Shown here: positions 1-64,000 of the stretch, piece after piece
Numbering within the stretch: the first letter of the stretch is position 1
How the letters are laid out: each line of letters begins with the position of its first letter
Assembly (NCBI GenBank): GCA_043809315.1
Contig: JAZDDX010000039.1
Location: 43,918-107,917 of the forward strand
Reading direction: 5' to 3'
DNA length: 64,000 nt
Origin: Pseudomonadota bacterium
GTDB taxonomy: Bacteria > Bdellovibrionota_G > JALEGL01 > DATDPG01
Program-made: the position numbers and the translations under genes
Notes under the pieces: generated by a model
Databases searched by the model: none
Told to the model about the DNA's origin: nothing
The model's input: only the letters and a program-made list of their open reading frames with translations

Positions 1-1231
1 CCAGAATCTTCATCGAAACCCGGGCGAAATAGGTCCGGACATCCTCTGACTCGTTTCCCGTGAAGAGGTTATAGCGATAGAGGTAGAACGCCGTTCCCCC
101 CGACAGCCGCATCCGCCGTTGCCAGACCTCCTGGTCCGCCGCGAACGATGCGCTGAACAGGTTGTTCTTGAACGTGCTGTCGGTCCCGTGAAAGTAATCG
201 CCGGTAGCCGAAAGACTCATCCCTTCCAGCGGAAACCCGGCCGTCGAGACCGTTACGAAACCGCGCTGGTATCCGTGGTTGAATGCGCTCCCGATCTGCG
301 TGTCCCGCAGGAAGCGTCCCATATACCCGAGGTCGACGAAGAAGTGTTCTCCGAACCCTTTCGTGACCGTCGTCATCACCTCAAAAAACGGCTCGTACGA
401 GCCGATGAATCCGTAAGCGTCGAAATCGATCGCCCGGATCCCTTGCGGCTTGAGGAGTGTGTAGAAGCGGTTCTCGATCGTCAGCTTCTGATCCGGAACA
501 AGCATCCGGACCTCCGTACGGAGATCCCGAACCTGGTCCGAAAATGCCGTGAATCTCGTGCTGACCATTACGTTCGGGTCGAGATCGAACCAGAGGCTGG
601 TGCCGAAGAGCGTGTCTTCCTGATCGCCGAAGTTCGCGCGAAACCCGGATCCCTTATCCCGCAGATGAACCATGTCGAAACGGAACCGCGCCCAAGGTGC
701 CGGATCGAACTGCAGCGCTCCGCCCGCCATCCAATCCCCGGTCTGATGACCGAGGCGGTTTTCAAACAGGTGGACCGGGATCCCGCCGAACGCGGTCACT
801 GAAAGCCCCGCCGCGCTTCCCGTCTGGAGGGTCGCCCCGTCGTAATGAAGCGATTCGAATTCGTACCGGTACTGTCGGCCGGCCCGGAACTTCTCGAACG
901 GGCCCGCTTCCTTCACGTCGACGTACGCGTGGTAGATCCGTTCGACCGCCGCCGAGTTGAACCCGCCGTAGACGTCGGCGAACGGCCCGGTGTTCTTCCG
1001 GCCGTCCACGTTGAAGACCCCCCCCACCTGAACCGATCCGGTCACCCGATCCGAAAAAGCGTCCCCGAACTCGGCCGAACCGACCGTTTCAATATCCTGG
1101 TCGCTGACCCCCTCCGCCGTCCGGAAGCGGTACCGCGTCGACAGGGATCCGTGGGTCGTATAGGCGAAAACCGGGGTAGCGGCGCATGCCAGAGCGAGGA
1201 AAAACCCAAATAGTTTCGGAAGAAATCCCAC
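1..1231 (-). CDS. Outer-membrane beta-barrel protein, 3' end runs off the window (not in ORF track)
   Basis: Manual translation from GTG at 1231 gives ~410 open codons to the window edge. It starts with a signal peptide (VGFLPKLFGFFLALACAATPVFA), then alternating aromatic/hydrophobic strands (GSLSTRYRFRT, IYHAYVDV, FRAGRQY, HYDGATL, FFVDLGY, RLSGGTAFYLYRY, VRTYFARVSM). Confidence 0.75.
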   Translation of the reverse strand, partial: MGFLPKLFGFFLALACAATPVFAYTTHGSLSTRYRFRTAEGVSDQDIETVGSAEFGDAFSDRVTGSVQVGGVFNVDGRKNTGPFADVYGGFNSAAVERIYHAYVDVKEAGPFEKFRAGRQYRYEFESLHYDGATLQTGSAAGLSVTAFGGIPVHLFENRLGHQTGDWMAGGALQFDPAPWARFRFDMVHLRDKGSGFRANFGDQEDTLFGTSLWFDLDPNVMVSTRFTAFSDQVRDLRTEVRMLVPDQKLTIENRFYTLLKPQGIRAIDFDAYGFIGSYEPFFEVMTTVTKGFGEHFFVDLGYMGRFLRDTQIGSAFNHGYQRGFVTVSTAGFPLEGMSLSATGDYFHGTDSTFKNNLFSASFAADQEVWQRRMRLSGGTAFYLYRYNLFTGNESEDVRTYFARVSMKIL

Positions 1232-1280
1232 GAAGAAGAGAAAAGGATAAGAACGGCCCATCTATGTCATATGATTTAGA

Positions 1281-3368
1281 TCACCTTCCTGAGACCAGGT
1301 CGATTTCTTTCGCACCGTATCCGGACCACTTCAGTTGCTGCCGCAAGAAGCTCTCGGAATCGACGAGCCGGACATCGACCGGGCGTCCCCCCTGCTCGAT
1401 CAACTGCAGCTCAGGATAGACGTAGGCGCAGTAGCTCGGAAGCCCGAGCTTCTTTTTCCGATCCCGGATCTCGGTCGCCAGTTTCGAATCGTACGTTGCC
1501 GCCCCGTACCCCTGCGCCAGTTTCCGGATCGCCGGGAGATCCCCTTCGGACTTGATCCGTTGAAGTTCGCGGAGCAGTTCATCCACGGCCTGTCGCATCC
1601 TCGGAATGTTCTCGTCCCGCACGACCCAGAATGTTTTCATATGTCCGCCCACTTCGCGCCGGACCTCCTCGACGACCCCCCATTTCTTCCGGAAAAAGTT
1701 GACCGCGAAGAGACCGCCGACTTGATGCGGCTCCTCCAGATTCGTCGAACCGAGGGGGATCTCCGCCAGGCCAATCAGCTCGGACACGGGATACTGTTTA
1801 TACATTGCTCTCGCGGCCTCGTCCGACCAATCCTTCCGGATCCGGAACGTCTCGGGGTCCCAGGCATGGTGAAGCGCCAGGAGATCGGCCCGTTCCTCCT
1901 CCAGCCAGCTGTAGTAGCCGGGGAGGTAGTGGCTCGGATCCTCCGTCAATTTCGGATTCGCCTGTCCCGAGGCGTGCCCCAGCGTTTCATGGAACCCCAC
2001 CAGGATCTCGATCGCCGCCTGCCGGTGTTTCAGCAGAATCTCCTGATCCTCGGGGATCACGAACTCGCGCACCGCCTTCTCCCCGATGATCTCGTCCCGT
2101 GCTCTCTTGGTGTTCCACAGGAGAACGTTCTTGCTCCCGTATTGCACGCGGAGAGCTTGATCGTTCGGAAGGTTGACCCCGCTGAAGCTGATCGGTCCGG
2201 CCTCCCCCGCCTCGACCAACACCTCGACCATGTTCGCAATCGGCTTCACCCCGCTTCGTTTGTATGCGTCCGAAATCGGGGCGTGCGATTCGTAGTAATC
2301 GGCCTTGGAAGCGACCTCCCGGAGCCAGCCGGAGCTCTCCTCGTCCACGAAGTAGGTCATCCCTTCCCAAGCCCCCTTCTTTTCCCGGGGATCGAGGTAC
2401 TCCTCGATGAATCCGTTGATGATGTCGACCGTCGGCTTGGAATAGGCGAGCCAGGCGATGTTGTATTTCGTGAACAGCTTCGGATCCCCCGTCCGGTAGT
2501 ACTCCGCAAGAAGCCTGAGCGACTTCGCGTTCTCGGGGGTGGCGTACTCCACCGCTTCGTCGAGATGCCCGGCCACCTTCGCAAGATACGGAGCGTAGAT
2601 TCCGGGCGGGATCTTTTTCGACGGGTCACCGGCCCGCGCAACTTGCTCGACGATCTTTTTCCCCTCCCGGGCGAGTCGCGAGTTCAACGGATGAAGATCC
2701 GTGAACCTTTGAAGGTCGGATAAGTGGATCCCACGGTCATAATAGTTGTTGGCGCTCGCGGTGAGAAGATCCTCCCCCGGTTTCGGCGACCGGGAGGTCA
2801 CGAAAGGTTCGAACGCAGGATCGAAGATCGTCCGGCGCAACGAATCGGCATATTCCCGAACCTCCCGCTTCCCCTGCGACTGGAAGACGGCTCCGTTCCG
2901 CTTCGCGCGTTCCATCGCATCTTCGAACTTCCCATAGGTGATCCTTTTCGGCGGCAGAAGCTTGGCGTAGGTGAACTTCCCGTAGATCCCGGTATTGAGA
3001 TACTGCAGCTTGAGATACGTCGCGATTTCCCCGAGCAGTTTCTTGTCGATCCCATCGGAGTGGAGAAGGATCTCCTCGCAGACCTGCCGGATCTCGAGAT
3101 TGCGCCGGTGAAGCTGATCGAAGTGGATATCCCGCCCCGCAACGGCCGCCTGGTACAAATGATAGGCGAGCAGTTTGTCGTTGAGCGACAGACGGTCGAA
3201 CCCCTTAACCGGGAGCCTCAAGATCGCGTACTCCTCCACCGTTTCGAGGGGCGCGGCAGATCCCCCTTTGGCGGGATGGGGCCGAGGCCGGGAGCAGGAA
3301 GCCAGAACGAACGCCATCAAAACGATCCCTGCGAGGGAACAGCCGACCGGTGTGGCATGAATCCTCAT
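1281..3368 (-). CDS. Dipeptidyl peptidase III (peptidase M49), predicted lipoprotein
   Basis: HETLGH (HExxGH) zinc motif, EEERADL second motif, DIINGFIEEYLDP and GVNLPN segments typical of M49; lipobox LASC. Confidence 0.9.
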   Translation of the reverse strand: MRIHATPVGCSLAGIVLMAFVLASCSRPRPHPAKGGSAAPLETVEEYAILRLPVKGFDRLSLNDKLLAYHLYQAAVAGRDIHFDQLHRRNLEIRQVCEEILLHSDGIDKKLLGEIATYLKLQYLNTGIYGKFTYAKLLPPKRITYGKFEDAMERAKRNGAVFQSQGKREVREYADSLRRTIFDPAFEPFVTSRSPKPGEDLLTASANNYYDRGIHLSDLQRFTDLHPLNSRLAREGKKIVEQVARAGDPSKKIPPGIYAPYLAKVAGHLDEAVEYATPENAKSLRLLAEYYRTGDPKLFTKYNIAWLAYSKPTVDIINGFIEEYLDPREKKGAWEGMTYFVDEESSGWLREVASKADYYESHAPISDAYKRSGVKPIANMVEVLVEAGEAGPISFSGVNLPNDQALRVQYGSKNVLLWNTKRARDEIIGEKAVREFVIPEDQEILLKHRQAAIEILVGFHETLGHASGQANPKLTEDPSHYLPGYYSWLEEERADLLALHHAWDPETFRIRKDWSDEAARAMYKQYPVSELIGLAEIPLGSTNLEEPHQVGGLFAVNFFRKKWGVVEEVRREVGGHMKTFWVVRDENIPRMRQAVDELLRELQRIKSEGDLPAIRKLAQGYGAATYDSKLATEIRDRKKKLGLPSYCAYVYPELQLIEQGGRPVDVRLVDSESFLRQQLKWSGYGAKEIDLVSGR

Positions 3369-3380
3369 GGTCCCGTCTTC

Positions 3381-4316
3381 CTATTCCTTCACCGCCACGC
3401 CGAACCGCACGAGCTTCGCCGAGGAGCCGGCCTCGACCGGGAGAAGGAACGTGGCCGCTCCAAGATCCATGGAAAACGCGGTGACCGGACCCTTCCAGTC
3501 GGCCGGAACGGCCGGTATCGCGACCTCCCCTCCCTTGACTGTGACGGCGAAAACGCGCCCGGTCGCCCGGTCTGCGGTCATCAGATGAGAGCGGTACGGT
3601 TCGATCCCGGTCAGGTCGGTCCCCGGAAACGCTTTCAGTAATTCCGTCTGACGGCTTTTGAGGTTCACGATCGCGATCGCGCTCCCCCCCTCGGTATTCC
3701 CGGCTTGTGTCGCCACGAGGTAAAGACGGCGCCCGTCGGACGAAGCGCGCAGATACCGCGGTTCCCCCAATCCGGTTTTCTCGAGCGCTTCGGCGCCGAG
3801 GATCACCTCGACGGTTTTTTTCTTCGGGTCGAGCGACCAGATCTGTTTCGCCGACGGGGAACAGAAATAAGCACGGGCGTTCAGAATCGAATAGTCGATC
3901 GACGTGATCTCCCCGGCCCCGGAGATCGGGATCTCGATCGGAGGGGTGTCCGACTTCTTCGATTTTACGAGACCGAGAAACCCTCCGACTTTCGCGATCT
4001 TCAGGAGATCCTTCTCCGCCCAGAAAAGGCGTCCATGCCGTGCATCGTATGCGATGGCGGTCGGACTACTCGACGCGGGAGAGAGATCCTCCAGCTTCCC
4101 CCCGTGAACACTTGCCAGCATCCAACTTCCACCCTCCACCGGCCGTGCCACCAGATAGGTTCCCGGTGCATCGATCGCCAACCCCGCTGCGGGAGAAAGG
4201 CCGTCTCGAAGAACCTCCACGGCCGGTTCGGTCCGACGAGCCGGCTCCCCCCGCTTTCCCGCGCAACTCGCGGCGAGTCCAATCAATAGATAGACGAGTG
4301 TCTTGTTTTGTCCCAT
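3381..4316 (-). CDS. Hypothetical lipoprotein, probable beta-propeller
   Basis: Lipobox AASC; repeated blade-like motifs (AGLAIDAPGTYLVA, TAIAYDARHGRLFWA, YLRASSDGRRLYLVA). Confidence 0.65.
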   Translation of the reverse strand: MGQNKTLVYLLIGLAASCAGKRGEPARRTEPAVEVLRDGLSPAAGLAIDAPGTYLVARPVEGGSWMLASVHGGKLEDLSPASSSPTAIAYDARHGRLFWAEKDLLKIAKVGGFLGLVKSKKSDTPPIEIPISGAGEITSIDYSILNARAYFCSPSAKQIWSLDPKKKTVEVILGAEALEKTGLGEPRYLRASSDGRRLYLVATQAGNTEGGSAIAIVNLKSRQTELLKAFPGTDLTGIEPYRSHLMTADRATGRVFAVTVKGGEVAIPAVPADWKGPVTAFSMDLGAATFLLPVEAGSSAKLVRFGVAVKE

Positions 4317-4407
4317 GGCGGCGGCAGCTTACCCTTTTTGAACATCCTTGACGAACGGCGAGGTTTCGGAGATTTTCCCTCCGATCAATCACTCGGACGG
4401 AGGCTTC

Positions 4408-5778
4408 ATGTTTAAGAAAATTGCGTTTCTGATCGCCGCTCTTTCCTTCCTCTCCTCGCCGGCCTTCGCGTCCGGATTCAAGGAGGGGACGGTCGAGATC
4501 GGCCCGTACGTCGGGTATGCGTTTCCCGACAGCTACGGCGGGATCGAGCCGAAGAACAATCTCTTGTACGGGGCCCGCGTCGGAATCTGGTTCACGCCGG
4601 AGATGAGCTTCGAATCGTCGTTCCAGATGTTGTTCACGAAAGCAAATCCGGGAGACGTCAGTTTCCGGATCTACTCCACCCGCTTCAACCTCCTCTTTAA
4701 CTTCCTTCCGGAAGGCCCGTGGGTTCCGTTCCTGACAGGCGGCGTTGGATTGGAGCGCTCCCGGTACACGTCGATTTCGACCTCGAACGATCTCGGGATC
4801 AACGCGGGAGCGGGCCTCCGTTACCTTGCGTCCGAACGGATCGCGATCCGCCTCGACGGTCGCGTCATCTATTCCGACGTCGGAAGCGGCGTTGCGCTAC
4901 GCCAGTACAATTACGAAGGGGCGCTTGGCGTCTCGTATCTCTTTGGAGTCGCACCTGCGAAGGATGGCGACGGCGACGGCGTTCCGGACAAACTCGATCA
5001 ATGCGCCAACACCCTCAAGGGGGCCACGGTGGATGCCAAGGGTTGCCCGAGTGATGCGGACGGCGACGGCATCTTCGACGGAATCGACAAATGTGCCGAC
5101 ACCGCGAAGGGGGCCAAAGTCGATGAGACCGGATGCCCGGTCGATGCGGACGGCGACGGCGTCGCCGACGGGATCGATCAGTGCCCCGACACGGCGAAGG
5201 GGGTCGCGGTCGATGAAAAAGGCTGCCCGATGGACAAGGACGGCGACGGCGTCGCCGACGCCCTCGACAAATGTCCGGAAACTCCCAAGGGGGTTGCGGT
5301 CGATGCGACCGGCTGTCCGGTCGACACGGACGGCGATGGCGTTGCCGATCATCTGGACAAATGTCCCGGCACTCCGGCGGGGCTGACCGTTGACGCCACC
5401 GGGTGTCCTGCCAAAGCCGGCAAGGCCCGCGGAATCCTGAAAGGGGTTACGTTCATGTTCAACAAAGCCGACCTGAAGCCGGCGTCGTTCAAAGTGCTCG
5501 ACGAGACGGCAGCCGCGTTGAAGGAGGTTCCGGAGGTCCGGGTGGAGGTTCAGGGACACACCGACAACACCGGCCCGTCGGCTGCGAACTTAAGCCTCTC
5601 GGAGGCCCGGGCGAAAACGGTCATGAACTACCTCGTCTCGAAAGGGATCGACCCGAAACGCCTGCAGGCCAAGGGATACGGCGGAACGAAGCCGATCGCC
5701 GATAACGCGACGAAGGCCGACCGTGCCAAGAACCGGCGCGTGGAGCTGAACTGGCTCGACACGCCGAAGGCGCAGTAG
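4408..5778 (+). CDS. OmpA/OprF-family outer-membrane protein (beta-barrel, TSP3-like repeats, peptidoglycan-binding C-domain)
   Basis: GGAGG RBS before ATG 4408, signal peptide, N-terminal barrel, DxDGDGxxD repeats, C-terminal VQGHTD...NLSLSEARA...NRRVE motifs. Confidence 0.92.
   Translation: MFKKIAFLIAALSFLSSPAFASGFKEGTVEIGPYVGYAFPDSYGGIEPKNNLLYGARVGIWFTPEMSFESSFQMLFTKANPGDVSFRIYSTRFNLLFNFLPEGPWVPFLTGGVGLERSRYTSISTSNDLGINAGAGLRYLASERIAIRLDGRVIYSDVGSGVALRQYNYEGALGVSYLFGVAPAKDGDGDGVPDKLDQCANTLKGATVDAKGCPSDADGDGIFDGIDKCADTAKGAKVDETGCPVDADGDGVADGIDQCPDTAKGVAVDEKGCPMDKDGDGVADALDKCPETPKGVAVDATGCPVDTDGDGVADHLDKCPGTPAGLTVDATGCPAKAGKARGILKGVTFMFNKADLKPASFKVLDETAAALKEVPEVRVEVQGHTDNTGPSAANLSLSEARAKTVMNYLVSKGIDPKRLQAKGYGGTKPIADNATKADRAKNRRVELNWLDTPKAQ
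4960..5409 (+). repeat. Five tandem 90-bp (30-aa) coding repeats, xDxDGDGVxDxxDxCxxTxxGxxVDxxGCP
   Basis: Counted directly in the translation; 450 bp = 5 x 90 bp. Confidence 0.9.
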
Positions 5779-5784
5779 CCGCGG

Positions 5785-6474
5785 TTATTTCTTCTTGAAC
5801 AGGCCTTTGAGGCCGGCCCCGACTTTGCCGGCCTCGTGGGAGACCGCTTTCCCGGCGCCGGCGATTCCGGCCGTGACTCCCCCCATCAAGCTGTCCAGGA
5901 CGGCGCCAACCGCCTTGTCCGGGGCGACCCCTCCCTGCGCCCGACCGATGTTCGTCAAGTGAATGTCGGAAAGAGAAACGGTCTTCATCCCCCCCAGGAT
6001 CTCGACGTTCGCTTTGGCATCCTTGATCCAGAGATCGTCGATGATCAGTTTTTTCGGTTTCGACGCTTTCTTCGACTCCGCGTCGGCAGGAACGAAGCTT
6101 TGAACGTTCTTCTGGATGACGTTCAGGTTGTTCCCCTCTTTCGTGATCTCCGCCCCCTCGATCGAGACGCTTCGAATCTGGATCACATCGCTCGCAAGCG
6201 AGGTCGGGGAAACCCGGACACGAAAGTCCTTAAGCTTCACCGCCAGAGGCGCCTTGAAACCGGCCGGGTTCCCGATCTCGAACCCCCGGATCCGGCATCG
6301 GCCGGTGATCGGGGAGAGGGTGACGGAGCTGACCGTCATCGTGGTCTTCGTAAGCATCGGGCCGACGTTCCGGATCCCCGCCGCGACGATCGACCCGAGG
6401 AACAGGTACGAAGAAAGCAAGAGGAGAAGAAGAACTCCGCCGATCGAGAATAAAGCGATTTTGATCCAACGCAT
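5785..6474 (-). CDS. AsmA-like membrane-anchored protein
   Basis: Start reassigned to MRWIKIALF (GGAGGG RBS); N-terminal TM anchor, then IGNPAGF and beta-strand-rich segments typical of short AsmA-like proteins. Confidence 0.65.
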   Translation of the reverse strand: MRWIKIALFSIGGVLLLLLLSSYLFLGSIVAAGIRNVGPMLTKTTMTVSSVTLSPITGRCRIRGFEIGNPAGFKAPLAVKLKDFRVRVSPTSLASDVIQIRSVSIEGAEITKEGNNLNVIQKNVQSFVPADAESKKASKPKKLIIDDLWIKDAKANVEILGGMKTVSLSDIHLTNIGRAQGGVAPDKAVGAVLDSLMGGVTAGIAGAGKAVSHEAGKVGAGLKGLFKKK

Positions 6475-6487
6475 ATACCCTCCGGGC

Positions 6488-6516
6488 TTGACGATTGATG
6501 ACAGCGGTTTTATACG
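6488..6516 (+). promoter_or_regulatory. Sigma-70-type promoter for the ferredoxin gene (probably leaderless)
   Basis: TTGACG-N17-TATACG, ending 6 nt before ATG 6523; no SD sequence. Confidence 0.55.
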
Positions 6517-6522
6517 ATCCGC

Positions 6523-6858
6523 ATGGCTTACGTTGTTGCTGATCCTTGTGTGAAATGCAAATACACCGATTGCGTCGAGGTCTGCCCCGTCAACTGCTTC
6601 TACGAGGGGATGAACACCCTCGTGATCCACCCCGACGAGTGCATCGACTGCGGAGCCTGCGAGCCGGTCTGCCCGACCCAGGCGATCTTCACCGCCGACG
6701 AGTGCCCGGACAAGTGGAAGGAGTACATCGCCCTCAACGCCGAGTACGCCAAGAAATGGCCGGTGATCTCGCTCAAGAAAGAGGCGATGGCGGACGCGGA
6801 AAAATGGAAGACGGTCGAGAACAAGCGGAAAGATTTCGACCCGAATCCGTTCAAGTAG
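6523..6858 (+). CDS. fdxA: 7Fe ferredoxin (FdxA type)
   Basis: [18 protein letters not shown] and [12 protein letters not shown] motifs, plus C-terminal [10 protein letters not shown] extension. Confidence 0.92.
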
Positions 6859-6862
6859 ACCC

Positions 6863-7192
6863 GTGACCGGCGCTCCGGTCCGCCTCTCGATCAGAGTCGT
6901 CCCCCGCGCCTCGAAAAACGAGATCGTCGGGGTTCAGGATGGGGTCTGGAAAATCCGCCTCACGGCCCCCCCGGTCGATAATGCCGCGAACGAAGTCTTG
7001 GTAAAATTCCTGGCTCAGATTCTCGATCTCCCGAAACGGTCGGTCTCGATCGTCTCCGGAGACCGCGGCAGGAGCAAGGTTATCGAAATATCAGGACGTT
7101 CCGAACTGGAGATTACGGAGAAATTCTCTTCGAGCTACCACGGACCTGGGCGATCCAAACGAACCGTCCTCGATCGCTCAAGAACGCCGTGA
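6863..7192 (+). CDS. yggU: DUF167/YggU family protein
   Basis: IRVVPRASK...APPVDNAAN...IVSGDRGRSK signature. Confidence 0.85.
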   Translation: MTGAPVRLSIRVVPRASKNEIVGVQDGVWKIRLTAPPVDNAANEVLVKFLAQILDLPKRSVSIVSGDRGRSKVIEISGRSELEITEKFSSSYHGPGRSKRTVLDRSRTP

Positions 7193-7508
7193 GCAACCAG
7201 CTCACGATGCTCACCAGAATCGACCCCCAGAGCGCGGCCCAGAATCCGTGAATGGCAAACCCTTGGACGAGATAGGAGGTCAGCAGCAGGCAGAACGCGT
7301 TGAGAGCGAACAAGAACAAGCCCAACGTGAGCATGGTGAGAGGAAAAGTCAAGAAGAGGAGGATCGGCCGCACGACCGCGTTGACCAGGCCGAGAACCAA
7401 TCCGGCCCCCAGCGCGGCGAAGACTCCGCTGATCTCGATGCCGGGTACGATCTTGCTGACAAAGAGAATCGCCGCGCCGTTCAGAAGGATGCGAACCACG
7501 AACCCCAT
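7113..7508 (-). CDS. YvlD-like 4-TM membrane protein ('phage holin family' superfamily IV)
   Basis: LGLVNAVVRPILLFLTFPLTMLTLGLFLFALNA and GFWAALWGS motifs. Confidence 0.85.
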   Translation of the reverse strand: MGFVVRILLNGAAILFVSKIVPGIEISGVFAALGAGLVLGLVNAVVRPILLFLTFPLTMLTLGLFLFALNAFCLLLTSYLVQGFAIHGFWAALWGSILVSIVSWLLTAFLSDRGRFVWIAQVRGSSKRISP

Positions 7509-7510
7509 AC

Positions 7511-7855
7511 CTAGCCGCGCCCCTCGAAGTGAAACCGGTGCAGAAGCCGGTGAACAAACGGCGCGACGAGAAGTGCGGCCGTCGTTAGAAAAACCACGCC
7601 GCTGAAGAGCGCATAGAACGAGGCGAAAAGCTTCGCGGTGACTCCTACCATCGGGGAGATCGGACCCATGCCGGTCAAGATCATCGACGCATTCTCCAGG
7701 GAATCGATCCAGGGAAGGTCTCCCAGCCAGTGGTATCCGGCCATCCCGATCCCGAGCGATGCTGCGATCACGCCCGCGGCCATTCCACCGTGGTGGAGGA
7801 GGCGCAGCGCAAACTTCCCCCGGTCGAGGACCGGGGCACGTCGGTGTTCGTACAT
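7511..7855 (-). CDS. Small two-TM membrane protein resembling an isolated K+-channel pore domain
   Basis: TM1 - GYHWL - WIDSLENASMILTGMGP - AKLFASFYALFSG - TM2, alignable by eye to the channel at 18055. Confidence 0.7.
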   Translation of the reverse strand: MYEHRRAPVLDRGKFALRLLHHGGMAAGVIAASLGIGMAGYHWLGDLPWIDSLENASMILTGMGPISPMVGVTAKLFASFYALFSGVVFLTTAALLVAPFVHRLLHRFHFEGRG

Positions 7856-8210
7856 CAGCCGCGCTTCCCGCGAGTGGCCTTACGCGCGGAACGCTCAGTG
7901 AGCCAGCTCTGGCATGAATCGCTGACTTTCTTCCCCGCTGCGTTTTCGAGATGGGTCTTCAGGCAGTCAATCTTGCGCCCGTGCCCCGCGACAACGTCGT
8001 TACAGAGGGTTTTCACGTCGGACTTGCAGGCGGCCCAGAACGATTCGGCCACCTGTTTCGCCTTCCGCCCTTCCGAAATACACTCCTGCGACAGGTTGGC
8101 GCGGTTTTTCTTCAGATCCGAGCAGGGGCCCGGATCCCTTAAAGGTCGAGCGGAAGCCACGGGAAGCGCCCCGAGAAGCGAAAAACCGTTGCGGCAATCA
8201 TCAATCTCAT
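7855..8210 (-). pseudogene. Secreted cysteine-rich repeat protein, apparently frameshifted in its signal peptide
   Basis: AGGAG RBS and ATG at 8210 (MRLMIAATVF). Adding one base in the A5 run at 8181-8185 joins it to SLLGALPVASA and ORF 7855..8160, which has a CKSDVKTLC...CL...VSDSC Cys-rich repeat. Confidence 0.6.
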
Positions 8211-8229
8211 CGTTTCTCCTTTTCTCCGA

Positions 8230-10425
8230 CTATCGGAAGAAAAGCATCTCGCGGTATTTCGGAAGCGTCCAAAGCTCGTCCGCCACGCACCCCTCCACCT
8301 CGTCGGAGATCTTTCGTACTTCCTGCATAGCCGAAACCACCGTTTCGCTCAACGCTTTGGCCCTTCTCCCCTCCCCGTCGATCTTCTCCGCCGCATGAAG
8401 ACTCTTCTCGAGCGTCTCGCACCCGCTCTTCAGGCTCTCGTAGAGCCGAACGATCCCGGTCAGCCGGTTCTTGGCGACCCCCGCCTCCGGCACGTTCCGG
8501 ACCACCCTACCGATCCTCTCCATCTCCCCTTCTGCTGCGGGAAAGACATGCGTCCGGACGAGGTCGAGCATCGTCGCCGCCTCCATCTCGATCTGTTTGA
8601 TGTAGCGCTCGAGCATGATGACGTGCCGGGCGCCGATCTCCTCGGCGGAGAGAATCCCCAGCTTGGATACGAACTCCCACCGTTTGGCGTCCCCGAGGAC
8701 CGCGAGTGCTGCCGGCGCCGACTGAAGGTTCGAAAGCCCTCTTCGCTCCGCCTCCTCCTTCCAATCGGACGAATAGTTGTTCCCCTCGAACCGGATCCGT
8801 TTCGTCTCGGTGATCACTTCCCGGATCAAGAAGAGAACCGCCTCGTCCCGGACCTTGGTTTGGGCCAGCTTCCTTTCCAGACGGTCGGCCAACTGGGAGA
8901 AGGAGTCCCCGGCCGCCGCGTTCAGGAACGAGATCGGTACGGCGATGTTGGCCGAGGCACCGACCGCCCGGAATTCGAACTTGTTCCCGGTGAAGGCGAA
9001 CGGAGAGGTCCGGTTCCGGTCGGTGTTGTCCCGGGAGATCACCGGAAGCTTTGAAACCCCGAGGCTCAAGATCGCCTCCTCGGTGGGGTGCTCGACGACA
9101 TCCCCGGTTTCAATCTTGTCGAGAATCCGGCTCAAGTTCTCCCCCAAGAAGACGCTGATGATCGCCGGTGGGGCCTCGTTCGCCCCGAGACGGTGGTCGT
9201 TTCCGGGGGTCGCGATCGACGCCCGAAGCAGATCCGCATGATCATGTACTGCTTTAAGAACACCCGTCAAAATAGCTAGAAATCTTAGGTTTTGATGCGG
9301 AGTTTTTCCGGGCTCCAGAAGGTTCTCCCCACGCTGGGTCGCGAGACTCCAGTTGTTGTGTTTCCCGCTCCCGTTGATCCCGGCAAACGGCTTTTCGTGA
9401 AGCAGGCAAACCAGGTCGTGCCGCAGAGCGATCCGACACATCAGATCCATGGTAAGGGAATTGTGATCGGCGCTGACGTTCGAATCCTCGAAGATCGGGG
9501 CCAGCTCGAACTGCGCCGGAGCGACCTCGTTATGCCGGGTTTTGACCGGTACGCCGAGCTTGTACAGCTCCTGTTCCAGCTCCTGCATGAAGGCGAGAAC
9601 CCTCGACTGGATCGTGCCAAGATAATGATCCTCGAACTGCTGGCCGCGTGTCGGGGATCGCCCCAGAAGGGTCCGCCCGGTCATCAGGAGATCGGGACGG
9701 GCGGCGAAGAACCCCCGGTCGATCAGGAAATACTCCTGCTCCGCTCCCAAGGTCGTGTGAACCGTCGTGATGTCGACGTCGCCCAGGAGCTTCACGAACC
9801 TCACCACCTGTTTCGAGAGCGCTTCGTTCGCTCGCAAAAGAGGGGTCTTCGTGTCGAGCGCCGCTCCGTGATAGCTCAAGAAGGCCGAAGGAATGCAGAG
9901 GGTGTTCCCGTTGACGGTCTCGATGATGAAGACCGGACTGGTCGGGTCCCAAGCTGTGTACCCGCGCGCCTCGAACGTCGAACGCATTCCTCCGCTCGGG
10001 AAGGAGCTGGCGTCCGGCTCGGACTGGATCAGCGCCGCACCGTTGAACCGTTCGATCGCCGACGTCTGGCCGCTCTCCGAGGTCCGGGTCGTGATGAAGG
10101 CATCGTGTTTCTCGGCGGTGAGTCCCGTCATCGGCTGGAACCAGTGCGTAAAGTGGGTCGCCCCGTGGGCCATTGCCCACTCCTTGATCGCGTTCGCCAC
10201 CTCGTCCCCGACATTCCGGGGGAGTCTCTCCCCTTTGTGGACCAGGTTCATGAGCGCCTCGTACGAGTCTTTCGAGAGCTTCTCCTTAATCTGGTCGAGA
10301 CCGAAGGTGTTGCTTCCGAAGAATTCGCTCACGGGAAGGATCTTCCCGAGCGCATCGGTCGGGCGGTGGATTTCACGGGTGCGTCGGGTGATGGAGGCTT
10401 TGATCGCCTCCTGGCGAAGGAACAT
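8230..10425 (-). CDS. glnA: Glutamine synthetase type III
   Basis: 731 aa; HFTHWFQPMTG, AEKHDAF, EPDASSFPSGG, RHNEVAP, HEKPFAGINGSGKH, DRNRTSPFAFTGNKFEFRA, W-LPKYREMLF. Confidence 0.95.
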   Translation of the reverse strand: MFLRQEAIKASITRRTREIHRPTDALGKILPVSEFFGSNTFGLDQIKEKLSKDSYEALMNLVHKGERLPRNVGDEVANAIKEWAMAHGATHFTHWFQPMTGLTAEKHDAFITTRTSESGQTSAIERFNGAALIQSEPDASSFPSGGMRSTFEARGYTAWDPTSPVFIIETVNGNTLCIPSAFLSYHGAALDTKTPLLRANEALSKQVVRFVKLLGDVDITTVHTTLGAEQEYFLIDRGFFAARPDLLMTGRTLLGRSPTRGQQFEDHYLGTIQSRVLAFMQELEQELYKLGVPVKTRHNEVAPAQFELAPIFEDSNVSADHNSLTMDLMCRIALRHDLVCLLHEKPFAGINGSGKHNNWSLATQRGENLLEPGKTPHQNLRFLAILTGVLKAVHDHADLLRASIATPGNDHRLGANEAPPAIISVFLGENLSRILDKIETGDVVEHPTEEAILSLGVSKLPVISRDNTDRNRTSPFAFTGNKFEFRAVGASANIAVPISFLNAAAGDSFSQLADRLERKLAQTKVRDEAVLFLIREVITETKRIRFEGNNYSSDWKEEAERRGLSNLQSAPAALAVLGDAKRWEFVSKLGILSAEEIGARHVIMLERYIKQIEMEAATMLDLVRTHVFPAAEGEMERIGRVVRNVPEAGVAKNRLTGIVRLYESLKSGCETLEKSLHAAEKIDGEGRRAKALSETVVSAMQEVRKISDEVEGCVADELWTLPKYREMLFFR

Positions 10426-10440
10426 GTCGTTCTCCTTTCG

Positions 10441-10517
10441 GCTTCAGGAAGTCGTTCGACCCACTGAAACCTGGATTCGGGTTTCGACTCGGAGAAGCGC
10501 ACGCCTCTCCGAATCCA
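10441..10517 (-). promoter_or_regulatory. Structured 5' leader of glnA (candidate cis-regulatory RNA)
   Basis: mRNA-sense stems UGGAUU/AAUCCA, GAGAGGCG/CGCUUCUC and GUUUCAG/CUGAAGC (enclosing GUCG-AA-CGAC), directly upstream of the AAGGAG RBS. Confidence 0.4.
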
Positions 10518-10555
10518 AAGAATTTGTAACCCGTATTTCGGAAGGTGGAAAGGGG

Positions 10556-11215
10556 TTACAGCTGATTTCCCGGAAGTCCAAGCTCCTCGGGGGTTCGCTT
10601 TGTCAGGAGCAGCTCGAAGTATCTCTCGATCACCATGGCCGGAAGATAGTAGACCCTGTACCCGTACGGATCGTGCGGAACAGGTTCGTCGCGAGGAGGA
10701 TACCGGTCGGCGAAATCCCGGAACCAGCGCTCGAAACGGCCCAGTTCCCGCCGAACGATGGTCGGTTCGACCGTCAGATACCTTTTCTTCTGATCCGCCG
10801 TAGAACTCTCCCCCCAGTCCACCTTCTCCCCACTCGGACCGAAGGTGTCATCCACCCGAATTACCCCTGGGATTGTGACAGGGATTGAATCCAGGCCCGC
10901 CCCATTTCCGGGAAGACGAAACCCTGCGATGACGCGTCCAAGTTCCGCCCTTTCGATTTCTTTCAGGCGGTCGATCGCCACCTGAATCTGTCTCCCCTGG
11001 ATTCTCTTCCAGGAGAGAAACGCAGCGGACTTATTGCTCGGGTTGACGAAATAGACCAGGGGCTGATGATCTTCCTCCAACGTGAGATCGGCACGGAAGG
11101 CGTTTTCGGGGTTCGTTGCACCACTCCAAACCAATTCGATCGCCCCGCGCTCACTTCCGGCCCTTGCGACCGAGAAGCCAAGGAGGAGAAGAATCGTTGC
11201 GAGGATCCGTTTCAT
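10556..11215 (-). CDS. Hypothetical secreted protein
   Basis: Signal peptide MKRILATILLLLGFSVARA; no recognisable domain. Confidence 0.6.
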   Translation of the reverse strand: MKRILATILLLLGFSVARAGSERGAIELVWSGATNPENAFRADLTLEEDHQPLVYFVNPSNKSAAFLSWKRIQGRQIQVAIDRLKEIERAELGRVIAGFRLPGNGAGLDSIPVTIPGVIRVDDTFGPSGEKVDWGESSTADQKKRYLTVEPTIVRRELGRFERWFRDFADRYPPRDEPVPHDPYGYRVYYLPAMVIERYFELLLTKRTPEELGLPGNQL

Positions 11216-11357
11216 CGGGTCACAAGAAAACACCTAGTCGATTTCGAAGGAGGAAAAAAGAGAATCCCTGATCCCGGAGAGGTTCGCCGAAATTCTGCTC
11301 AGCTGGAGCGTTGCGCGTGTCGCATGGAGCGTCTTAGGCGACAGAAACAAGTAACAA

Positions 11358-11400
11358 AATCAGGAGATTGGGAATCGACCCGTGGTGGCATGCCCTTTGC
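11358..11400 (+). promoter_or_regulatory. IHF site plus sigma-54 (-24/-12) promoter
   Basis: AATCAG-GAGA-TTG (11358-11370) matches WATCARN4TTR. TGGCATG-CCCT-TTGC (11386-11400) has exact -24/-12 spacing. AAGGAGG RBS follows. Confidence 0.7.
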
Positions 11401-11425
11401 GGTAGCCTGTTGGGTCAAAGGAGGA

Positions 11426-12241
11426 ATGAAAGTGACGCGACCCGAAATCCGATTTCTCAAACAGAGTCTCCCCCTGGTTTGTCTTCTTCTTTTCTTCTTT
11501 CCCGTTCGTTCGTACGCGCAGGAGGACCCGATGTTCTCAATGCCCGGGATGAAAGAGAAGGACCAGACCTCTCCGGCGATGAACGGGGAGGAATCCCGGT
11601 CACGCGCCAAAGAAGTTCGGAAGACGAGATCGAATGACGATGAATCCGATCGGGAGACCTCCACGCCGACTACGAAACGAGGAGTTGTCTTTCGGACTCC
11701 GGACGGCTCCCCCGTGTTTCTCACCGCGGATTCGACGAGAAAATCGCGATTGGTCGCGACCATAAAACAGAAGAAACAGACCGTGTACTTCCTTGTGATC
11801 ATGGCGGGTGACATCGAGGAAGAGAACGTGAGTTCAAATTCGGACGATGTGGACGACGTCAAGAAAAACATCGCCGTCGACTCCCGCTCCAAAGACCACT
11901 CGAATATCGATTACGGACATCTAACCCAGGAGGAGATCCTCGGTCACTGGTGGGTCGCCCCTTTGAGCAAGAATCACACGAGTTGCGGCCGGGAGTTCAG
12001 GGTCCTGAAGGATGGTTCCACCGAACTTCGAGAACCTGATGGGAAGGAATCGATGAAAGGAACCGATTCCAAATGCCCCTGGTACGAGGGGGGGTATGGG
12101 TGGACGAATCGGACCGAGATCAACCCGGGTTCACCGAGCGAGGTGCACGCTTTGATGATCGACGGGGAGAAGGTGGAACTTCCGCCCATGGCGCTTCTTG
12201 AAGTACCGTACCCCGCTACCAAAGATATCGCCGAACGGTAA
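11426..12241 (+). CDS. Hypothetical secreted protein
   Basis: AAGGAGG RBS, ATG 11426, signal peptide ending in SYA-QED; no recognisable domain. Confidence 0.65.
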   Translation: MKVTRPEIRFLKQSLPLVCLLLFFFPVRSYAQEDPMFSMPGMKEKDQTSPAMNGEESRSRAKEVRKTRSNDDESDRETSTPTTKRGVVFRTPDGSPVFLTADSTRKSRLVATIKQKKQTVYFLVIMAGDIEEENVSSNSDDVDDVKKNIAVDSRSKDHSNIDYGHLTQEEILGHWWVAPLSKNHTSCGREFRVLKDGSTELREPDGKESMKGTDSKCPWYEGGYGWTNRTEINPGSPSEVHALMIDGEKVELPPMALLEVPYPATKDIAER

Positions 12242-12260
12242 CAATCGCCGAAGCAACTCT

Positions 12261-12578
12261 CTACTTCTGCGTCGGGGAGGTGGGAAACACCAGGAGCTTC
12301 GACTTGTCGCTCCGAAACTTGAGCCCCTTGTGCTGCTTCCCGACCTCCTGCACCGAGATGACCGTGTAGATCGAAAGATGGAGCGTCTTGACGTCGGCGA
12401 GCCGTTTCTCGAGCGCTTCCTGCTCCGGTGAGATGACGAGCGCGTCTTTGTCGAACAAGAAATCGGAGATCGCGATGAATCCCAAACCGAGACTCGAGTC
12501 GTGGATCCTCGCTGCCTTGAGCGAGAAGATCTTCCCCTCGGTCGGGTCGCGGTAGGTCAGGATGAAGTAGCTGCTCAC
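12261..12578 (-). CDS. DUF1820-like protein
   Basis: LGFIAISDFLF...ISPEQEALEKRLADVKTLHLSIYTVISVQEV pattern; GTG start overlaps the upstream TGA. Confidence 0.65.
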   Translation of the reverse strand: MSSYFILTYRDPTEGKIFSLKAARIHDSSLGLGFIAISDFLFDKDALVISPEQEALEKRLADVKTLHLSIYTVISVQEVGKQHKGLKFRSDKSKLLVFPTSPTQK

Positions 12579-14683
12579 TCCTCTTCTTCCTTAGCCGCCT
12601 GTTTCAGGAACGGGGAGGCCGCCTTGATCTTTTCAATCAGATGTCCCGGCACCTCGCGGTACGAATCGAACTCCATCGTGAAGCTCCCCTGCCCCGCCGT
12701 CATCGACTGCAGGTCGGCGACGTAACTCTGAACCTCGGAGAGAGGACAGAAGGCGTTGACCACCGTCATGTTCCCCCGGTTTGTCATCCCGGCCACCTGT
12801 CCGCGACGAGTCGAGACATCCCCCATGATCGCGCCGGAACTCTCCTGCGGCACCACGATCTCCATCTTGTAGTACGGCTCCAGGAGCTTCGTCCCGACCT
12901 TCTCCATCGCCGCCCTTAAGCCCTTGTACCCGGCCTGTTGGAACGCGATGTCTTTGGAATCGACCGGGTGGTACTTCCCGTCCCGGAGCGTCACGCGGAA
13001 GTCGATTAATGGATACCCGGCCATCATGCCGTGCTTCGCCCGCTCGATGACCCCCTTCTCGACGGAGGGAATGAACTGCCGCGGGATCGCGCCTCCCGAG
13101 ATGTCGTTCACGAACTCGAACCCCTTCGTGCGCGGAAGCGGCTCCGCATCGATGTAACAGACACCGAACTGTCCCGCGCCGCCGGTTTGTTTTTTGTGTT
13201 TCCCCTCGATCATCTGGACTCTTCCGCCCAGCGTCTCGCGGTACGGGATCGGCGGGAGCTCCTTGGTGACGGTCACCTTGAACTTCCGATTCAGCCGCTC
13301 GATCGCGATGTCGAGATGGCTGTGACCGAGGCCGCTCAAGACTATGCGGTGGGAGAGATCGTCGACCGAGATTGAAAGCGTGGGATCTTCCTCGAGGAGG
13401 CGGTCAATCGCCTCTTTCATCTTGTCCTCGTCCTTCTTGGCGGCCGGGATCAGGATGCAGCCGATCATCGGTTTCGGATAACTCGGATTCGGCATCACCC
13501 GGACCTGTTTTAGTTCACAGAAGGTGTTGTTGGTGTGCGTCCGGGTCAGCTTGATCGCCGCCGCGATGTCGCCGCAGACGAACGAATCGACCCGGGAGAA
13601 ATCCTTTCCGCGCACGAGGTACGGCGTTCCGAGACGCATCTTTTCTCCGGTCGCGACGTTCAGAACCTCCCCGTCCTTCGTCGGTGTCCCCGAAAAAATC
13701 CGGAAGACGGTGACATGACCGACGTTCAAGTCGATCGCCGTGTGAATCACTTGCCCGAGGAACGGCCCGTTCGGATCGGGGGTGACGGTCGTCTCCTCCC
13801 CCTCCTTGGTCTGGCAGACGACCGGGGGACGGGTGAGCGGGCTCGGTACCCCGCGGGCGATCAGGTCGAGAATCGGCTGCACACCGATGTTCTTCGAAGC
13901 GCAGGTGAAGAGAACCGGGGTCAGATTCCCTTGCGCGACCGCCTTGAAAAACACCTCCCGGACCACTTCGGGGTCGGCCTGGTTTGTTTCCAGATACTTT
14001 TCCAAGAGGGCGTCGTCGGTCGAAACGATCCCCTCGGTCAGTTCGGCGGAATTAACCTCGACTTCATCCTTGAGATCGGCGGGAACCGGACCTTCCGTCA
14101 CTTTTCCGGTCAGATCTGCGGCCCATCGGTACCCTTTCTGTCCGATCAGGTCGACCACCCCAGAAAACGACTCCCCGGCTCCGATCGGGAGCTGGATCGG
14201 GAGCAGCTGAGCCTCGAGCGCCTCCCCCACTTCCCGGACGATATCGCTCCATTTCTTCGCGGCGCGATCCATCTGGTTGATGACCAGGACGCACGGGAGG
14301 TTCCTCTCCTTTGCCTGCGCCCACGCTTTTCGGGTCTGGAGGCGGACGCCGTCGACCGCGCTCACGACGATCACGGCCGCATCGGCCCCTTGCATCGCGG
14401 TCATCCCGTCCCAAAAGAAGTTCTGATCCCCCGGGGTGTCGAGAAAGTTGATCTTTTTCCCGGCGTACTCGACCCACCCGAAGTGCGTGACGATCGAACC
14501 CCCTCTTTTATGCTCTTCCGGCTCCGTATCGAAAACCGACGTCGGGTCCCCCGGCTTCCCCAGACGGGTCGTCCCCCCCAGGGTGAACATGATCGCTTCG
14601 GACAGGGCGGTCTTCCCGGAATGCGAGTGCCCCACGATCGCTACGTTTCGGATCTCCTCAGGTTTGACCATGCCGTTTCCCAT
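12575..14683 (-). CDS. fusA: Elongation factor G paralogue (EF-G2-like)
   Basis: IRNVAIVGHSHSGKT, DTPG, EEDPTL, HKKQTGGAGQFG, GKYHPVDS, LLEPYY; not in an rpsL-rpsG-tuf context. Confidence 0.9.
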   Translation of the reverse strand: MGNGMVKPEEIRNVAIVGHSHSGKTALSEAIMFTLGGTTRLGKPGDPTSVFDTEPEEHKRGGSIVTHFGWVEYAGKKINFLDTPGDQNFFWDGMTAMQGADAAVIVVSAVDGVRLQTRKAWAQAKERNLPCVLVINQMDRAAKKWSDIVREVGEALEAQLLPIQLPIGAGESFSGVVDLIGQKGYRWAADLTGKVTEGPVPADLKDEVEVNSAELTEGIVSTDDALLEKYLETNQADPEVVREVFFKAVAQGNLTPVLFTCASKNIGVQPILDLIARGVPSPLTRPPVVCQTKEGEETTVTPDPNGPFLGQVIHTAIDLNVGHVTVFRIFSGTPTKDGEVLNVATGEKMRLGTPYLVRGKDFSRVDSFVCGDIAAAIKLTRTHTNNTFCELKQVRVMPNPSYPKPMIGCILIPAAKKDEDKMKEAIDRLLEEDPTLSISVDDLSHRIVLSGLGHSHLDIAIERLNRKFKVTVTKELPPIPYRETLGGRVQMIEGKHKKQTGGAGQFGVCYIDAEPLPRTKGFEFVNDISGGAIPRQFIPSVEKGVIERAKHGMMAGYPLIDFRVTLRDGKYHPVDSKDIAFQQAGYKGLRAAMEKVGTKLLEPYYKMEIVVPQESSGAIMGDVSTRRGQVAGMTNRGNMTVVNAFCPLSEVQSYVADLQSMTAGQGSFTMEFDSYREVPGHLIEKIKAASPFLKQAAKEEEE

Positions 14684-14803
14684 GAACTCCTCCGCGTAAG
14701 AAACCCCTGCCCCCGGCCTTTCGCCGGTGAACGTGCTGATTTAGAACACTCTTGTTAATTGTGCAAGATTGCAGGAGAGGTTTATCCTGGTTAACGTTAA
14801 CAC

Positions 14804-16513
14804 GTGGAAGATATCCCTCTGATCCTGACGTTGCTCGACAAGAGCATCCGGCAATTCACGCTCTACGGCCGGGAACATCCCCAGACCCAACTTGCCCTTC
14901 GGGATCTCATGGCCCGCCTGGACGAGTACCTGACCAACGTCGGGCGGCTGGAGCTCACGGTCAAGCGAACCGAGTTGGAGTGGAAAGGCGAGGCCGTATT
15001 TCGGATGGAGAAGCGGGAGAACAATTACCTCCAACAGATGTATCTCGACGGAATCCGCCGACTGGGGTTCGCGCGCGAAATCACGCCGGAAGAACTCAAG
15101 GACTTCGTGCAGGTCCTCTCCCGGGACCCCGGAGTCTACGAATCGCAAGAGGACGACACGGTCACCCTTTTCTGGAAGAAAGCGTTCCGGCACCTCTTCT
15201 ATCAGACGGTCGATGTCTACGGCGGCGACCTGGTCGCCATGTTCCAGAACAACCTGTCCGAAGAAGACATGACCAAGGAGGAAATGGACGAACGGAATTA
15301 TGCACGGCATTTCGTGGAGAAACTCGTCGCGGCGGAACCTTCCCCGGGCGCGGAGTCCGTTCCCGCCCGAGCCCCTGCCAAGCCGCTCCCGGAGGTTCCT
15401 TTATTCCATTTCGAGGTTACCAGCGAGAACGGCGACCGGATCCGGAAGGAGGCGCAGGAGACCGGCATCCGCGACTTTCACCCTGAGCTGCGGACGGTCT
15501 TCTGCGAAGTCCTCGAAACCGAGGGGGAATCCGAGGATCTTCCGCCGCTGGTCGCCGCATACCTCGCGATCGTCGCGGGGTTCGTCGAGGAAGGAAAACC
15601 TACGCTCGCTGCGGAGTGGATGACGGAGCTTCGAATCGTTGAAACGTTCCTGGCCGGATCCCCGACGGCCTCGGCGATCTTCGACCGGGAGATCGACCGC
15701 GCGTTTCCGAGCGAGATGTTTACGGCGTTGGGGAAACAGTTCGCGCACGCCTTTCCGGGAACCCCGGAAGAGTGGATCGCTTTCTTTCGGCCGCTTAAGA
15801 GCACCGCCGCTCCCATCGTCATCGAGCTTCTTACCCACCTCCCGCAAGAGACGCTTCATGCCACATTTACCGACTTCCTCCTCTCGGACATCCCGGGGGA
15901 AACCGAACTCTATCGGTCCCAACTCACGAGCCCGAACTGGATGATGATTCGGGACATGGTGCGGATCCTAGGGAAGCTCCTGTCGGGGAAGGATCTCGTG
16001 GACGCTCTCAACCGCGTGGCCGCACACCCGCACCCGGAAATACGACTGGAGGTTCTTCGTGTGGCTGGCCCGATCCCCGGGGAGTCGACGCACGAGCTGC
16101 TTCGCAGGGGGCTTATGGATTCCAACGCAGACGTCCGGAATGCGGCGCTCCGATTCGTCGGTCAGCACCGCGACCCCTATTTCGCCAAACCGCTCGCGAA
16201 GCTCGCCAACGCCGATTCGTTCCTGGAACGCGACCCGGTCGAGAAGAAGCGGTGGATGATCACGTTGGGGCGTTGCGCGGGAACGGCCGCCCTCCCCTTT
16301 CTCGAGCAGGTTCTCGACCGGGTCGGATCGACCGATCCGGAGATCGAGGTTCGCGTGGCGGCGTTGCACGGCCTGGCCGAGATTCCCGACCCCCGCGCAC
16401 ACAAGGCATTGCAGAATGCAGCGTCCCCGCTCTTCGGAAGCCGGGAGGTCAAGAAGACCGCGCGTCACCTTCTGGAGCGAAAGACCCCGCCGAAAGAGAA
16501 GGACCCCAAGTGA
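14804..16513 (+). CDS. HEAT-repeat protein with uncharacterised N-terminal domain
   Basis: C-terminal HEAT-like repeats (HPHPEIRLEVLR, DSNADVRNAALR, EVRVAALHGLA). Confidence 0.75.
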   Translation: MEDIPLILTLLDKSIRQFTLYGREHPQTQLALRDLMARLDEYLTNVGRLELTVKRTELEWKGEAVFRMEKRENNYLQQMYLDGIRRLGFAREITPEELKDFVQVLSRDPGVYESQEDDTVTLFWKKAFRHLFYQTVDVYGGDLVAMFQNNLSEEDMTKEEMDERNYARHFVEKLVAAEPSPGAESVPARAPAKPLPEVPLFHFEVTSENGDRIRKEAQETGIRDFHPELRTVFCEVLETEGESEDLPPLVAAYLAIVAGFVEEGKPTLAAEWMTELRIVETFLAGSPTASAIFDREIDRAFPSEMFTALGKQFAHAFPGTPEEWIAFFRPLKSTAAPIVIELLTHLPQETLHATFTDFLLSDIPGETELYRSQLTSPNWMMIRDMVRILGKLLSGKDLVDALNRVAAHPHPEIRLEVLRVAGPIPGESTHELLRRGLMDSNADVRNAALRFVGQHRDPYFAKPLAKLANADSFLERDPVEKKRWMITLGRCAGTAALPFLEQVLDRVGSTDPEIEVRVAALHGLAEIPDPRAHKALQNAASPLFGSREVKKTARHLLERKTPPKEKDPK

Positions 16514-18018
16514 GTCCGGAAGCCAAACAAGGAACAACGCGGTCGAAAGAACAGATCGTGCAACTGAATCGGGTCGGAAGACAGTGGCTGCAGGCGTTCG
16601 CGACGATCCTCCGCACCTCCCACTTCCACGATCCGCAGAATCAGATCTTCAACAAGCCGATCGCCGCCCTCCTCCAAGCGAACCAGGAAGTCTTGAGCGG
16701 CGAAGGGAAGATCGAGTTCCGCATCCTGGACGATCAGTTCTTTCTGAACGGACTCTGGATCAAGTCGACCCTGGCCGAGAAAGACGCGCTCTACGCTCTG
16801 GCCGATGCGTTCAAGAAGATGGGACTCGGCGGGATCGACGTCCGTTCCGAATCGAAGGAGGAGCATTGGCGAACGCTGGCCGGAATCTTCAAGACCCTTC
16901 ACGGCCCGACCGGGGAACGTGCGGAAACGATCAATGTCGAACTCGCCCGTGCCGGCATCGCCGGAATCCAGATGCACCGCGTGTTCCATCTCAAGGGCGA
17001 CTCGGAACAAGGGCAACCCCTCCCGGCCCCCTCTTTCTTCGCCGTTTCGTGGTACGCCAAGTCGTTGGCGGCGCTTCGCGACTTCACCCAATCCCCCCGG
17101 GGGGAGGAGCAGGTCGCCGTGCTCCGAAAAGTCCAGCGGATCGTGTGCGAGATGATCGACCTGTGTGAAAAAAACCCGGCCCTTTTCGCCACGCTCGCCC
17201 TGATCCGAAGCTACGAATCGTACTTTTTCCACCACGGGGTCAACGTGATGATCCTCTCCATCTTGACCGGCCGGGAGATCGGCATGGAACGGAAGGAGAC
17301 GGCCGATCTTGGGATGGCGGCCCTTCTTCACGATATCGGGAAGCTTTCGATCCCGGACGAGATCCTCTCCAAGCCTGGAAAGCTCACGCCGGAGGAATGG
17401 GCCCGGATCTCCCGTCACCCGATCGAGTCAGCAAAGACGTTCCTTCTTCTCGGGTACATGAACGAATCGGTCGCGGAGCGCGTCCTGGTCTCCTACGAAC
17501 ACCATCTCGCTTCGCGCACGCCGAAGGCCTACCCGACTCCGCGACGGAGCGTGAACCCGACGTTGATGGCGGAGATCATCTCCGTGGCGATCGCGTACGA
17601 TTCGATGACCAATGCGAAACCGTATCGGCCCGCGCTCTACCCCTGGGAGGCGATCCGGATCCTGGCGGCTCGCAGCGACCAGGGGTTCTACCGGAAGGAG
17701 ATCGTCGACGCCCTTCTGCGCGTCCTGGGCCCGGTGCCGTTCGGAAGCTGGGTTTTCGTGGAGGGGGGGTTCGAGGGGATCGTGGCCGCTGCCGGGACGC
17801 TCGCTCCGACTCCGATGGTTCCGCTGGTTCTGGTCCCCGGGGAAAACGGGGATTTCCGCTGGATCGACACCGCCGAACCAAATCCCCAGACCGGACAACG
17901 CCCCGGTGTCGTCCCCCGCGCGACGAACCTGAACCGATACCAGGATGCCGTCAAACTCCTGTTCCACTGCGTCGCTGCGGACGGACGCCTGGGCACGACC
18001 GTAGCCGCCTCTTCTTGA
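16510..18018 (+). CDS. HD-GYP domain protein
   Basis: GTG start overlapping the upstream stop; HGVNV, LLHDIGK, ILSKPGKLTPEEW, HP, YEHH, AYP, YDSMT..KPYR. Confidence 0.85.
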   Translation: MSPEAKQGTTRSKEQIVQLNRVGRQWLQAFATILRTSHFHDPQNQIFNKPIAALLQANQEVLSGEGKIEFRILDDQFFLNGLWIKSTLAEKDALYALADAFKKMGLGGIDVRSESKEEHWRTLAGIFKTLHGPTGERAETINVELARAGIAGIQMHRVFHLKGDSEQGQPLPAPSFFAVSWYAKSLAALRDFTQSPRGEEQVAVLRKVQRIVCEMIDLCEKNPALFATLALIRSYESYFFHHGVNVMILSILTGREIGMERKETADLGMAALLHDIGKLSIPDEILSKPGKLTPEEWARISRHPIESAKTFLLLGYMNESVAERVLVSYEHHLASRTPKAYPTPRRSVNPTLMAEIISVAIAYDSMTNAKPYRPALYPWEAIRILAARSDQGFYRKEIVDALLRVLGPVPFGSWVFVEGGFEGIVAAAGTLAPTPMVPLVLVPGENGDFRWIDTAEPNPQTGQRPGVVPRATNLNRYQDAVKLLFHCVAADGRLGTTVAASS

Positions 18019-18054
18019 GTAAATCTTGGGATCCGGGTTACAACGAAAGCTGCC

Positions 18055-19047
18055 ATGAGCCTCCGAACGCTTCTCATCGGCCTCGCTCTCGTTCTGATCA
18101 CCGGCACGGTCGGTTTTCATTTTCTCGAGCATCAAACGTACTTGGACGCTTTCTACATGACGGCGGTAACGGTCACGACGGTCGGGTTCACAAACGCAAC
18201 GGAGCTCACCCCCTACGGGAAGATCTTCCAGGTTCTGATTCTTTTTGCGGGGTTCGGCGTCGCCTTCGCCGCCCTCTCGCAGCTCGCAGCCTCCCTCTTT
18301 CGGGGAGAGCTCCAACAGGTGTTAGGGAGAAGACGTATGGAACAAGAGATCCGGAACATGAAGGACCATTACATCCTCTGCGGCCTCGGTCGCGTGGGGC
18401 ACGTCATCGCCGAGGAGTTTTTCAACCGGGAGATCCCGTTCGTGATCGTCGACAAGGATCCGGAAACGGTGCGGGGGATGACGAAGCTGGGGCAGTTCGC
18501 CTACGTCAAAGGGAATGCCGAGGAAGAAGAGGTTCTGAAATCGGCCGGGATCGCGAACGCGAGAGGGATTGTCGCGGCGGTCGGCTCCGACGCCGACAAC
18601 GCCTTTATCTGCATGACAGCCCGGTCCCTGAACCCGAAGCTCCGGGTCGTCACCCGGGCGACCGACCCGAAAAACATCACCAAGCTCAAATACGCCGGTG
18701 CGGACAAAGTGGTCTCCCCCTATTCGATCGCCGGAACCCGGATGGCGCAGACGATCCTGAACCCGAGCCTCGTCGACTTCATGGAGATCGCCGCGGATCA
18801 GAGCCGCTCCGATGTCGACATGGCCGACGTCGAGATCCCTCGGGATTCGGCGTACGACGGAATCCGTCTCGATCACGCGGAGATGAAAGACCTCGACGTG
18901 ATCATCATCGGAATCCACCGGGGCGACCAGGCGATGGATTTCCATCCCGCCGCCTCATCGGTGCTTCATAGCGGCGATCGTCTGGTTGCTGTCGGACGCC
19001 CCGACCACATCCAGCGGATGATCCAGCGCGCCTCGCAACGTCGTTGA
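18055..19047 (+). CDS. Potassium channel with TrkA-N/TrkA-C (RCK) domains
   Basis: Two TM helices with TTVGF filter, HYILCGLGRVG Rossmann motif, AGADKVVSPY, TrkA-C tail. Confidence 0.9.
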   Translation: MSLRTLLIGLALVLITGTVGFHFLEHQTYLDAFYMTAVTVTTVGFTNATELTPYGKIFQVLILFAGFGVAFAALSQLAASLFRGELQQVLGRRRMEQEIRNMKDHYILCGLGRVGHVIAEEFFNREIPFVIVDKDPETVRGMTKLGQFAYVKGNAEEEEVLKSAGIANARGIVAAVGSDADNAFICMTARSLNPKLRVVTRATDPKNITKLKYAGADKVVSPYSIAGTRMAQTILNPSLVDFMEIAADQSRSDVDMADVEIPRDSAYDGIRLDHAEMKDLDVIIIGIHRGDQAMDFHPAASSVLHSGDRLVAVGRPDHIQRMIQRASQRR

Positions 19048-19071
19048 CGCGGCTGATCCATGTCATATCCT
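19044..19071 (+). promoter_or_regulatory. Possible sigma-70 promoter of the iorAB operon
   Basis: TTGACG-N16-TATCCT upstream of GAGG RBS and ATG 19105. Confidence 0.4.
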
Positions 19072-19104
19072 GCCGCGGCCGAACCAATTAACCAGAGGCG
19101 CGTC

Positions 19105-20706
19105 ATGAGAAAAGCTGCGATTTTGTTGGGAGATGAAGCGATCGCCCTTGGGGCGATCCACGCCGGAATCTCGGGAGTTTACGGGTATCCGGGAACCCCT
19201 TCGACCGAGATCTTCGAAGCGATCGAATCGTTCGACCGGGATAAAAAAATCCACGCCCGCTGGTCGACGAATGAGAAGGTGGCGTACGAGCAGGCGCTCG
19301 GCATGAGCTTTGCCGGGAAACGGGCCCTGGTCACGATGAAGCATGTCGGCTTGAACGTCGCAGCCGACCCGTTCATGAACTCCGCGGTCACTGGGGTTCA
19401 AGGTGGGTTGGTCCTCGCGGTCGCCGACGATCCCGGGATGCACTCGAGCCAGAACGAACAGGACTCCCGCTTCTACGCCCAGTTCGCCATGATCCCCTGC
19501 CTGGAACCGGGGGACCAGCAGCAGGCGTACGACATGATGCTTGGGGCGTTCGATCTCTCGGAAAAACACAATGTGCCGGTCATGCTGAGGCTCGTCACCC
19601 GCCTAGCGCATTCGCGAGCGAACATCCGGGTTCTCGAGCGCGGCCGAGAGATGCATTCCGTCCCCCTCGCCGAGGACTGGAAGAAGTGGACGCTCCTTCC
19701 CGTCAACGCCCGGCGGAACTTCGACAAGTTGATCGCCGCGCAGAAGAGTCTTCTGAAAGAGAGCGAGGAGAGCTCCGACAACCGGCTCCGGTTTGCGAAC
19801 AACTTTCGCCGAGGGATCCTGATGAGCGGAATCGCCGCGAACTACGTCTACGAGAACCTCGGAAGCGATCTCGCCGGCTACTCGACCCTCCATGTCTGCC
19901 AGTACCCTGCACCGACCGCTCTCGTCCGGAAGTTGGTCGACTCCATTGACGAGCTCCTGATCGTCGAGGAAGGGTACCCTCTCCTCGAACAACAGTTGAC
20001 CGGTCTTCTCGGCCTCAAGGACGTCAAAGTCCGCGGAAAACTCAACGGGGCGCTTCCGCGAACCGGGGAACTCAACCCCGACTTGGTGCGCACGGCTCTC
20101 GATCTTCCGCCGCGGGAAAAATTGCCACTTCCGCCGAATCTAGCCGGCCGCCCCCCCCAGCTCTGTAGCGGCTGTCCGCACGACGCCACATTTCACGCGC
20201 TCAAAGAGGCACTGGAGACCTTCGGGCGGGGACGGGTCTTCAGCGATATCGGCTGTTACACGCTGGCCGCCCTCCCCCCGCACGATATCGTCGAGAGCTG
20301 TGTCGACATGGGGGCGAGCATCTCGATGGCAACCGGCGCCTCTCACGCCGGCCTACGTCCTGCGGTCGCGGCGATCGGTGACTCGACCTTCGCGCACAGC
20401 GGGATGACACCGCTCCGGGATGCGGCCCGGGAGAACACGCCGGTCACGGTCGTGATCCTGGACAACGCCACCGTGGCGATGACCGGAACTCAAGAGAGCG
20501 CCGCGACGGGGGAGGAACTCCTGAACATCCTCTACGGTCTCGGAGCGCCGAAAGAGCACGTCCTCGCGATCGATCCTCTTCCGAAGAACCACAAGACGAA
20601 CGTCGAGATCTTCCGACGGGAACTCGCGCACGAGGGGTTGAGCGTGATCGTCGCCCACCGAGAGTGCCTCGAAGCGATCAAAAAATCCCGGAAAGGGAAG
20701 GCGTAA
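19105..20706 (+). CDS. iorA: Indolepyruvate:ferredoxin oxidoreductase alpha subunit (short form, no C-terminal ferredoxin domain)
   Basis: YPGTPSTE, NEKVA, MKHVGLNVAAD, DDPGMHSSQNEQD, RPPQLCSGCPH, DIGCY, GDSTFAHSG (TPP site). Confidence 0.92.
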   Translation: MRKAAILLGDEAIALGAIHAGISGVYGYPGTPSTEIFEAIESFDRDKKIHARWSTNEKVAYEQALGMSFAGKRALVTMKHVGLNVAADPFMNSAVTGVQGGLVLAVADDPGMHSSQNEQDSRFYAQFAMIPCLEPGDQQQAYDMMLGAFDLSEKHNVPVMLRLVTRLAHSRANIRVLERGREMHSVPLAEDWKKWTLLPVNARRNFDKLIAAQKSLLKESEESSDNRLRFANNFRRGILMSGIAANYVYENLGSDLAGYSTLHVCQYPAPTALVRKLVDSIDELLIVEEGYPLLEQQLTGLLGLKDVKVRGKLNGALPRTGELNPDLVRTALDLPPREKLPLPPNLAGRPPQLCSGCPHDATFHALKEALETFGRGRVFSDIGCYTLAALPPHDIVESCVDMGASISMATGASHAGLRPAVAAIGDSTFAHSGMTPLRDAARENTPVTVVILDNATVAMTGTQESAATGEELLNILYGLGAPKEHVLAIDPLPKNHKTNVEIFRRELAHEGLSVIVAHRECLEAIKKSRKGKA

Positions 20707-20707
20707 C

Positions 20708-21448
20708 ATGGAACAGAACATCATCTTATCCGGCGTCGGCGGACAGGGGATCCTGTCGATGTCGTACATGATCTGTCAGGCGGCCCTCGAGAAAAACTGG
20801 AACGTCAAGCAGTCGGAGGTCCACGGGATGGCCCAGCGTGGAGGGGCGGTCTCGAGCCACCTCCGGTTGTCCCCGAAACCGATCGCGAGCGATCTCATCG
20901 CCAAAGGGGACTGCACTCTCCTGATCTCGGTCGAACCGCTCGAAGCGACCCGGTATCTCGATTTTCTCGCCCCCACCGCCGCCGTCGTCACCAGCATGAC
21001 GCCGTACAAGAACATCCCCGACTACCCCGACCTCGCGAAGGTATGGGAGCAGCTCGACCGGGTTCACAATCTCGTCCCGATCGACGCCGAGCCGCTCGCG
21101 AAGAAAGCGGGAAGCTCTCTCGCTCAGAACACGGTACTCCTCGGGGCCGCCTCTCTCTTCCTCGATTTTCCGGCTGCCCTGCTGGAAGCGTGGCTTGAGA
21201 AGACCTGGAAGGCGAAAGGGGATCGCATCGTGGCGACCAACCTTGAGGCGTTCCGGAACGGACGGAAGATGGCGGCGTTTCTGAGCAGCCTTTCGGCCGA
21301 AAGCGCGCCGGCCGAGGGGATCCGATTCCTGTCGAAACAGGTGCCGATCGAGAAGGCCGATCCGGCCCGGGCGTCGTCCTGGACCGTGTTTCTCACGAAC
21401 CATCGTCCCGAATCCTGGGCGGAGAAAATCCAAGGACAACTGGCCTGA
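20708..21448 (+). CDS. iorB: Indolepyruvate:ferredoxin oxidoreductase beta subunit
   Basis: GVGGQG, SEVHGMAQRGGAV, N-x-VLLGA motifs. Confidence 0.92.
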   Translation: MEQNIILSGVGGQGILSMSYMICQAALEKNWNVKQSEVHGMAQRGGAVSSHLRLSPKPIASDLIAKGDCTLLISVEPLEATRYLDFLAPTAAVVTSMTPYKNIPDYPDLAKVWEQLDRVHNLVPIDAEPLAKKAGSSLAQNTVLLGAASLFLDFPAALLEAWLEKTWKAKGDRIVATNLEAFRNGRKMAAFLSSLSAESAPAEGIRFLSKQVPIEKADPARASSWTVFLTNHRPESWAEKIQGQLA

Positions 21449-21453
21449 CGACC

Positions 21454-23799
21454 GTGCCAAGGAACTTCGAAGCCCCCGATCGGATCCTCGAGCGGGCCCA
21501 AAAAGAGGGAAGAAACTTCCTTTTCGAGCACGAGGTATACGATCTCCTGAAGATCCTCGGGATCGGCTCGCCCGTGCCGTATCGCCTCCTGACCCCCCAA
21601 GAGGCGGCCACGAAAACGTTCTCCTCCTTCGCCGAAGAAGAGTACGTCCTCAAGATCGTCCACCCGCGGATTCTCCACAAGAGCGACGTCGGCGGCGTGC
21701 GCTTCGCCAAACGAGGACAGCTCGAGGAAACAACGCGGGCGATCCTCGCGGAGGTTCCCGGAACCTTCCTGGAAACACTTCTCGCCGACGGCAATCTTCC
21801 CGCGGAGTTTTCGCGCGCTTCCAAACGGGAGCTTTCGGACCGCTTGAAAGCGGAAACGGTCGGCGTCCTCGTGTTGCCGAAGGTCATCTCCTCTTCCGGA
21901 TTCGGGCGCGAACTTCTCTGCGGCCTCCGCGTGACCCGCGAATTCGGTCCGGTCTTGACCGTGGGACTGGGCGGCCTCGACACCGAACTTTTCGCGAAGA
22001 AGTTCCCGAAGGGGGAAGCCGCCGTGAGCACCAGCCCCGTCCTGACCGGAACCGATGCGCTCCGAGCCCTGTTCGAGGAAACCGTTTCGTTCCGAAAACT
22101 GACCGGACGGAGCCGCGATCGTGCCCGAACCGTCGAAGATGCCACGATCGAGACCCTGCTCGGACGGCTGCATACGATGGCGATCCACTATTCGCCGCTC
22201 AACCCGTCAGCCCGTTTCTGGATCGACGAGTTCGAGGTCAACCCGTTCCTCTTCTCGAGCGGCCGGGCGATCCCCGTCGACGGTCTCCTCAAGTTCCGCA
22301 AACCCTCCTCCCTCCCCCCCCACACGACGGTGGCGAAGCTCGACTCTCTCCTGTGCCCCAAGAACATCTGCGTGGTCGGCGTCTCCGCGAAAGGGATGAA
22401 CGTCGGACGGATCATCCTGAAAAACCTTCTGGAAGGGGGAATTTCCGCCGAACGGCTCGCCCTAATTCGCGAGGACGGTGCTCCGGTCGACGGGGTTGCG
22501 GCCTATCGCTCCGTCCCCACCCTCCCCTCCAAATTCGATCTAATGATCGTTTCGATCCCCGCAGCCGACGTTCCGCAGCTCCTGGAGGAGACGGTCCGGA
22601 ACGACAAGGCCGACTCGGTGATCCTCATCACCGGAGGGCTGGGGGAAACGACCGGGGGAAAGACGATCGAAAAAAGGATCCGCGAGATCCTTGCGGAAGG
22701 GAAACAGCAGCGCTCGCGCGGGCCGGTCCTCGTGGGGGGAAACTGCCTCGGGATCGTGAGCGGCCCCGGCGGGTACGACACCCTCTTCATCCCGGAGTCG
22801 CGGATGCCGCGGAACCGGTCGCTCCCGATGGGGAAGAACACCGCGATCTTGAGCCAGTCCGGAGCGTTCATGATCACCCGGATGAACCGGATGGGGAGTT
22901 TCGTCCCCCGATACGCGATCTCGACCGGAAACCAGGTTGACGTCGGCACCGCCGACTTCCTGGAACATCTCGTGACCGACGACGGAGTTCGGACGTTCGG
23001 ATGCTACATCGAGGGGTTCCGCGACCTGGAGGGGATCCGCTTCGCCCTGGCGGCCCAGGAAGCGGTTCGGAGCGGAAAAGAGGTGATCGTCTACAAGGCG
23101 GGGAGGACGAGCGCCGGGAAGAAAGCGGCTGGCGGACACACTGCTGCGGTCGCGGGGGATTGGGACATCGCCCGTGAAATCCTCTCGCAGGCCGGATGCA
23201 TCTTCGCCGAGTCGTTCGAGGAGTGGTCCGATCTCCTGATGCTCTCCTCGCTTCTGGCCAGGAAATCGGTCGGCGCGGGACGGATCGGCGCGATTTCGAA
23301 CGCCGGATGCGAGACCGTCGGCCTGGCCGACCGGACCGGGACCGGACGGGGGCTTCTCGAGCTCGCCCAGCTCAGCGAGTCTACCGTTTCGGAGCTCCGC
23401 GGGGTCCTGGAGCGCGCTCGGCTGACCGAGCTGCAGGAGGTCCGCAATCCGCTCGACTTGACCCCCATGGCGAACGATCGTGCCCATCTCGAGGCGCTTA
23501 AGGCGTTTCACGACGACCCGAACGTCGATCTCCTCGTCCATTCCTGCATCCCGATGACCTCCACGATCAAGGCGATCGATCCGACCGATCCAGAGGGGTA
23601 TGTCCGGATGCTGGTCTCCCTTCTCCCGCCGTTCGTCAAGCCGCTCGTTTGCGTGATCGATGCGGGAACATTGTACGATCCACTGGCCGACGCGCTCTTC
23701 AAAGCGGGGATCCCGGTTTTCCGGTCGATCGACCGGGCGGTGATGGCGCTCACACGATGGGCGACCCGACATCGGAGCTATCGTCCGAAAGGAGCGTAG
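21454..23799 (+). CDS. ADP-forming acyl-CoA synthetase (fused ATP-grasp + CoA-binding/ligase domains)
   Basis: VLKIVHPRILHKSDVGGV, EFGPVLTVGLGG, EVNP, GGNCLG, SQSGA, GHTAAVAG phospho-His, NPLDLT. Confidence 0.88.
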   Translation: MPRNFEAPDRILERAQKEGRNFLFEHEVYDLLKILGIGSPVPYRLLTPQEAATKTFSSFAEEEYVLKIVHPRILHKSDVGGVRFAKRGQLEETTRAILAEVPGTFLETLLADGNLPAEFSRASKRELSDRLKAETVGVLVLPKVISSSGFGRELLCGLRVTREFGPVLTVGLGGLDTELFAKKFPKGEAAVSTSPVLTGTDALRALFEETVSFRKLTGRSRDRARTVEDATIETLLGRLHTMAIHYSPLNPSARFWIDEFEVNPFLFSSGRAIPVDGLLKFRKPSSLPPHTTVAKLDSLLCPKNICVVGVSAKGMNVGRIILKNLLEGGISAERLALIREDGAPVDGVAAYRSVPTLPSKFDLMIVSIPAADVPQLLEETVRNDKADSVILITGGLGETTGGKTIEKRIREILAEGKQQRSRGPVLVGGNCLGIVSGPGGYDTLFIPESRMPRNRSLPMGKNTAILSQSGAFMITRMNRMGSFVPRYAISTGNQVDVGTADFLEHLVTDDGVRTFGCYIEGFRDLEGIRFALAAQEAVRSGKEVIVYKAGRTSAGKKAAGGHTAAVAGDWDIAREILSQAGCIFAESFEEWSDLLMLSSLLARKSVGAGRIGAISNAGCETVGLADRTGTGRGLLELAQLSESTVSELRGVLERARLTELQEVRNPLDLTPMANDRAHLEALKAFHDDPNVDLLVHSCIPMTSTIKAIDPTDPEGYVRMLVSLLPPFVKPLVCVIDAGTLYDPLADALFKAGIPVFRSIDRAVMALTRWATRHRSYRPKGA

Positions 23800-23801
23800 A
23801 G

Positions 23802-24704
23802 ATGCCAAAGGAAAGCTGCGCGTTGTCGGTCGATCTCGGCGGGACGAACCTCCGAGGGGCGGTCGTCGATCGGGACGGATCGATCCTGATCCGTCGGGAA
23901 GTCGGAAGCAGCAAAGGGGGGACCGCCGACCTCGCGGTGGAACAGATCTCCTCGTTCTGCGCCGATCTCATCCAGGAATCGCGCAAATCGCGGATCCGGA
24001 TCGAGGGGGTCGGCCTGGGTCTCGCCGGGTTCCTCGTCGGTCGGACCCGGATGCAGTTTTCGCCGAACCTTCCCCATCTGCTCGGTGTCGACATCGGTAC
24101 GCAGGTATCCAAAGCCGTCGGCCTTCCCTGTATCAGCGAGAACGATGGGAACTGCGCCGCACTCGGGGAATGGTGGATCGGGAGTGCTCGGGGGCACCGG
24201 AATGCGATCGTTCTCACACTCGGAACCGGCGTCGGCGGCGGGATCATCTCGGATGGGATCTTGTTGCGGGGAAGCCGGGGGGCGGGGGCCGAGGTCGGGC
24301 ATGTCTGCGTCGACCCGAGCGGCCCGCCCTGCGGATGTGGTTCGAACGGCTGCCTGGAGGTCTTCGCCTCCGGCGGCGCTTTTGCACGGGAAACCGGGAT
24401 TCCGGGCAACCGTCTGTTCGATGAAGCCCGACACGGAGACGAAACGGCGCTCTCCGCTTTCCGGAGGTTTGGACGTTACTTGGGGATCGGCATCTCGAGT
24501 TTTTGTTTTCTATTCGACCCGGAAATCATCGTGCTTGGAGGAAAAGTTGCCCGATCGGCCCAGTTCTTCCTGCCTGACACCCGAAGCGAAATCGGCCGGC
24601 GCTTGCGAAATCACCCCTCTCGCAACACCCCGATCGTAGTGGGAACACAGTTGGACGACGCGGGACTCCTAGGCGCCGCCTGGTTGGTTCTTAACCGCGC
24701 CTGA
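23802..24704 (+). CDS. glk: ROK-family glucokinase
   Basis: DLGGT, ENDGNCAALGE, TLGTGVGGG, AEVGH, CGCGSNGCLE zinc motif. Confidence 0.85.
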   Translation: MPKESCALSVDLGGTNLRGAVVDRDGSILIRREVGSSKGGTADLAVEQISSFCADLIQESRKSRIRIEGVGLGLAGFLVGRTRMQFSPNLPHLLGVDIGTQVSKAVGLPCISENDGNCAALGEWWIGSARGHRNAIVLTLGTGVGGGIISDGILLRGSRGAGAEVGHVCVDPSGPPCGCGSNGCLEVFASGGAFARETGIPGNRLFDEARHGDETALSAFRRFGRYLGIGISSFCFLFDPEIIVLGGKVARSAQFFLPDTRSEIGRRLRNHPSRNTPIVVGTQLDDAGLLGAAWLVLNRA

Positions 24705-24709
24705 GAAAC

Positions 24710-24907
24710 TCAGCGCCGCCCCAGCATCCTGTCGACTTTCTCCTCGGCCGCAAGCCAGTCTTGAACCGGATCTCCTCCGGAAAATCCACGACGCTCTGCG
24801 ATGAAATAGGCCGCTTCACAAATCATTCGGTAACGTTCTTCGGGAGTTAGTGTCACCCGGTACATGCTTGTTACATTCCCCTGCCGGTTCGTCGCCTTAT
24901 TGAACAT
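24710..24907 (-). CDS. DUF2934 family small protein
   Basis: ICEAAYFIAERRGF...DWLAAE signature; GGAGGT RBS before ATG 24907. Confidence 0.8.
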   Translation of the reverse strand: MFNKATNRQGNVTSMYRVTLTPEERYRMICEAAYFIAERRGFSGGDPVQDWLAAEEKVDRMLGRR

Positions 24908-25040
24908 CTCACCTCCGATTCGGATGCACTCTAACAAATGAAAGGAACGTGAACAACCGCCCTGATCGCGGTATAGTATTCAGCTCTTGAAGTTATGGAA
25001 CTTCTGAGGCGTAAGCCTGGGCAAGGAAAGGGGAAAGTCC

Positions 25041-26288
25041 ATGCCAACAAGTAGCAGTGGAGTCCTGTCCGTTGTTCTGGCGGGAGGGGAAGGGAAACGG
25101 CTGGGGCCGCTCACGCGAAAGCGTGCGAAACCGGCGATCCCGTTCGCCGGACAATACCGCCTGGTCGACTTCGTTCTGTCGAACCTGGTTCATTCCCACC
25201 TCCTCCGGATTCACGTTCTGACCCAATACCAATCCCATTCCCTGATCCGACACATCTCGCACGGGTGGTCGTTCTCGGCCCACCTCGGCCAGTACTGCGA
25301 GGTGATCCCGGCCCACTCCGGGGAGGGGAAGGGGTGGTACAAAGGGTCGGCCGACGCCCTCTATCAGAACCTCCGCCCGATGATGTCAAATCACCCGAAG
25401 ATCGTCGCGGTGTTCGGAGCCGACCACGTCTACCGGATGGATGTCCGCCAGATGATCAACGAACACCTCGAGTCGGGAGCCGACATCACCGTCGCCGTCG
25501 TTCCTCAGCCGATCGAAACCGCAAGTCGGTTCGGATGCATAACGGTCGACGACCAGATGCGGATCGTGAACTTCTTCGAAAAACCGGCGAACCCTCCGCC
25601 GTTCCCGAAGGATCCATCGAAGTCATTGATTTCGATGGGAAATTATCTATTCAACCTGGACGTCCTAAGGGAGGTGATCGAAACCGACCATTCCGACCCC
25701 GGAAGCCGGAACGACATCGGCGGCGACATCCTCCCGAAATGGGTCCAGAGGCTGAACGTTCATGCCTACAACTTCCTGGACAACAAGATCTCGGGGCAGA
25801 CGGTGGAGGAGTGTGGATACTGGCGCGACGTCGGAACGATCGAGGCGTACTGGAAGGCCTCCATGGATCTCGTCAGCGTCTCCCCGGTCTTCAACCTGTA
25901 CAACGCCGAATGGCCGATCTTGACGGCGAGTACGAATTACCCGCCCGCGAAGTTCGTCTTCGCGGACGAAGCGGCGAACCGGATCGGAATTTCGACCGAC
26001 TCGCTCGTCTCGAACGGTTGCATCATCTCCGGCGGTAAAATCGACCGCTGCGTTTTGGGCCCGGCGGTCCGGATCAATTCCTATTCGGAAGTCCGGAACT
26101 CGGTCCTCTTCGAGAACTGCGAGATCGGACGGCGCTGCAAGATCCAGAACACGATCGTCGAGAAAGGGGTCTTCGTACCGCCCGACACCCGGGTCGGATT
26201 CGACGAGGAGGAAGACCGGTCCCACGGAATCCACGTGGATGAGAGCGGGATTCGCGTGGTGGATCAGGAGACGGAGCTCCCGAAGTGA
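25041..26288 (+). CDS. glgC: Glucose-1-phosphate adenylyltransferase
   Basis: LAGGEGKRL..RAKPAIPFAG, WYKGSADA, FFEKP, SMGNY, YWRDVGT, hexapeptide C-domain. Confidence 0.95.
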   Translation: MPTSSSGVLSVVLAGGEGKRLGPLTRKRAKPAIPFAGQYRLVDFVLSNLVHSHLLRIHVLTQYQSHSLIRHISHGWSFSAHLGQYCEVIPAHSGEGKGWYKGSADALYQNLRPMMSNHPKIVAVFGADHVYRMDVRQMINEHLESGADITVAVVPQPIETASRFGCITVDDQMRIVNFFEKPANPPPFPKDPSKSLISMGNYLFNLDVLREVIETDHSDPGSRNDIGGDILPKWVQRLNVHAYNFLDNKISGQTVEECGYWRDVGTIEAYWKASMDLVSVSPVFNLYNAEWPILTASTNYPPAKFVFADEAANRIGISTDSLVSNGCIISGGKIDRCVLGPAVRINSYSEVRNSVLFENCEIGRRCKIQNTIVEKGVFVPPDTRVGFDEEEDRSHGIHVDESGIRVVDQETELPK

Positions 26289-28468
26289 AGCCGGTCTCCC
26301 TCTCCTTCCTCTGGCACATGCACCAGCCGATCTACCGGCTGCGGGGGCAGGATATCTGTTTCATGCCGTGGGTCCGCCTCCACGCCGTTCGGGCGTACTA
26401 CGACATGATCCGGGTTTTAGACGAGTTCCCGGCGGTCCGGGTGACAATGAACCTCGTCCCGTCGATGGTGGAACAGCTGATCGATTACAACGAAGGGGGC
26501 CGCGATATGTTCCAGCAGATCGGCTCCCTCGAGCCGGATGCGCTGGGGGAGGTAGAGCGGACGTTCCTCTTCGACAATTTTTTTTCGGCCCAGCTCGACC
26601 AGATGATCCGCCCGATCCCGCATTATGCGGAGCTCTTCGCCCGACGCCAGCAGGCGCGGCTCATCCGGGCGGCCGGGGACGCCTGGAAAGAGTTTTCCAC
26701 GCAGGATTATGTCGACCTGATCGCGCTCTTCAACCTCGCCTGGTTCGGGTTCAAGGCGCGGGAAGATTTTCCGTCGATCAACGCCCTCTTGCGAAAAGGG
26801 GGAAAGTTCACGGTCACGGAGATCCGTGAGATCCACGAAATCCAGTCTTCGATCCTTCGGAAGCTGATCCCTCTGTACCGGGAAAAACTCGAGCGGAAGC
26901 AGATCGAGATCTCCACCACGCCATACGCCCACCCGATCCTCCCCTTGATCACCAACAACGAATCGGCCCGCGAGTCGATGCCGAAGCATCCTCTCCCTCC
27001 CCTGTTCCGGTATCCGCAGGATGCCCGGAGGCAGGTCTCCGACGGCCTCGATCTGATCGAGAAAGTCTTCGGGAAGCGTCCGATCGGGATCTGGCCCTCG
27101 GAAGGGTCTTTAAGCCAGGAAGTGGTCGAGATGCTGGCCGCCGCCGGCCTCCAATGGACGGCGACCGACGAAGGGAACCTCCATCGGTCCGACCGCGACG
27201 CCCCGCCGAATCACCACCACCTGTGGGAAACGACGACACCGACCGGCGCCCTGAAACTCGTCTTCCGGGACCGGGAACTCTCCGACCGGATCGGATTCAC
27301 GTACCAGACCCGGGATCCGCGTGAAGCCGCTCGGGATTTCGTCGACACGATCCTCGCCAAGTGCGCACCGGACCGGGAGCACAAAGACTTCGTCCTGGTG
27401 GCGCTCGACGGGGAGAACCCCTGGGAACATTACCCGTTCGCCGGCGCCCTCTTCCTCCGCGCGCTCTACTCCGAGATCACGCAGCGGAAAGAGGTGACCG
27501 CCGTTCCGGTCGGGGAACTCATCGCATCCACCGGCACGAAGAAGAAACTCCGGCACGTTCATGCCGGCAGTTGGATCAACACCGATTTCGGGATCTGGAT
27601 CGGCGGACCGGAGAAAAACCAGGCCTGGAGCATCCTCGGACGGGTGCGGGAGGAGCTGTCGGCCGATCTCGACGCCCCCGCCGCGGACGATCCCCGGCGG
27701 ATCGATGCGTGGAAATCGATCCGCGCCGCCGAGGGGAGCGATTGGTTTTGGTGGCTCGACGGGCAGTTCACGAACAGCTACCGCGAGCAGTTCGACGAGA
27801 CGTTCCGCAATCACCTGCAACAGGCGTACGAGGCGCTCGACCTTCCCGTGCCGAATTTTCTCGAATGGTTCATCCCCTCGACCCGGGTCCTCTCGGAGGG
27901 GGTTCACGGGGAGCCGTTCGAGTGGCTCGCTCCCGCGGTCGACGGATTCGAGTCGGATCTTTTCGAATGGCACGGGGCGATCCGTCTCCCCTGGAAGAGC
28001 CTGAGCATCGGATCCCAGCTCCGCCGCCCGCTGAAGCCGTTCTCGATTCTCTGGATCGGTTTCTCGTGCGACCAGAAACTCTATCTCCGCATCGATCCGG
28101 AGAAACTCGGGGACGGGTCCCCGTTCCAGGGGATGAGGATCGAGATGTCGTTCAACTGCGCCGGCCGGGTCCGTAAGATCCGCGTCCAGCTCGATCCGAA
28201 AGGAGATCTTTCCGAAGCGACGGCAATCGACGGTTTGCCGGAAGGGAACGGTTCGGTCGAGCCCGCCGGGCTGCGTTCCGAGAGCAGGGCGGTTGCCCGG
28301 AAGATTCTCGAAATCTCCGTCCCCTGCCGGGAAGCGGGGCTGACGCCGGATCAACCGGCGGTGATGATCCTCAACCTGGAGAGCGCCTCGGTCGACGTGC
28401 AGGTCCGCGAGATCCGCATCAAGCTTCCGAGCGATCACTCGATGATCGACAGCGCGGGGGTCGAATGA
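26285..28468 (+). CDS. GH57 glycoside hydrolase, amylopullulanase-like
   Basis: WHMHQP, PWVRLHA, PYAHPILPL, WPSEG nucleophile, ALDGENPWE acid/base, AEGSDWFWW. Confidence 0.88.
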   Translation: MKPVSLSFLWHMHQPIYRLRGQDICFMPWVRLHAVRAYYDMIRVLDEFPAVRVTMNLVPSMVEQLIDYNEGGRDMFQQIGSLEPDALGEVERTFLFDNFFSAQLDQMIRPIPHYAELFARRQQARLIRAAGDAWKEFSTQDYVDLIALFNLAWFGFKAREDFPSINALLRKGGKFTVTEIREIHEIQSSILRKLIPLYREKLERKQIEISTTPYAHPILPLITNNESARESMPKHPLPPLFRYPQDARRQVSDGLDLIEKVFGKRPIGIWPSEGSLSQEVVEMLAAAGLQWTATDEGNLHRSDRDAPPNHHHLWETTTPTGALKLVFRDRELSDRIGFTYQTRDPREAARDFVDTILAKCAPDREHKDFVLVALDGENPWEHYPFAGALFLRALYSEITQRKEVTAVPVGELIASTGTKKKLRHVHAGSWINTDFGIWIGGPEKNQAWSILGRVREELSADLDAPAADDPRRIDAWKSIRAAEGSDWFWWLDGQFTNSYREQFDETFRNHLQQAYEALDLPVPNFLEWFIPSTRVLSEGVHGEPFEWLAPAVDGFESDLFEWHGAIRLPWKSLSIGSQLRRPLKPFSILWIGFSCDQKLYLRIDPEKLGDGSPFQGMRIEMSFNCAGRVRKIRVQLDPKGDLSEATAIDGLPEGNGSVEPAGLRSESRAVARKILEISVPCREAGLTPDQPAVMILNLESASVDVQVREIRIKLPSDHSMIDSAGVE

Positions 28469-30549
28469 GCGTCCGGCTGGTCTTCGCCCTTCACTTCCAT
28501 CAGCCGATCGGGAACTTCGACTCGGTCTTCGAGGATGCGCTCGCCAAGTGCTACGCTCCGATCGTCGAGGCGTTCGAACGTCACCCGAAGGTTCGGGCCG
28601 CCTTCCATCTTTCGGGATGTCTTCTGGAATGGCTCGAATCGCATCACCCCAAGTTTCTCGACCGGGTGTATCGGTTGGTCTCCTCCGGCCAAGTCGAGCC
28701 TTTGGGCGGCGGGTTCTACGAACCGATTCTTTCCGTGATCCCACGGGAAGACGCCCTCCGCCAAATCGCGCTCTTGAACGCCTTCTGGAAATCACGCGTC
28801 GGCATCACCCCCCAAGGGGCCTGGCTCTCGGAAAGGGTTTGGGAGCCAGGGCTCGCCGAACTCCTCTCGGAAGGGGGGATCCGTTACACGATCCTCGACG
28901 ATCAGCATCTCCGCTTCGCCGGGATCGTCCGGGACCGGATGACCGGACTCTTCGTGACCGAGCGGTTCGGCAAGGCGCTCGCCTTTTTTCCTTCCGACTA
29001 CAAGCTCCGCTACCTGATCCCGTTCCGGCCGATCGACCGCGTTCGGGAGCACTTTGACGCGTTGGCCGAGGGATCGCGCGAAACGATCCTCACGTACGGT
29101 GACGACGCCGAGAAGTTCGGCCTCTGGCCGGGGACCCATCAATGGGTTTTCGTCGAGAAGTGGCTCGAACAGTTTTTCCTCTACCTCGAAGAGGAGAACG
29201 CCCCGGTCCGAAGTGTCCAGCCGGGGGAGATCTTCCGTCTGAAACCGCCGGCGGAGAAGGTCTACATCCCGAACGCGGCGTACTCCGAGATGCTGGAGTG
29301 GGCTCTCCCCTTCGAGTCGGTCCCGGCTTACACCAAGCTTCGCGACACGTTCCAAACGACGAACTCCGACGAAGCGGTGAAATCGTTCGTCCGCGGAAGC
29401 CTCTGGGACATGTTCTTGGCGCGCTACCCCGAATCGAACCAAATGCTCAAACATGTCATCCGCACGTCGACGCGGGTCCGTGCGCTTCCGGAAGGAAAAG
29501 CGAAGAAGCGCGCTTACCCGTTGGTCCTCCGCGCGCAGTGCAATTGCGCGTATTGGCACGGCCTCTTCGGCGGGATCTACCTCCCGCACCTCCGGCACGG
29601 CGTCTACCAGAACGTGATCGAGGCGGACTCGATCCTCTTGGGGGATCTCGGGTCGAAGACGAAGGTCGAGGTCGAGGATTACGACGGCGACCTGGAGGAG
29701 GAGATCATCGTCTCTTCCAAGACGCTTCAAGCCTTTTTCCGCCCGGGGGACGCCGGAACGATGGCGGAGCTCGATTTTCTTCCTTCCCGCTACAATGTCA
29801 CCAACCTCGTTTCCCGGTGGAAAGAGAGCTACCACTCCGGGAACGACATCACGCATTCCCACGCAGCTTCGGACGGTCCGGCGTCGCCGCACGAACTCTC
29901 CGTGGGGATTCGTCCCTCCGATCTCGCGAACGCGACCTTCGACGAACTTCCCCTCCGCTCCCTGCGCGATTTTCACATCACCGGAGAGTTCGATCCCCAC
30001 CGCTTCCGGAAATGGAACGATGTCGCTTTCGCCCGCGGTCGAATGGAACGGTGGGCGACTCACGCCGCCGGCTGGAGCGGTCACCATGCCATCGGATCGC
30101 TGCGGTACGGGAAAGAAGTCCGGATCCACGAGTCGAACACGCTGGCTTGTCGATGGACCGTCGATCCGACGCAATCGATGGACGGCACTTTCGGAACTCT
30201 CTTCGCCTTCACGCTTCTCACTCCGGACGCGGCCGACCGACGCGCGGAGGTCGAGGACACCGACGGACCGGCGAGGATCGGCAAACCGGGGGACGAATTC
30301 GATCGCCCGGAGGTCACCCGCGTCACCTGGGAGGATTTCGCCTTCGGTTTCGGCTTCGACCTGACCTTCTCCGTCCCGCCGCGCATGGTTTCCGTGCCGA
30401 TTCGGACGTTTCAGCGCTCGGAAAAAGGGTACGAGGCGGTCTATCAGGGGACACTCCTGGCCGCCCTCTGGCCGGTCAGCGCCCTCTTGGGGGACGGTGT
30501 CACAGCCGGGATTCGGTTTCGTTCTCTTGTGGACAGGAGGGAAAAGTAG
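28465..30549 (+). CDS. GH57 4-alpha-glucanotransferase/alpha-amylase
   Basis: HFHQPIGNF, GGFYEPIL, WLSERVWEP, GDDAEKFGLWP, AYWHGLFGGIYLPHLR, SEKGYE-x-VYQG. Confidence 0.9.
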   Translation: MSVRLVFALHFHQPIGNFDSVFEDALAKCYAPIVEAFERHPKVRAAFHLSGCLLEWLESHHPKFLDRVYRLVSSGQVEPLGGGFYEPILSVIPREDALRQIALLNAFWKSRVGITPQGAWLSERVWEPGLAELLSEGGIRYTILDDQHLRFAGIVRDRMTGLFVTERFGKALAFFPSDYKLRYLIPFRPIDRVREHFDALAEGSRETILTYGDDAEKFGLWPGTHQWVFVEKWLEQFFLYLEEENAPVRSVQPGEIFRLKPPAEKVYIPNAAYSEMLEWALPFESVPAYTKLRDTFQTTNSDEAVKSFVRGSLWDMFLARYPESNQMLKHVIRTSTRVRALPEGKAKKRAYPLVLRAQCNCAYWHGLFGGIYLPHLRHGVYQNVIEADSILLGDLGSKTKVEVEDYDGDLEEEIIVSSKTLQAFFRPGDAGTMAELDFLPSRYNVTNLVSRWKESYHSGNDITHSHAASDGPASPHELSVGIRPSDLANATFDELPLRSLRDFHITGEFDPHRFRKWNDVAFARGRMERWATHAAGWSGHHAIGSLRYGKEVRIHESNTLACRWTVDPTQSMDGTFGTLFAFTLLTPDAADRRAEVEDTDGPARIGKPGDEFDRPEVTRVTWEDFAFGFGFDLTFSVPPRMVSVPIRTFQRSEKGYEAVYQGTLLAALWPVSALLGDGVTAGIRFRSLVDRREK

Positions 30550-31599
30550 ATGTCGGAGTTACGACGGTCATTGACGGGACGTTGGGTGATCATCGCGGCG
30601 GAGCGGGCCAACCGGCCGAACGCGTTCCGAACCTATTCGCACGTGAAAGATCCGAAGGAGACCTGCCCCTTCTGCCCGGGTCACGAACACATGACCCCGC
30701 CGGCTGTCTTGAGCCGGACGACCGAGGGGACTCCGGGATCTTGGAAGGTCCGCGTGATCCCGAACCGCTTCCCGGCGCTCCGGATCGAGGGGTCGCTCGA
30801 CAAGCGCTCCGAGGGGATCTACGACAAGATGGCCGGCGTCGGCGCGCACGAAATCGTCATCGACACCGCCGACCACGACGCCGACTTCGCCGATTTCTCA
30901 CTGGAGCAGCTCTCCGAGCTGATCGCCGCGTACCGGGACCGGACGCTCGATCTCTTACGCGACAAGCGGTTCCGGTACGTGATGATTTTCAAGAATTCCG
31001 GGCACGCGGCCGGGGCGACCCTCTCCCACTCGCACTCGCAGTTGATCGCCCTGCCGGTTATCCCGGCGCAGATCGAGAGGGAGATCTCGTCGGCCAAAAA
31101 ATATTACCAGTTCCGCGGGCGCTGTTTGTACTGCGACGTCGTCGGGCAAGAAACCGCAGAGGGGAAACGGCTGGTGGTCATGAACCACGACTTCGCCGCC
31201 TTCACGCCGTTCGCCGGACGCTTCCCGTTCGAGATCCATCTCCTTCCGAAGACGCACATCCCCTATTTCTGGGAGATCACGCCGCGGCAAATCGAGTCGT
31301 TTGCGGAGCTTCTGCGGGACACGCTCCGCCGGTACAAGCTGTCGCTCAAGAACCCGCCGTACAGCATCATCATCCACACCTCCCCGCCCGACTTCCAGCA
31401 CCCGGAGTGCTATCACTGGCACGTCGAGATCATGCCGAAGCTGACCGAAACCGGCGGGTTCGAGTGGGGGACCGGCTTCTACATCAACCCGACCCCCCCG
31501 GAGGACGCCGCATCCCATCTGCGCGATCTCGATCGGTCGATGAACGTCCCGAAGAACTACCTTCTCTCGCCGGCGGAGGTGATCGATCATGGCTCTTGA
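30550..31599 (+). CDS. galT: GalT-like nucleotidyltransferase (HIT family)
   Basis: ERANRP, CPFCPG, PNRFPAL, GAHE, KNSGHAAGATLSHSHSQ, GFEWGTG. Confidence 0.88.
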   Translation: MSELRRSLTGRWVIIAAERANRPNAFRTYSHVKDPKETCPFCPGHEHMTPPAVLSRTTEGTPGSWKVRVIPNRFPALRIEGSLDKRSEGIYDKMAGVGAHEIVIDTADHDADFADFSLEQLSELIAAYRDRTLDLLRDKRFRYVMIFKNSGHAAGATLSHSHSQLIALPVIPAQIEREISSAKKYYQFRGRCLYCDVVGQETAEGKRLVVMNHDFAAFTPFAGRFPFEIHLLPKTHIPYFWEITPRQIESFAELLRDTLRRYKLSLKNPPYSIIIHTSPPDFQHPECYHWHVEIMPKLTETGGFEWGTGFYINPTPPEDAASHLRDLDRSMNVPKNYLLSPAEVIDHGS

Positions 31600-33091
31600 A
31601 GTATGGATGGTCAGCGCGGAATTGAGCCCATTGGCTCGCACCGGCGGCCTGGGGGACGTTCAGCGGGCTCTGCCGAGCGCCCTCGCGGGGCTCGGCGTGC
31701 ATGTCCGGCAATTCATCCCGGCCTACGGCTTCGTGAGCCGCACCGGGTTCGCCGAGGATCCTGAACGACTCGAGATCCCGCTCGATAAGGTGAAGCTCCC
31801 GGTCCGTTTCTGGTCCCGCACGGAGCCGACCGGCGTCACGACGACGCTGGTCGCGTGCGACGAGCTGTTCGGCCGTGACGAGATCTACGGCCCTCCGGGA
31901 GGGGAGTTCCCCGACAACCCGCGACGTTTCACCTTCTTCTGCCGCGCCGTCACGGAGTTGGCGCACCAATCCCACCGGGCGCCCGACGTGATCCACTGTC
32001 ATGACTGGCCGGCCGCCCTCATCCCCCTCTTCGTGAAAAAACTCTACACCTGGACCGATCACCGTCCCGCGACGGTCTTCTCGATCCATAACCTCGCCTA
32101 CCAGGGGCGGTTCATGGCCCGCCACATTCAGTGGCTGTCGCTGAACGGGGCACAGACGCAGGAGATCTTCTCCCCCGACGGACTCGAGTATTACGGCGAC
32201 GTGAGCTTCATGAAGGCGGCGCTCCTCTACGCGGATCATCTCGTCACCGTAAGCCCCACCTACGCTCACGAGATCCTGACCCCCGAATTCGGTTGCGGCC
32301 TGGAGGGGATTCTTCTTTCCCGAGCCCACGCGTTGACCGGCATCTTGAACGGCGCCGACGAGCGCGTATGGGACAGCGCGAACGACCCGCTCCTTCCGAA
32401 GGCGTACGACGTGAACACGGTCACCGAAGGAAAGAAGGCGGCGAAGCGGATCGCACAGAAAGAGCTCGGGATGGCGGTCAGCGAGCGATTGACCCTGGCG
32501 CTGGTCGGGCGGTTTGCGTACCAGAAAGGGATCGACGTTCTCCTGGAAGCATCGCTCAAGATCATCGGGCAAGGGGTCGATCTCATGATCGTCGGGGACG
32601 GCGATCCGGCTCTGGCCCGTGACGTGCTCACGCTCCGAAAGGATCTTCCGAACCGGGTCGGGGTTTATGTCGGGTACGACGACCGGATGGCTCACGTGGT
32701 GATGGCTGCGGCCGATCTGGTCGCTGTTCCGTCCCGATACGAGCCGTGCGGGCTGACGCAGATGCATGCGCAGAGATACGGCACGATACCGATCGTCCAT
32801 TCAACCGGTGGTTTGGCCGACACGGTCACGGACGCCGACGAGAACCCGAAGAATGGGAACGGCTTCCGCTTCACGCCACTCAATGCGGTGAAGCTGCTGG
32901 ACGCGGTCCGTCGCGCGGTCGATTGCCATCATACGGACTCGAAGCGCTGGAGCGCGATCCAGAAACGGGGGATGACGAAGTCGTTCTCCTGGACCGATGC
33001 CGCGAAGAAGTACCTGACGGTCTACCGCGAGCTCGCCGATCAGCCTTCGACCGGGAAGTCGGACGTCTTGGCCCCGGCCGTTGTTAGATAG
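31589..33091 (+). CDS. glgA: Glycogen synthase (GT5)
   Basis: RTGGLGDV, HCHDW, HNLAYQG, TVSPTYA, GILNG, QKG, PSRYEPCGLTQ, TGGLADTV. Confidence 0.93.
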   Translation: MALEVWMVSAELSPLARTGGLGDVQRALPSALAGLGVHVRQFIPAYGFVSRTGFAEDPERLEIPLDKVKLPVRFWSRTEPTGVTTTLVACDELFGRDEIYGPPGGEFPDNPRRFTFFCRAVTELAHQSHRAPDVIHCHDWPAALIPLFVKKLYTWTDHRPATVFSIHNLAYQGRFMARHIQWLSLNGAQTQEIFSPDGLEYYGDVSFMKAALLYADHLVTVSPTYAHEILTPEFGCGLEGILLSRAHALTGILNGADERVWDSANDPLLPKAYDVNTVTEGKKAAKRIAQKELGMAVSERLTLALVGRFAYQKGIDVLLEASLKIIGQGVDLMIVGDGDPALARDVLTLRKDLPNRVGVYVGYDDRMAHVVMAAADLVAVPSRYEPCGLTQMHAQRYGTIPIVHSTGGLADTVTDADENPKNGNGFRFTPLNAVKLLDAVRRAVDCHHTDSKRWSAIQKRGMTKSFSWTDAAKKYLTVYRELADQPSTGKSDVLAPAVVR

Positions 33092-35163
33092 CAGCTCTTT
33101 ACGTAGTCCATCACCATCCGGTCGGAGTTGTAACGAACCCCCAACGTGCCGAGCGCGTGCAGGATCCGCTCGATCCAGCGCGTGGGAACCCCTTCCGGAG
33201 ACCGCTCGTAGAAATCAGGAATGACCTGCTGTTCGAGCGTGTCGAGAAGATCGCCCGCGTCTCACTGATCCTGGACCGTCGGGTCGGTGTGCGTGAGGCC
33301 GTTGCCGAACGCATACCCGTTCTTCCCGTCGAACGCCTCCGCCCACCAGCCGTCGAGCGTCGAAAGATTCAGAGTCCCGTTGAAGATCGCCTTCTGACCG
33401 CTCGTCCCGCACGCTTCCAGCGGCCGGCGCGGGTTGTTGAGCCAGAGATCGCACCCCTGGACCATCCGCCGCCCCATGTTCATGTCGTAGTTCTCGAGCA
33501 GGAAGACCCGCCCTTTGAACTTCGGATCCCGCGCGAACTGACAGATCTGCCGCAGGAGGATCTTCCCCACCTCGTCGTTCGGATGCGCCTTCCCCGCGAA
33601 AACGAGCTGCACCGGCCGCATCGGATCCGAAAGAATCCGGGCCAGGCGGTCGGGATCGCGGAAGATCAGCGCCGGGCGCTTGTACTCGACGAACCTCCGC
33701 CCGAACCCGATCGTCAACGCCTCGGGGTTCAGTTCGGTTACCGCCTTCGTGAATCCGACCCGCTCCGCCCGTGCGGAGAGTCGTTTCCCCGCGAAACCGA
33801 CGAACGAGCGCTTGATCGCGCACTTGGCGTCCCAGACTTCGAACGGGTCGGCGCTGTAGATTCCATCCCACGTGCTGGAACGGCAGAGGCGCGTGAGCCA
33901 CCCTTGCCCCAGATGCCGGTCGAAAAACTGAGCCATCCTCGGATGGATCCAACTCGGGACATGCACTCCGTTGGTGATGTGCCCGATCGGAACTTCCGTA
34001 TCGCTCCGCCCCGACCAGAGATCGCGCCACATCGTCCGGCTGACCTGCCCGTGGAGCGTCGAGACGGCGTTCGACCGATGCGCAAGCTTGAGAGCCAGAA
34101 CCGTCATGCAGAACGTCTCGTTCGGATCCCCCGGACGGATCCGGCCCAATCCCAGGAACCCTTCGCGGTTCAAGCCCAGACGATGATAGAGCGGCGCCAG
34201 GTGCTCATCGACCAGGTTCGGCGGGAAGCGGTCGTGTCCCGCCGCCACCGGCGTGTGGGTCGTGAAGATCGTCTGTCGCCGCACTTTGTCCGCGGCGGCG
34301 TTGAAGCTTAACCCTTCCTCCTCCATCGCATCCGTCACCGCCGCGATCGTCGCAAAGGCGCAGTGCCCCTCATTGAGATGGATCACCCCCGGGCGGATCC
34401 CGAGCGCTTTGAGAGCATAATAACCGCCAACCCCGAGGATCAACTCCTGCAGAAGCCGGGACTTCTGGTCGCCGCCGTACAGGCGCTTCGCCAGCGGATG
34501 CTTTCCGGAGGCGTCGCTCCCCTGGTACCCCTCGAGGAGGAGAAGGTTCGCCCGACCGACGTTGGTCCACCATACGTCGACCGAGATCTTCCCGGAATTG
34601 ACCGGGAACTCGACCGTGAGCGGCTTCCCGTCCGGACCGTTCACCCGCTCGATCGCCACGCGCCGCAGGTCGAGATCCTGATAGACCTCCTGTTGCGTGC
34701 CGTCGGCGTCCAGGTGCTGCAAAAAGTATCCTTCGCGGTAGAGAAGACTCACCCCCCAGATCGGGATCCCGAGGTCGGAGCTGCTCTTCAAGTGATCGCC
34801 GGAAAGAATCCCCAAACCGCCGGAGTAGATCGGAATCGATTCGTGCAGACCGAACTCCGCGCAGAAATAGGCGATCGGTCGCGCGGTTAGGGAGGGTGCC
34901 AAGCGAGCGGCCCAGTGCCGTTGCGAAGCCACATAGCCCCGAAGAGAGGCGCAGGCCCGTTCGAGACGGACCCGGTAATGCGAGTCGTTGGCACGCGCCT
35001 CCACCTTGGCGGCGTCCGCCTCCAGAAGGAAGGCGGTGGGGTTGTGGTTCACCTCCGTCCAGAGCGGATCGTCGATCTCCCGGAAGAGGAAATCGAATTC
35101 GCCGTTCCAGGTCCATCGAAGATTGGCCGCTAGTTCCGCTAACAGTTCACGCGTCGACGACAT
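33040..35163 (-). pseudogene. glgP: Alpha-glucan phosphorylase with one in-frame TGA at 33262-33264
   Basis: YSGGLGILSGDHLK, RLYGG, NEGH, TTHTPV, TNGVH, GKAHP, EACGTSGQK, DGWWAE. After the TGA the same frame continues DAGDLLDTLEQQVIPDFY...RWIERI...YNSDRMVMDYVKSCY to a stop at 33040. Confidence 0.85.
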
Positions 35164-35235
35164 GCCTTAGTAGATTATCGCAACAATCGGGTGACACAAA
35201 GTGTATTGGGACACCTTTCTGATGGTGTCCCCCGA

Positions 35236-35931
35236 TTAAAGGCCGAGGAATTCGATCGCGAGGCCGGAGAGGAGAAGCGTGAACCCTGCGATCGCATGGC
35301 TGTATTTCTCGAGCGGGGCGAAACGGATTCTTTGAACCCCCAACACCCCGAGCCCCACGAAGACGAGCATCGTCCCGATCGTGGCGAGGCTGAACAGGGC
35401 CGTGACCCAGATGAGCCCCAGATAATCCCCTTTGGCCGCCGGATACATGATGAGCGGAATCATCGGTTCGCAGGGGCCGAAGACGAAGATGATGAACATG
35501 ATCCAGGTGGTTCGCGAAACGGCGTGCTCTCCGCCCTGGCCGTGCTGATGATAGTGCGGAACGCCGTCCCCGTGGTGGTGTTCGTGCAAGTGGCGTTGTG
35601 CCTTGGGCCGGATCGCGCGGACCAGCCCCCAGACTCCGTACACCAGACCGAATCCGATCAGGAGCCACGCGGCGATCGCCCCCCGACTCGCCTCGAGCCA
35701 CTGCACCTTGGAGATCCCGACCCCCGCCGCCACGCCGACCAGCGCGATCGCAATCGAGCTTGCGATATGCCCCACACCGCAACCGAGTGTGATCCAGAGC
35801 GCCTTCTTGAGCGACCAGTTCCCTGCCCGCGCCAGCGCGATGAACGGAACGTAGTGGTCGGGACCAGCGGCGGCGTGGATCACACCGACCGTCAGCGTGG
35901 AGAGAAGCAATATTTCGGTACCGGTCGTCAC
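35236..35931 (-). CDS. His-rich nickel/cobalt transporter-like membrane protein (NiCoT/UreH/RcnA-like)
   Basis: HAAAGPDHY motif, His-rich loop HLHEHHHGDGVPHYHQH, GPCEP; directly follows hypE. Confidence 0.75.
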   Translation of the reverse strand: MTTGTEILLLSTLTVGVIHAAAGPDHYVPFIALARAGNWSLKKALWITLGCGVGHIASSIAIALVGVAAGVGISKVQWLEASRGAIAAWLLIGFGLVYGVWGLVRAIRPKAQRHLHEHHHGDGVPHYHQHGQGGEHAVSRTTWIMFIIFVFGPCEPMIPLIMYPAAKGDYLGLIWVTALFSLATIGTMLVFVGLGVLGVQRIRFAPLEKYSHAIAGFTLLLSGLAIEFLGL

Positions 35932-36981
35932 TCAGCAGATTCTCGGCAACTGTTCCCCGCTCAATAAGTCGATCACCCGTTTCGTCCCGAGCTTCGTCGT
36001 CATCGTGACCGACGGCGCCCCGGCTTCGATTACCTCCCCGATCACGGCGGCTCCGGCGGAAACCGGCTCCTTCTTCAGAACCGAAACCGCCCGTTCCGCT
36101 TCGTTCCCCGGAACGAACGCCACGAACCTTCCTTCGTTCGCCACGTAGAGCGGATCGAGGCCCAGAATCTCGCACGCGGCCGAAACCCCCTCGATGATCT
36201 GGATCTCTTTTTCGCGAATTCCGATCCGGATCGCCCGGGTCCGGGCGATCTCGTTCAGAGCCGAGGACAGCCCTCCGCGCGTCAGGTCCCGCAGGCAGTG
36301 GACCGTGATCCCGGCATCCAGGAGCCGGTGGACCGCCGGCCAGAGGTGGGCGCAATCACTTTGAACGACCGTCTCGAACGACAACCCCTCCCGGGCCGAC
36401 ATCACGGCGATCCCGTGTCGCCCGAGGTCGCCACTCACGATCACAGCGTCCCCCGCCTTCACGTTCCGCGGGTGGATATCGGCGTTCAGCCGGATCACGC
36501 CGATCCCCGACGTGTTGACGTAGAGGCCGTCCCCCTTCCCGCGTTCGACCACTTTGGTGTCCCCCGTCACCAGCGCCACGCCGACCTCCTCGGCGCTTTT
36601 CGACATCGATTGGGCGATCCGCTCCAAGCTTCCGATGTCGAACCCCTCCTCGAGGATGAACCCCGAAGAGAGCGCCAATGGCTCCGCCCCCGCCATCGCG
36701 AGGTCGTTCGCCGTCCCGCAAACGGCGAGCTTGCCGATATCCCCGCCGGGAAAGAAGAGCGGCCGGACGACATACGAGTCGGTCGTGAACGCCAGACGCT
36801 CGCCGCCCAAATTCATCGTGGCGGCGTCGTGCGAGGCCTGCAGCCTCTGGTCTTCGAACGCCTTCACGAAAACGTCGCGGATCAGATTGTGCATCAGGGA
36901 ACCGCCCCCTCCGTGCGCGAGCAGGATCGTCGAACCGGGCGGAATGGGGGCCGGGCATTCGGGTTTGAACTCTTTCTTCAT
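35932..36981 (-). CDS. hypE: Hydrogenase maturation protein HypE
   Basis: [41 protein letters not shown]-terminal LPRIC; true start MKKEF overlaps the hypD stop. Confidence 0.95.
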
Positions 36982-38069
36982 GGCGTGTTCCTCCGATAGC
37001 GGTGGTAGGCGGCACAGGCCCCTTCGGACGACACCATCGGTGCCCCCAGGGGGCGCTCCGGTGTGCATCGGGTCCCAAACACCTGACATTCCTGCGGCTT
37101 CCGGACCCCCTGGAGCACGAGGCCGGCGATACACTCTTTCGATTCCTCGCTCCGAACTTCGGAAGTGGGGAAACGAGTTTCCGCGTCGAATTCGGCAAAC
37201 TCCTCCGAAAGACCGAAGCCGCTCTGCGGGATTTCTCCGATCCCCCGCCATTCCCGCGCCACCACCCGAAACACCTTTCGGAGAAGCTCTTGCGCGGGAC
37301 GGTTCCCCTCCCTGCGCACCGATCGGGTGTACTGGTTTTCCACCTCCGCCCGCCCTTCTTCGAGCTGCGAGACCGTCATCAACACCCCTTGCAGGATGTC
37401 GATCGGTTCGAACCCGGTGACGACGATCGGAACCCGGTACTTCTTCGAAAGCGGCTCGTACTCTTCGAACCCCATCACCGTGCAGACGTGCCCCGCTGCC
37501 AGGAACCCTTGCACGCGGTTCATCGGGGAGGAGAGGATCGTTTCCATGGCGGGCGGAACCAGCACGTGCGAGACGAGAACCGAGAAGTTCTTGAGACCCA
37601 GACGCTTCGCCTCCGCAATCGCCATGGCGTTGGCCGGCGCCGTCGTCTCGAAGCCGACGGCGAAGAAAACCACCTCCCGATCGGGGTTCTCCCTCGCGAC
37701 ATGGATCGCGTCGAGCGGCGAATAAACGATCCGGACATCGGCCCCGTTCGCCTTCGCCACCTGGAGACTCTCTGTGGTCCCCGGGACCCGGATCATGTCG
37801 CCGACGGAGAGAAAGATCACTCCCGGCTTCTTTGCGATTGCGATCGCCCGATCGATCTTCTCGATCGGCGTCACGCAGACCGGGCATCCCGGCCCGTGGA
37901 TCAGGGAGATCTTCTTCGGAAGGAGCTGATCCAACCCTTCCTTCAAGATCGTGTGTGTCTGCCCGCCGCAGACCTCCATGATCATCCACGGCTTCGTCGT
38001 CACCCGGGCCAGATTGTCCGCCAATTTGAGGGACAGTCGTGTGTCCCGAAATTCGCTGACGTATTTCAT
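36978..38069 (-). CDS. hypD: Hydrogenase maturation protein HypD
   Basis: [35 protein letters not shown]. Confidence 0.95.
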
Positions 38070-38302
38070 TCGGAAGCCTCGATCACTTCGCGGATCAGGG
38101 TGAGGGTCTTCTGCGCCTCCTCCTCGTCGAGTTTGGAAAGTGCAAATCCCACATGAACGATGACGTAGTCGCCGATCTCCGCGTCCGGAACGGTCGCCAG
38201 GGCCACCTCTTTCACCACCCCTCCGAAATCGACCTTCCCGATCCGAAGCGGGTTCTCCCCTTCGTTGATGCTTATGATCTTACCCGGTACCGCCAGACAC
38301 AT
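38066..38302 (-). CDS. hypC: Hydrogenase assembly chaperone HypC
   Basis: MCLAVPG start, [11 protein letters not shown]. Confidence 0.95.
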
Positions 38303-38306
38303 GGCT

Positions 38307-40577
38307 TCAGTCCCTCTTCAAGATCTCCGCGCCGATCGCGATCTGCCCCAGCGAAATCCCGCCGTCGTTCGGCGGAACACGCTGGTGCCAGTAACATCGA
38401 AACCCTTTCGCGCCGAGCCGCGCGATCGCCCGTTCGGTCAAACGGCGGTTCTGGAAGCAACCGCCGGAGAGCACCACCCGCTCGATCGCGGTTTCTTTCG
38501 CCATCCGGACGATCGTTTCCACAAGCGAATTGTGAAACGCGGCCGCAATCTCCCCGGTGGGTCGTTTCTCCTGCCAATCCCCCAGGACCCCTCTCACGAT
38601 CCCCGCCCAATCGACGACGACCGGCTGTTCTGCCTTTCGAATCAGTTCAAATGGATACGAACGATCGGTCTCCAGGTTCGAAGCGGCAAATTCGAGCTTC
38701 ATCCCTCCTTGCCCTTCGTACCGCGAGCACTGGCACAGTCCCAGGATCGATGAGACGGCGTCAAAGAGGCGCCCGGCCCCCGACGTCAATGGAGAATTTA
38801 GATTCTTCACGAGCATCTTCTGCAGAACATCGATCTCCTGCGCGGAAAATGCCTCAATGGAAAGAAGTTCGTGATCGTCGAAGACACGCTTTCCCAGGAG
38901 TTCGAAGAGAAGACCGAGCGCGATCCGTCTCGGCTCCCGGATCGCCCGCTCACCGCCGGGAAGGGGGAAATAACGGAAATGCCCGGCGCGACGGTATGTG
39001 GCTCCGTCGACCACGAGAAACTCCCCGCCCCAGAGAGCTCCGTCTTCCCCGAGACCCACGCCATCCCAGGCAACGCCGAGGACCTCTCCGGAAAGATCGT
39101 TCTCCGCCATGCAAGAACGGATGTGAGCGTGGTGATGCTGGGCCTCGATCAGACGGATCTCCAATTCGCGCGCCGTTCGGCTGGAGGCATAGTCGGGATG
39201 GCAGTCGGTGACGACTGCTTCCGGTTGGATTTCGTACAACTCCGGAAAATCGGAAAGCACCTTCTCGAACGCGTCGATCGCCTCGGCATTCTCGAGGTCT
39301 CCGATGTGCTGACTCACGAAGACATCTTTGCCGCGGGAAAAAGCGAGCGTGTTCTTGAGATGGGCTCCGACCGCTACGATCGGCGGCATTTCAACCCTCA
39401 AGGAGATGGGCATCGGCGCATACCCGCGCGCCCGCCGCATCACCGCTTCCCTTCCTCCGATCATTCGCACGATCGAATCGTCAGCGTGCCTGGTAATCGG
39501 ACGGTTGTGAACGAGGAACCCGTCCGCCAGATCGCCAAGCCGGGTAAACGCCTCCTTTTCATCGGTGCAGATCGGCTCCTCGGAACGGTTTCCGCTCGTC
39601 GCAACAACCGGGAAGCCGAGATCGCGGAGAAGTAGATGATGGAGCGGCGTGTACGGGAGCAGAATGCCGAGATACGGATTCTCCGGAGCCACGGATTGCG
39701 CGAGCTTCTCACCATCCTTGGGAAGTAGAACAATCGGCGCTTCGAGGGAGAGAAGCCTGCGTTCTTCGAGTTCGGTCACGTGACAGCAGCGTTTCACCCC
39801 TTCGAGCGACGGGAACATGACCGCCAGCGGTTTTTCCTCGCGGTGTTTCCGCTTTCGGAGCAGCTGGACGGCGGCGTCGTCACGAGCGTCGCAGAGCAGA
39901 TGGAAGCCGCCGAGACCTTTACATGCGATGATCTTACCTTTGCGGATTCCTTCTACGGCTTGACGGAGTGCTGCGTCTCCTGCCTCGACCTCATGCCCGT
40001 TGGGGGTGCAATAGGACAACTGGGGCCCGCACACAGGACAAGCGTTCGGCTGGGCGTGGAACCGTCGGTCGCCCGGATCGTCGTACTCCGCCTGGCAGGC
40101 GAGGCACATCGGGAACGCTTCCATCGTCGTGTTCTTCCGGTCGTACGGCAGGCGACGGATGATCGTGAAGCGCGGACCGCAGTGCGTGCAGTTGGTGAAG
40201 GGGTATCGATACCGGCGATTCGTAGGATCGAGAATTTCGTCGAGACAACCGGAACAGGTGGCGATGTCAGGGAGGATCCAGGCGCTCTTTTCTCCCCCCT
40301 CTTCGCTCGGCCGGACTTCAAACGCTTTGTAACCGGCAGGGTCGAGGAATGATGTTTCGAGGTTGGCGATGACGGAAAGGGACGGCCTCTCTTTGGAAAG
40401 TCGGAGAAGGAATTCGTCGAGCTTCTTCGAATCTCCCTCGATCTCGATCGTGACGCCCCGGGGATTGTTGTTCACCCAACCGGTGAGAGCGAGTTCGTCT
40501 GCTAAGCGGTAGACAAAGGGACGAAAACCGACCCCCTGAACCACCCCTGCAATCTGGATTCGCGCACGGCTCGCCAT
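38307..40577 (-). CDS. hypF: Carbamoyltransferase HypF
   Basis: GVVQGVGFRPF acylphosphatase domain, two CxxC zinc fingers, KGLGGFHL, TSGN, QHHHAH, NDGGISLGQ. Confidence 0.95.
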   Translation of the reverse strand: MASRARIQIAGVVQGVGFRPFVYRLADELALTGWVNNNPRGVTIEIEGDSKKLDEFLLRLSKERPSLSVIANLETSFLDPAGYKAFEVRPSEEGGEKSAWILPDIATCSGCLDEILDPTNRRYRYPFTNCTHCGPRFTIIRRLPYDRKNTTMEAFPMCLACQAEYDDPGDRRFHAQPNACPVCGPQLSYCTPNGHEVEAGDAALRQAVEGIRKGKIIACKGLGGFHLLCDARDDAAVQLLRKRKHREEKPLAVMFPSLEGVKRCCHVTELEERRLLSLEAPIVLLPKDGEKLAQSVAPENPYLGILLPYTPLHHLLLRDLGFPVVATSGNRSEEPICTDEKEAFTRLGDLADGFLVHNRPITRHADDSIVRMIGGREAVMRRARGYAPMPISLRVEMPPIVAVGAHLKNTLAFSRGKDVFVSQHIGDLENAEAIDAFEKVLSDFPELYEIQPEAVVTDCHPDYASSRTARELEIRLIEAQHHHAHIRSCMAENDLSGEVLGVAWDGVGLGEDGALWGGEFLVVDGATYRRAGHFRYFPLPGGERAIREPRRIALGLLFELLGKRVFDDHELLSIEAFSAQEIDVLQKMLVKNLNSPLTSGAGRLFDAVSSILGLCQCSRYEGQGGMKLEFAASNLETDRSYPFELIRKAEQPVVVDWAGIVRGVLGDWQEKRPTGEIAAAFHNSLVETIVRMAKETAIERVVLSGGCFQNRRLTERAIARLGAKGFRCYWHQRVPPNDGGISLGQIAIGAEILKRD

Positions 40578-40608
40578 CGCGCCGGTCTATATCACGAAGG
40601 GGGCCCGA

Positions 40609-41982
40609 TTACACCGGCGCCAGTCGCGCCGTGAAGTGGCGGAGAATCTCCGCCTCCTCCAGGATCTGGAGTCCCCGGATCTTGCCGCGGTTCCGGAATA
40701 CCTCCAGGATCACCTCGATCACGTAATCGACATGGCTCTGCGTGTAGGTCCGCCGCGGGATCGCGAGGCGAACCAGCTCCTGCGCCGCGCAGACCTGTTT
40801 TCCCGTCTTCGGGTCGGTCCTGCCGAACATCAGCGTCCCGATCTCGACCCCCCGAATTCCACCTTCCAGATAGAGTTCGCACGCCAGCGCTTGCGCCGGG
40901 AAACGTTCCGGAGGAATCGCCGAGCAGAACGATTTCGCATCCAGAAAAACCGCGTGCCCTCCCGTCGGCTGAACGATCGGAACCCCGCCCTCCGTCAGAT
41001 GCTTCCCCAAATAAGCGACCGAGGCGATCCGGTACTTCAGATACTCCTCGTCCATCGCCTCCTCCACCCCCTGCGCGATCGCTTCAAGGTCCCTGCCGGC
41101 GAGCCCCCCGTACGTCGGGAACCCTTCCGTCAGAATGAGCAGGTTCCGACAACTCAGCGCGAGACGATCGTCATTGAGCGCCAGCATCCCGCCGATGTTC
41201 GCGATCCCGTCTTTCTTCGCGCTGAACGTGCAGCCGTCGGCCAGGGAGAACATCTCCTTCGCGATCTCCCGGACCGACCTTCCCCCCTGCCCGTTTTCAC
41301 GGATCTTGATGAAGTACGCGTTCTCGGCGAACCGGCAGACATCGAGAAAGAACGGGATCTTGTTCTTCCGACAGAGCGTCGAAACCTCCCGGATGTTCTC
41401 CAGCGAAACCGGCTGTCCCCCCCAAGAGTTGTTCGTGACCGTCAGCATCACCAGGGGAACCTTCGAAAGATCTGTTGTAGCCAGGAACTTCTTGAACTTC
41501 TCGAGGTGCATGTTCCCCTTGAACGGATGCCCGCAGGAGAAATCTTTCGCCTCGTCCATCACGAAATCGAGCGCTTCCGCCTTCCGGTACTCGACGTTCG
41601 CCCTCGTCGTATCGAAGTGCGTGTTGCTCGGGACGATCTCCCCTTCCCGGACCGCCGCCGTGAACAGGATCTTTTCCGCCGCCCGGCCCTGGTGCGCCGG
41701 GATGATGTGTTTGAATCCGGTCAGATCGCGGAAGACTTTTTCGAAGCGGAAGAAGCTTCGTGCGCCGGCGTACGACTCGTCCCCCTCCATCATGCCGGCC
41801 CACTGTTTCGCGCTCATCGCGCCGGTGCCGCTGTCGGTCAGGAGATCGATCGTCACATCCTCGGCATGGATGTTGAAAAGGTTGTATCCGGCTTTCTGAA
41901 GCGCTTTCTCGCGCTCCTCGCGGGAAAGAACCCGGATCGGCTCCACCATCTTGATCCGGAACGGCTCGATGATCGTCTGCAC
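40609..41982 (-). CDS. tnaA: Tryptophanase (PLP beta-eliminating lyase)
   Basis: EPFRIKMVE, DLLTDSGT, GDESYAG, HQGRAAE, SAKKD (PLP Lys), EIG and LRHFTA (tryptophanase-type rather than tyrosine phenol-lyase ERG/LRFFTA); GTG start at 41982. Confidence 0.88.
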   Translation of the reverse strand: MQTIIEPFRIKMVEPIRVLSREEREKALQKAGYNLFNIHAEDVTIDLLTDSGTGAMSAKQWAGMMEGDESYAGARSFFRFEKVFRDLTGFKHIIPAHQGRAAEKILFTAAVREGEIVPSNTHFDTTRANVEYRKAEALDFVMDEAKDFSCGHPFKGNMHLEKFKKFLATTDLSKVPLVMLTVTNNSWGGQPVSLENIREVSTLCRKNKIPFFLDVCRFAENAYFIKIRENGQGGRSVREIAKEMFSLADGCTFSAKKDGIANIGGMLALNDDRLALSCRNLLILTEGFPTYGGLAGRDLEAIAQGVEEAMDEEYLKYRIASVAYLGKHLTEGGVPIVQPTGGHAVFLDAKSFCSAIPPERFPAQALACELYLEGGIRGVEIGTLMFGRTDPKTGKQVCAAQELVRLAIPRRTYTQSHVDYVIEVILEVFRNRGKIRGLQILEEAEILRHFTARLAPV

Positions 41983-42011
41983 GGGGCCCCTTTCTCGGGG
42001 GCGTTTATACC

Positions 42012-42194
42012 TCAGGGCTGGTTCGGATGCACCGGAAGCTTCTCCGGTTCGTCGAGGTCTTTCGAGGTGGTGAGGGAGCTGCAGGAGCCGCACCCCGCGG
42101 GCCCTTTGCGAAGAAAGGTCCGGACGAGGTACCGCGCCAACCAGAAACCGGCGAACGCTGCAATTACAAGGACGATGAGGGTCTGGATCTCCAT
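42012..42194 (-). CDS. FeoB-associated Cys-rich small membrane protein
   Basis: One TM helix then GCGSC; immediately downstream of feoB. Confidence 0.7.
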   Translation of the reverse strand: MEIQTLIVLVIAAFAGFWLARYLVRTFLRKGPAGCGSCSSLTTSKDLDEPEKLPVHPNQP

Positions 42195-42195
42195 C

Positions 42196-44391
42196 TCACC
42201 CTCCAAGATATCGCGCCGTGTGGTAGACGCAAAGGGCGGCCAGATACGCCAGCGCCGTGAGATATACGAACGTCACGATCGGCCACCTCCAGGAGTTGGT
42301 CTCCCGTTTGATCGTCGAAAGGGTCGCGCCGCACTGACAGCAGAGCGCGAAGAAAACCATGATCGAAAACGCCACCGCCAGCGTGAAGACCGGGGAACCA
42401 TCCTCCCGCTTGGCGTGCCGGAGGCCCGAGATCAGCGACCCCTCCTCCTCCGTTTTTCTTGTTTCCGAATTGTAGATCGTCCCGAGCGTCGAGATCACCA
42501 CCTCGCGAGCGGGGAAGGAGGCGATGGCCGCCATCCCGATCTCCCAGTTCCACCCGAGCGGCGCAACCGCCGGTTCGATGAAATGTCCGAGACGGCCGAA
42601 ATAGCTCTGCCGCAAATATTGGGAGTTCTCCTCCCTCTGAAGGTTCTCCTTGTTCACCGCGTTCGCCATCGTGCGCGCCCTCTCGAACCGATCATGGATC
42701 TGCGCCGGATGCGGAAAGTACGAGAGGGTCCAGACGACGATCGTCATCGCGAGGATGATCGTTCCGGCCGTCCCGACGAACTCCCGGACACTCGAGTAGA
42801 TCCGTAAGAGAACCGTCTTCCGTGTCGGCCACTTGTACGAAGGAAGCTCCATGAAGAACGGCGTCGGCGGGCTCTTGAGGAGCGTCCGGTTCAAGAGCCA
42901 GAGCGTCGGCACCGCGACCACGACCCCCGCCAGATGCATGGCGAAGAGAACGAGCCCCTGCAGACCGATCCACCCCCCGAGATACCGATTCGGCGGGATA
43001 AACGCGCCGATAAAAAGGACGTAAACCGGAAGACGGGCCGAGCAGCTGATCAACGGGGAAACCAGGATCGTCGCGAACCGCTGCTTGCGGTTTTCGATCA
43101 CGCGCGTCGCCATGATCCCTGGGACGGCGCAAGCGAAGCAGGAGATGAGGGGGATCACCGACCGGCCGGTCAAACCCACGAAGCGGAACAGTCGATCGGT
43201 AAGAAAAGCGGCGCGCGACATGTATCCGCAATCTTCTAGGACCGCCATGAAGCCGAAGAGGATCGCGATCTGCGGGAGAAATGCCAGAACGCTCCCGACC
43301 CCACCGATCACCCCGTCCGTCAGAAGGGATTGAAGAGGACCTGCCGGAATCCATCGCCCCACCCAGGCGGAGAGTTCGTTGAACAAGGCTCCGATTCCAT
43401 TCATCAGAGGAGCGGCCCAGGCGTAGATCGATTGGAAAACGACTCCCAGAATGACGAGAAGAGAGAGCGATCCCCACACCCGGTGCGTAACGACCTCATC
43501 GATTCGATCGGTCAGCGTTCGCGCTGCGGTCTGGGGTGCCGATACGGACGCTTCGAGAGCCGAGCGGACCCATCGATACCGTGCTTCCGCTTCGATCTTC
43601 GAAAGGGGGCCGAGCATCGATAGACGCTGACGAGAGGTATCGAGAAGAAGACGAAAACTCTCGCCGTATTGCCGAACCAGCCGGAGTTCCGCATATCCGC
43701 CGTCATCCACAAGAGTCCGAAGGGCTTCGGGCAGAGAGAGTTTCCGCCCCTCGGGACTCTTCATCTTGCGGACGTACTCCGTCAGACCCTCCACCTCCCG
43801 CATGACTTCCAGCGGAAGGCAGAACGTCGGAGGTTCCGGAGTGCGGGTTTTCAGAGCCACTTCGATGGCATCGATCAATCCCTGAATCCCGTCCTTCTTA
43901 TTCGCCTGTGTCGGAACGACCGGGATCCCCATCCGGCGTGAAAGCTCCACGAGATCGATCCGGACCTCCTGTTCTTCGGCGATGTCCGCCATGTTGAGAC
44001 AGGCCACCACCGGAAGTCCGAATTCACGCAGTTGGGAAAGGAGATACAGATTCCGTTCGAGGTTACTCGAATCGAGAATCGCTATGATCAGATCGACCGG
44101 CCGCTCCCCGACCTGCTGCCCGAGAAGGACATCGGTGACGATCATCTCGTCGGGGGAACGTGCCGCGAGGCTGTAGGTTCCCGGGAGATCGATGACGCGG
44201 ACTTTCCCGGATGGGAGTTCGAGGCTCCCCACCTTCCGCTCGACGGTGACGCCGGGGTAGTTCCCCACCTGGAGGGAAAGACCGGTCAGGGAGTTGAAGA
44301 TCGTCGTCTTGCCGGTGTTCGGGTTCCCGACCAGGGCGATCGTCGGAGTCCGGTCGCGGGTCACGAGCTTGATGGGAGAGGTTACGGACAC
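42196..44391 (-). CDS. feoB: Ferrous iron transporter B
   Basis: GNPNTGKT, NYPGVTVE, DLPGTYSL, NMAD, LEDCGYMSR, CSARLP, FFMELPSY. Confidence 0.95.
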   Translation of the reverse strand: MSVTSPIKLVTRDRTPTIALVGNPNTGKTTIFNSLTGLSLQVGNYPGVTVERKVGSLELPSGKVRVIDLPGTYSLAARSPDEMIVTDVLLGQQVGERPVDLIIAILDSSNLERNLYLLSQLREFGLPVVACLNMADIAEEQEVRIDLVELSRRMGIPVVPTQANKKDGIQGLIDAIEVALKTRTPEPPTFCLPLEVMREVEGLTEYVRKMKSPEGRKLSLPEALRTLVDDGGYAELRLVRQYGESFRLLLDTSRQRLSMLGPLSKIEAEARYRWVRSALEASVSAPQTAARTLTDRIDEVVTHRVWGSLSLLVILGVVFQSIYAWAAPLMNGIGALFNELSAWVGRWIPAGPLQSLLTDGVIGGVGSVLAFLPQIAILFGFMAVLEDCGYMSRAAFLTDRLFRFVGLTGRSVIPLISCFACAVPGIMATRVIENRKQRFATILVSPLISCSARLPVYVLFIGAFIPPNRYLGGWIGLQGLVLFAMHLAGVVVAVPTLWLLNRTLLKSPPTPFFMELPSYKWPTRKTVLLRIYSSVREFVGTAGTIILAMTIVVWTLSYFPHPAQIHDRFERARTMANAVNKENLQREENSQYLRQSYFGRLGHFIEPAVAPLGWNWEIGMAAIASFPAREVVISTLGTIYNSETRKTEEEGSLISGLRHAKREDGSPVFTLAVAFSIMVFFALCCQCGATLSTIKRETNSWRWPIVTFVYLTALAYLAALCVYHTARYLGG

Positions 44392-44621
44392 AACTCCACT
44401 TCGACATGTTCAGCGTCCGCCTTCCGAAGCGAAAGGCGGTACCGCCCCACACGGATCTCCATCGGGTCCCCCAACGGCGCGAACCTCACCACTTCGATGA
44501 CCGATCCTTGGACCAGCCCCATCTCCATGAGCCTCTGCCCGATGCCGTTGGTGAAACCGACGTCAACGATTCTGCATCGTTGTTTCGGCGCGACTCGATT
44601 CAGTGTGGTGCGTTCGGTCAA
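44382..44621 (-). CDS. feoA: Ferrous iron transport protein A
   Basis: RLMEMGL..G..VRFAPLGDP..LSLRK. Confidence 0.9.
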   Translation of the reverse strand: MTERTTLNRVAPKQRCRIVDVGFTNGIGQRLMEMGLVQGSVIEVVRFAPLGDPMEIRVGRYRLSLRKADAEHVEVELCP

Positions 44622-44687
44622 TTCTCACCCATCTTCAAGAGCCAGCACTTATGTCACACCTCGCGTTTAGGTTTCAACCGGTCGGAT

Positions 44688-46706
44688 CTACTTTTCCGGA
44701 AGGACCATCGGGAGGATCACGAACGGCAGGCCGGAGAAGCGGAGCTGCCTCTGGATCGCGTAGGCCGTCTGGTTGTGGAGCAGCGGCTCGTACCATTTCG
44801 GTTTCCCGAATACCAACTCCCCGGCAAAAAACGTTACGTTCCGGAGATCTTTTCCGATGTCGAGGCAGAGTTCGGATGCGGTCCGGACGACGTCGGCGCC
44901 GGAGGTCACGTAGCTCTTGGCCGGCAGCCCGATCCGGGCCGCGAGGTCGACGTACTTGTCGAGGTTCTCCTTCGTCCTTTGTTCCACAAGCTCGGCATGC
45001 CCCCGTTTCAGGAACTCCGAATCGATCACGCCGACCGACATGAAGACGACATTCGAGAACGTGTGGGGAAACCGTTTCAGGATCCCGAAGAGATTCCGGA
45101 TGCCGAGTTGATTGTATCCGCCGACCAGGATGGCGGCGGTCGGTTTCAACGGATCGAACGACGGGAGGGGGTTGGTCCGGGCCCGATCGAACCAGGTCTG
45201 GATCTCGGCATCCTCCCGGAACTCCCGCGTCGACCCCGCGATCCGTTTCCCGACCGTCCGGTAGTGTTTCCGGATCGCGACACAGGCGGCGATCAACGCC
45301 CCCGTAACGAGGATCGTAGCCCACGCCCCATGGAAGAACTTCTCGAGAATCATCACCCAGAGGATCGAGAAACAGAGGATAAAACCGACGACATGAACCG
45401 ACAGGTTCCTCCGCCATTTCGTCGGATGATCGTGCCGGGAGCGGATCCAGAACCAGGCCATCGCCGCCTGCGAGAGCGAGAAGGTCACGAAGACGTTGAT
45501 CGAGTAAAGCACCACGAGGATTCCGATCCGTCCTCGGGTGAGTGCAAGGGCGACGATCGCCGTCAGCCCCATGAGGATCACGCCGTTCTGCATGGAAAAA
45601 CGGTCCGAAAGGTTCGCAAACCGCTTCGGGAACCAAAGATCGACCGCCATGTTGGCCATGACTTGGGGCCCCGCGATAAAACCGGTCTGCGCGGCAAACA
45701 CGAGAAGGATGCTTTCGGAGAAGATTGTTGCCCAGACGAACCACTTCCCCACCTCGAACGGACCGATCTGCCACTGCCCGGCGAATGCGGTGGCAAGAAC
45801 CGTGTTGAGCGTTCTCCCCTCCTCGGGACGGACGCCGAACAGCATGTAGAGGGAGAGAAGTCCGAAGGCGAGAACGGCCAGAGAGAACGCAAGCAACGCC
45901 ATGGTCCTCTTCCCCGTCAAGACTTTCGGCTCCCGCAACGTCCCCACGGAGTTCGAAACCGCTTCGATCCCGGTGTAGGTCCCGGCTCCCATCGAGTAGC
46001 CGCGGAGAAAGATCAAAAACAGGCCCCAGACGCCGACTTGGGCCACGCCGGTGCGAAAGTCTTGGGCCGTCTGATGGACGACGGTCGAGACGTCTCCGAT
46101 GTGCGTTACGAACCCGCCGATGATCAGGACCGCATGAGTAACGAGAAAGAGAAGGAAGAACGGGACGACGATACCGACTGACTCCTTGATCCCCCGTAGG
46201 TTCATCCCTACGAGAAGAATGACCGCCGCATATTCCGCGATCAGCTTGTACGGCTGCCAGGAGATCGGTAAAAGCGAGAAGACGGCGTCTCCGCCGCTGG
46301 CGATCGAGACGGTGATCGTGAAAACATAGTCGACCAGGAGCGCCGAACCGGAAACGACCCCGGCCGGTTTCCCCAGAATCTGCGTTGCGACGACGTAGCC
46401 GCCTCCGCCGTGCGGGAAGTGCTCGATCAGGCGGCTGTACGCGAAGGAGATCACAAAGACGGTGATCGCCGTCGCTAACGCCACGAAGATCGCCAGATAG
46501 GTATGGGTACCGAGCCCCCGGAACGCTTCTTCAGGTCCGTACGCCGAGGAGGTCATCCCATCGACGCCGAGACCGACCCAGGCGAGAAAGACGGCTAACG
46601 ACATCTTGTGCATCAACGACGGATCGTGCGGATCTCGCGGATCACCCAGGACGGCGTGCCAGACTCGCTCCGTCAGCGTCTTTGGAATTTCGTTGGAATG
46701 GTTCAA
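44688..46706 (-). CDS. APC-superfamily transporter, KimA/YdaO-like
   Basis: DGMTSSAYGPEE, GGGGYVVA, LLVDY, NLRGIKES, YTGIEAVSN, multiple TMs plus a cytoplasmic C-domain. Confidence 0.8.
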   Translation of the reverse strand: MNHSNEIPKTLTERVWHAVLGDPRDPHDPSLMHKMSLAVFLAWVGLGVDGMTSSAYGPEEAFRGLGTHTYLAIFVALATAITVFVISFAYSRLIEHFPHGGGGYVVATQILGKPAGVVSGSALLVDYVFTITVSIASGGDAVFSLLPISWQPYKLIAEYAAVILLVGMNLRGIKESVGIVVPFFLLFLVTHAVLIIGGFVTHIGDVSTVVHQTAQDFRTGVAQVGVWGLFLIFLRGYSMGAGTYTGIEAVSNSVGTLREPKVLTGKRTMALLAFSLAVLAFGLLSLYMLFGVRPEEGRTLNTVLATAFAGQWQIGPFEVGKWFVWATIFSESILLVFAAQTGFIAGPQVMANMAVDLWFPKRFANLSDRFSMQNGVILMGLTAIVALALTRGRIGILVVLYSINVFVTFSLSQAAMAWFWIRSRHDHPTKWRRNLSVHVVGFILCFSILWVMILEKFFHGAWATILVTGALIAACVAIRKHYRTVGKRIAGSTREFREDAEIQTWFDRARTNPLPSFDPLKPTAAILVGGYNQLGIRNLFGILKRFPHTFSNVVFMSVGVIDSEFLKRGHAELVEQRTKENLDKYVDLAARIGLPAKSYVTSGADVVRTASELCLDIGKDLRNVTFFAGELVFGKPKWYEPLLHNQTAYAIQRQLRFSGLPFVILPMVLPEK

Positions 46707-46768
46707 CGTGCAGCCCCAGGAAAGCGGGTTTTCTACATTGAAACGGGGAGGTTGTCACACTGCCAGGG

Positions 46769-46798
46769 TTGACGAACCGCCAGGCGAAAGGTTATTAT
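46769..46798 (+). promoter_or_regulatory. Sigma-70-type promoter of the TetR/efflux operon
   Basis: TTGACG-N18-TATTAT followed by an AT-rich stretch up to ATG 46820. Confidence 0.45.
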
Positions 46799-46819
46799 TC
46801 GTCTGGTTAGTTAAATTAT

Positions 46820-47437
46820 ATGGATAAACAAATAACGAGAACCACACTGAAACAGGCGGCAGCCGAACTTTTTGCGGAATACGGCTTCGATGGAACCACC
46901 ACGGAGATGATCGCCCGGCGCGCAGGGGTTAATAAGGCGCTGATCAATTATTACTACCGGTCCAAAAAGGAGCTCCATCTGGAGATCGTCGAAACGATGC
47001 TCTCGTCGCTCCGCGAGCCGTTGGAGGGGCTGAAGAACCTGAACCTCCCGCCTGATGAACAGTTACGACGGTTCATCGAGATCTTCGCCGATCGGCACAA
47101 GGTGTACCCGATGCTCTCGACGATGCTTCTCCGCGAACTTCTTTCCGGCGGCGAACAGATCTCGGAGCGATGCCTGCCGCATTTCCTCTTCATGATGAAG
47201 TATGTTGCGGATCTCCTGGCTCGGGGAATCCGCGAACGGGTTTTCCGGCCGGTCGATCCGTTTCTCACGCACTTGAGCCTCATCGGTACGTTGGTCTTTT
47301 TCTTCGCCACCATGAAGGCGCGAGATCACCTGATCCGTTCGGGGATCCCGGTCACCCCCCCGACCGCCGACCAATATTTGCCGCACATAGCCGAACTTTT
47401 TCTTCGAGGCTTGAAGCCCGATCCGGAGAAACCATGA
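46820..47437 (+). CDS. TetR-family regulator (CecR/YbiH-like)
   Basis: AAAELFAEYGFDGTT..IARRAGVNKALINYYY.SK HTH. Confidence 0.9.
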   Translation: MDKQITRTTLKQAAAELFAEYGFDGTTTEMIARRAGVNKALINYYYRSKKELHLEIVETMLSSLREPLEGLKNLNLPPDEQLRRFIEIFADRHKVYPMLSTMLLRELLSGGEQISERCLPHFLFMMKYVADLLARGIRERVFRPVDPFLTHLSLIGTLVFFFATMKARDHLIRSGIPVTPPTADQYLPHIAELFLRGLKPDPEKP

Positions 47438-48258
47438 AACGACGAACCGCCATCCTGACGTTGATCCTCCTCTCGATGATTCTCCTCGGCTGCTCGAAAG
47501 GGAACCGCGGAGAGATCATCCCCGCCTCCGGGTACATCGAAGCGACCGAAGTTCGCATCGGAACGAAGGTCCCCGGCAAACTCGCTTCCCTCCTGATCGC
47601 GGAGGGGGACGCGGTCCGGAAAGGACAAACGATCGCCCGGATCGATCCCGTCGACCTCCGTCTCGCACTCGACACCGCCAACGCCGAGCGGGCGCAAGCG
47701 AACGCCGACGTCAACGGCGCGGGGACCGACTTGAAGCGGATGCAACAGCTCTTCGACACCGGTTCGGGAACCGCCAAAGCTCGCGATGATGCCAGAACCC
47801 GCTTCGAAGTGGCCTCGGCCCGCCTCGCTTCCGCCAACGCGAAAACCGCTCAGCTCGCGCAGCAGCTGGCCGACACCGCCATTGCGAGCCCTCTCGACGG
47901 GATCATCACCGAGAAACTCGCCGAAGAGGGGGAGCTTCTCTCCCCCGGGGCGACGATCGCCGTCGCCACCGACGTCCGAAACGCATGGTTGACTGCCTAC
48001 GTCGGGGAACCGGACGTTCCCCGGATCCGCCTCGGGCAGGAGGCCGACGTGACGACCGATGCGGCCGGGGTTTCCCGAAAAGGGAAGATCACCTTCGTCT
48101 CGTCGGCGGCGGAGTTCACGCCGAAAAATGTCCAGACCCGGGACGAGCGCGTGAAGCTCGTCTTCAAGATCAAGATCACGATCGACAACCGGGACCTGAC
48201 GTTCAAACCCGGGATGCCGGCACAAGCCAAGATCCCGATTTCGGCCGCGGCAAAATAG
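47434..48258 (+). CDS. HlyD-family periplasmic adaptor (YbhG-like), lipoprotein
   Basis: ATG 47434, LLGC lipobox, ASGYIEA, AEFTPKNVQTRDER. Confidence 0.9.
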   Translation: MKRRTAILTLILLSMILLGCSKGNRGEIIPASGYIEATEVRIGTKVPGKLASLLIAEGDAVRKGQTIARIDPVDLRLALDTANAERAQANADVNGAGTDLKRMQQLFDTGSGTAKARDDARTRFEVASARLASANAKTAQLAQQLADTAIASPLDGIITEKLAEEGELLSPGATIAVATDVRNAWLTAYVGEPDVPRIRLGQEADVTTDAAGVSRKGKITFVSSAAEFTPKNVQTRDERVKLVFKIKITIDNRDLTFKPGMPAQAKIPISAAAK

Positions 48259-48271
48259 CGGTGGAGCGCGA

Positions 48272-49225
48272 GTGAGCCATTCGATCCGCCTCGACAACGT
48301 CTCCCGCGCGTTCGGACCGGTCCGGGCCGTCCACGGCATGAGCTTCGAGATCGAACGGGGAGAGATGTTCGCCCTGATCGGTCCCGACGGTGCCGGGAAG
48401 ACCACTACGCTGAAGATGATCCTCGGTCTCCTCCCCTCCGATTCCGGCCGGATCGAGACGCTGGGACTCTCGCCCGAGCGGGACCGTCTCGTGCTGGCGG
48501 AGAAGGTCGGGTATCTCCCCCAACGGTTCTCGCTCTATGGCGATCTCTCGGTCGACGAGAACATCTCCTTCTTCGCCACCATTCACGGCGTCGGCCACTG
48601 GCGTTCCCGTCGGGCCGAACTCTTGAAGATGATGCGCCTCGACCCGTTCCGGACCCGACTCGCCGATCGTCTTTCCGGTGGGATGAAGCAGAAGCTCGCC
48701 CTCTGTTGCACCTTGATCCATACCCCGGAGCTTCTCATCCTCGACGAGCCGACCACCGGAGTCGACCCGGTATCCCGTCGCGAGTTTTGGGCGATCCTCT
48801 CCGGACTCAAGCGGGACGGGATCACGATCGTTCTCACGACGCCGTATCTCGACGAAGCGGAGCGCGTGGACCGCGTCGCCCTGATGATGAAGGGGCGCCT
48901 TCTCGATCTCGACACCCCGGCCCGATTGCGAGCTTCCGTCCGCGGATCGGTGATCGAGGTTCTCGCCCGCCCGAAGCGGGAGGCGGCCGACCTCCTACGA
49001 CGTATTCCGGGAGTTTCCGGAATCGAAACCTTCGGCGAGCGTCTCCACGCCGCGGTCCCGGACCTCTCGGGGGAAGCGGCTGAAACGTTCGGGAAGACGA
49101 TCGAGGGGTCCCTTCGCTCGGCCGGCGTCGTCGTAACGACGGTTCGCGCCGTCGCACCGACCCTGGAGGATCTCTTCATTTCCCGCGTCCGCAACCAAGA
49201 AACCGGCGAGGAGGCCGTCCCATGA
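48272..49225 (+). CDS. ABC transporter ATP-binding protein
   Basis: GPDGAGKTT, LSGGMKQK, LDEPTTGVDP. Confidence 0.93.
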   Translation: MSHSIRLDNVSRAFGPVRAVHGMSFEIERGEMFALIGPDGAGKTTTLKMILGLLPSDSGRIETLGLSPERDRLVLAEKVGYLPQRFSLYGDLSVDENISFFATIHGVGHWRSRRAELLKMMRLDPFRTRLADRLSGGMKQKLALCCTLIHTPELLILDEPTTGVDPVSRREFWAILSGLKRDGITIVLTTPYLDEAERVDRVALMMKGRLLDLDTPARLRASVRGSVIEVLARPKREAADLLRRIPGVSGIETFGERLHAAVPDLSGEAAETFGKTIEGSLRSAGVVVTTVRAVAPTLEDLFISRVRNQETGEEAVP

Positions 49226-50532
49226 TCCGACGATCGATCCCGATTCTCTCGATTCTCTTGCTCGTCTCCGCCGGAGCGGCGGAAGAACGGGGTCCGCTCA
49301 CGCTCCAAGCGGCGATCGAACGGGCGCAGGGTGTCGCGCCGAAGATCCGCCGCCTCCGGGCGCTCGAAAGCGCCGCCCACGCATCCTCCTCGGTTGCCCG
49401 CGGAGGACGCTGGCCGTCGGTGAACGCGAGCGCCGGGTACGCCCGGTACTCCGACGTCCCTTCGCTGACGGCGAACTTCGGAAACGGGCCGGTCGCCCTA
49501 TTCCCCAACCTCCCGAACAACTACCGGACGCGGGTCGAAGGAAGTGTGCCGCTCTTCACCGGCGGTAAACTCTCTTCGGCGATTGCGGCCGCCCGGAATC
49601 AGGAGTCGTCGGCGGAGCAGGAACGGGAAAGCAGTACGGCGGACTTGACGCTCGAAACGACGGTCGCTTATTGGGGCCTCGTCACCGCCGCCGAGAGCGA
49701 AACCGTTCTCAGTGCGGCGGTCGCCTCGTACGACGGTCACCTGAAAGATGCCGAGAACCGCGCACGGATCGGAATGGCGGCGCGGAACGACGTTCTGGCG
49801 GTCTCCGTCGAGCGCGACCAGGCGGAGCTGTCGTTGATCCAAGCGCGCGACGAAACCGCAATCGCCAGGGCCAACCTCCTGCGGCTGCTCGATTACGGGA
49901 CCTCGGACGCGGTGGAGCCGTCCGACCGACTCGATCCCGTCCCCGCCCACACCCCACCTTTGGAGGAATCGATCCGTAAAGCGCTCGAGTCACGCGCCGA
50001 CCGCAAAGCAGCAGCGTCTCGTCTTGCCGCCGCGAACGAGACGACGGGGATCGCCCGGTCGGTCTGGTGGCCGCAGATCTCCGCCGTCGCAGGATACGAT
50101 TACGCCCGGCCGAACCGACGGATCGTTCCGAACACGGACGAGTTCAAGGGGAGCTGGGATGCCGGCATCAACCTCACCCTGAACCTTTTCGAGGGGGGCC
50201 GCACACGCGCCGGCATCGACCAAGCCGAAGCGCAGGCCGAGGCGACCCGGGCCCAACTTGCGGAACTCGATCAACGGATCCGTTTCGAGGTGAGTGCCCG
50301 CCTTTCGGACCTTCAGAGCGCGAACGCCGCGATCCCGGTCGCTCTCCGGAACGTCGAGTCGGCGACGGAGAACCTCAAGGTCTCTCAGAACCGTTACCGG
50401 GCCGGCGTAATTCCCTCGTCTGAACTTCTCGACGCCGAAACCGCCCTCCTGCGGGCCGGGTTGCTCAAGGTCGACGTCCTGGCTCGAATCCGGGTCACGC
50501 AGGCCCAGTTCGAGAGGACCATCGGAGAGTGA
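49222..50532 (+). CDS. TolC-family outer-membrane efflux protein
   Basis: Signal peptide, duplicated WP-x-S...PLFTGG / LFEGG halves, RYRAG...ELLDAE. Confidence 0.9.
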   Translation: MIRRSIPILSILLLVSAGAAEERGPLTLQAAIERAQGVAPKIRRLRALESAAHASSSVARGGRWPSVNASAGYARYSDVPSLTANFGNGPVALFPNLPNNYRTRVEGSVPLFTGGKLSSAIAAARNQESSAEQERESSTADLTLETTVAYWGLVTAAESETVLSAAVASYDGHLKDAENRARIGMAARNDVLAVSVERDQAELSLIQARDETAIARANLLRLLDYGTSDAVEPSDRLDPVPAHTPPLEESIRKALESRADRKAAASRLAAANETTGIARSVWWPQISAVAGYDYARPNRRIVPNTDEFKGSWDAGINLTLNLFEGGRTRAGIDQAEAQAEATRAQLAELDQRIRFEVSARLSDLQSANAAIPVALRNVESATENLKVSQNRYRAGVIPSSELLDAETALLRAGLLKVDVLARIRVTQAQFERTIGE

Positions 50533-51470
50533 ATGTGACGGCCGCCATCGAAACGCACGAGCTCACGAAGCGCTTCGGTTCGTTCACGGCGGTCGATCGT
50601 CTGACCATGGAGGTCCATTCCGGAGAGATCTTCGGTTTTCTCGGAAGCAACGGGGCGGGGAAATCGACGGCGATCCGGATGATGTGCGGCCTCCTTTCCC
50701 CGACCTCCGGGAGCGCCCGGGTTCTCGGACTCGATGTCGCGAGTCAGCCGGACGAGGTGAAACGCAAAATCGGGTACATGAGCCAGCGTTTCTCTCTCTA
50801 CGACGATCTGACGGTCGAGCAGAACCTGACTTTCTTCGGCGGTGTCTACGGCCTCGATGACCCTACGCTCCGGAAACGACGTTCGGCGGCGGTCGAGATG
50901 GCGGGGCTGACCGGAAAAGAGAAGATCCTGACCGGCGATCTCCCCCAGGGTTGGAAACAGCGCCTCGCTCTCGCGAGCGCGGTCCTCCACCGGCCGAAAC
51001 TTCTCTTTCTCGATGAACCGACCGGCGGGGTCGATCCGATTTCCCGGCGACAGTTTTGGGGATGGATCGATGAGCTGGCCGCCTCCGGCGTGACGATCGT
51101 CGTGACGACGCACTATCTGGATGAGGCGGAACGTTGTGATCGTCTCGCGCTGATGCATGCCGGTTGCCTCATTTCGATGGGAACCGTGGGCGAACTCCGC
51201 GGGATCTTCGCCGACCGGACGATGATCGAGATCTCCTCCCCCCGCTACCTCGAACTCCACGAGAAGCTCCGTTCCGAGCCGGGGATCCGGGAAGCGACCC
51301 TCTTCGGAACGTCGCTTCATGTCGTCATCGATCGGGACGACGCCTCACTTGCCGCGCTCCGCGCGCGGCTCGACGAATGGAACTTCGCCCCATACCGGAT
51401 CTCTCCCATCGTCCCGTCGTTGGAGGACGTCTTCATCCACCAGATCGACGCCGTGGAGGGGCGGAGATGA
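50529..51470 (+). CDS. ABC transporter ATP-binding protein
   Basis: GSNGAGKST, LPQGWKQR, LDEPTGGVDP, TTHYLDEAE. Confidence 0.93.
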   Translation: MNVTAAIETHELTKRFGSFTAVDRLTMEVHSGEIFGFLGSNGAGKSTAIRMMCGLLSPTSGSARVLGLDVASQPDEVKRKIGYMSQRFSLYDDLTVEQNLTFFGGVYGLDDPTLRKRRSAAVEMAGLTGKEKILTGDLPQGWKQRLALASAVLHRPKLLFLDEPTGGVDPISRRQFWGWIDELAASGVTIVVTTHYLDEAERCDRLALMHAGCLISMGTVGELRGIFADRTMIEISSPRYLELHEKLRSEPGIREATLFGTSLHVVIDRDDASLAALRARLDEWNFAPYRISPIVPSLEDVFIHQIDAVEGRR

Positions 51471-52591
51471 GGAAGATCGCCGCGATCGCTCTCAAGGAGT
51501 TCCGGCAGATCCGCCGCGATCCCCTTTCTCTGGTGATGCTCCTCGCCTTTCCGGCGGTCATGCTTCTCCTGTACGGATACGCCCTCAACTTCGACGTGAA
51601 ACATGTGCCGCTCGCGGTACAGGACCGGAGCCGATCGGCCGAGAGCCGAGACCTCGTGGCGGGGTTCACACACTCGATCTATTTCGATCAGGTCGCGGAT
51701 CTCCCTCCCGACGCCGACTTTCACCGGCTGTTCGAACGACGAACGGCCCAGGCGATCCTCGTGATCCCGGAAGGGTACGGACGGAAGGTCGGAAGCGGCC
51801 GGCGGGCGCCGGTTGCGTTCCTTCTGGACGGGGCGAACGCTTCGACCGCAGCGACGATCCTCGGGTACGCCAGCGCCGTGGTCAACGAAGCGAACGCCGA
51901 GCTCTTCACGCAGACCTCCAACGAACAGAACCGTTCCTTTTCGCCGCCGCTCCTGTACCGCCCGCGCGTCTGGTACAACCCGGAGCTCAAATCGACGCAG
52001 TTCCTGATCCCGGGGTTGATCGGCTTCATCATGATGATCACCGCCGTCCTTTCGACCGCCCTCTCGATCGTCCGGGAGAAAGAACGGGGAACGATCGATC
52101 AGCTCCGGATCACGGCTCTCCGTCCGCATGAGCTGATCCTCGGGAAGACGCTCCCCTATCTCGTGATCTCGATGGCGGCGATGAAGATCATCCTCTGGGC
52201 CGCGGAACTCCTGTTCGGCATCGAGGTCCGTGGATCGCAGGTCGACCTGTTTCTCGCGACGCTGATCTTCGTGATCGGCGCTCTCGGCCTCGGCCTTCTC
52301 GTCTCCAGCGTCTCCGCGACGCAGGCAATGGCGTTCCAGGTGGGGAGCCTTCTCGCCATGCTTCCGACGATCTTCCTTTCTGGGTTCATCTTCCCGATCC
52401 GAAACATGCCGCTCCCGCTCCAGCTGATCACCTACGCGTTCCCCCCCCGTTATTTTCTCGTGATCATGCGCGGCGTGATCCTCAAAGGGGCAACGCTCCT
52501 TCCGTATCTCACCGAGATGGCGTTCCTGACCCTCTATGCGCTGGTCGTGATGACGATCGCCTATCGACGGCTCCGCGTCGGGGAACGGTGA
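51467..52591 (+). CDS. ABC-2 permease (YbhS-like)
   Basis: KEFRQIRRD, WYNPEL, REKERGT, LSGFIFP; ATG 51467. Confidence 0.9.
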   Translation: MRKIAAIALKEFRQIRRDPLSLVMLLAFPAVMLLLYGYALNFDVKHVPLAVQDRSRSAESRDLVAGFTHSIYFDQVADLPPDADFHRLFERRTAQAILVIPEGYGRKVGSGRRAPVAFLLDGANASTAATILGYASAVVNEANAELFTQTSNEQNRSFSPPLLYRPRVWYNPELKSTQFLIPGLIGFIMMITAVLSTALSIVREKERGTIDQLRITALRPHELILGKTLPYLVISMAAMKIILWAAELLFGIEVRGSQVDLFLATLIFVIGALGLGLLVSSVSATQAMAFQVGSLLAMLPTIFLSGFIFPIRNMPLPLQLITYAFPPRYFLVIMRGVILKGATLLPYLTEMAFLTLYALVVMTIAYRRLRVGER

Positions 52592-53709
52592 CGATGCGCA
52601 CGATTCTCCAGATCATCCGGAAAGAGTTTCTGCAACTGCGGCGGGACCGGCGGATGTTCCCGATGCTCTTTCTGGCGCCGCTCATTCAGGTCTTCATCTT
52701 CGGATTCGCCGCGAACAACGACGTCACACACGTTCCGATCGCGCTGGTCGACCAGGACCGTTCGATCGAGAGCCGGCGACTCGTCGACGAGTTCCTCTCC
52801 TCCGGGTATTTCGACCTCGCCGGATCGGCCGACTCCGTCCCGGAGGTCGAGCCGTGGCTTGTCCGTGGGAAGGCGCAGATCATCCTCGTCATCGGGAAGA
52901 ACTTCGGACGGGATCTCAAGAGCCGCCGGACTCCGCAAGTCCAGGTGATCGCGGATGGAAGCGACGCCTCCTCCGCCACGGTGGGCCTCGGGTATGCATC
53001 GCGGATTCTCGAGCGCCTCGGAACGCGTCTTGCCCCCGGACATCTCCAGGGCCTATCCATGTCCCGGATCGAACTGGTCCCCAGGGTCTGGTACAACCCC
53101 GACTTGAAAAGCCGCTGGTTCTATCTCCCGGCGATCCTCGCCATGATCCTGATCTTGACGACGATGATCCTCCCTTCCATGGCGGTCGTAAGGGAAAAGG
53201 AGCTCGGAACCCTCGAGCAGATCATCGTGACGCCGATCCGGCCGTATCAGCTGATGATCGGGAAACTCTTTCCGTTCGCGGTGATCGGGATCGCGAACAT
53301 CTGCTTCATGACGGCGGTGATCGTCTTCGGCTTCGGTGTGGAGATCCGGGGATCGTTCCTCCTGCTTCTCCTCCTTTCGTTCCCATTCCTGCTCTCGACG
53401 CTCGGGCTCGGGCTGTTCGTCTCGACCCTGGTCCGAACCCAACAGCAGGCGATGATGTTGTCGATGTACGGGGTGATGATCCCGATGGTCTACCTCTCGG
53501 GCCTGATCTTCCCGGTCGAAAACATGCCTGCGGCCGTCCAGAAGTTCACCTACCTGATCCCCCTTCGTTACTACGCGACGATCCTGCGCGGGGTGTTTTT
53601 GAAAGGGTCCGGCCTAGAGACCTTGTGGCCCGAGGTTTTGGCGCTCCTAGCGGTCGGTCTCGCCGTTCTCGCCCTTGCCTCGGCCCGGTTCCGAAAGAAT
53701 CTCGACTAA
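52588..53709 (+). CDS. ABC-2 permease (YbhR-like)
   Basis: KEFLQLRRD, WYNPDL, REKELGTLEQ, LSGLIFP. Confidence 0.9.
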   Translation: MTMRTILQIIRKEFLQLRRDRRMFPMLFLAPLIQVFIFGFAANNDVTHVPIALVDQDRSIESRRLVDEFLSSGYFDLAGSADSVPEVEPWLVRGKAQIILVIGKNFGRDLKSRRTPQVQVIADGSDASSATVGLGYASRILERLGTRLAPGHLQGLSMSRIELVPRVWYNPDLKSRWFYLPAILAMILILTTMILPSMAVVREKELGTLEQIIVTPIRPYQLMIGKLFPFAVIGIANICFMTAVIVFGFGVEIRGSFLLLLLLSFPFLLSTLGLGLFVSTLVRTQQQAMMLSMYGVMIPMVYLSGLIFPVENMPAAVQKFTYLIPLRYYATILRGVFLKGSGLETLWPEVLALLAVGLAVLALASARFRKNLD

Positions 53710-53736
53710 ACATCGGAAGCCACTTACTTTGATCGG

Positions 53737-55263
53737 ATGAGCCGACAGCTCTTCGCGCGAAAACCTTTCAAACTATTGATGGAAGAGATGGCGGGGGAGA
53801 ACCGCCTCCGCCGCATTCTCGGGCCCGTCGCTCTCTCCTCCCTGGGAATCGGCGCGATCATCGGCACCGGGATCTTCGTCTTGACCGGGATCACGGCGCA
53901 CGACAAGACCGGCCCGGCGCTCGCCCTGTCGTTCGTGGCAGCCGGCATCACCTGTCTTTTCGCGGCGCTCTCGTATGCGGAGCTTGCGTCGATGGTTCCG
54001 ATCGCCGGGTCGGCCTATACCTATGCGTACGCCACGAGGGGGGAGCTGTTCGCCTGGATCATCGGATGGGATCTGATCCTCGAATATGCCGTCGGCGCCG
54101 GGACCGTTGCCCACGGTTGGTCGCACTATTTTCAGGACTTTATCTCCCTTCTGGGAATCCAGGTCCCCAACGCACTTTCGAAGGCCCCGTTCGATTTCAA
54201 TCCGGAACTCGGGCGCCTCGTCGCGACGGGAACGGTGTTCGACCTTCCGGCCGTCCTGATCGCGTTCGCCATCACAGCGATCCTGGTCAAAGGGATCAAG
54301 GAGAGCGTCCGGTTCAACGCGGTCATCGTGATGATCAAGCTGGCGATCGTTCTGTTCGTGATCGCGGTCGGCGCTTTTTTCGTCAATCCGGCGAACTGGC
54401 ATCCGTTCGCTCCATTCGGCTACAGCGGGATCTCCTTCTTCGGGCACACGATCCTCGGCCAGACCGCCGTCGGGGGGGAACCTCTCGGGATGCTGGCCGG
54501 GGCGGCGATCATCTTCTTTGCGTACATCGGTTTCGACTCGGTCTCGACCCATTCCGAGGAGGCGAAGAACCCGCAGCGGGATGTTCCGATCGGAATCATC
54601 TCCTCTCTTCTGATTTGCACGGTCCTCTACATCGCGGTCTCCCTGGTCTTGACCGGCATGGTTCCGTATCAGGAGATCAACATCGACGCCCCCGTCTCCA
54701 GGGCGTTCGCGCAGGTCGGGATGCCGTGGGCGCACTACATGATCGCCTTCGGGGCACTCGCCGGAATCACATCGGTGCTCTTGGTCATGATGCTGAGCCA
54801 GGCGCGGGTCTTCCTCGCCGTGGCCCGCGACGGGCTTCTGCCGAAGAACTTTTTCGCGGCGGTCCACGAGAAGTTCCGAACCCCCTGGAAGTCGACGATC
54901 GTGACGGGAATCTTCGTCGCCATCCTGGCCGGATTTCTGCCTCTCCGCATCCTCGCGGAGATGGTGAGCATCGGAACGCTTTTCGCGTTCTTCATCACCT
55001 CCGGTGCCGTCCTGATCATGCGGAAAACGAACCCCGGCGCCCCCCGCCCCTTCCGTGCTCCGTGGGTTCCGTTCACCCCAATCATGGGGATGGCGACCTC
55101 GCTTCTCCTCATGTTCTCGCTCCCGGCGGAGAACTGGTGGCGTCTCTTCATCTGGCTCGGAATCGGGCTCGCGATCTACCTCTTCTACGGCCGCAAACAC
55201 AGCGTGATGAAGCATTACCTGGCCCGGGAGGTCCCCCGGGCCCCCGCCGACAACGAGCCATAA
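53737..55263 (+). CDS. Amino-acid permease (APC, cationic amino-acid transporter-like)
   Basis: GIGAIIGTGIF, YAELASMVPIAGSAY, IGWDLILEY, FFAYIGFD, EEAKNPQRD. Confidence 0.92.
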   Translation: MSRQLFARKPFKLLMEEMAGENRLRRILGPVALSSLGIGAIIGTGIFVLTGITAHDKTGPALALSFVAAGITCLFAALSYAELASMVPIAGSAYTYAYATRGELFAWIIGWDLILEYAVGAGTVAHGWSHYFQDFISLLGIQVPNALSKAPFDFNPELGRLVATGTVFDLPAVLIAFAITAILVKGIKESVRFNAVIVMIKLAIVLFVIAVGAFFVNPANWHPFAPFGYSGISFFGHTILGQTAVGGEPLGMLAGAAIIFFAYIGFDSVSTHSEEAKNPQRDVPIGIISSLLICTVLYIAVSLVLTGMVPYQEINIDAPVSRAFAQVGMPWAHYMIAFGALAGITSVLLVMMLSQARVFLAVARDGLLPKNFFAAVHEKFRTPWKSTIVTGIFVAILAGFLPLRILAEMVSIGTLFAFFITSGAVLIMRKTNPGAPRPFRAPWVPFTPIMGMATSLLLMFSLPAENWWRLFIWLGIGLAIYLFYGRKHSVMKHYLAREVPRAPADNEP

Positions 55264-55343
55264 CCAGAGTTACGGTGCCTAAATATCCCGCGGGGGACGT
55301 CGCGTAATATACTGTTATTGTTTGTTTATTAGACGTGTAAAGA

Positions 55344-55358
55344 TGGCACGTTCCGTGC
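55344..55358 (+). promoter_or_regulatory. Sigma-54-like (-24/-12) element upstream of the lipoprotein pair
   Basis: TGGCACG-TTCC-GTGC with correct spacing after an AT-rich tract. It is also a palindrome (GGCACG/CGTGCC), and TATAAT at 55360-55365 allows a sigma-70 reading. Confidence 0.5.
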
Positions 55359-55367
55359 CTATAATAG

Positions 55368-56294
55368 ATGTCGATGATGCCGTATCGGCACCTATTGATT
55401 GGATTCCTCTTCCTGGCCGGCGCTTGCGGCGGCAAGACGCGGGCGACCGTTATGAACACCGGAACCGATCCGAAACCGGCCCCCTCCCCGACCCAGCCCT
55501 CCAACGCTCTCTGCAACGGCGGATTGGCCTACTTCGAGGACAAGGACGGTGACAGCTACGGAAACCCGAACGTCATGAGCTGCGAATTCAAGAACGGGTA
55601 TCTGACCACGTCCGGCGACTGCGACGATAACAACAAGGACTCGCATCCCGGGGCGATCGAGCTTCGCGGGGACGGCTCCGACAACAACTGTGACGGACTG
55701 ACCGATGAGGGGGGCCCCTACTACACGCTCTCAGGGAACTGGGCTGATTTCGGAACCTGCACGGTGGTCGGGATCTCGTCTGCGACTTCGATCGACGACC
55801 CGAACAAGGCATTCCTTGCGGCCGACCTGACTCACAACCTGCTTCTGGACACGAACGGGAACGGCATCGACGACGAGCAGCTCCAATTGACGGATGGCGG
55901 GACAGAAACCCCAGCCTATTTCTGGCAACTGGATGCCGCCCTCGGAACCTATTCCGCGGCGGCGACACTCGTTCCCGGACGCGGCTATTTCCTCTTCACG
56001 AACGGAACGGGGGGATTCCGCCAGGTGCTCGGCACCCCGCCGACCGGGCCTGTTAATGTGGATGTCGAGTCTGGGGTATTCAACCTCCTGGCGAACCCGT
56101 TCGATCGGGATATTCCCGACATTCGCAATCTGATCACCCCGGCCGGTGCTCTAAACGGGGAGGTTTTCGTTTACGACGGGAGCTGTATTGAAAGCGCTTC
56201 ATTTGCCCTGAAGAAATTTCAGGGGTTCAAGGTCAAGATCGCGGCCGGGGTCACGTCGATCACGATCAACCCGCCGCTCACCTTCGTCCCGTAG
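55368..56294 (+). CDS. Lipoprotein with MopE-like putative metal-binding motif (paralogue 1)
   Basis: AGAC lipobox; DKDGDSYG and DCDDNNKDSHPGAIELRGDGSDNNCDGLTDE motif. Confidence 0.8.
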   Translation: MSMMPYRHLLIGFLFLAGACGGKTRATVMNTGTDPKPAPSPTQPSNALCNGGLAYFEDKDGDSYGNPNVMSCEFKNGYLTTSGDCDDNNKDSHPGAIELRGDGSDNNCDGLTDEGGPYYTLSGNWADFGTCTVVGISSATSIDDPNKAFLAADLTHNLLLDTNGNGIDDEQLQLTDGGTETPAYFWQLDAALGTYSAAATLVPGRGYFLFTNGTGGFRQVLGTPPTGPVNVDVESGVFNLLANPFDRDIPDIRNLITPAGALNGEVFVYDGSCIESASFALKKFQGFKVKIAAGVTSITINPPLTFVP

Positions 56295-56296
56295 GA

Positions 56297-57253
56297 ATGA
56301 GGATGGAAGTAGCAACGAGATCATTCCGATTCGGCCTTGGCTGCGCCCTCCTCGCTCTGCTCATCTCCTGCGCCGGAAAAACCGACAATCCTTCCCCTCC
56401 TCCCAAACTCACCACGGCAACGTCGACCCCAGATCCGAATGAAGGTCTCTGTAACGGCGGCCTGGCGTGGTACCAGGACACCGACGAGGACGGGTACGGC
56501 GTACCGGACGTCTACAACTGCAACCCGAAACCCGGCTTCGTTCTGGGCACCGAGATGGATTGCAATGAGAACGACCCGACCATTCATCCGAAAGCGATCG
56601 AACTTCTCGGGGATGGGATCGATAACAACTGTGACGGCACGATCGACGAGGCCACCGGAGCCGATCCGACACTCATCGGCAACTGGGCCGATTACCCGAC
56701 AAAAGGTTTTATCGGGGTCTCTTCGGAGGTGGACCTCGACGCGGCAACCGCCTTCCATTCCGTGGATCCGATCTTCAATGTGATCACCAAGCAGCAGCTT
56801 CACATGTGGATACCGTGGAGCGCTACATCCAACGAACCCGCACTTTTCTGGACGCCGGTCTGCTCGCACGGGGTCAGCTGCAATTATGTGAAAGCCACAA
56901 AACTCGTTCCAGGAAAGGGTTATGCGGTGAGTACCTCCGGAAACGGAATCTTTCGTCAACTTCAGGGATCCGCTCGAACGACGCCGGTCGTCGTGACGGT
57001 CACAGGGAACGCGATCAACGCGATCTCCAACCCGTTCAACCAAACGATCAATCTCGTGGATGCGATCAAGAAAGGTGACGGTACAGGAACCATCGACGAT
57101 GTCGTCTGGAAGGATACCGACGGCACGTACTACATCTACGGCCTGAACAACCAACCGTTGACGACCGCGAAGAAATTCCAAGGGTTCTGGCTCGGAGTTC
57201 CCAAGGACGTCACGTCGATCACGATCAACCCGCCGACGGCCCCTGCCCTCTGA
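56297..57253 (+). CDS. Lipoprotein with MopE-like putative metal-binding motif (paralogue 2)
   Basis: LISC lipobox; DTDEDGYG and DCNENDPTIHPKAIELLGDGIDNNCDGTIDE motif. Confidence 0.8.
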   Translation: MRMEVATRSFRFGLGCALLALLISCAGKTDNPSPPPKLTTATSTPDPNEGLCNGGLAWYQDTDEDGYGVPDVYNCNPKPGFVLGTEMDCNENDPTIHPKAIELLGDGIDNNCDGTIDEATGADPTLIGNWADYPTKGFIGVSSEVDLDAATAFHSVDPIFNVITKQQLHMWIPWSATSNEPALFWTPVCSHGVSCNYVKATKLVPGKGYAVSTSGNGIFRQLQGSARTTPVVVTVTGNAINAISNPFNQTINLVDAIKKGDGTGTIDDVVWKDTDGTYYIYGLNNQPLTTAKKFQGFWLGVPKDVTSITINPPTAPAL

Positions 57254-57262
57254 TCGATCGTT

Positions 57263-58510
57263 CTACTGCCCGTACTTCTCGATGATCGCTTTCTTGTCCA
57301 ATCCGAGGATGCCGTACTTCTTCCCGACCTTTCTGAACGCCTCGAGTGCCTTGGTCAGCATCGGGATATCGTGATCGGCCGACAACTGCGTCCGAATCCT
57401 CGCCTGCCCCGCCGGGACAACGGGGAAGAAGAAGCCGACGACATAGATCCCCTCCGCAAAGAGATCGCGCGAAACATCCTGGCTCAACTTCGCGTTGTAC
57501 AACATCACCGGGACGATCGGGCTCTCCCCCTCCTTGATGATGAAGCCGGCCTCGGTCAACCCCTTCCGCCAGAACTTCGTGTTCACCTCCAGCTGATCGC
57601 GCCGTTCCGTGGACGCGCTTAAAATTTCGAGAACACGGATCCCGGCGGAGACGATCGGCGGCGGGACCGAGTTACTGAAGAGGCAGGGCCTTGCTTTTTG
57701 TCGGCAGAGATCGACGATCTCCTTCCGCCCGGACACGCAGCCGCCGCTCGCGCCCCCTAAGCCTTTGCCGAGCGTCGTCGTGATGATGTCGATCTTCCCC
57801 ATCACCCCTTTGAGCTCGTGAACCCCGCGCCCCGTCTTCCCGATGAAGCCGCTTCCGTGGCTGTCGTCGACGAAGACAAGGGCATCGTATTTCTCTCCCA
57901 GCGCCACGATCTCGTTCAACGGAGCGATATCGCCGTCCATGGAGAAGACGCCGTCGGTCAGGATCATCCGGACCCGCTTGTCGGCATGTTCCTGGAGCTT
58001 CTGCTCGAGATGCTCCATGTCGGAGTGCTTGTAGGTATCGTGCATCGCCTTGCAGAGGCGGATCCCGTCGATGATCGACGCGTGAACCAACCGGTCGGAG
58101 ATCATGATGTCCTCGGGCGTAAGGATCGATTCAAAAACCCCGGCGTTCGCCTCCATGCAGCTCGGGAAGAGGATCGTGTCCTCCGTGCCGAGGAACTCGG
58201 AGAGCTTCTCCTCGAGTTTCCGGTGGATATCCTGCGTCCCGCAGATGAACGGCACGCTCGACATCCCATACCCACGCTCATCGAGCCCCGCGTGCGCCGC
58301 CTTCAGCACCTCCGGATGGCTCGAGAGACCGAGGTAGTTGTTCGAGCAAAGATTGATCACCGACTTCGGAGCCGCACCCGCCGGAAACTCGACCCGAATC
58401 GTCGCCGCTTGCGGGGAATGGATGTACCGGGGCTCTTTGAAGAGCCCTTCGTTCTTCAGGCGAGTCAGTTCGTTCTTCCACGCCTCCTTGACCGCTGCCG
58501 GATATGCCAT
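57263..58510 (-). CDS. kbl: PLP-dependent alpha-oxoamine synthase, glycine C-acetyltransferase (Kbl)-like
   Basis: NLCSNNYLGL, HASIIDG, TDGVFSMDG, DDSH, TTLGKGLGGASGG (PLP Lys), LFSNS, ARIRTQ. Confidence 0.85.
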   Translation of the reverse strand: MAYPAAVKEAWKNELTRLKNEGLFKEPRYIHSPQAATIRVEFPAGAAPKSVINLCSNNYLGLSSHPEVLKAAHAGLDERGYGMSSVPFICGTQDIHRKLEEKLSEFLGTEDTILFPSCMEANAGVFESILTPEDIMISDRLVHASIIDGIRLCKAMHDTYKHSDMEHLEQKLQEHADKRVRMILTDGVFSMDGDIAPLNEIVALGEKYDALVFVDDSHGSGFIGKTGRGVHELKGVMGKIDIITTTLGKGLGGASGGCVSGRKEIVDLCRQKARPCLFSNSVPPPIVSAGIRVLEILSASTERRDQLEVNTKFWRKGLTEAGFIIKEGESPIVPVMLYNAKLSQDVSRDLFAEGIYVVGFFFPVVPAGQARIRTQLSADHDIPMLTKALEAFRKVGKKYGILGLDKKAIIEKYGQ

Positions 58511-58514
58511 GGGA

Positions 58515-58778
58515 CTACCCTTTCTTCGCGACGAACCTGTCGACGAGTGCCACGATGTTGTTGATCGTATCGAACGCCTCGGGGGTCGCCTCGTTGTCCG
58601 GAAGCGAGATCGAGTACTTCTTCTCGATGAACCGCTTGAGGCTCACCATGCTGAACGAGTCGACGATTCCGCCTGAGATCAGCTTCGTCGTCTCGGTCAG
58701 ATCGGTATCGTTCTCCTCGTCCATGTATTCGTTCCGGATGTAATCCATGATCGTTTTTCTCATCGTCGCGTCGCCCAT
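58515..58778 (-). CDS. Acyl/aminoacyl carrier protein
   Basis: 87 aa, acidic, GIVDSFSMV phosphopantetheine-attachment motif, FDTINNIV; AAGGAG RBS. Confidence 0.88.
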   Translation of the reverse strand: MGDATMRKTIMDYIRNEYMDEENDTDLTETTKLISGGIVDSFSMVSLKRFIEKKYSISLPDNEATPEAFDTINNIVALVDRFVAKKG

Positions 58779-58797
58779 TTGAGTCTCCTTGTTTGGT

Positions 58798-60501
58798 TCA
58801 GTCGTTTTCCAACGTCGAAATGTCGCCGATCTCCTGCCCCCACTCCTTCGCCTTGAGGAGCCGCCGCATGATCTTTCCGCTGCGGGTTTTGGGGAGCTTG
58901 TCCACGAACTCGATCTCCTGCGGCATCGCCAGGGGAGAAAGCCTCTTCCGGACGAAGTTCATGATCGAAAGCTCCTGGTCCCCATCCGGCTTGTACCCCG
59001 GCTTGAGAGCCACAAAAACTTTGACCACCTCCATGTTGACCGGGTCCGGCTTCCCGATCGCCGCACTCTCCGCCACCGCTTCGTGCTCGAGCAGCGCACT
59101 CTCGATCTCGAACGGCCCGACCAGATGCCCCCCGGTGTTGATCACGTCGTCGTCCCGTCCGGAGAACCAGAAATAGCCGTCGGAGTCGATCGAGGCGCGG
59201 TCGCCGCAGATGTACCAGCCGTTCAGGAACTTCTTCAAGAACGTCGGCGTGTTGTTCCAGTAGGTCCGCATCAAGCTCGGGAAGTTCGGCTTGAGTGCGA
59301 GCATCCCGACCTTCCCGACGTCGCGCACCGGCTCGCCGGTCGTTCCGTCGACCACGGTCGCGGTGATCCCGGGGAACGGCTTCCCCATGCTCCCCGGCTT
59401 CACCTTCATCCCGGGAAAGTTGGTCACGACGATCGCCCCGGTCTCCGTCTGCCAGAAGGTGTCGTGGAAATCGAGTTGGAACGCCTCGCGTCCCCAATGC
59501 ACCCCCTCCGGATTGAGCGGCTCTCCGACCGAGCACATGTGACGCAACGATTTGAGGTCGTGTTTGCGCACCGGCTCGACCCCATCCTTCATCAGCATCC
59601 GAATCGCGGTCGGGGCCGTGTACCAGACCGTCACCTTGTGCTTCGCCATCGTCGCGTACCAGCGATCGCTCGAGTACCCCGCATCCAGCACGATCTGCGT
59701 CACCCCCAGCGCCCACGGAGCGATGATGCCGTAGCTCGTCCCGGTCACCCAACCCGGATCGGCGGTACACCAGTAGACGTCGCTCTCCTTGAGATCCAGA
59801 ACGACCTTTCCGGTCAAGTACTGTCCGAAGATGCTGGAATGGACGTGCAACGCCCCTTTCGGTTTCCCGGTGGTACCGCTCGTGTAATGCAGAACGCTCG
59901 GGCTCTCGGCGTACGTTTTGAAAACGGAGTAGGTCGCGACGCGGCTCGACTCCTGGTCAAACGCCACCTCCCCGTCCGCCTCGTGGAGCGGCTTCTTCGT
60001 GGCATCGTGATCGACGACGATCACTTTCTTGAGCTCCGGCAAGCGCTCGCGGATCTTCCGGATCTTCCCGACATGCTTGTGCTGCGTGATGATCGCCACC
60101 GCTTTGCTGTCGTCGGCTCGCTGCCAGACCGACTCCTCGCCGAAGGCGGAGAAGAGCGGCTGCACGATCGCGCCGGTCTTCAAGACCCCCAGGAAGCTGA
60201 TGTAGAGCTCGGGAAGGCGCTCGAGGAAGACACAGACCCGATCTTGCGGTTTGATCCCCTGCTTCGTTAGGAAACTCGCCCAGCCGTTCGTGAGCTCCTT
60301 GAGATCTTGGTAGGTGTACTTCTTGAGCGTCCCTTCGTGGTTCTCGTGGATGAAGGCGAGTTTCGAGCCGCGCCCCTTTTCGACGTTCCGGTCGGTGCAG
60401 AGGTACCCGAGATTCAACGGATCGCCGTCCTTGTACCCGAGCTCTTTTTTCGCCAACTCCCAGGTGATCTGTTCCCTGGCTTTTTCGTAATCAAACGTCA
60501 T
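58798..60501 (-). CDS. acsA: AMP-forming short-chain acyl ligase (acetate--CoA ligase-like)
   Basis: YTSGTTGKPKG, WCTADPGWVTG, VGEPLNP, DTFWQTETG, GRDDDVI, LPKTRSGKIMRR. Confidence 0.85.
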   Translation of the reverse strand: MTFDYEKAREQITWELAKKELGYKDGDPLNLGYLCTDRNVEKGRGSKLAFIHENHEGTLKKYTYQDLKELTNGWASFLTKQGIKPQDRVCVFLERLPELYISFLGVLKTGAIVQPLFSAFGEESVWQRADDSKAVAIITQHKHVGKIRKIRERLPELKKVIVVDHDATKKPLHEADGEVAFDQESSRVATYSVFKTYAESPSVLHYTSGTTGKPKGALHVHSSIFGQYLTGKVVLDLKESDVYWCTADPGWVTGTSYGIIAPWALGVTQIVLDAGYSSDRWYATMAKHKVTVWYTAPTAIRMLMKDGVEPVRKHDLKSLRHMCSVGEPLNPEGVHWGREAFQLDFHDTFWQTETGAIVVTNFPGMKVKPGSMGKPFPGITATVVDGTTGEPVRDVGKVGMLALKPNFPSLMRTYWNNTPTFLKKFLNGWYICGDRASIDSDGYFWFSGRDDDVINTGGHLVGPFEIESALLEHEAVAESAAIGKPDPVNMEVVKVFVALKPGYKPDGDQELSIMNFVRKRLSPLAMPQEIEFVDKLPKTRSGKIMRRLLKAKEWGQEIGDISTLEND

Positions 60502-60869
60502 TTCGAATCCTCCAACACGACAACCGCGGCCGCCCGTTCGTTCTTCGATGTCACCGCCACATGGATCCCAGAAACCCCGAGCTCCTCCGCCCGTTTCTTC
60601 GTCGCTCCCGACAGAACAACGCCGGGAGGACGGTGGGTCACTTCGATGTCATGCCACGACATCTTCCCCCGCTTCCCGGTCCCGAGCGCCTTGAACAGGG
60701 CCTCTTTGGCGGCGAAAGTCGTAGCAGAGGAAGGGAGGAAGGAAGATGATCTGCGACATCTTTTGATTTCGGTTTCGGTGAGGATTTCGGGGAGAAACCC
60801 GCGATCCCGCGCCACAGCCCGCCGAATCTGGCGCACCTCCACTAGATCGATTCCAATCCCAAGCACCAT
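60498..60869 (-). CDS. acpS: Holo-ACP synthase (4'-phosphopantetheinyl transferase)
   Basis: GIGIDLVE, FAAKEALFKALGTG, WHDIEV; stop overlaps the ligase start (ATGA). Confidence 0.9.
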   Translation of the reverse strand: MVLGIGIDLVEVRQIRRAVARDRGFLPEILTETEIKRCRRSSSFLPSSATTFAAKEALFKALGTGKRGKMSWHDIEVTHRPPGVVLSGATKKRAEELGVSGIHVAVTSKNERAAAVVVLEDSK

Positions 60870-60901
60870 TTCGCGGCCGGTCGGCTTATATCAGACCCGG
60901 T

Positions 60902-61798
60902 TCAGCGCGTGAACAGAACGACGACGCCGGCCACGGCGACGAGCGTCCCGACGAGCGTCCGGATCGTGAGCTTCTCCCCATGGAACCGCCAGGAGACGAA
61001 GAGCGCGAGCACCGGGAAGATCGCCGTGATCGACGAAGCAACCCCGGCTTCGATGAACTGGAGAGCGACGAGGGACAGGGTCACACCGAGAAACGGCCCC
61101 AGGAAGGCTCCTCCGATCATGAAAGACGCCGCCCGGCGGTTCCGCAACGCCTCGAACGAACGGAGAGGTCGCTCCCGAAAGGCGGCGAGGAGCCAGACCG
61201 CCACAGCGCCGGCGGCGATCCGGATGACGGTCGCGGAAAGGGCGTCGAGACCGGAATGAAGCGCTTGTTTGGAGATGACGTAACCCCCGGCCTGTCCGAT
61301 CGAGGCCAAGACGCCGGCATAGACCCCGGTCAATGTTGCGCCTCTGGCGTGCACGAGCCATCGGGTCGAGCGGGGTTTCAAAACCGTGAAGATCCCCGCC
61401 AGCGTGAGCGCCATGCCGAGAAGCGCAATCGGTCCCGGGAGTTCCCCCAGGAGGGGCCAAGCAAAAATCAGCGTAAAAAGCGGAGCAGTCGAGGAGAGGA
61501 GCGTCGCGCGACCGGGGCCGAGAATGACGAGAGAGCGGAAGTAGTAATAATCCCCCCAGGCAAACCCGACCAGGCCACTCAACGCGAGAAGCGCCACCTG
61601 CGTCGGCGTGGCCCAGAACGGCCAGGGAGATCCCCGGGTGATGAGAAGCGCGGTGGCAAGGAAAAGACCGGCAACGGTGATCCGAAGGCGGTTTAGGACA
61701 ACGGCCCCCATCCGTTTCCCGGCGGCGGCAAATAGATTTGAACTCATCGCCCAGCAGACCGCCGTGCCGAGCGCCGCTAATTCTCCGGCGTATTTCAT
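60902..61798 (-). CDS. EamA/DMT-family transporter
   Basis: About 10 TM helices in two EamA repeats (GELAALGTAVCWA, LNRLR, GEKLT). Confidence 0.88.
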   Translation of the reverse strand: MKYAGELAALGTAVCWAMSSNLFAAAGKRMGAVVLNRLRITVAGLFLATALLITRGSPWPFWATPTQVALLALSGLVGFAWGDYYYFRSLVILGPGRATLLSSTAPLFTLIFAWPLLGELPGPIALLGMALTLAGIFTVLKPRSTRWLVHARGATLTGVYAGVLASIGQAGGYVISKQALHSGLDALSATVIRIAAGAVAVWLLAAFRERPLRSFEALRNRRAASFMIGGAFLGPFLGVTLSLVALQFIEAGVASSITAIFPVLALFVSWRFHGEKLTIRTLVGTLVAVAGVVVLFTR

Positions 61799-61831
61799 GA
61801 TGAGCTCCCCGCTTCGGGGAGACTTCTACTA

Positions 61832-62722
61832 TCAGTCGATGAACCGTTTGTCCTGTGTCAGCTGCTTCCTCAATTCGTCAATCTTCATCTTGTCCTTGTT
61901 CGAAATCGTGATCCCTGTCGTGGCGAACCGCCGCATCGCTTGAACACCCTTATCCGACGTATGATACCGGACCGTCGTCAGTTCCGGCATGAGACCCCGG
62001 TTCGTCTTCTCAATGAAGAGTGCCCGCGCATTGAAATCTGCGGTCTCCCGCGCCAGGTTCTGAAGTGTACCCGACACCGGCGGGCCGACGACGTACAGGT
62101 TGTCGTCCGATCCCAAGTACAGGCCCGGAGCCATCTTGAACGTCTTATCGAAAAACTTGGCATTGGCCTCGCTGCTGATCTGCTTGGCGCGTTCCAACGG
62201 TTCGTTCATCTTGAACTTGGAAACCGTGCTAACCATCTGATCGAAATTCGCCAGGTCGCCCACCTTCAGATTCCCTTTGCGATCGTTCAGAACGTTTTCC
62301 TGCTCATCGAGATATCGATCCAGGACGTCCGCGCAAAGTTCATTGAAATGCTTCGTGCTCTTGAGAACCGCCTTCTTGAGATCTTCGGCCTGGAGATCCG
62401 CCCCCAAACTTTCGAGAACATCCATCCGTTTTTTCAGGAACTGTAGGTCCGTGAGATCGGATTCTCCAACAACGTCTTTCTTGTGATCATCCAGAGTAGT
62501 CTCCAGCGCATCGACCGCTTTCTTGTAGTTCTCGATCAGGGGCTTCAGAGCTGCCTCGGTCGCTTCGAAGCTCAGCTTCTTGCCGAGAACCTCCGCTACC
62601 GCATGATGAGCCTCGCGAAACTTATCGACGACGCTCTTCTCGATCGCCAGCGCCCGACCGCTGAAGAGAAGTGCCAAACTGGTGCTGAATAAAATCGACG
62701 CGCGAACGGCAGATTTGATCAT
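61832..62722 (-). CDS. Hypothetical secreted, largely helical protein
   Basis: AAGGAG RBS, signal peptide ending ALA-IE, charged helical body. Confidence 0.65.
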   Translation of the reverse strand: MIKSAVRASILFSTSLALLFSGRALAIEKSVVDKFREAHHAVAEVLGKKLSFEATEAALKPLIENYKKAVDALETTLDDHKKDVVGESDLTDLQFLKKRMDVLESLGADLQAEDLKKAVLKSTKHFNELCADVLDRYLDEQENVLNDRKGNLKVGDLANFDQMVSTVSKFKMNEPLERAKQISSEANAKFFDKTFKMAPGLYLGSDDNLYVVGPPVSGTLQNLARETADFNARALFIEKTNRGLMPELTTVRYHTSDKGVQAMRRFATTGITISNKDKMKIDELRKQLTQDKRFID

Positions 62723-62911
62723 CGGACGGTCTCCTTTTTCGAAGAACGGGGATCCGGCTAATTATAATGGATGGGCCTGGCCCCGGACACAGGAATAATG
62801 CGTCGCGGCCATATCGAGGATCCAGACGCTTGCTCTTGCTCGGTGCCGGGAAATGGCGCGGATTCGGAATTCTGGCAACGCCTAAGGTGTTGTATTTATA
62901 TCGTGTTTCGC

Positions 62912-62926
62912 AGGCACGTTCTTTGC
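62912..62926 (+). promoter_or_regulatory. Sigma-54 (-24/-12) promoter
   Basis: AGGCACG-TTCT-TTGC with exact spacing, preceded by an AT-rich tract at 62883-62901. Confidence 0.6.
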
Positions 62927-62955
62927 TCACATCAGGACATTGTGGGGAAAATACT

Positions 62956-64000
62956 GTGAAATCAGCGACGATCCGACTTTGTCTTGCGCTGACGCTTCTC
63001 ATGACTGTCCCCTTGGGGCAGGCACGGGAGAACTCTCCGAAATCAGTTTCCTCGAAGAACGGTACGGGGCAACTCGGCTTGCCGGACGAAAAAGAACCCG
63101 ATCCCGCTCGTTTTTCGGAACAGGAGAAAATCCAAGCCATCCATGAGGCCTGCAAATGGTTGGAGGATTGGCTCTATAAGAGGACCACAAAACTCAAGGA
63201 CCAGAAGGTAATGGCCCCTCACGCCGACTACACCCATTTCAACCGGGTCGGCGAGTGGAGTCACAAGCAGCTCCTGGCCGCACAAAATGATGAAGGAACC
63301 TACATTGAATTCGGAGGGGGACTCTTTTCGAAAAACAACGGAAGGAAGCAAGGGAAGCTCATCAACCGACCGATCTGGACGTTTCGATCGTGGAACGTTC
63401 TCTGGTCACGCTCGCCAACATGACGGGTCGGTCCAGAGACAAATCAAAGATAAATGTACCGAAACATTTTCCGGGAGGTCCTCCCGAAACCGAATTGACG
63501 GAACTGGGCGAATTTCCGGACAACACGCCGGCAGAGCAGTTCAAGGGGTTGATCCCCTTCCGCTATCTCACCAGCTCGAACCTCATGCAAGCCGTCATGG
63601 TAGGCCATTCGTCCTATCCGAATCTCGAACGCGCATTTTCACAAAAATATTACGACCAGTACGAAAAGCCGATGGTTGCCGAACTTCAGAAAATAATTGA
63701 TGAAACGGAATATCGAGAACTGACGAAGGTGCGCCCGGCAACCTTCTCACCGATCATTATTCGAGGAATTCTTCGGGAAGAGGTGGGATTCAACGGGTAC
63801 GTCCTGCCGGATTCGTTGGGCATGGGCTCGGTCAGAAAGTATGTCGAAAAATTCAAACAGACGGAAGAAACGAAGAGAATCCCGACCTCAGCCCTGACCG
63901 TGATTCTGGCCGTCTATGCGGGGATCGACAGCGTCTTCGGCCTTTCGCAGGAGTATATTGAGGATGCTTACGACTATGTTACGGAATATCGAAGGAACAA
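62956..64000 (+). pseudogene. Secreted GH3 (NagZ-like) glycoside hydrolase, frameshifted near 63316-63335, 3' end off the window
   Basis: GTG 62956 with signal peptide and MAPHAD segment in frame 1. A second frame, open from 63309 to the end, carries KHFPG, LIPFR, AVMVGH, PATFSPIII.GILREEVGFNG.VLPDSLGMG and AGID. Confidence 0.7.

Follow-up and report, generated by a model that had tools for sequence, protein, structure and literature searches.

Genes for an AcpS-type 4'-phosphopantetheinyl transferase (PPTase), an Acs-type ligase, a stand-alone carrier protein and a Kbl-type PLP alpha-oxoamine synthase form a conserved four-gene cassette, one copy of which lies in the analysed stretch of 64,000 nucleotides (the window). 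From sequence, we infer that its products carry out the Kbl reaction with a private carrier in place of CoA, in the condensing direction, with a probability of roughly 0.37; Kbl chemistry on the carrier in either direction, i.e. the condensing reading taken together with its catabolic rival, appears reasonably probable. In the proposed scheme AcpS would attach phosphopantetheine to S41 of the carrier, the ligase would convert acetate and ATP to acetyl-AMP and then pass the acetyl group to the carrier thiol, and the synthase would interconvert acetyl-S-carrier plus glycine and 2-amino-3-ketobutyrate (AKB) plus HS-carrier. Threonine dehydrogenase (Tdh) would interconnect AKB and threonine. The favoured direction would lead from acetate, ATP and glycine via AKB to threonine, or to aminoacetone if AKB is left unreduced. 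The initial annotation knew of no characterised pathway with this exact set, and our literature searches, covering texts outside supplementary files, likewise returned no published description of an acpS-ligase-carrier-synthase gene set.

Gene layout and family assignments

The locus at 57263-61798 comprises five co-directional genes on the minus strand with intergenic gaps of 32, -4, 19 and 4 bp (Table 1), a packing that was exactly reproduced in the ORF list. The families originally assigned to all five products were upheld by NCBIfam and Pfam profile scores. The Rfam scan of the window gave no family at gathering score, and that of seven cassette loci gave two tRNAs and nothing else; scans for promoter-like sites (1 against 1.3 expected) and terminator-like sites (7 against 5.9 expected) were uninformative. 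In a search of sequencing runs no RNA run was listed, and one DNA run contained a tenth of the sampled words. An amino-acid permease gene is found 2 kb from the cassette.

Table 1. Genes of the locus, with positions in the window
Product	Position	Strand	Remarks
EamA/DMT transporter	60902-61798	-	298 aa; 32 bp upstream of AcpS gene
AcpS-type 4'-phosphopantetheinyl transferase	60498-60869	-	123 aa; stop overlaps ligase start by 4 bp
Acs-type (572-aa AcsA class) adenylate-forming ligase	58798-60501	-	567 aa; proposed acetate:carrier-protein ligase
Stand-alone carrier protein	58515-58778	-	87 aa; motif GGIVDSFSMVSLK
Kbl-type PLP alpha-oxoamine synthase	57263-58510	-	415 aa; carrier is the proposed thiol/thioester partner

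AcpS was recognized by TIGR00516 (82.6 bits, cut-off 59.8) and by the Pfam ACPS domain PF01648 (54.2 bits). Since the genome contains a second AcpS-like gene (C35:51440-51799), the cassette AcpS is an extra copy. The carrier matched no Pfam family, and its best NCBIfam matches, to the specialised carriers ACP_for_OlsHI, AmcB, AsbD and DltC, were all under cut-off. Identity with the OlsHI ornithine-lipid carrier was rejected at 61.8 bits against a cut-off of 130; that pathway is described as employing a GH3-like enzyme (PMC12493201). The phosphopantetheine serine, assigned by sequence, is S41 within the invariant block GIVDSFSMVSL, and the D40-S41 block is unchanged throughout an alignment of 68 carrier sequences. 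Among solved structures the protein is closest to type II peptidyl and D-alanyl carrier proteins rather than to fatty-acid ACP, and it resembles PltL, PigG and DltC, i.e. carriers loaded by adenylating enzymes.

The ligase passed the acetate-CoA ligase model NF003313 (752.4 bits, cut-off 729) and lies far under the cut-offs of long-chain ligase models; its closest solved structure is 9g79 (552 bits). The tryptophan of the WQTETG motif is present, and V310, T311, V386 and W414 (E. coli numbering), which we take from the S. enterica Acs literature to be the acetate pocket, are invariant in all 74 cassette ligases. In keeping with the restriction to short acids proposed at the outset, the pocket is that of an acetate enzyme; propionate, offered as an alternative acid, is not favoured by this invariant pocket together with the synthase cavity.

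The CoA step in Acs is described as requiring three conserved arginines, R191, R526 and R584 (PMC10455477). The cassette ligases depart from this triad: R584 is kept, but the residue at R526, Arg in E. coli Acs and in 9g79, is Leu in 74/74, and the position aligned with R191, in a stretch that aligns poorly, is P, G, A or S in at least 63 of the 74. The same 74 sequences all retain G524, R194, R584 and K609 (E. coli numbering). With R194, R584 and G524 kept, the ligase may still use CoA, and as the only Acs-grade ligase detected in the genome by profile search it may have to serve as an ordinary Acs. Carrier-loading adenylation domains, too, conserve R526, so its loss is not known to indicate carrier use.

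The synthase shares 55% identity with E. coli Kbl and passed the Kbl models TIGR01822 (566.1 bits, cut-off 493) and NF005394 (563.1 bits, cut-off 460). A synthase tree, one of the checks named beforehand, placed 69 cassette synthases in a single clade (SH-aLRT 100) among canonical Kbl, with E. coli BioF as a distant outgroup. The clade is marked by N135V, F112M/L, L298R, V336K and other substitutions and by a C-terminal extension, all of which fall outside the Kbl cavity residue list. Seven substrate-cavity residues have been named for C. necator Kbl (PMC9814548), and the positions compared here, in E. coli numbering, were N50, V79, H136, H213, K244, L272, F273 and R368. The Schiff-base lysine (K249 in this protein) and the seven cavity residues are identical in 69/69 cassette synthases. 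Because all seven are kept, glycine and a two-carbon acyl group are the natural reading, and the small amino acid other than glycine that had been considered initially is not favoured.

The operon context, the separate clade and its specific substitutions suggest that the synthase may use the carrier protein instead of free CoA. A predicted complex of the synthase dimer with the carrier gave weak support, scoring 0.51 versus 0.00 for the best control, and three runs shared at least 95% of contacts, with a partner pLDDT of at least 82. In calibration 58 of 80 solved complexes attained the mark, as did 2 of 110 mismatched pairs. The present score falls in the weak band; with scores of 0.60 or lower, the mark was attained by only 7 of the 80 solved complexes, along with both passing mismatches.

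Conservation of the four-gene cassette

Relatives of the carrier are encoded in at least 575 species genomes, and 86 other loci were fetched and compared. The ligase gene lies directly upstream of the carrier gene in 75/83 loci and the synthase gene follows it in 70 of the 74 that could be assessed, with AcpS upstream in 61/79 assessable loci. The 80 best loci bear the labels of 15 named phyla, and the holders, judged by record title, are mostly anaerobe-type uncultured lineages. With its order repeated in 86 other loci, the arrangement goes far beyond coincidence. Conservation of the acpS-acs-acp-kbl order in other genomes had been named in advance as a check; together with the synthase clade and the cassette-specific ligase change, it argues that PPTase, ligase, carrier and synthase act as a unit, as initially envisaged.

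Across 60 loci, pairwise ligase identity is correlated with pairwise synthase identity (r = 0.82, with 0/999 permutations as high), which shared descent alone could produce. Sets consisting of AcpS, carrier and synthase without the ligase occur in some genomes; in three of five such genomes no cassette-type ligase was found anywhere in the genome.

The transporter proved to be a different matter. EamA scored 131.4 bits on Pfam PF00892, its best NCBIfam match reached 57.9 bits, far short of the 230 cut-off, and tblastn matched it in 0/86 other cassette loci, which rules it out as a conserved cassette member and removes the exporter from the self-contained cluster first drawn. The gene was probably added locally; its product may transport amino acids or acetate.

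Tdh-like genes lie near the cassette in 9 of the 86 loci (8 loci by neighbour clustering) and Kbl paralogs in 17. Apart from the Tdh-like genes, every neighbour cluster was confined to at most 6 of 87 loci, those scanned including aconitase (6 loci) and isocitrate dehydrogenase (4 loci); these counts are rough, as the greedy ORF caller took antisense ORFs in GC-rich loci. The cassette usually sits in contexts of central or amino-acid metabolism. Clustering of the 87 loci revealed no conserved tailoring enzyme and no conserved reductase or N-acyltransferase, and the two closest loci, as well as those of G027 and G032, have unrelated neighbours and share no partner gene.

Direction and metabolic role

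Profile search of this genome detected no gene of Kbl grade other than that of the cassette synthase, and the only Tdh-grade match is an unlinked equivalog on contig C10 (434.7 bits, cut-off 380); the synthase is therefore the only candidate partner of this dehydrogenase. The absence of tdh and fab genes recorded initially is true of the window but reflects its limits: the genome has this Tdh as well as two ketoacyl-synthase matches on contigs C29 and C35, and in other genomes the cassette has Tdh-like genes or canonical kbl beside it. Among 50 other cassette genomes, Zn-type Tdh exceeded the cut-off in 11 and gave no match at 1e-60 in 24. A second Kbl-grade gene is present in 33/50, so that the cassette is usually an addition and not a replacement; in five further genomes a single Kbl-grade gene is accompanied by a Tdh above cut-off. 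Within the family of the present genome, this genome and one relative (G001) carry the cassette and an unlinked Tdh with no further Kbl, and in two others (G002 and G003) tdh adjoins a Kbl-like gene (476.2 and 470.7 bits, cut-off 493) and there is no cassette.

No thrC was found at cut-off in this genome, whose best PALP-family ORFs are cysteine-synthase-like or far under the ThrC cut-offs, and the thrC cut-off was reached in 0/17 sampled genomes of the phylum (this one included), whether cassette holders or not. In a lineage lacking thrC, the cassette and the unlinked Tdh might constitute a threonine biosynthesis by a CoA-independent, reversed Tdh/Kbl route, which we consider unlikely; if true, such a route would be undescribed in any organism. 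A role as general threonine synthase substitute was rejected, as thrC is present in 5/5 cassette genomes of other lineages and in G038, but is kept as a possibility for this lineage. Given that thrC was found in 6 of the 12 cassette genomes examined, the biosynthetic need is not general.

We lean only slightly to the activating, condensing direction, since to our knowledge every characterised ligase/carrier/PPTase set runs in this way, and since an ATP-charged private acetyl pool would drive a condensation of glycine that is uphill with acetyl-CoA. The ACP-dependent acetate plus glycine route given as a second option in the initial annotation comes close to this reading.

Run in the opposite direction, the same proteins could form an ATP-conserving catabolic branch, in which Tdh would convert threonine to AKB, the synthase would release glycine and acetyl-S-carrier, and the ligase, reversed, would turn acetyl-S-carrier, AMP and PPi into acetate and ATP. 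A private carrier would secure a thiol acceptor for the unstable AKB and permit a high acetyl/thiol ratio. The Tdh-like genes (9/86 loci) and Kbl paralogs (17/86) near the cassette, the ligase-less sets, the anaerobe-type character of most holders and the permease 2 kb away are consistent with this branch, and the genome encodes a membrane H+-pyrophosphatase and yielded no acetate kinase. At low CoA, Kbl is reported to shift to side reactions and AKB to decay to aminoacetone (PMC9814548), which also fits. Conversely, an ADP-forming acetyl-CoA synthetase-like gene (21454-23799 in the window) could already serve ATP gain, Zn-type Tdh is over cut-off in only 11/50 cassette genomes, and a dedicated PPTase, ligase and carrier are the usual signature of activation pathways. 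We know of no carrier-protein ligase that runs physiologically in reverse, and rate the catabolic branch as somewhat unlikely; an adenylate-forming ligase run backwards for ATP from an acetyl-carrier would be comparably new.

The first option in the annotation was a secondary-metabolite or signal pathway, in which a carrier-bound short acyl group and an amino acid would be joined into an alpha-aminoketone (aminoacetone or a precursor of pyrazines) exported by EamA. Dedicated carrier systems are indeed typical of secondary metabolism, the EamA gene lies on the same strand 32 bp upstream with no predicted terminator between, and AKB is described as decarboxylating spontaneously to aminoacetone, which yields pyrazines (PMC9814548). 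However, with EamA in 0/86 loci an exported product has no comparative backing, no conserved tailoring enzyme accompanies the cassette, the substrate cavity is that of Kbl in primary metabolism, and the surroundings are mostly those of central or amino-acid metabolism, which together make this pathway distinctly unlikely.

A similarly low probability attaches to an absence of any carrier coupling, whereby an ordinary acetyl-CoA synthetase and a CoA-dependent Kbl would stand beside a carrier and AcpS with another or a regulatory role. Both enzymes exceed NCBI equivalog cut-offs, the ligase retains R194, R584, G524 and K609, and they are the only Acs-type enzyme and the only Kbl of the genome. 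Against this stand the position of the carrier gene, flanked by the two enzyme genes in hundreds of genomes, a synthase clade of its own beside canonical Kbl paralogs (second Kbl-grade gene in 33/50 genomes), Leu at R526 in 74/74 ligases and, with the caveat of shared descent, the co-variation of ligase and synthase (r = 0.82). A sphingolipid or sulfonolipid long-chain base pathway, although of the same architecture (acyl-carrier synthetase, specialised carrier and oxoamine synthase; PMC9386255), was rejected as very improbable, since the synthase passed the Kbl cut-off and reached only 305.7, 260.2 and 231.8 bits on three SPT models (cut-offs 640, 500 and 670), the acetate-limiting Trp and remaining ligase pocket are invariant, the cavity matches that of Kbl, the neighbourhood has no conserved reductase or N-acyltransferase, and a separate SPT-like synthase is encoded at C42:8402-9541 (568.2 bits on a CFB SPT model, cut-off 640).

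If the carrier does replace CoA, the cassette would represent a second, protein-tethered form of the textbook threonine/glycine reaction, in hundreds of poorly known, mostly uncultured species. Annotation pipelines label its enzymes 'acetate-CoA ligase' and 'glycine C-acetyltransferase', and metabolic reconstructions thus assign to the holders CoA-dependent threonine cleavage and the conversion of acetate to acetyl-CoA, reactions that may in fact be absent; for the present genome, the cassette is the only basis of either label. Leu at Acs R526 and Val at Kbl N135 are marks that could tell cassette enzymes from true Acs and Kbl, and the cassette offers a compact, testable case for why cells tether a two-carbon unit to a private carrier.

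Comparison with known systems

One textbook counterpart is the Tdh-Kbl pair with AMP-forming Acs (E. coli Kbl 1FC4, C. necator Kbl 7BXQ), with which the cassette shares the 55% Kbl identity, the synthase cavity and the Acs pocket, the genome also holding a Tdh equivalog. Canonical Kbl uses free CoA and is encoded beside tdh, whereas tdh is unlinked here, carrier and PPTase genes accompany ligase and synthase, R526 is replaced by Leu and the synthase forms a separate clade.

Oxoamine synthases of the BioF (pimeloyl-ACP), PigH/RedN and SxtA types act on carrier-bound acyl groups, as proposed for the cassette synthase, but with other acyl groups and amino acids, in decarboxylative reactions of cofactor or natural-product pathways. 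DltA/DltC, PltF/PltL and PigI/PigG likewise pair a small stand-alone carrier with a separate adenylating enzyme. Their cargo is an amino acid that feeds transferases or tailoring enzymes; in the cassette, by contrast, loading would fall to an Acs-type acetate enzyme and consumption to a PLP synthase.

The AasR/AcpR/SPT system of Caulobacter crescentus, Sphingomonas wittichii and E. coli B is described as having a carrier acylated only by its own acyl-carrier synthetase, the acylated AcpR being the preferred thioester donor of SPT, with the genes clustered (PMC9386255). The cassette similarly encodes a specialised DS-motif carrier beside its own ligase and synthase. As presented in that account, AasR/AcpR/SPT joins a long-chain fatty acid to serine by SPT, giving a lipid precursor; the cassette, in contrast, has an Acs-derived ligase with an acetate pocket, a Kbl-clade synthase with a glycine/AKB cavity and a dedicated AcpS, and is accompanied by no lipid genes.

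Gene content and surroundings

The cassette comprises genes for an AcpS, an Acs-type ligase, a carrier protein and a Kbl-type oxoamine synthase (Kbl, glycine C-acetyltransferase), and an EamA exporter gene lies next to it. The five minus-strand genes are spaced by 32, -4, 19 and 4 bp, in agreement with the gene list of the initial annotation, and the family calls stand. The model passed by the ligase describes the 572-aa class of acetate-CoA ligase. The synthase fails all three serine palmitoyltransferase (SPT) models (232-306 bits vs cut-offs of 500-670), and in profile searches the carrier resembles specialised carriers, always below their cut-offs. As first described, neither tdh (threonine dehydrogenase) nor a ketoacyl synthase gene is present within the window.

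Features of the window and of other contigs (C20, C38, C42) of the same genome
Feature	Coordinates	Strand	Length	Assignment
EamA	60902-61798	minus	298 aa	plain Pfam EamA protein
AcpS	60498-60869	minus	123 aa	passes TIGR00516
Ligase	58798-60501	minus	567 aa	passes NF003313, 752.4 vs cut-off 729
Carrier protein	58515-58778	minus	87 aa	no Pfam match
Oxoamine synthase	57263-58510	minus	415 aa	Kbl equivalog model, 566.1 bits, cut-off 493
Tandem paralogs	55368-56294; 56297-57253	plus	~310 aa each	no NCBIfam family matched
Permease	53737-55263	plus	508 aa	APC-family amino-acid permease
Gene upstream of EamA	61832-62722	minus	296 aa	signal-peptide-like start; no family match
Synthetase-like ORF	21454-23799	plus	781 aa	ATP-grasp_5, CoA_binding_2 and Succ_CoA_lig domains; no GNAT domain
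ThrC-like PALP protein	C20:93012-94409			weak, 95.8 bits vs cut-off 303
Ligase and following ORF	C38:96063-97744		474 aa; 74 aa	AMP-binding ligase; ORF 30% identical to cassette carrier
Second oxoamine synthase	within C42:6983-9541			SPT-like, 568.2 bits, CFB SPT model, cut-off 640

The tandem paralogs converge on the 3' end of the cassette, and each product has an N-terminal leader of lipoprotein-like character plus a single putative metal-binding motif of the MopE type. The amino-acid permease gene, 2 kb from the cassette, follows two genes for ABC-2 type permeases. The gene that precedes EamA by 33 bp, in the same orientation, found no match in the loci of six relatives, and G+C falls from about 0.60 to 0.52-0.56 across 61800-64000, the end of the window.

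Distribution and gene order in other genomes

Six of the 40 genomes related to that of the window, from several phyla, encode carrier relatives with 50-72% identity, and the order ligase, carrier, synthase was identical in all six. When one genome per species was scanned, the carrier proved to be encoded by at least 575 species genomes; the best 80 of these loci bear record titles from 15 named phyla, chiefly those of Acidobacteriota and candidate phyla, and almost all derive from metagenome assembly. Together with the six relatives they give 86 loci, which are the best carrier matches and not a random sample. Synteny in other genomes, proposed in the initial annotation as a check on the cluster, was borne out, as the order acpS-ligase-carrier-synthase recurs across these loci: the synthase lies immediately 3' of the carrier in 70 of 74 assessable loci, the ligase immediately 5' in 75 of 83, and AcpS upstream in 61 of 79. 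The exporter, originally counted as a member, drops out of the cluster, with EamA in none of the 86 other loci.

An additional full-length Kbl-type paralog was present at 17 of the 86 loci, and a Tdh-like gene within 10 kb of the cassette at 9. The Tdh-like neighbour cluster comprised 8 loci and every other neighbour cluster at most 6 of 87, the two identified being aconitase (6 loci) and isocitrate dehydrogenase (4 loci); the flanking genes of the closest loci were unrelated. The window synthase is 78-82% identical to those of cassettes labelled Acidobacteriota/Vicinamibacterales (L025, L026, L043, L053) and 82% identical to that of a genome of its own family (G001). Because the window proteins are equally close to both, and the window's phylum seems to be a small one, with 17 species sampled, these sequences suggest that the cassette has moved between phyla.

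Some loci are incomplete. Three (L056, L066 and L084, in genomes G046, G047 and G048) have the order Kbl-AcpS-carrier-synthase or AcpS-carrier-synthase: the ligase is missing from the locus, and a genome-wide search of the three found no cassette-type ligase; at two further loci (L099, L103) the ligase is kept elsewhere in the genome. No version of the model accounts for the absence of a cassette-type ligase from 3 of these 5 genomes. Conversely, ligase and carrier occur without a Kbl-type synthase 3' at L029, L040 and L045, where the opposite strand encodes, upstream, a divergent oxoamine synthase that shares 39-43% identity with each of the two Kbl types.

Sequence signatures of ligase, carrier and synthase

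In an alignment of 74 cassette ligases with E. coli Acs, the residues V310, T311, V386 and W414, which we take from the S. enterica Acs literature to form the acetate pocket, are invariant among the cassette ligases, as are G524, R194, R584 and the catalytic K609. At Acs position R526, all 74 have leucine where E. coli Acs has arginine; arginine is also found in the closest solved structure, 9g79, named 'Acetyl-coenzyme A synthetase' and presumably of the Bacillus AcsA class. The equivalent arginine is conserved in carrier-loading adenylation domains too. According to PMC10455477, CoA binding and the thioester step require, directly or indirectly, three arginines of high conservation, R191, R526 and R584. 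Judged by these positions, the cassette ligase appears to be an acetate ligase whose second step is altered, and the change to leucine would be compatible with another thiol acceptor, without proving one.

The GIVDSFSMVSL block around the phosphopantetheine serine is invariant in 68 carrier sequences, which are acidic (median pI 4.6). The closest solved relatives of the carrier are type II peptidyl/D-alanyl carriers (PltL, PigG, DltC), not fatty-acid ACPs; carriers of these types are loaded by stand-alone adenylating enzymes. Since a second AcpS-like gene is located on contig C35, the cassette AcpS is an extra, dedicated copy. Predicted as a complex, the synthase dimer and the carrier scored 0.51 (best control 0.00), with at least 95% of contacts shared among three runs and partner pLDDT of at least 82. 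Of 80 solved complexes 58 attain the mark, as do 2 of 110 mismatches, and the passing cases at or below 0.60 are just 7 of the 80 solved complexes plus both passing mismatches; the predicted complex lends the pairing weak support, a small push only. Elsewhere in the genome, the ligase on C38 and the ORF directly after it would constitute a second ligase-carrier pair.

The synthase tree contained 89 proteins: 69 cassette synthases, 17 same-locus paralogs, E. coli Kbl, E. coli BioF and the second synthase of the genome. All 69 cassette synthases form one clade (SH-aLRT 100), nested among canonical Kbl, E. coli Kbl included. The Schiff-base lysine is invariant in 69/69 cassette synthases and 16/16 canonical Kbl, and likewise the seven residues that PMC9814548 places in the substrate cavity of C. 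necator Kbl structures. With the divergent paralogs L029 and L045, the C42 synthase and BioF set aside, the clade differs (E. coli numbering) by Y108F, F112M/L, N135V, E160H, R164K, L264C, S268A, L298R, F309W, V336K and V369T, and it carries a C-terminal extension. From the invariant lysine and cavity it follows that the amino-acid and acyl chemistry looks Kbl-like (glycine, 2-amino-3-ketobutyrate (AKB), a two-carbon acyl group), and from the clade-specific substitutions that another property is altered in every member.

Possible threonine link and proposed chemistry

The genome (2.42 Mb, 96% complete) has the cassette synthase as its sole Kbl-grade gene and the cassette ligase as its sole Acs-grade ligase (next best 124 bits); no acetate kinase was found in it, and membrane pyrophosphatase and gcvT are both present. 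The 781-aa ORF looks like an ADP-forming acetyl-CoA synthetase, and the organism therefore probably has a separate enzyme linking acetyl-CoA, acetate and ATP. The C42 synthase gene lies directly 3' of a Zn-dependent alcohol-dehydrogenase-like gene, and these genes may encode a sphingolipid or sulfonolipid first step; as the genome has this separate SPT-like synthase, a lipid role of the cassette is less likely.

A true L-threonine 3-dehydrogenase (434.7 bits vs 380) is encoded on contig C10, amid unrelated genes. Within the window's family, the cassette of this genome and of G001 is accompanied by an unlinked Tdh and by no further Kbl, as is that of G015 from the same phylum; in G002 and G003 tdh adjoins a gene resembling Kbl (476.2 and 470.7 bits, slightly short of 493), and the cassette is absent. 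Cassette and tdh/Kbl-like pair are thus complementary in the family, and in those cassette genomes no enzyme other than the cassette synthase is a candidate to work with Tdh. A census of 50 of the 80 locus genomes, covering Zn-type Tdh only, found Tdh over the cut-off in 11; 26 had a match no weaker than 1e-60, and 24 had none at that level. A second Kbl-grade gene was present in 33 of the 50 and a single one in 14 (confirmed as the cassette copy by coordinates for G051 only), 5 of these 14 with Tdh over the cut-off; the remaining 3 had none at 1e-120, their cassette synthases being disrupted or truncated by the end of a contig. In most cases the cassette therefore supplements a canonical Kbl; in some, this genome among them, it supplies the sole Kbl. 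At the TIGR00260 cut-off, thrC was found in 0 of 17 sampled genomes of the window's phylum (G000-G016) and in 14 of 14 control genomes, and this genome holds only the ThrC-like protein on C20; the absence of thrC extends to the entire phylum as sampled. A general replacement of threonine synthase by the cassette is ruled out, as 6 of 12 cassette genomes examined have thrC.

In the proposed mechanism, AcpS would prime the carrier, the ligase would form the link between free acetate plus ATP and acetyl-S-carrier, and the synthase would interconvert acetyl-S-carrier plus glycine and AKB plus HS-carrier; Tdh, where present, would connect AKB to threonine. A private carrier would separate the acetyl/thiol ratio from the cellular acetyl-CoA/CoA pool, usable in either direction, and we assign such carrier-based chemistry, irrespective of direction, a probability of about 0.6. 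In the activating direction ATP could push the uphill condensation. We lean slightly and tentatively this way because the characterised ligase/carrier/PPTase sets, to our knowledge, all operate so; the data do not decide. The same chemistry run catabolically, which would assure a thiol acceptor for unstable AKB and regain ATP via the reversed ligase, is considered somewhat less likely.

In line with the initial annotation, which knew of no characterised pathway with this exact set, a literature search (supplementary files outside its coverage) returned no description. The cassette is real, widespread and probably misannotated. Among characterised systems AasR/AcpR/SPT comes nearest: its architecture is alike, but it uses a long-chain acid and serine and makes a lipid (PMC9386255). 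At the level of single enzymes, Tdh/Kbl and Acs are the nearest counterparts; the cassette proteins exceed the Kbl and Acs sequence cut-offs, yet probably differ from both in a defining property, the thiol partner.
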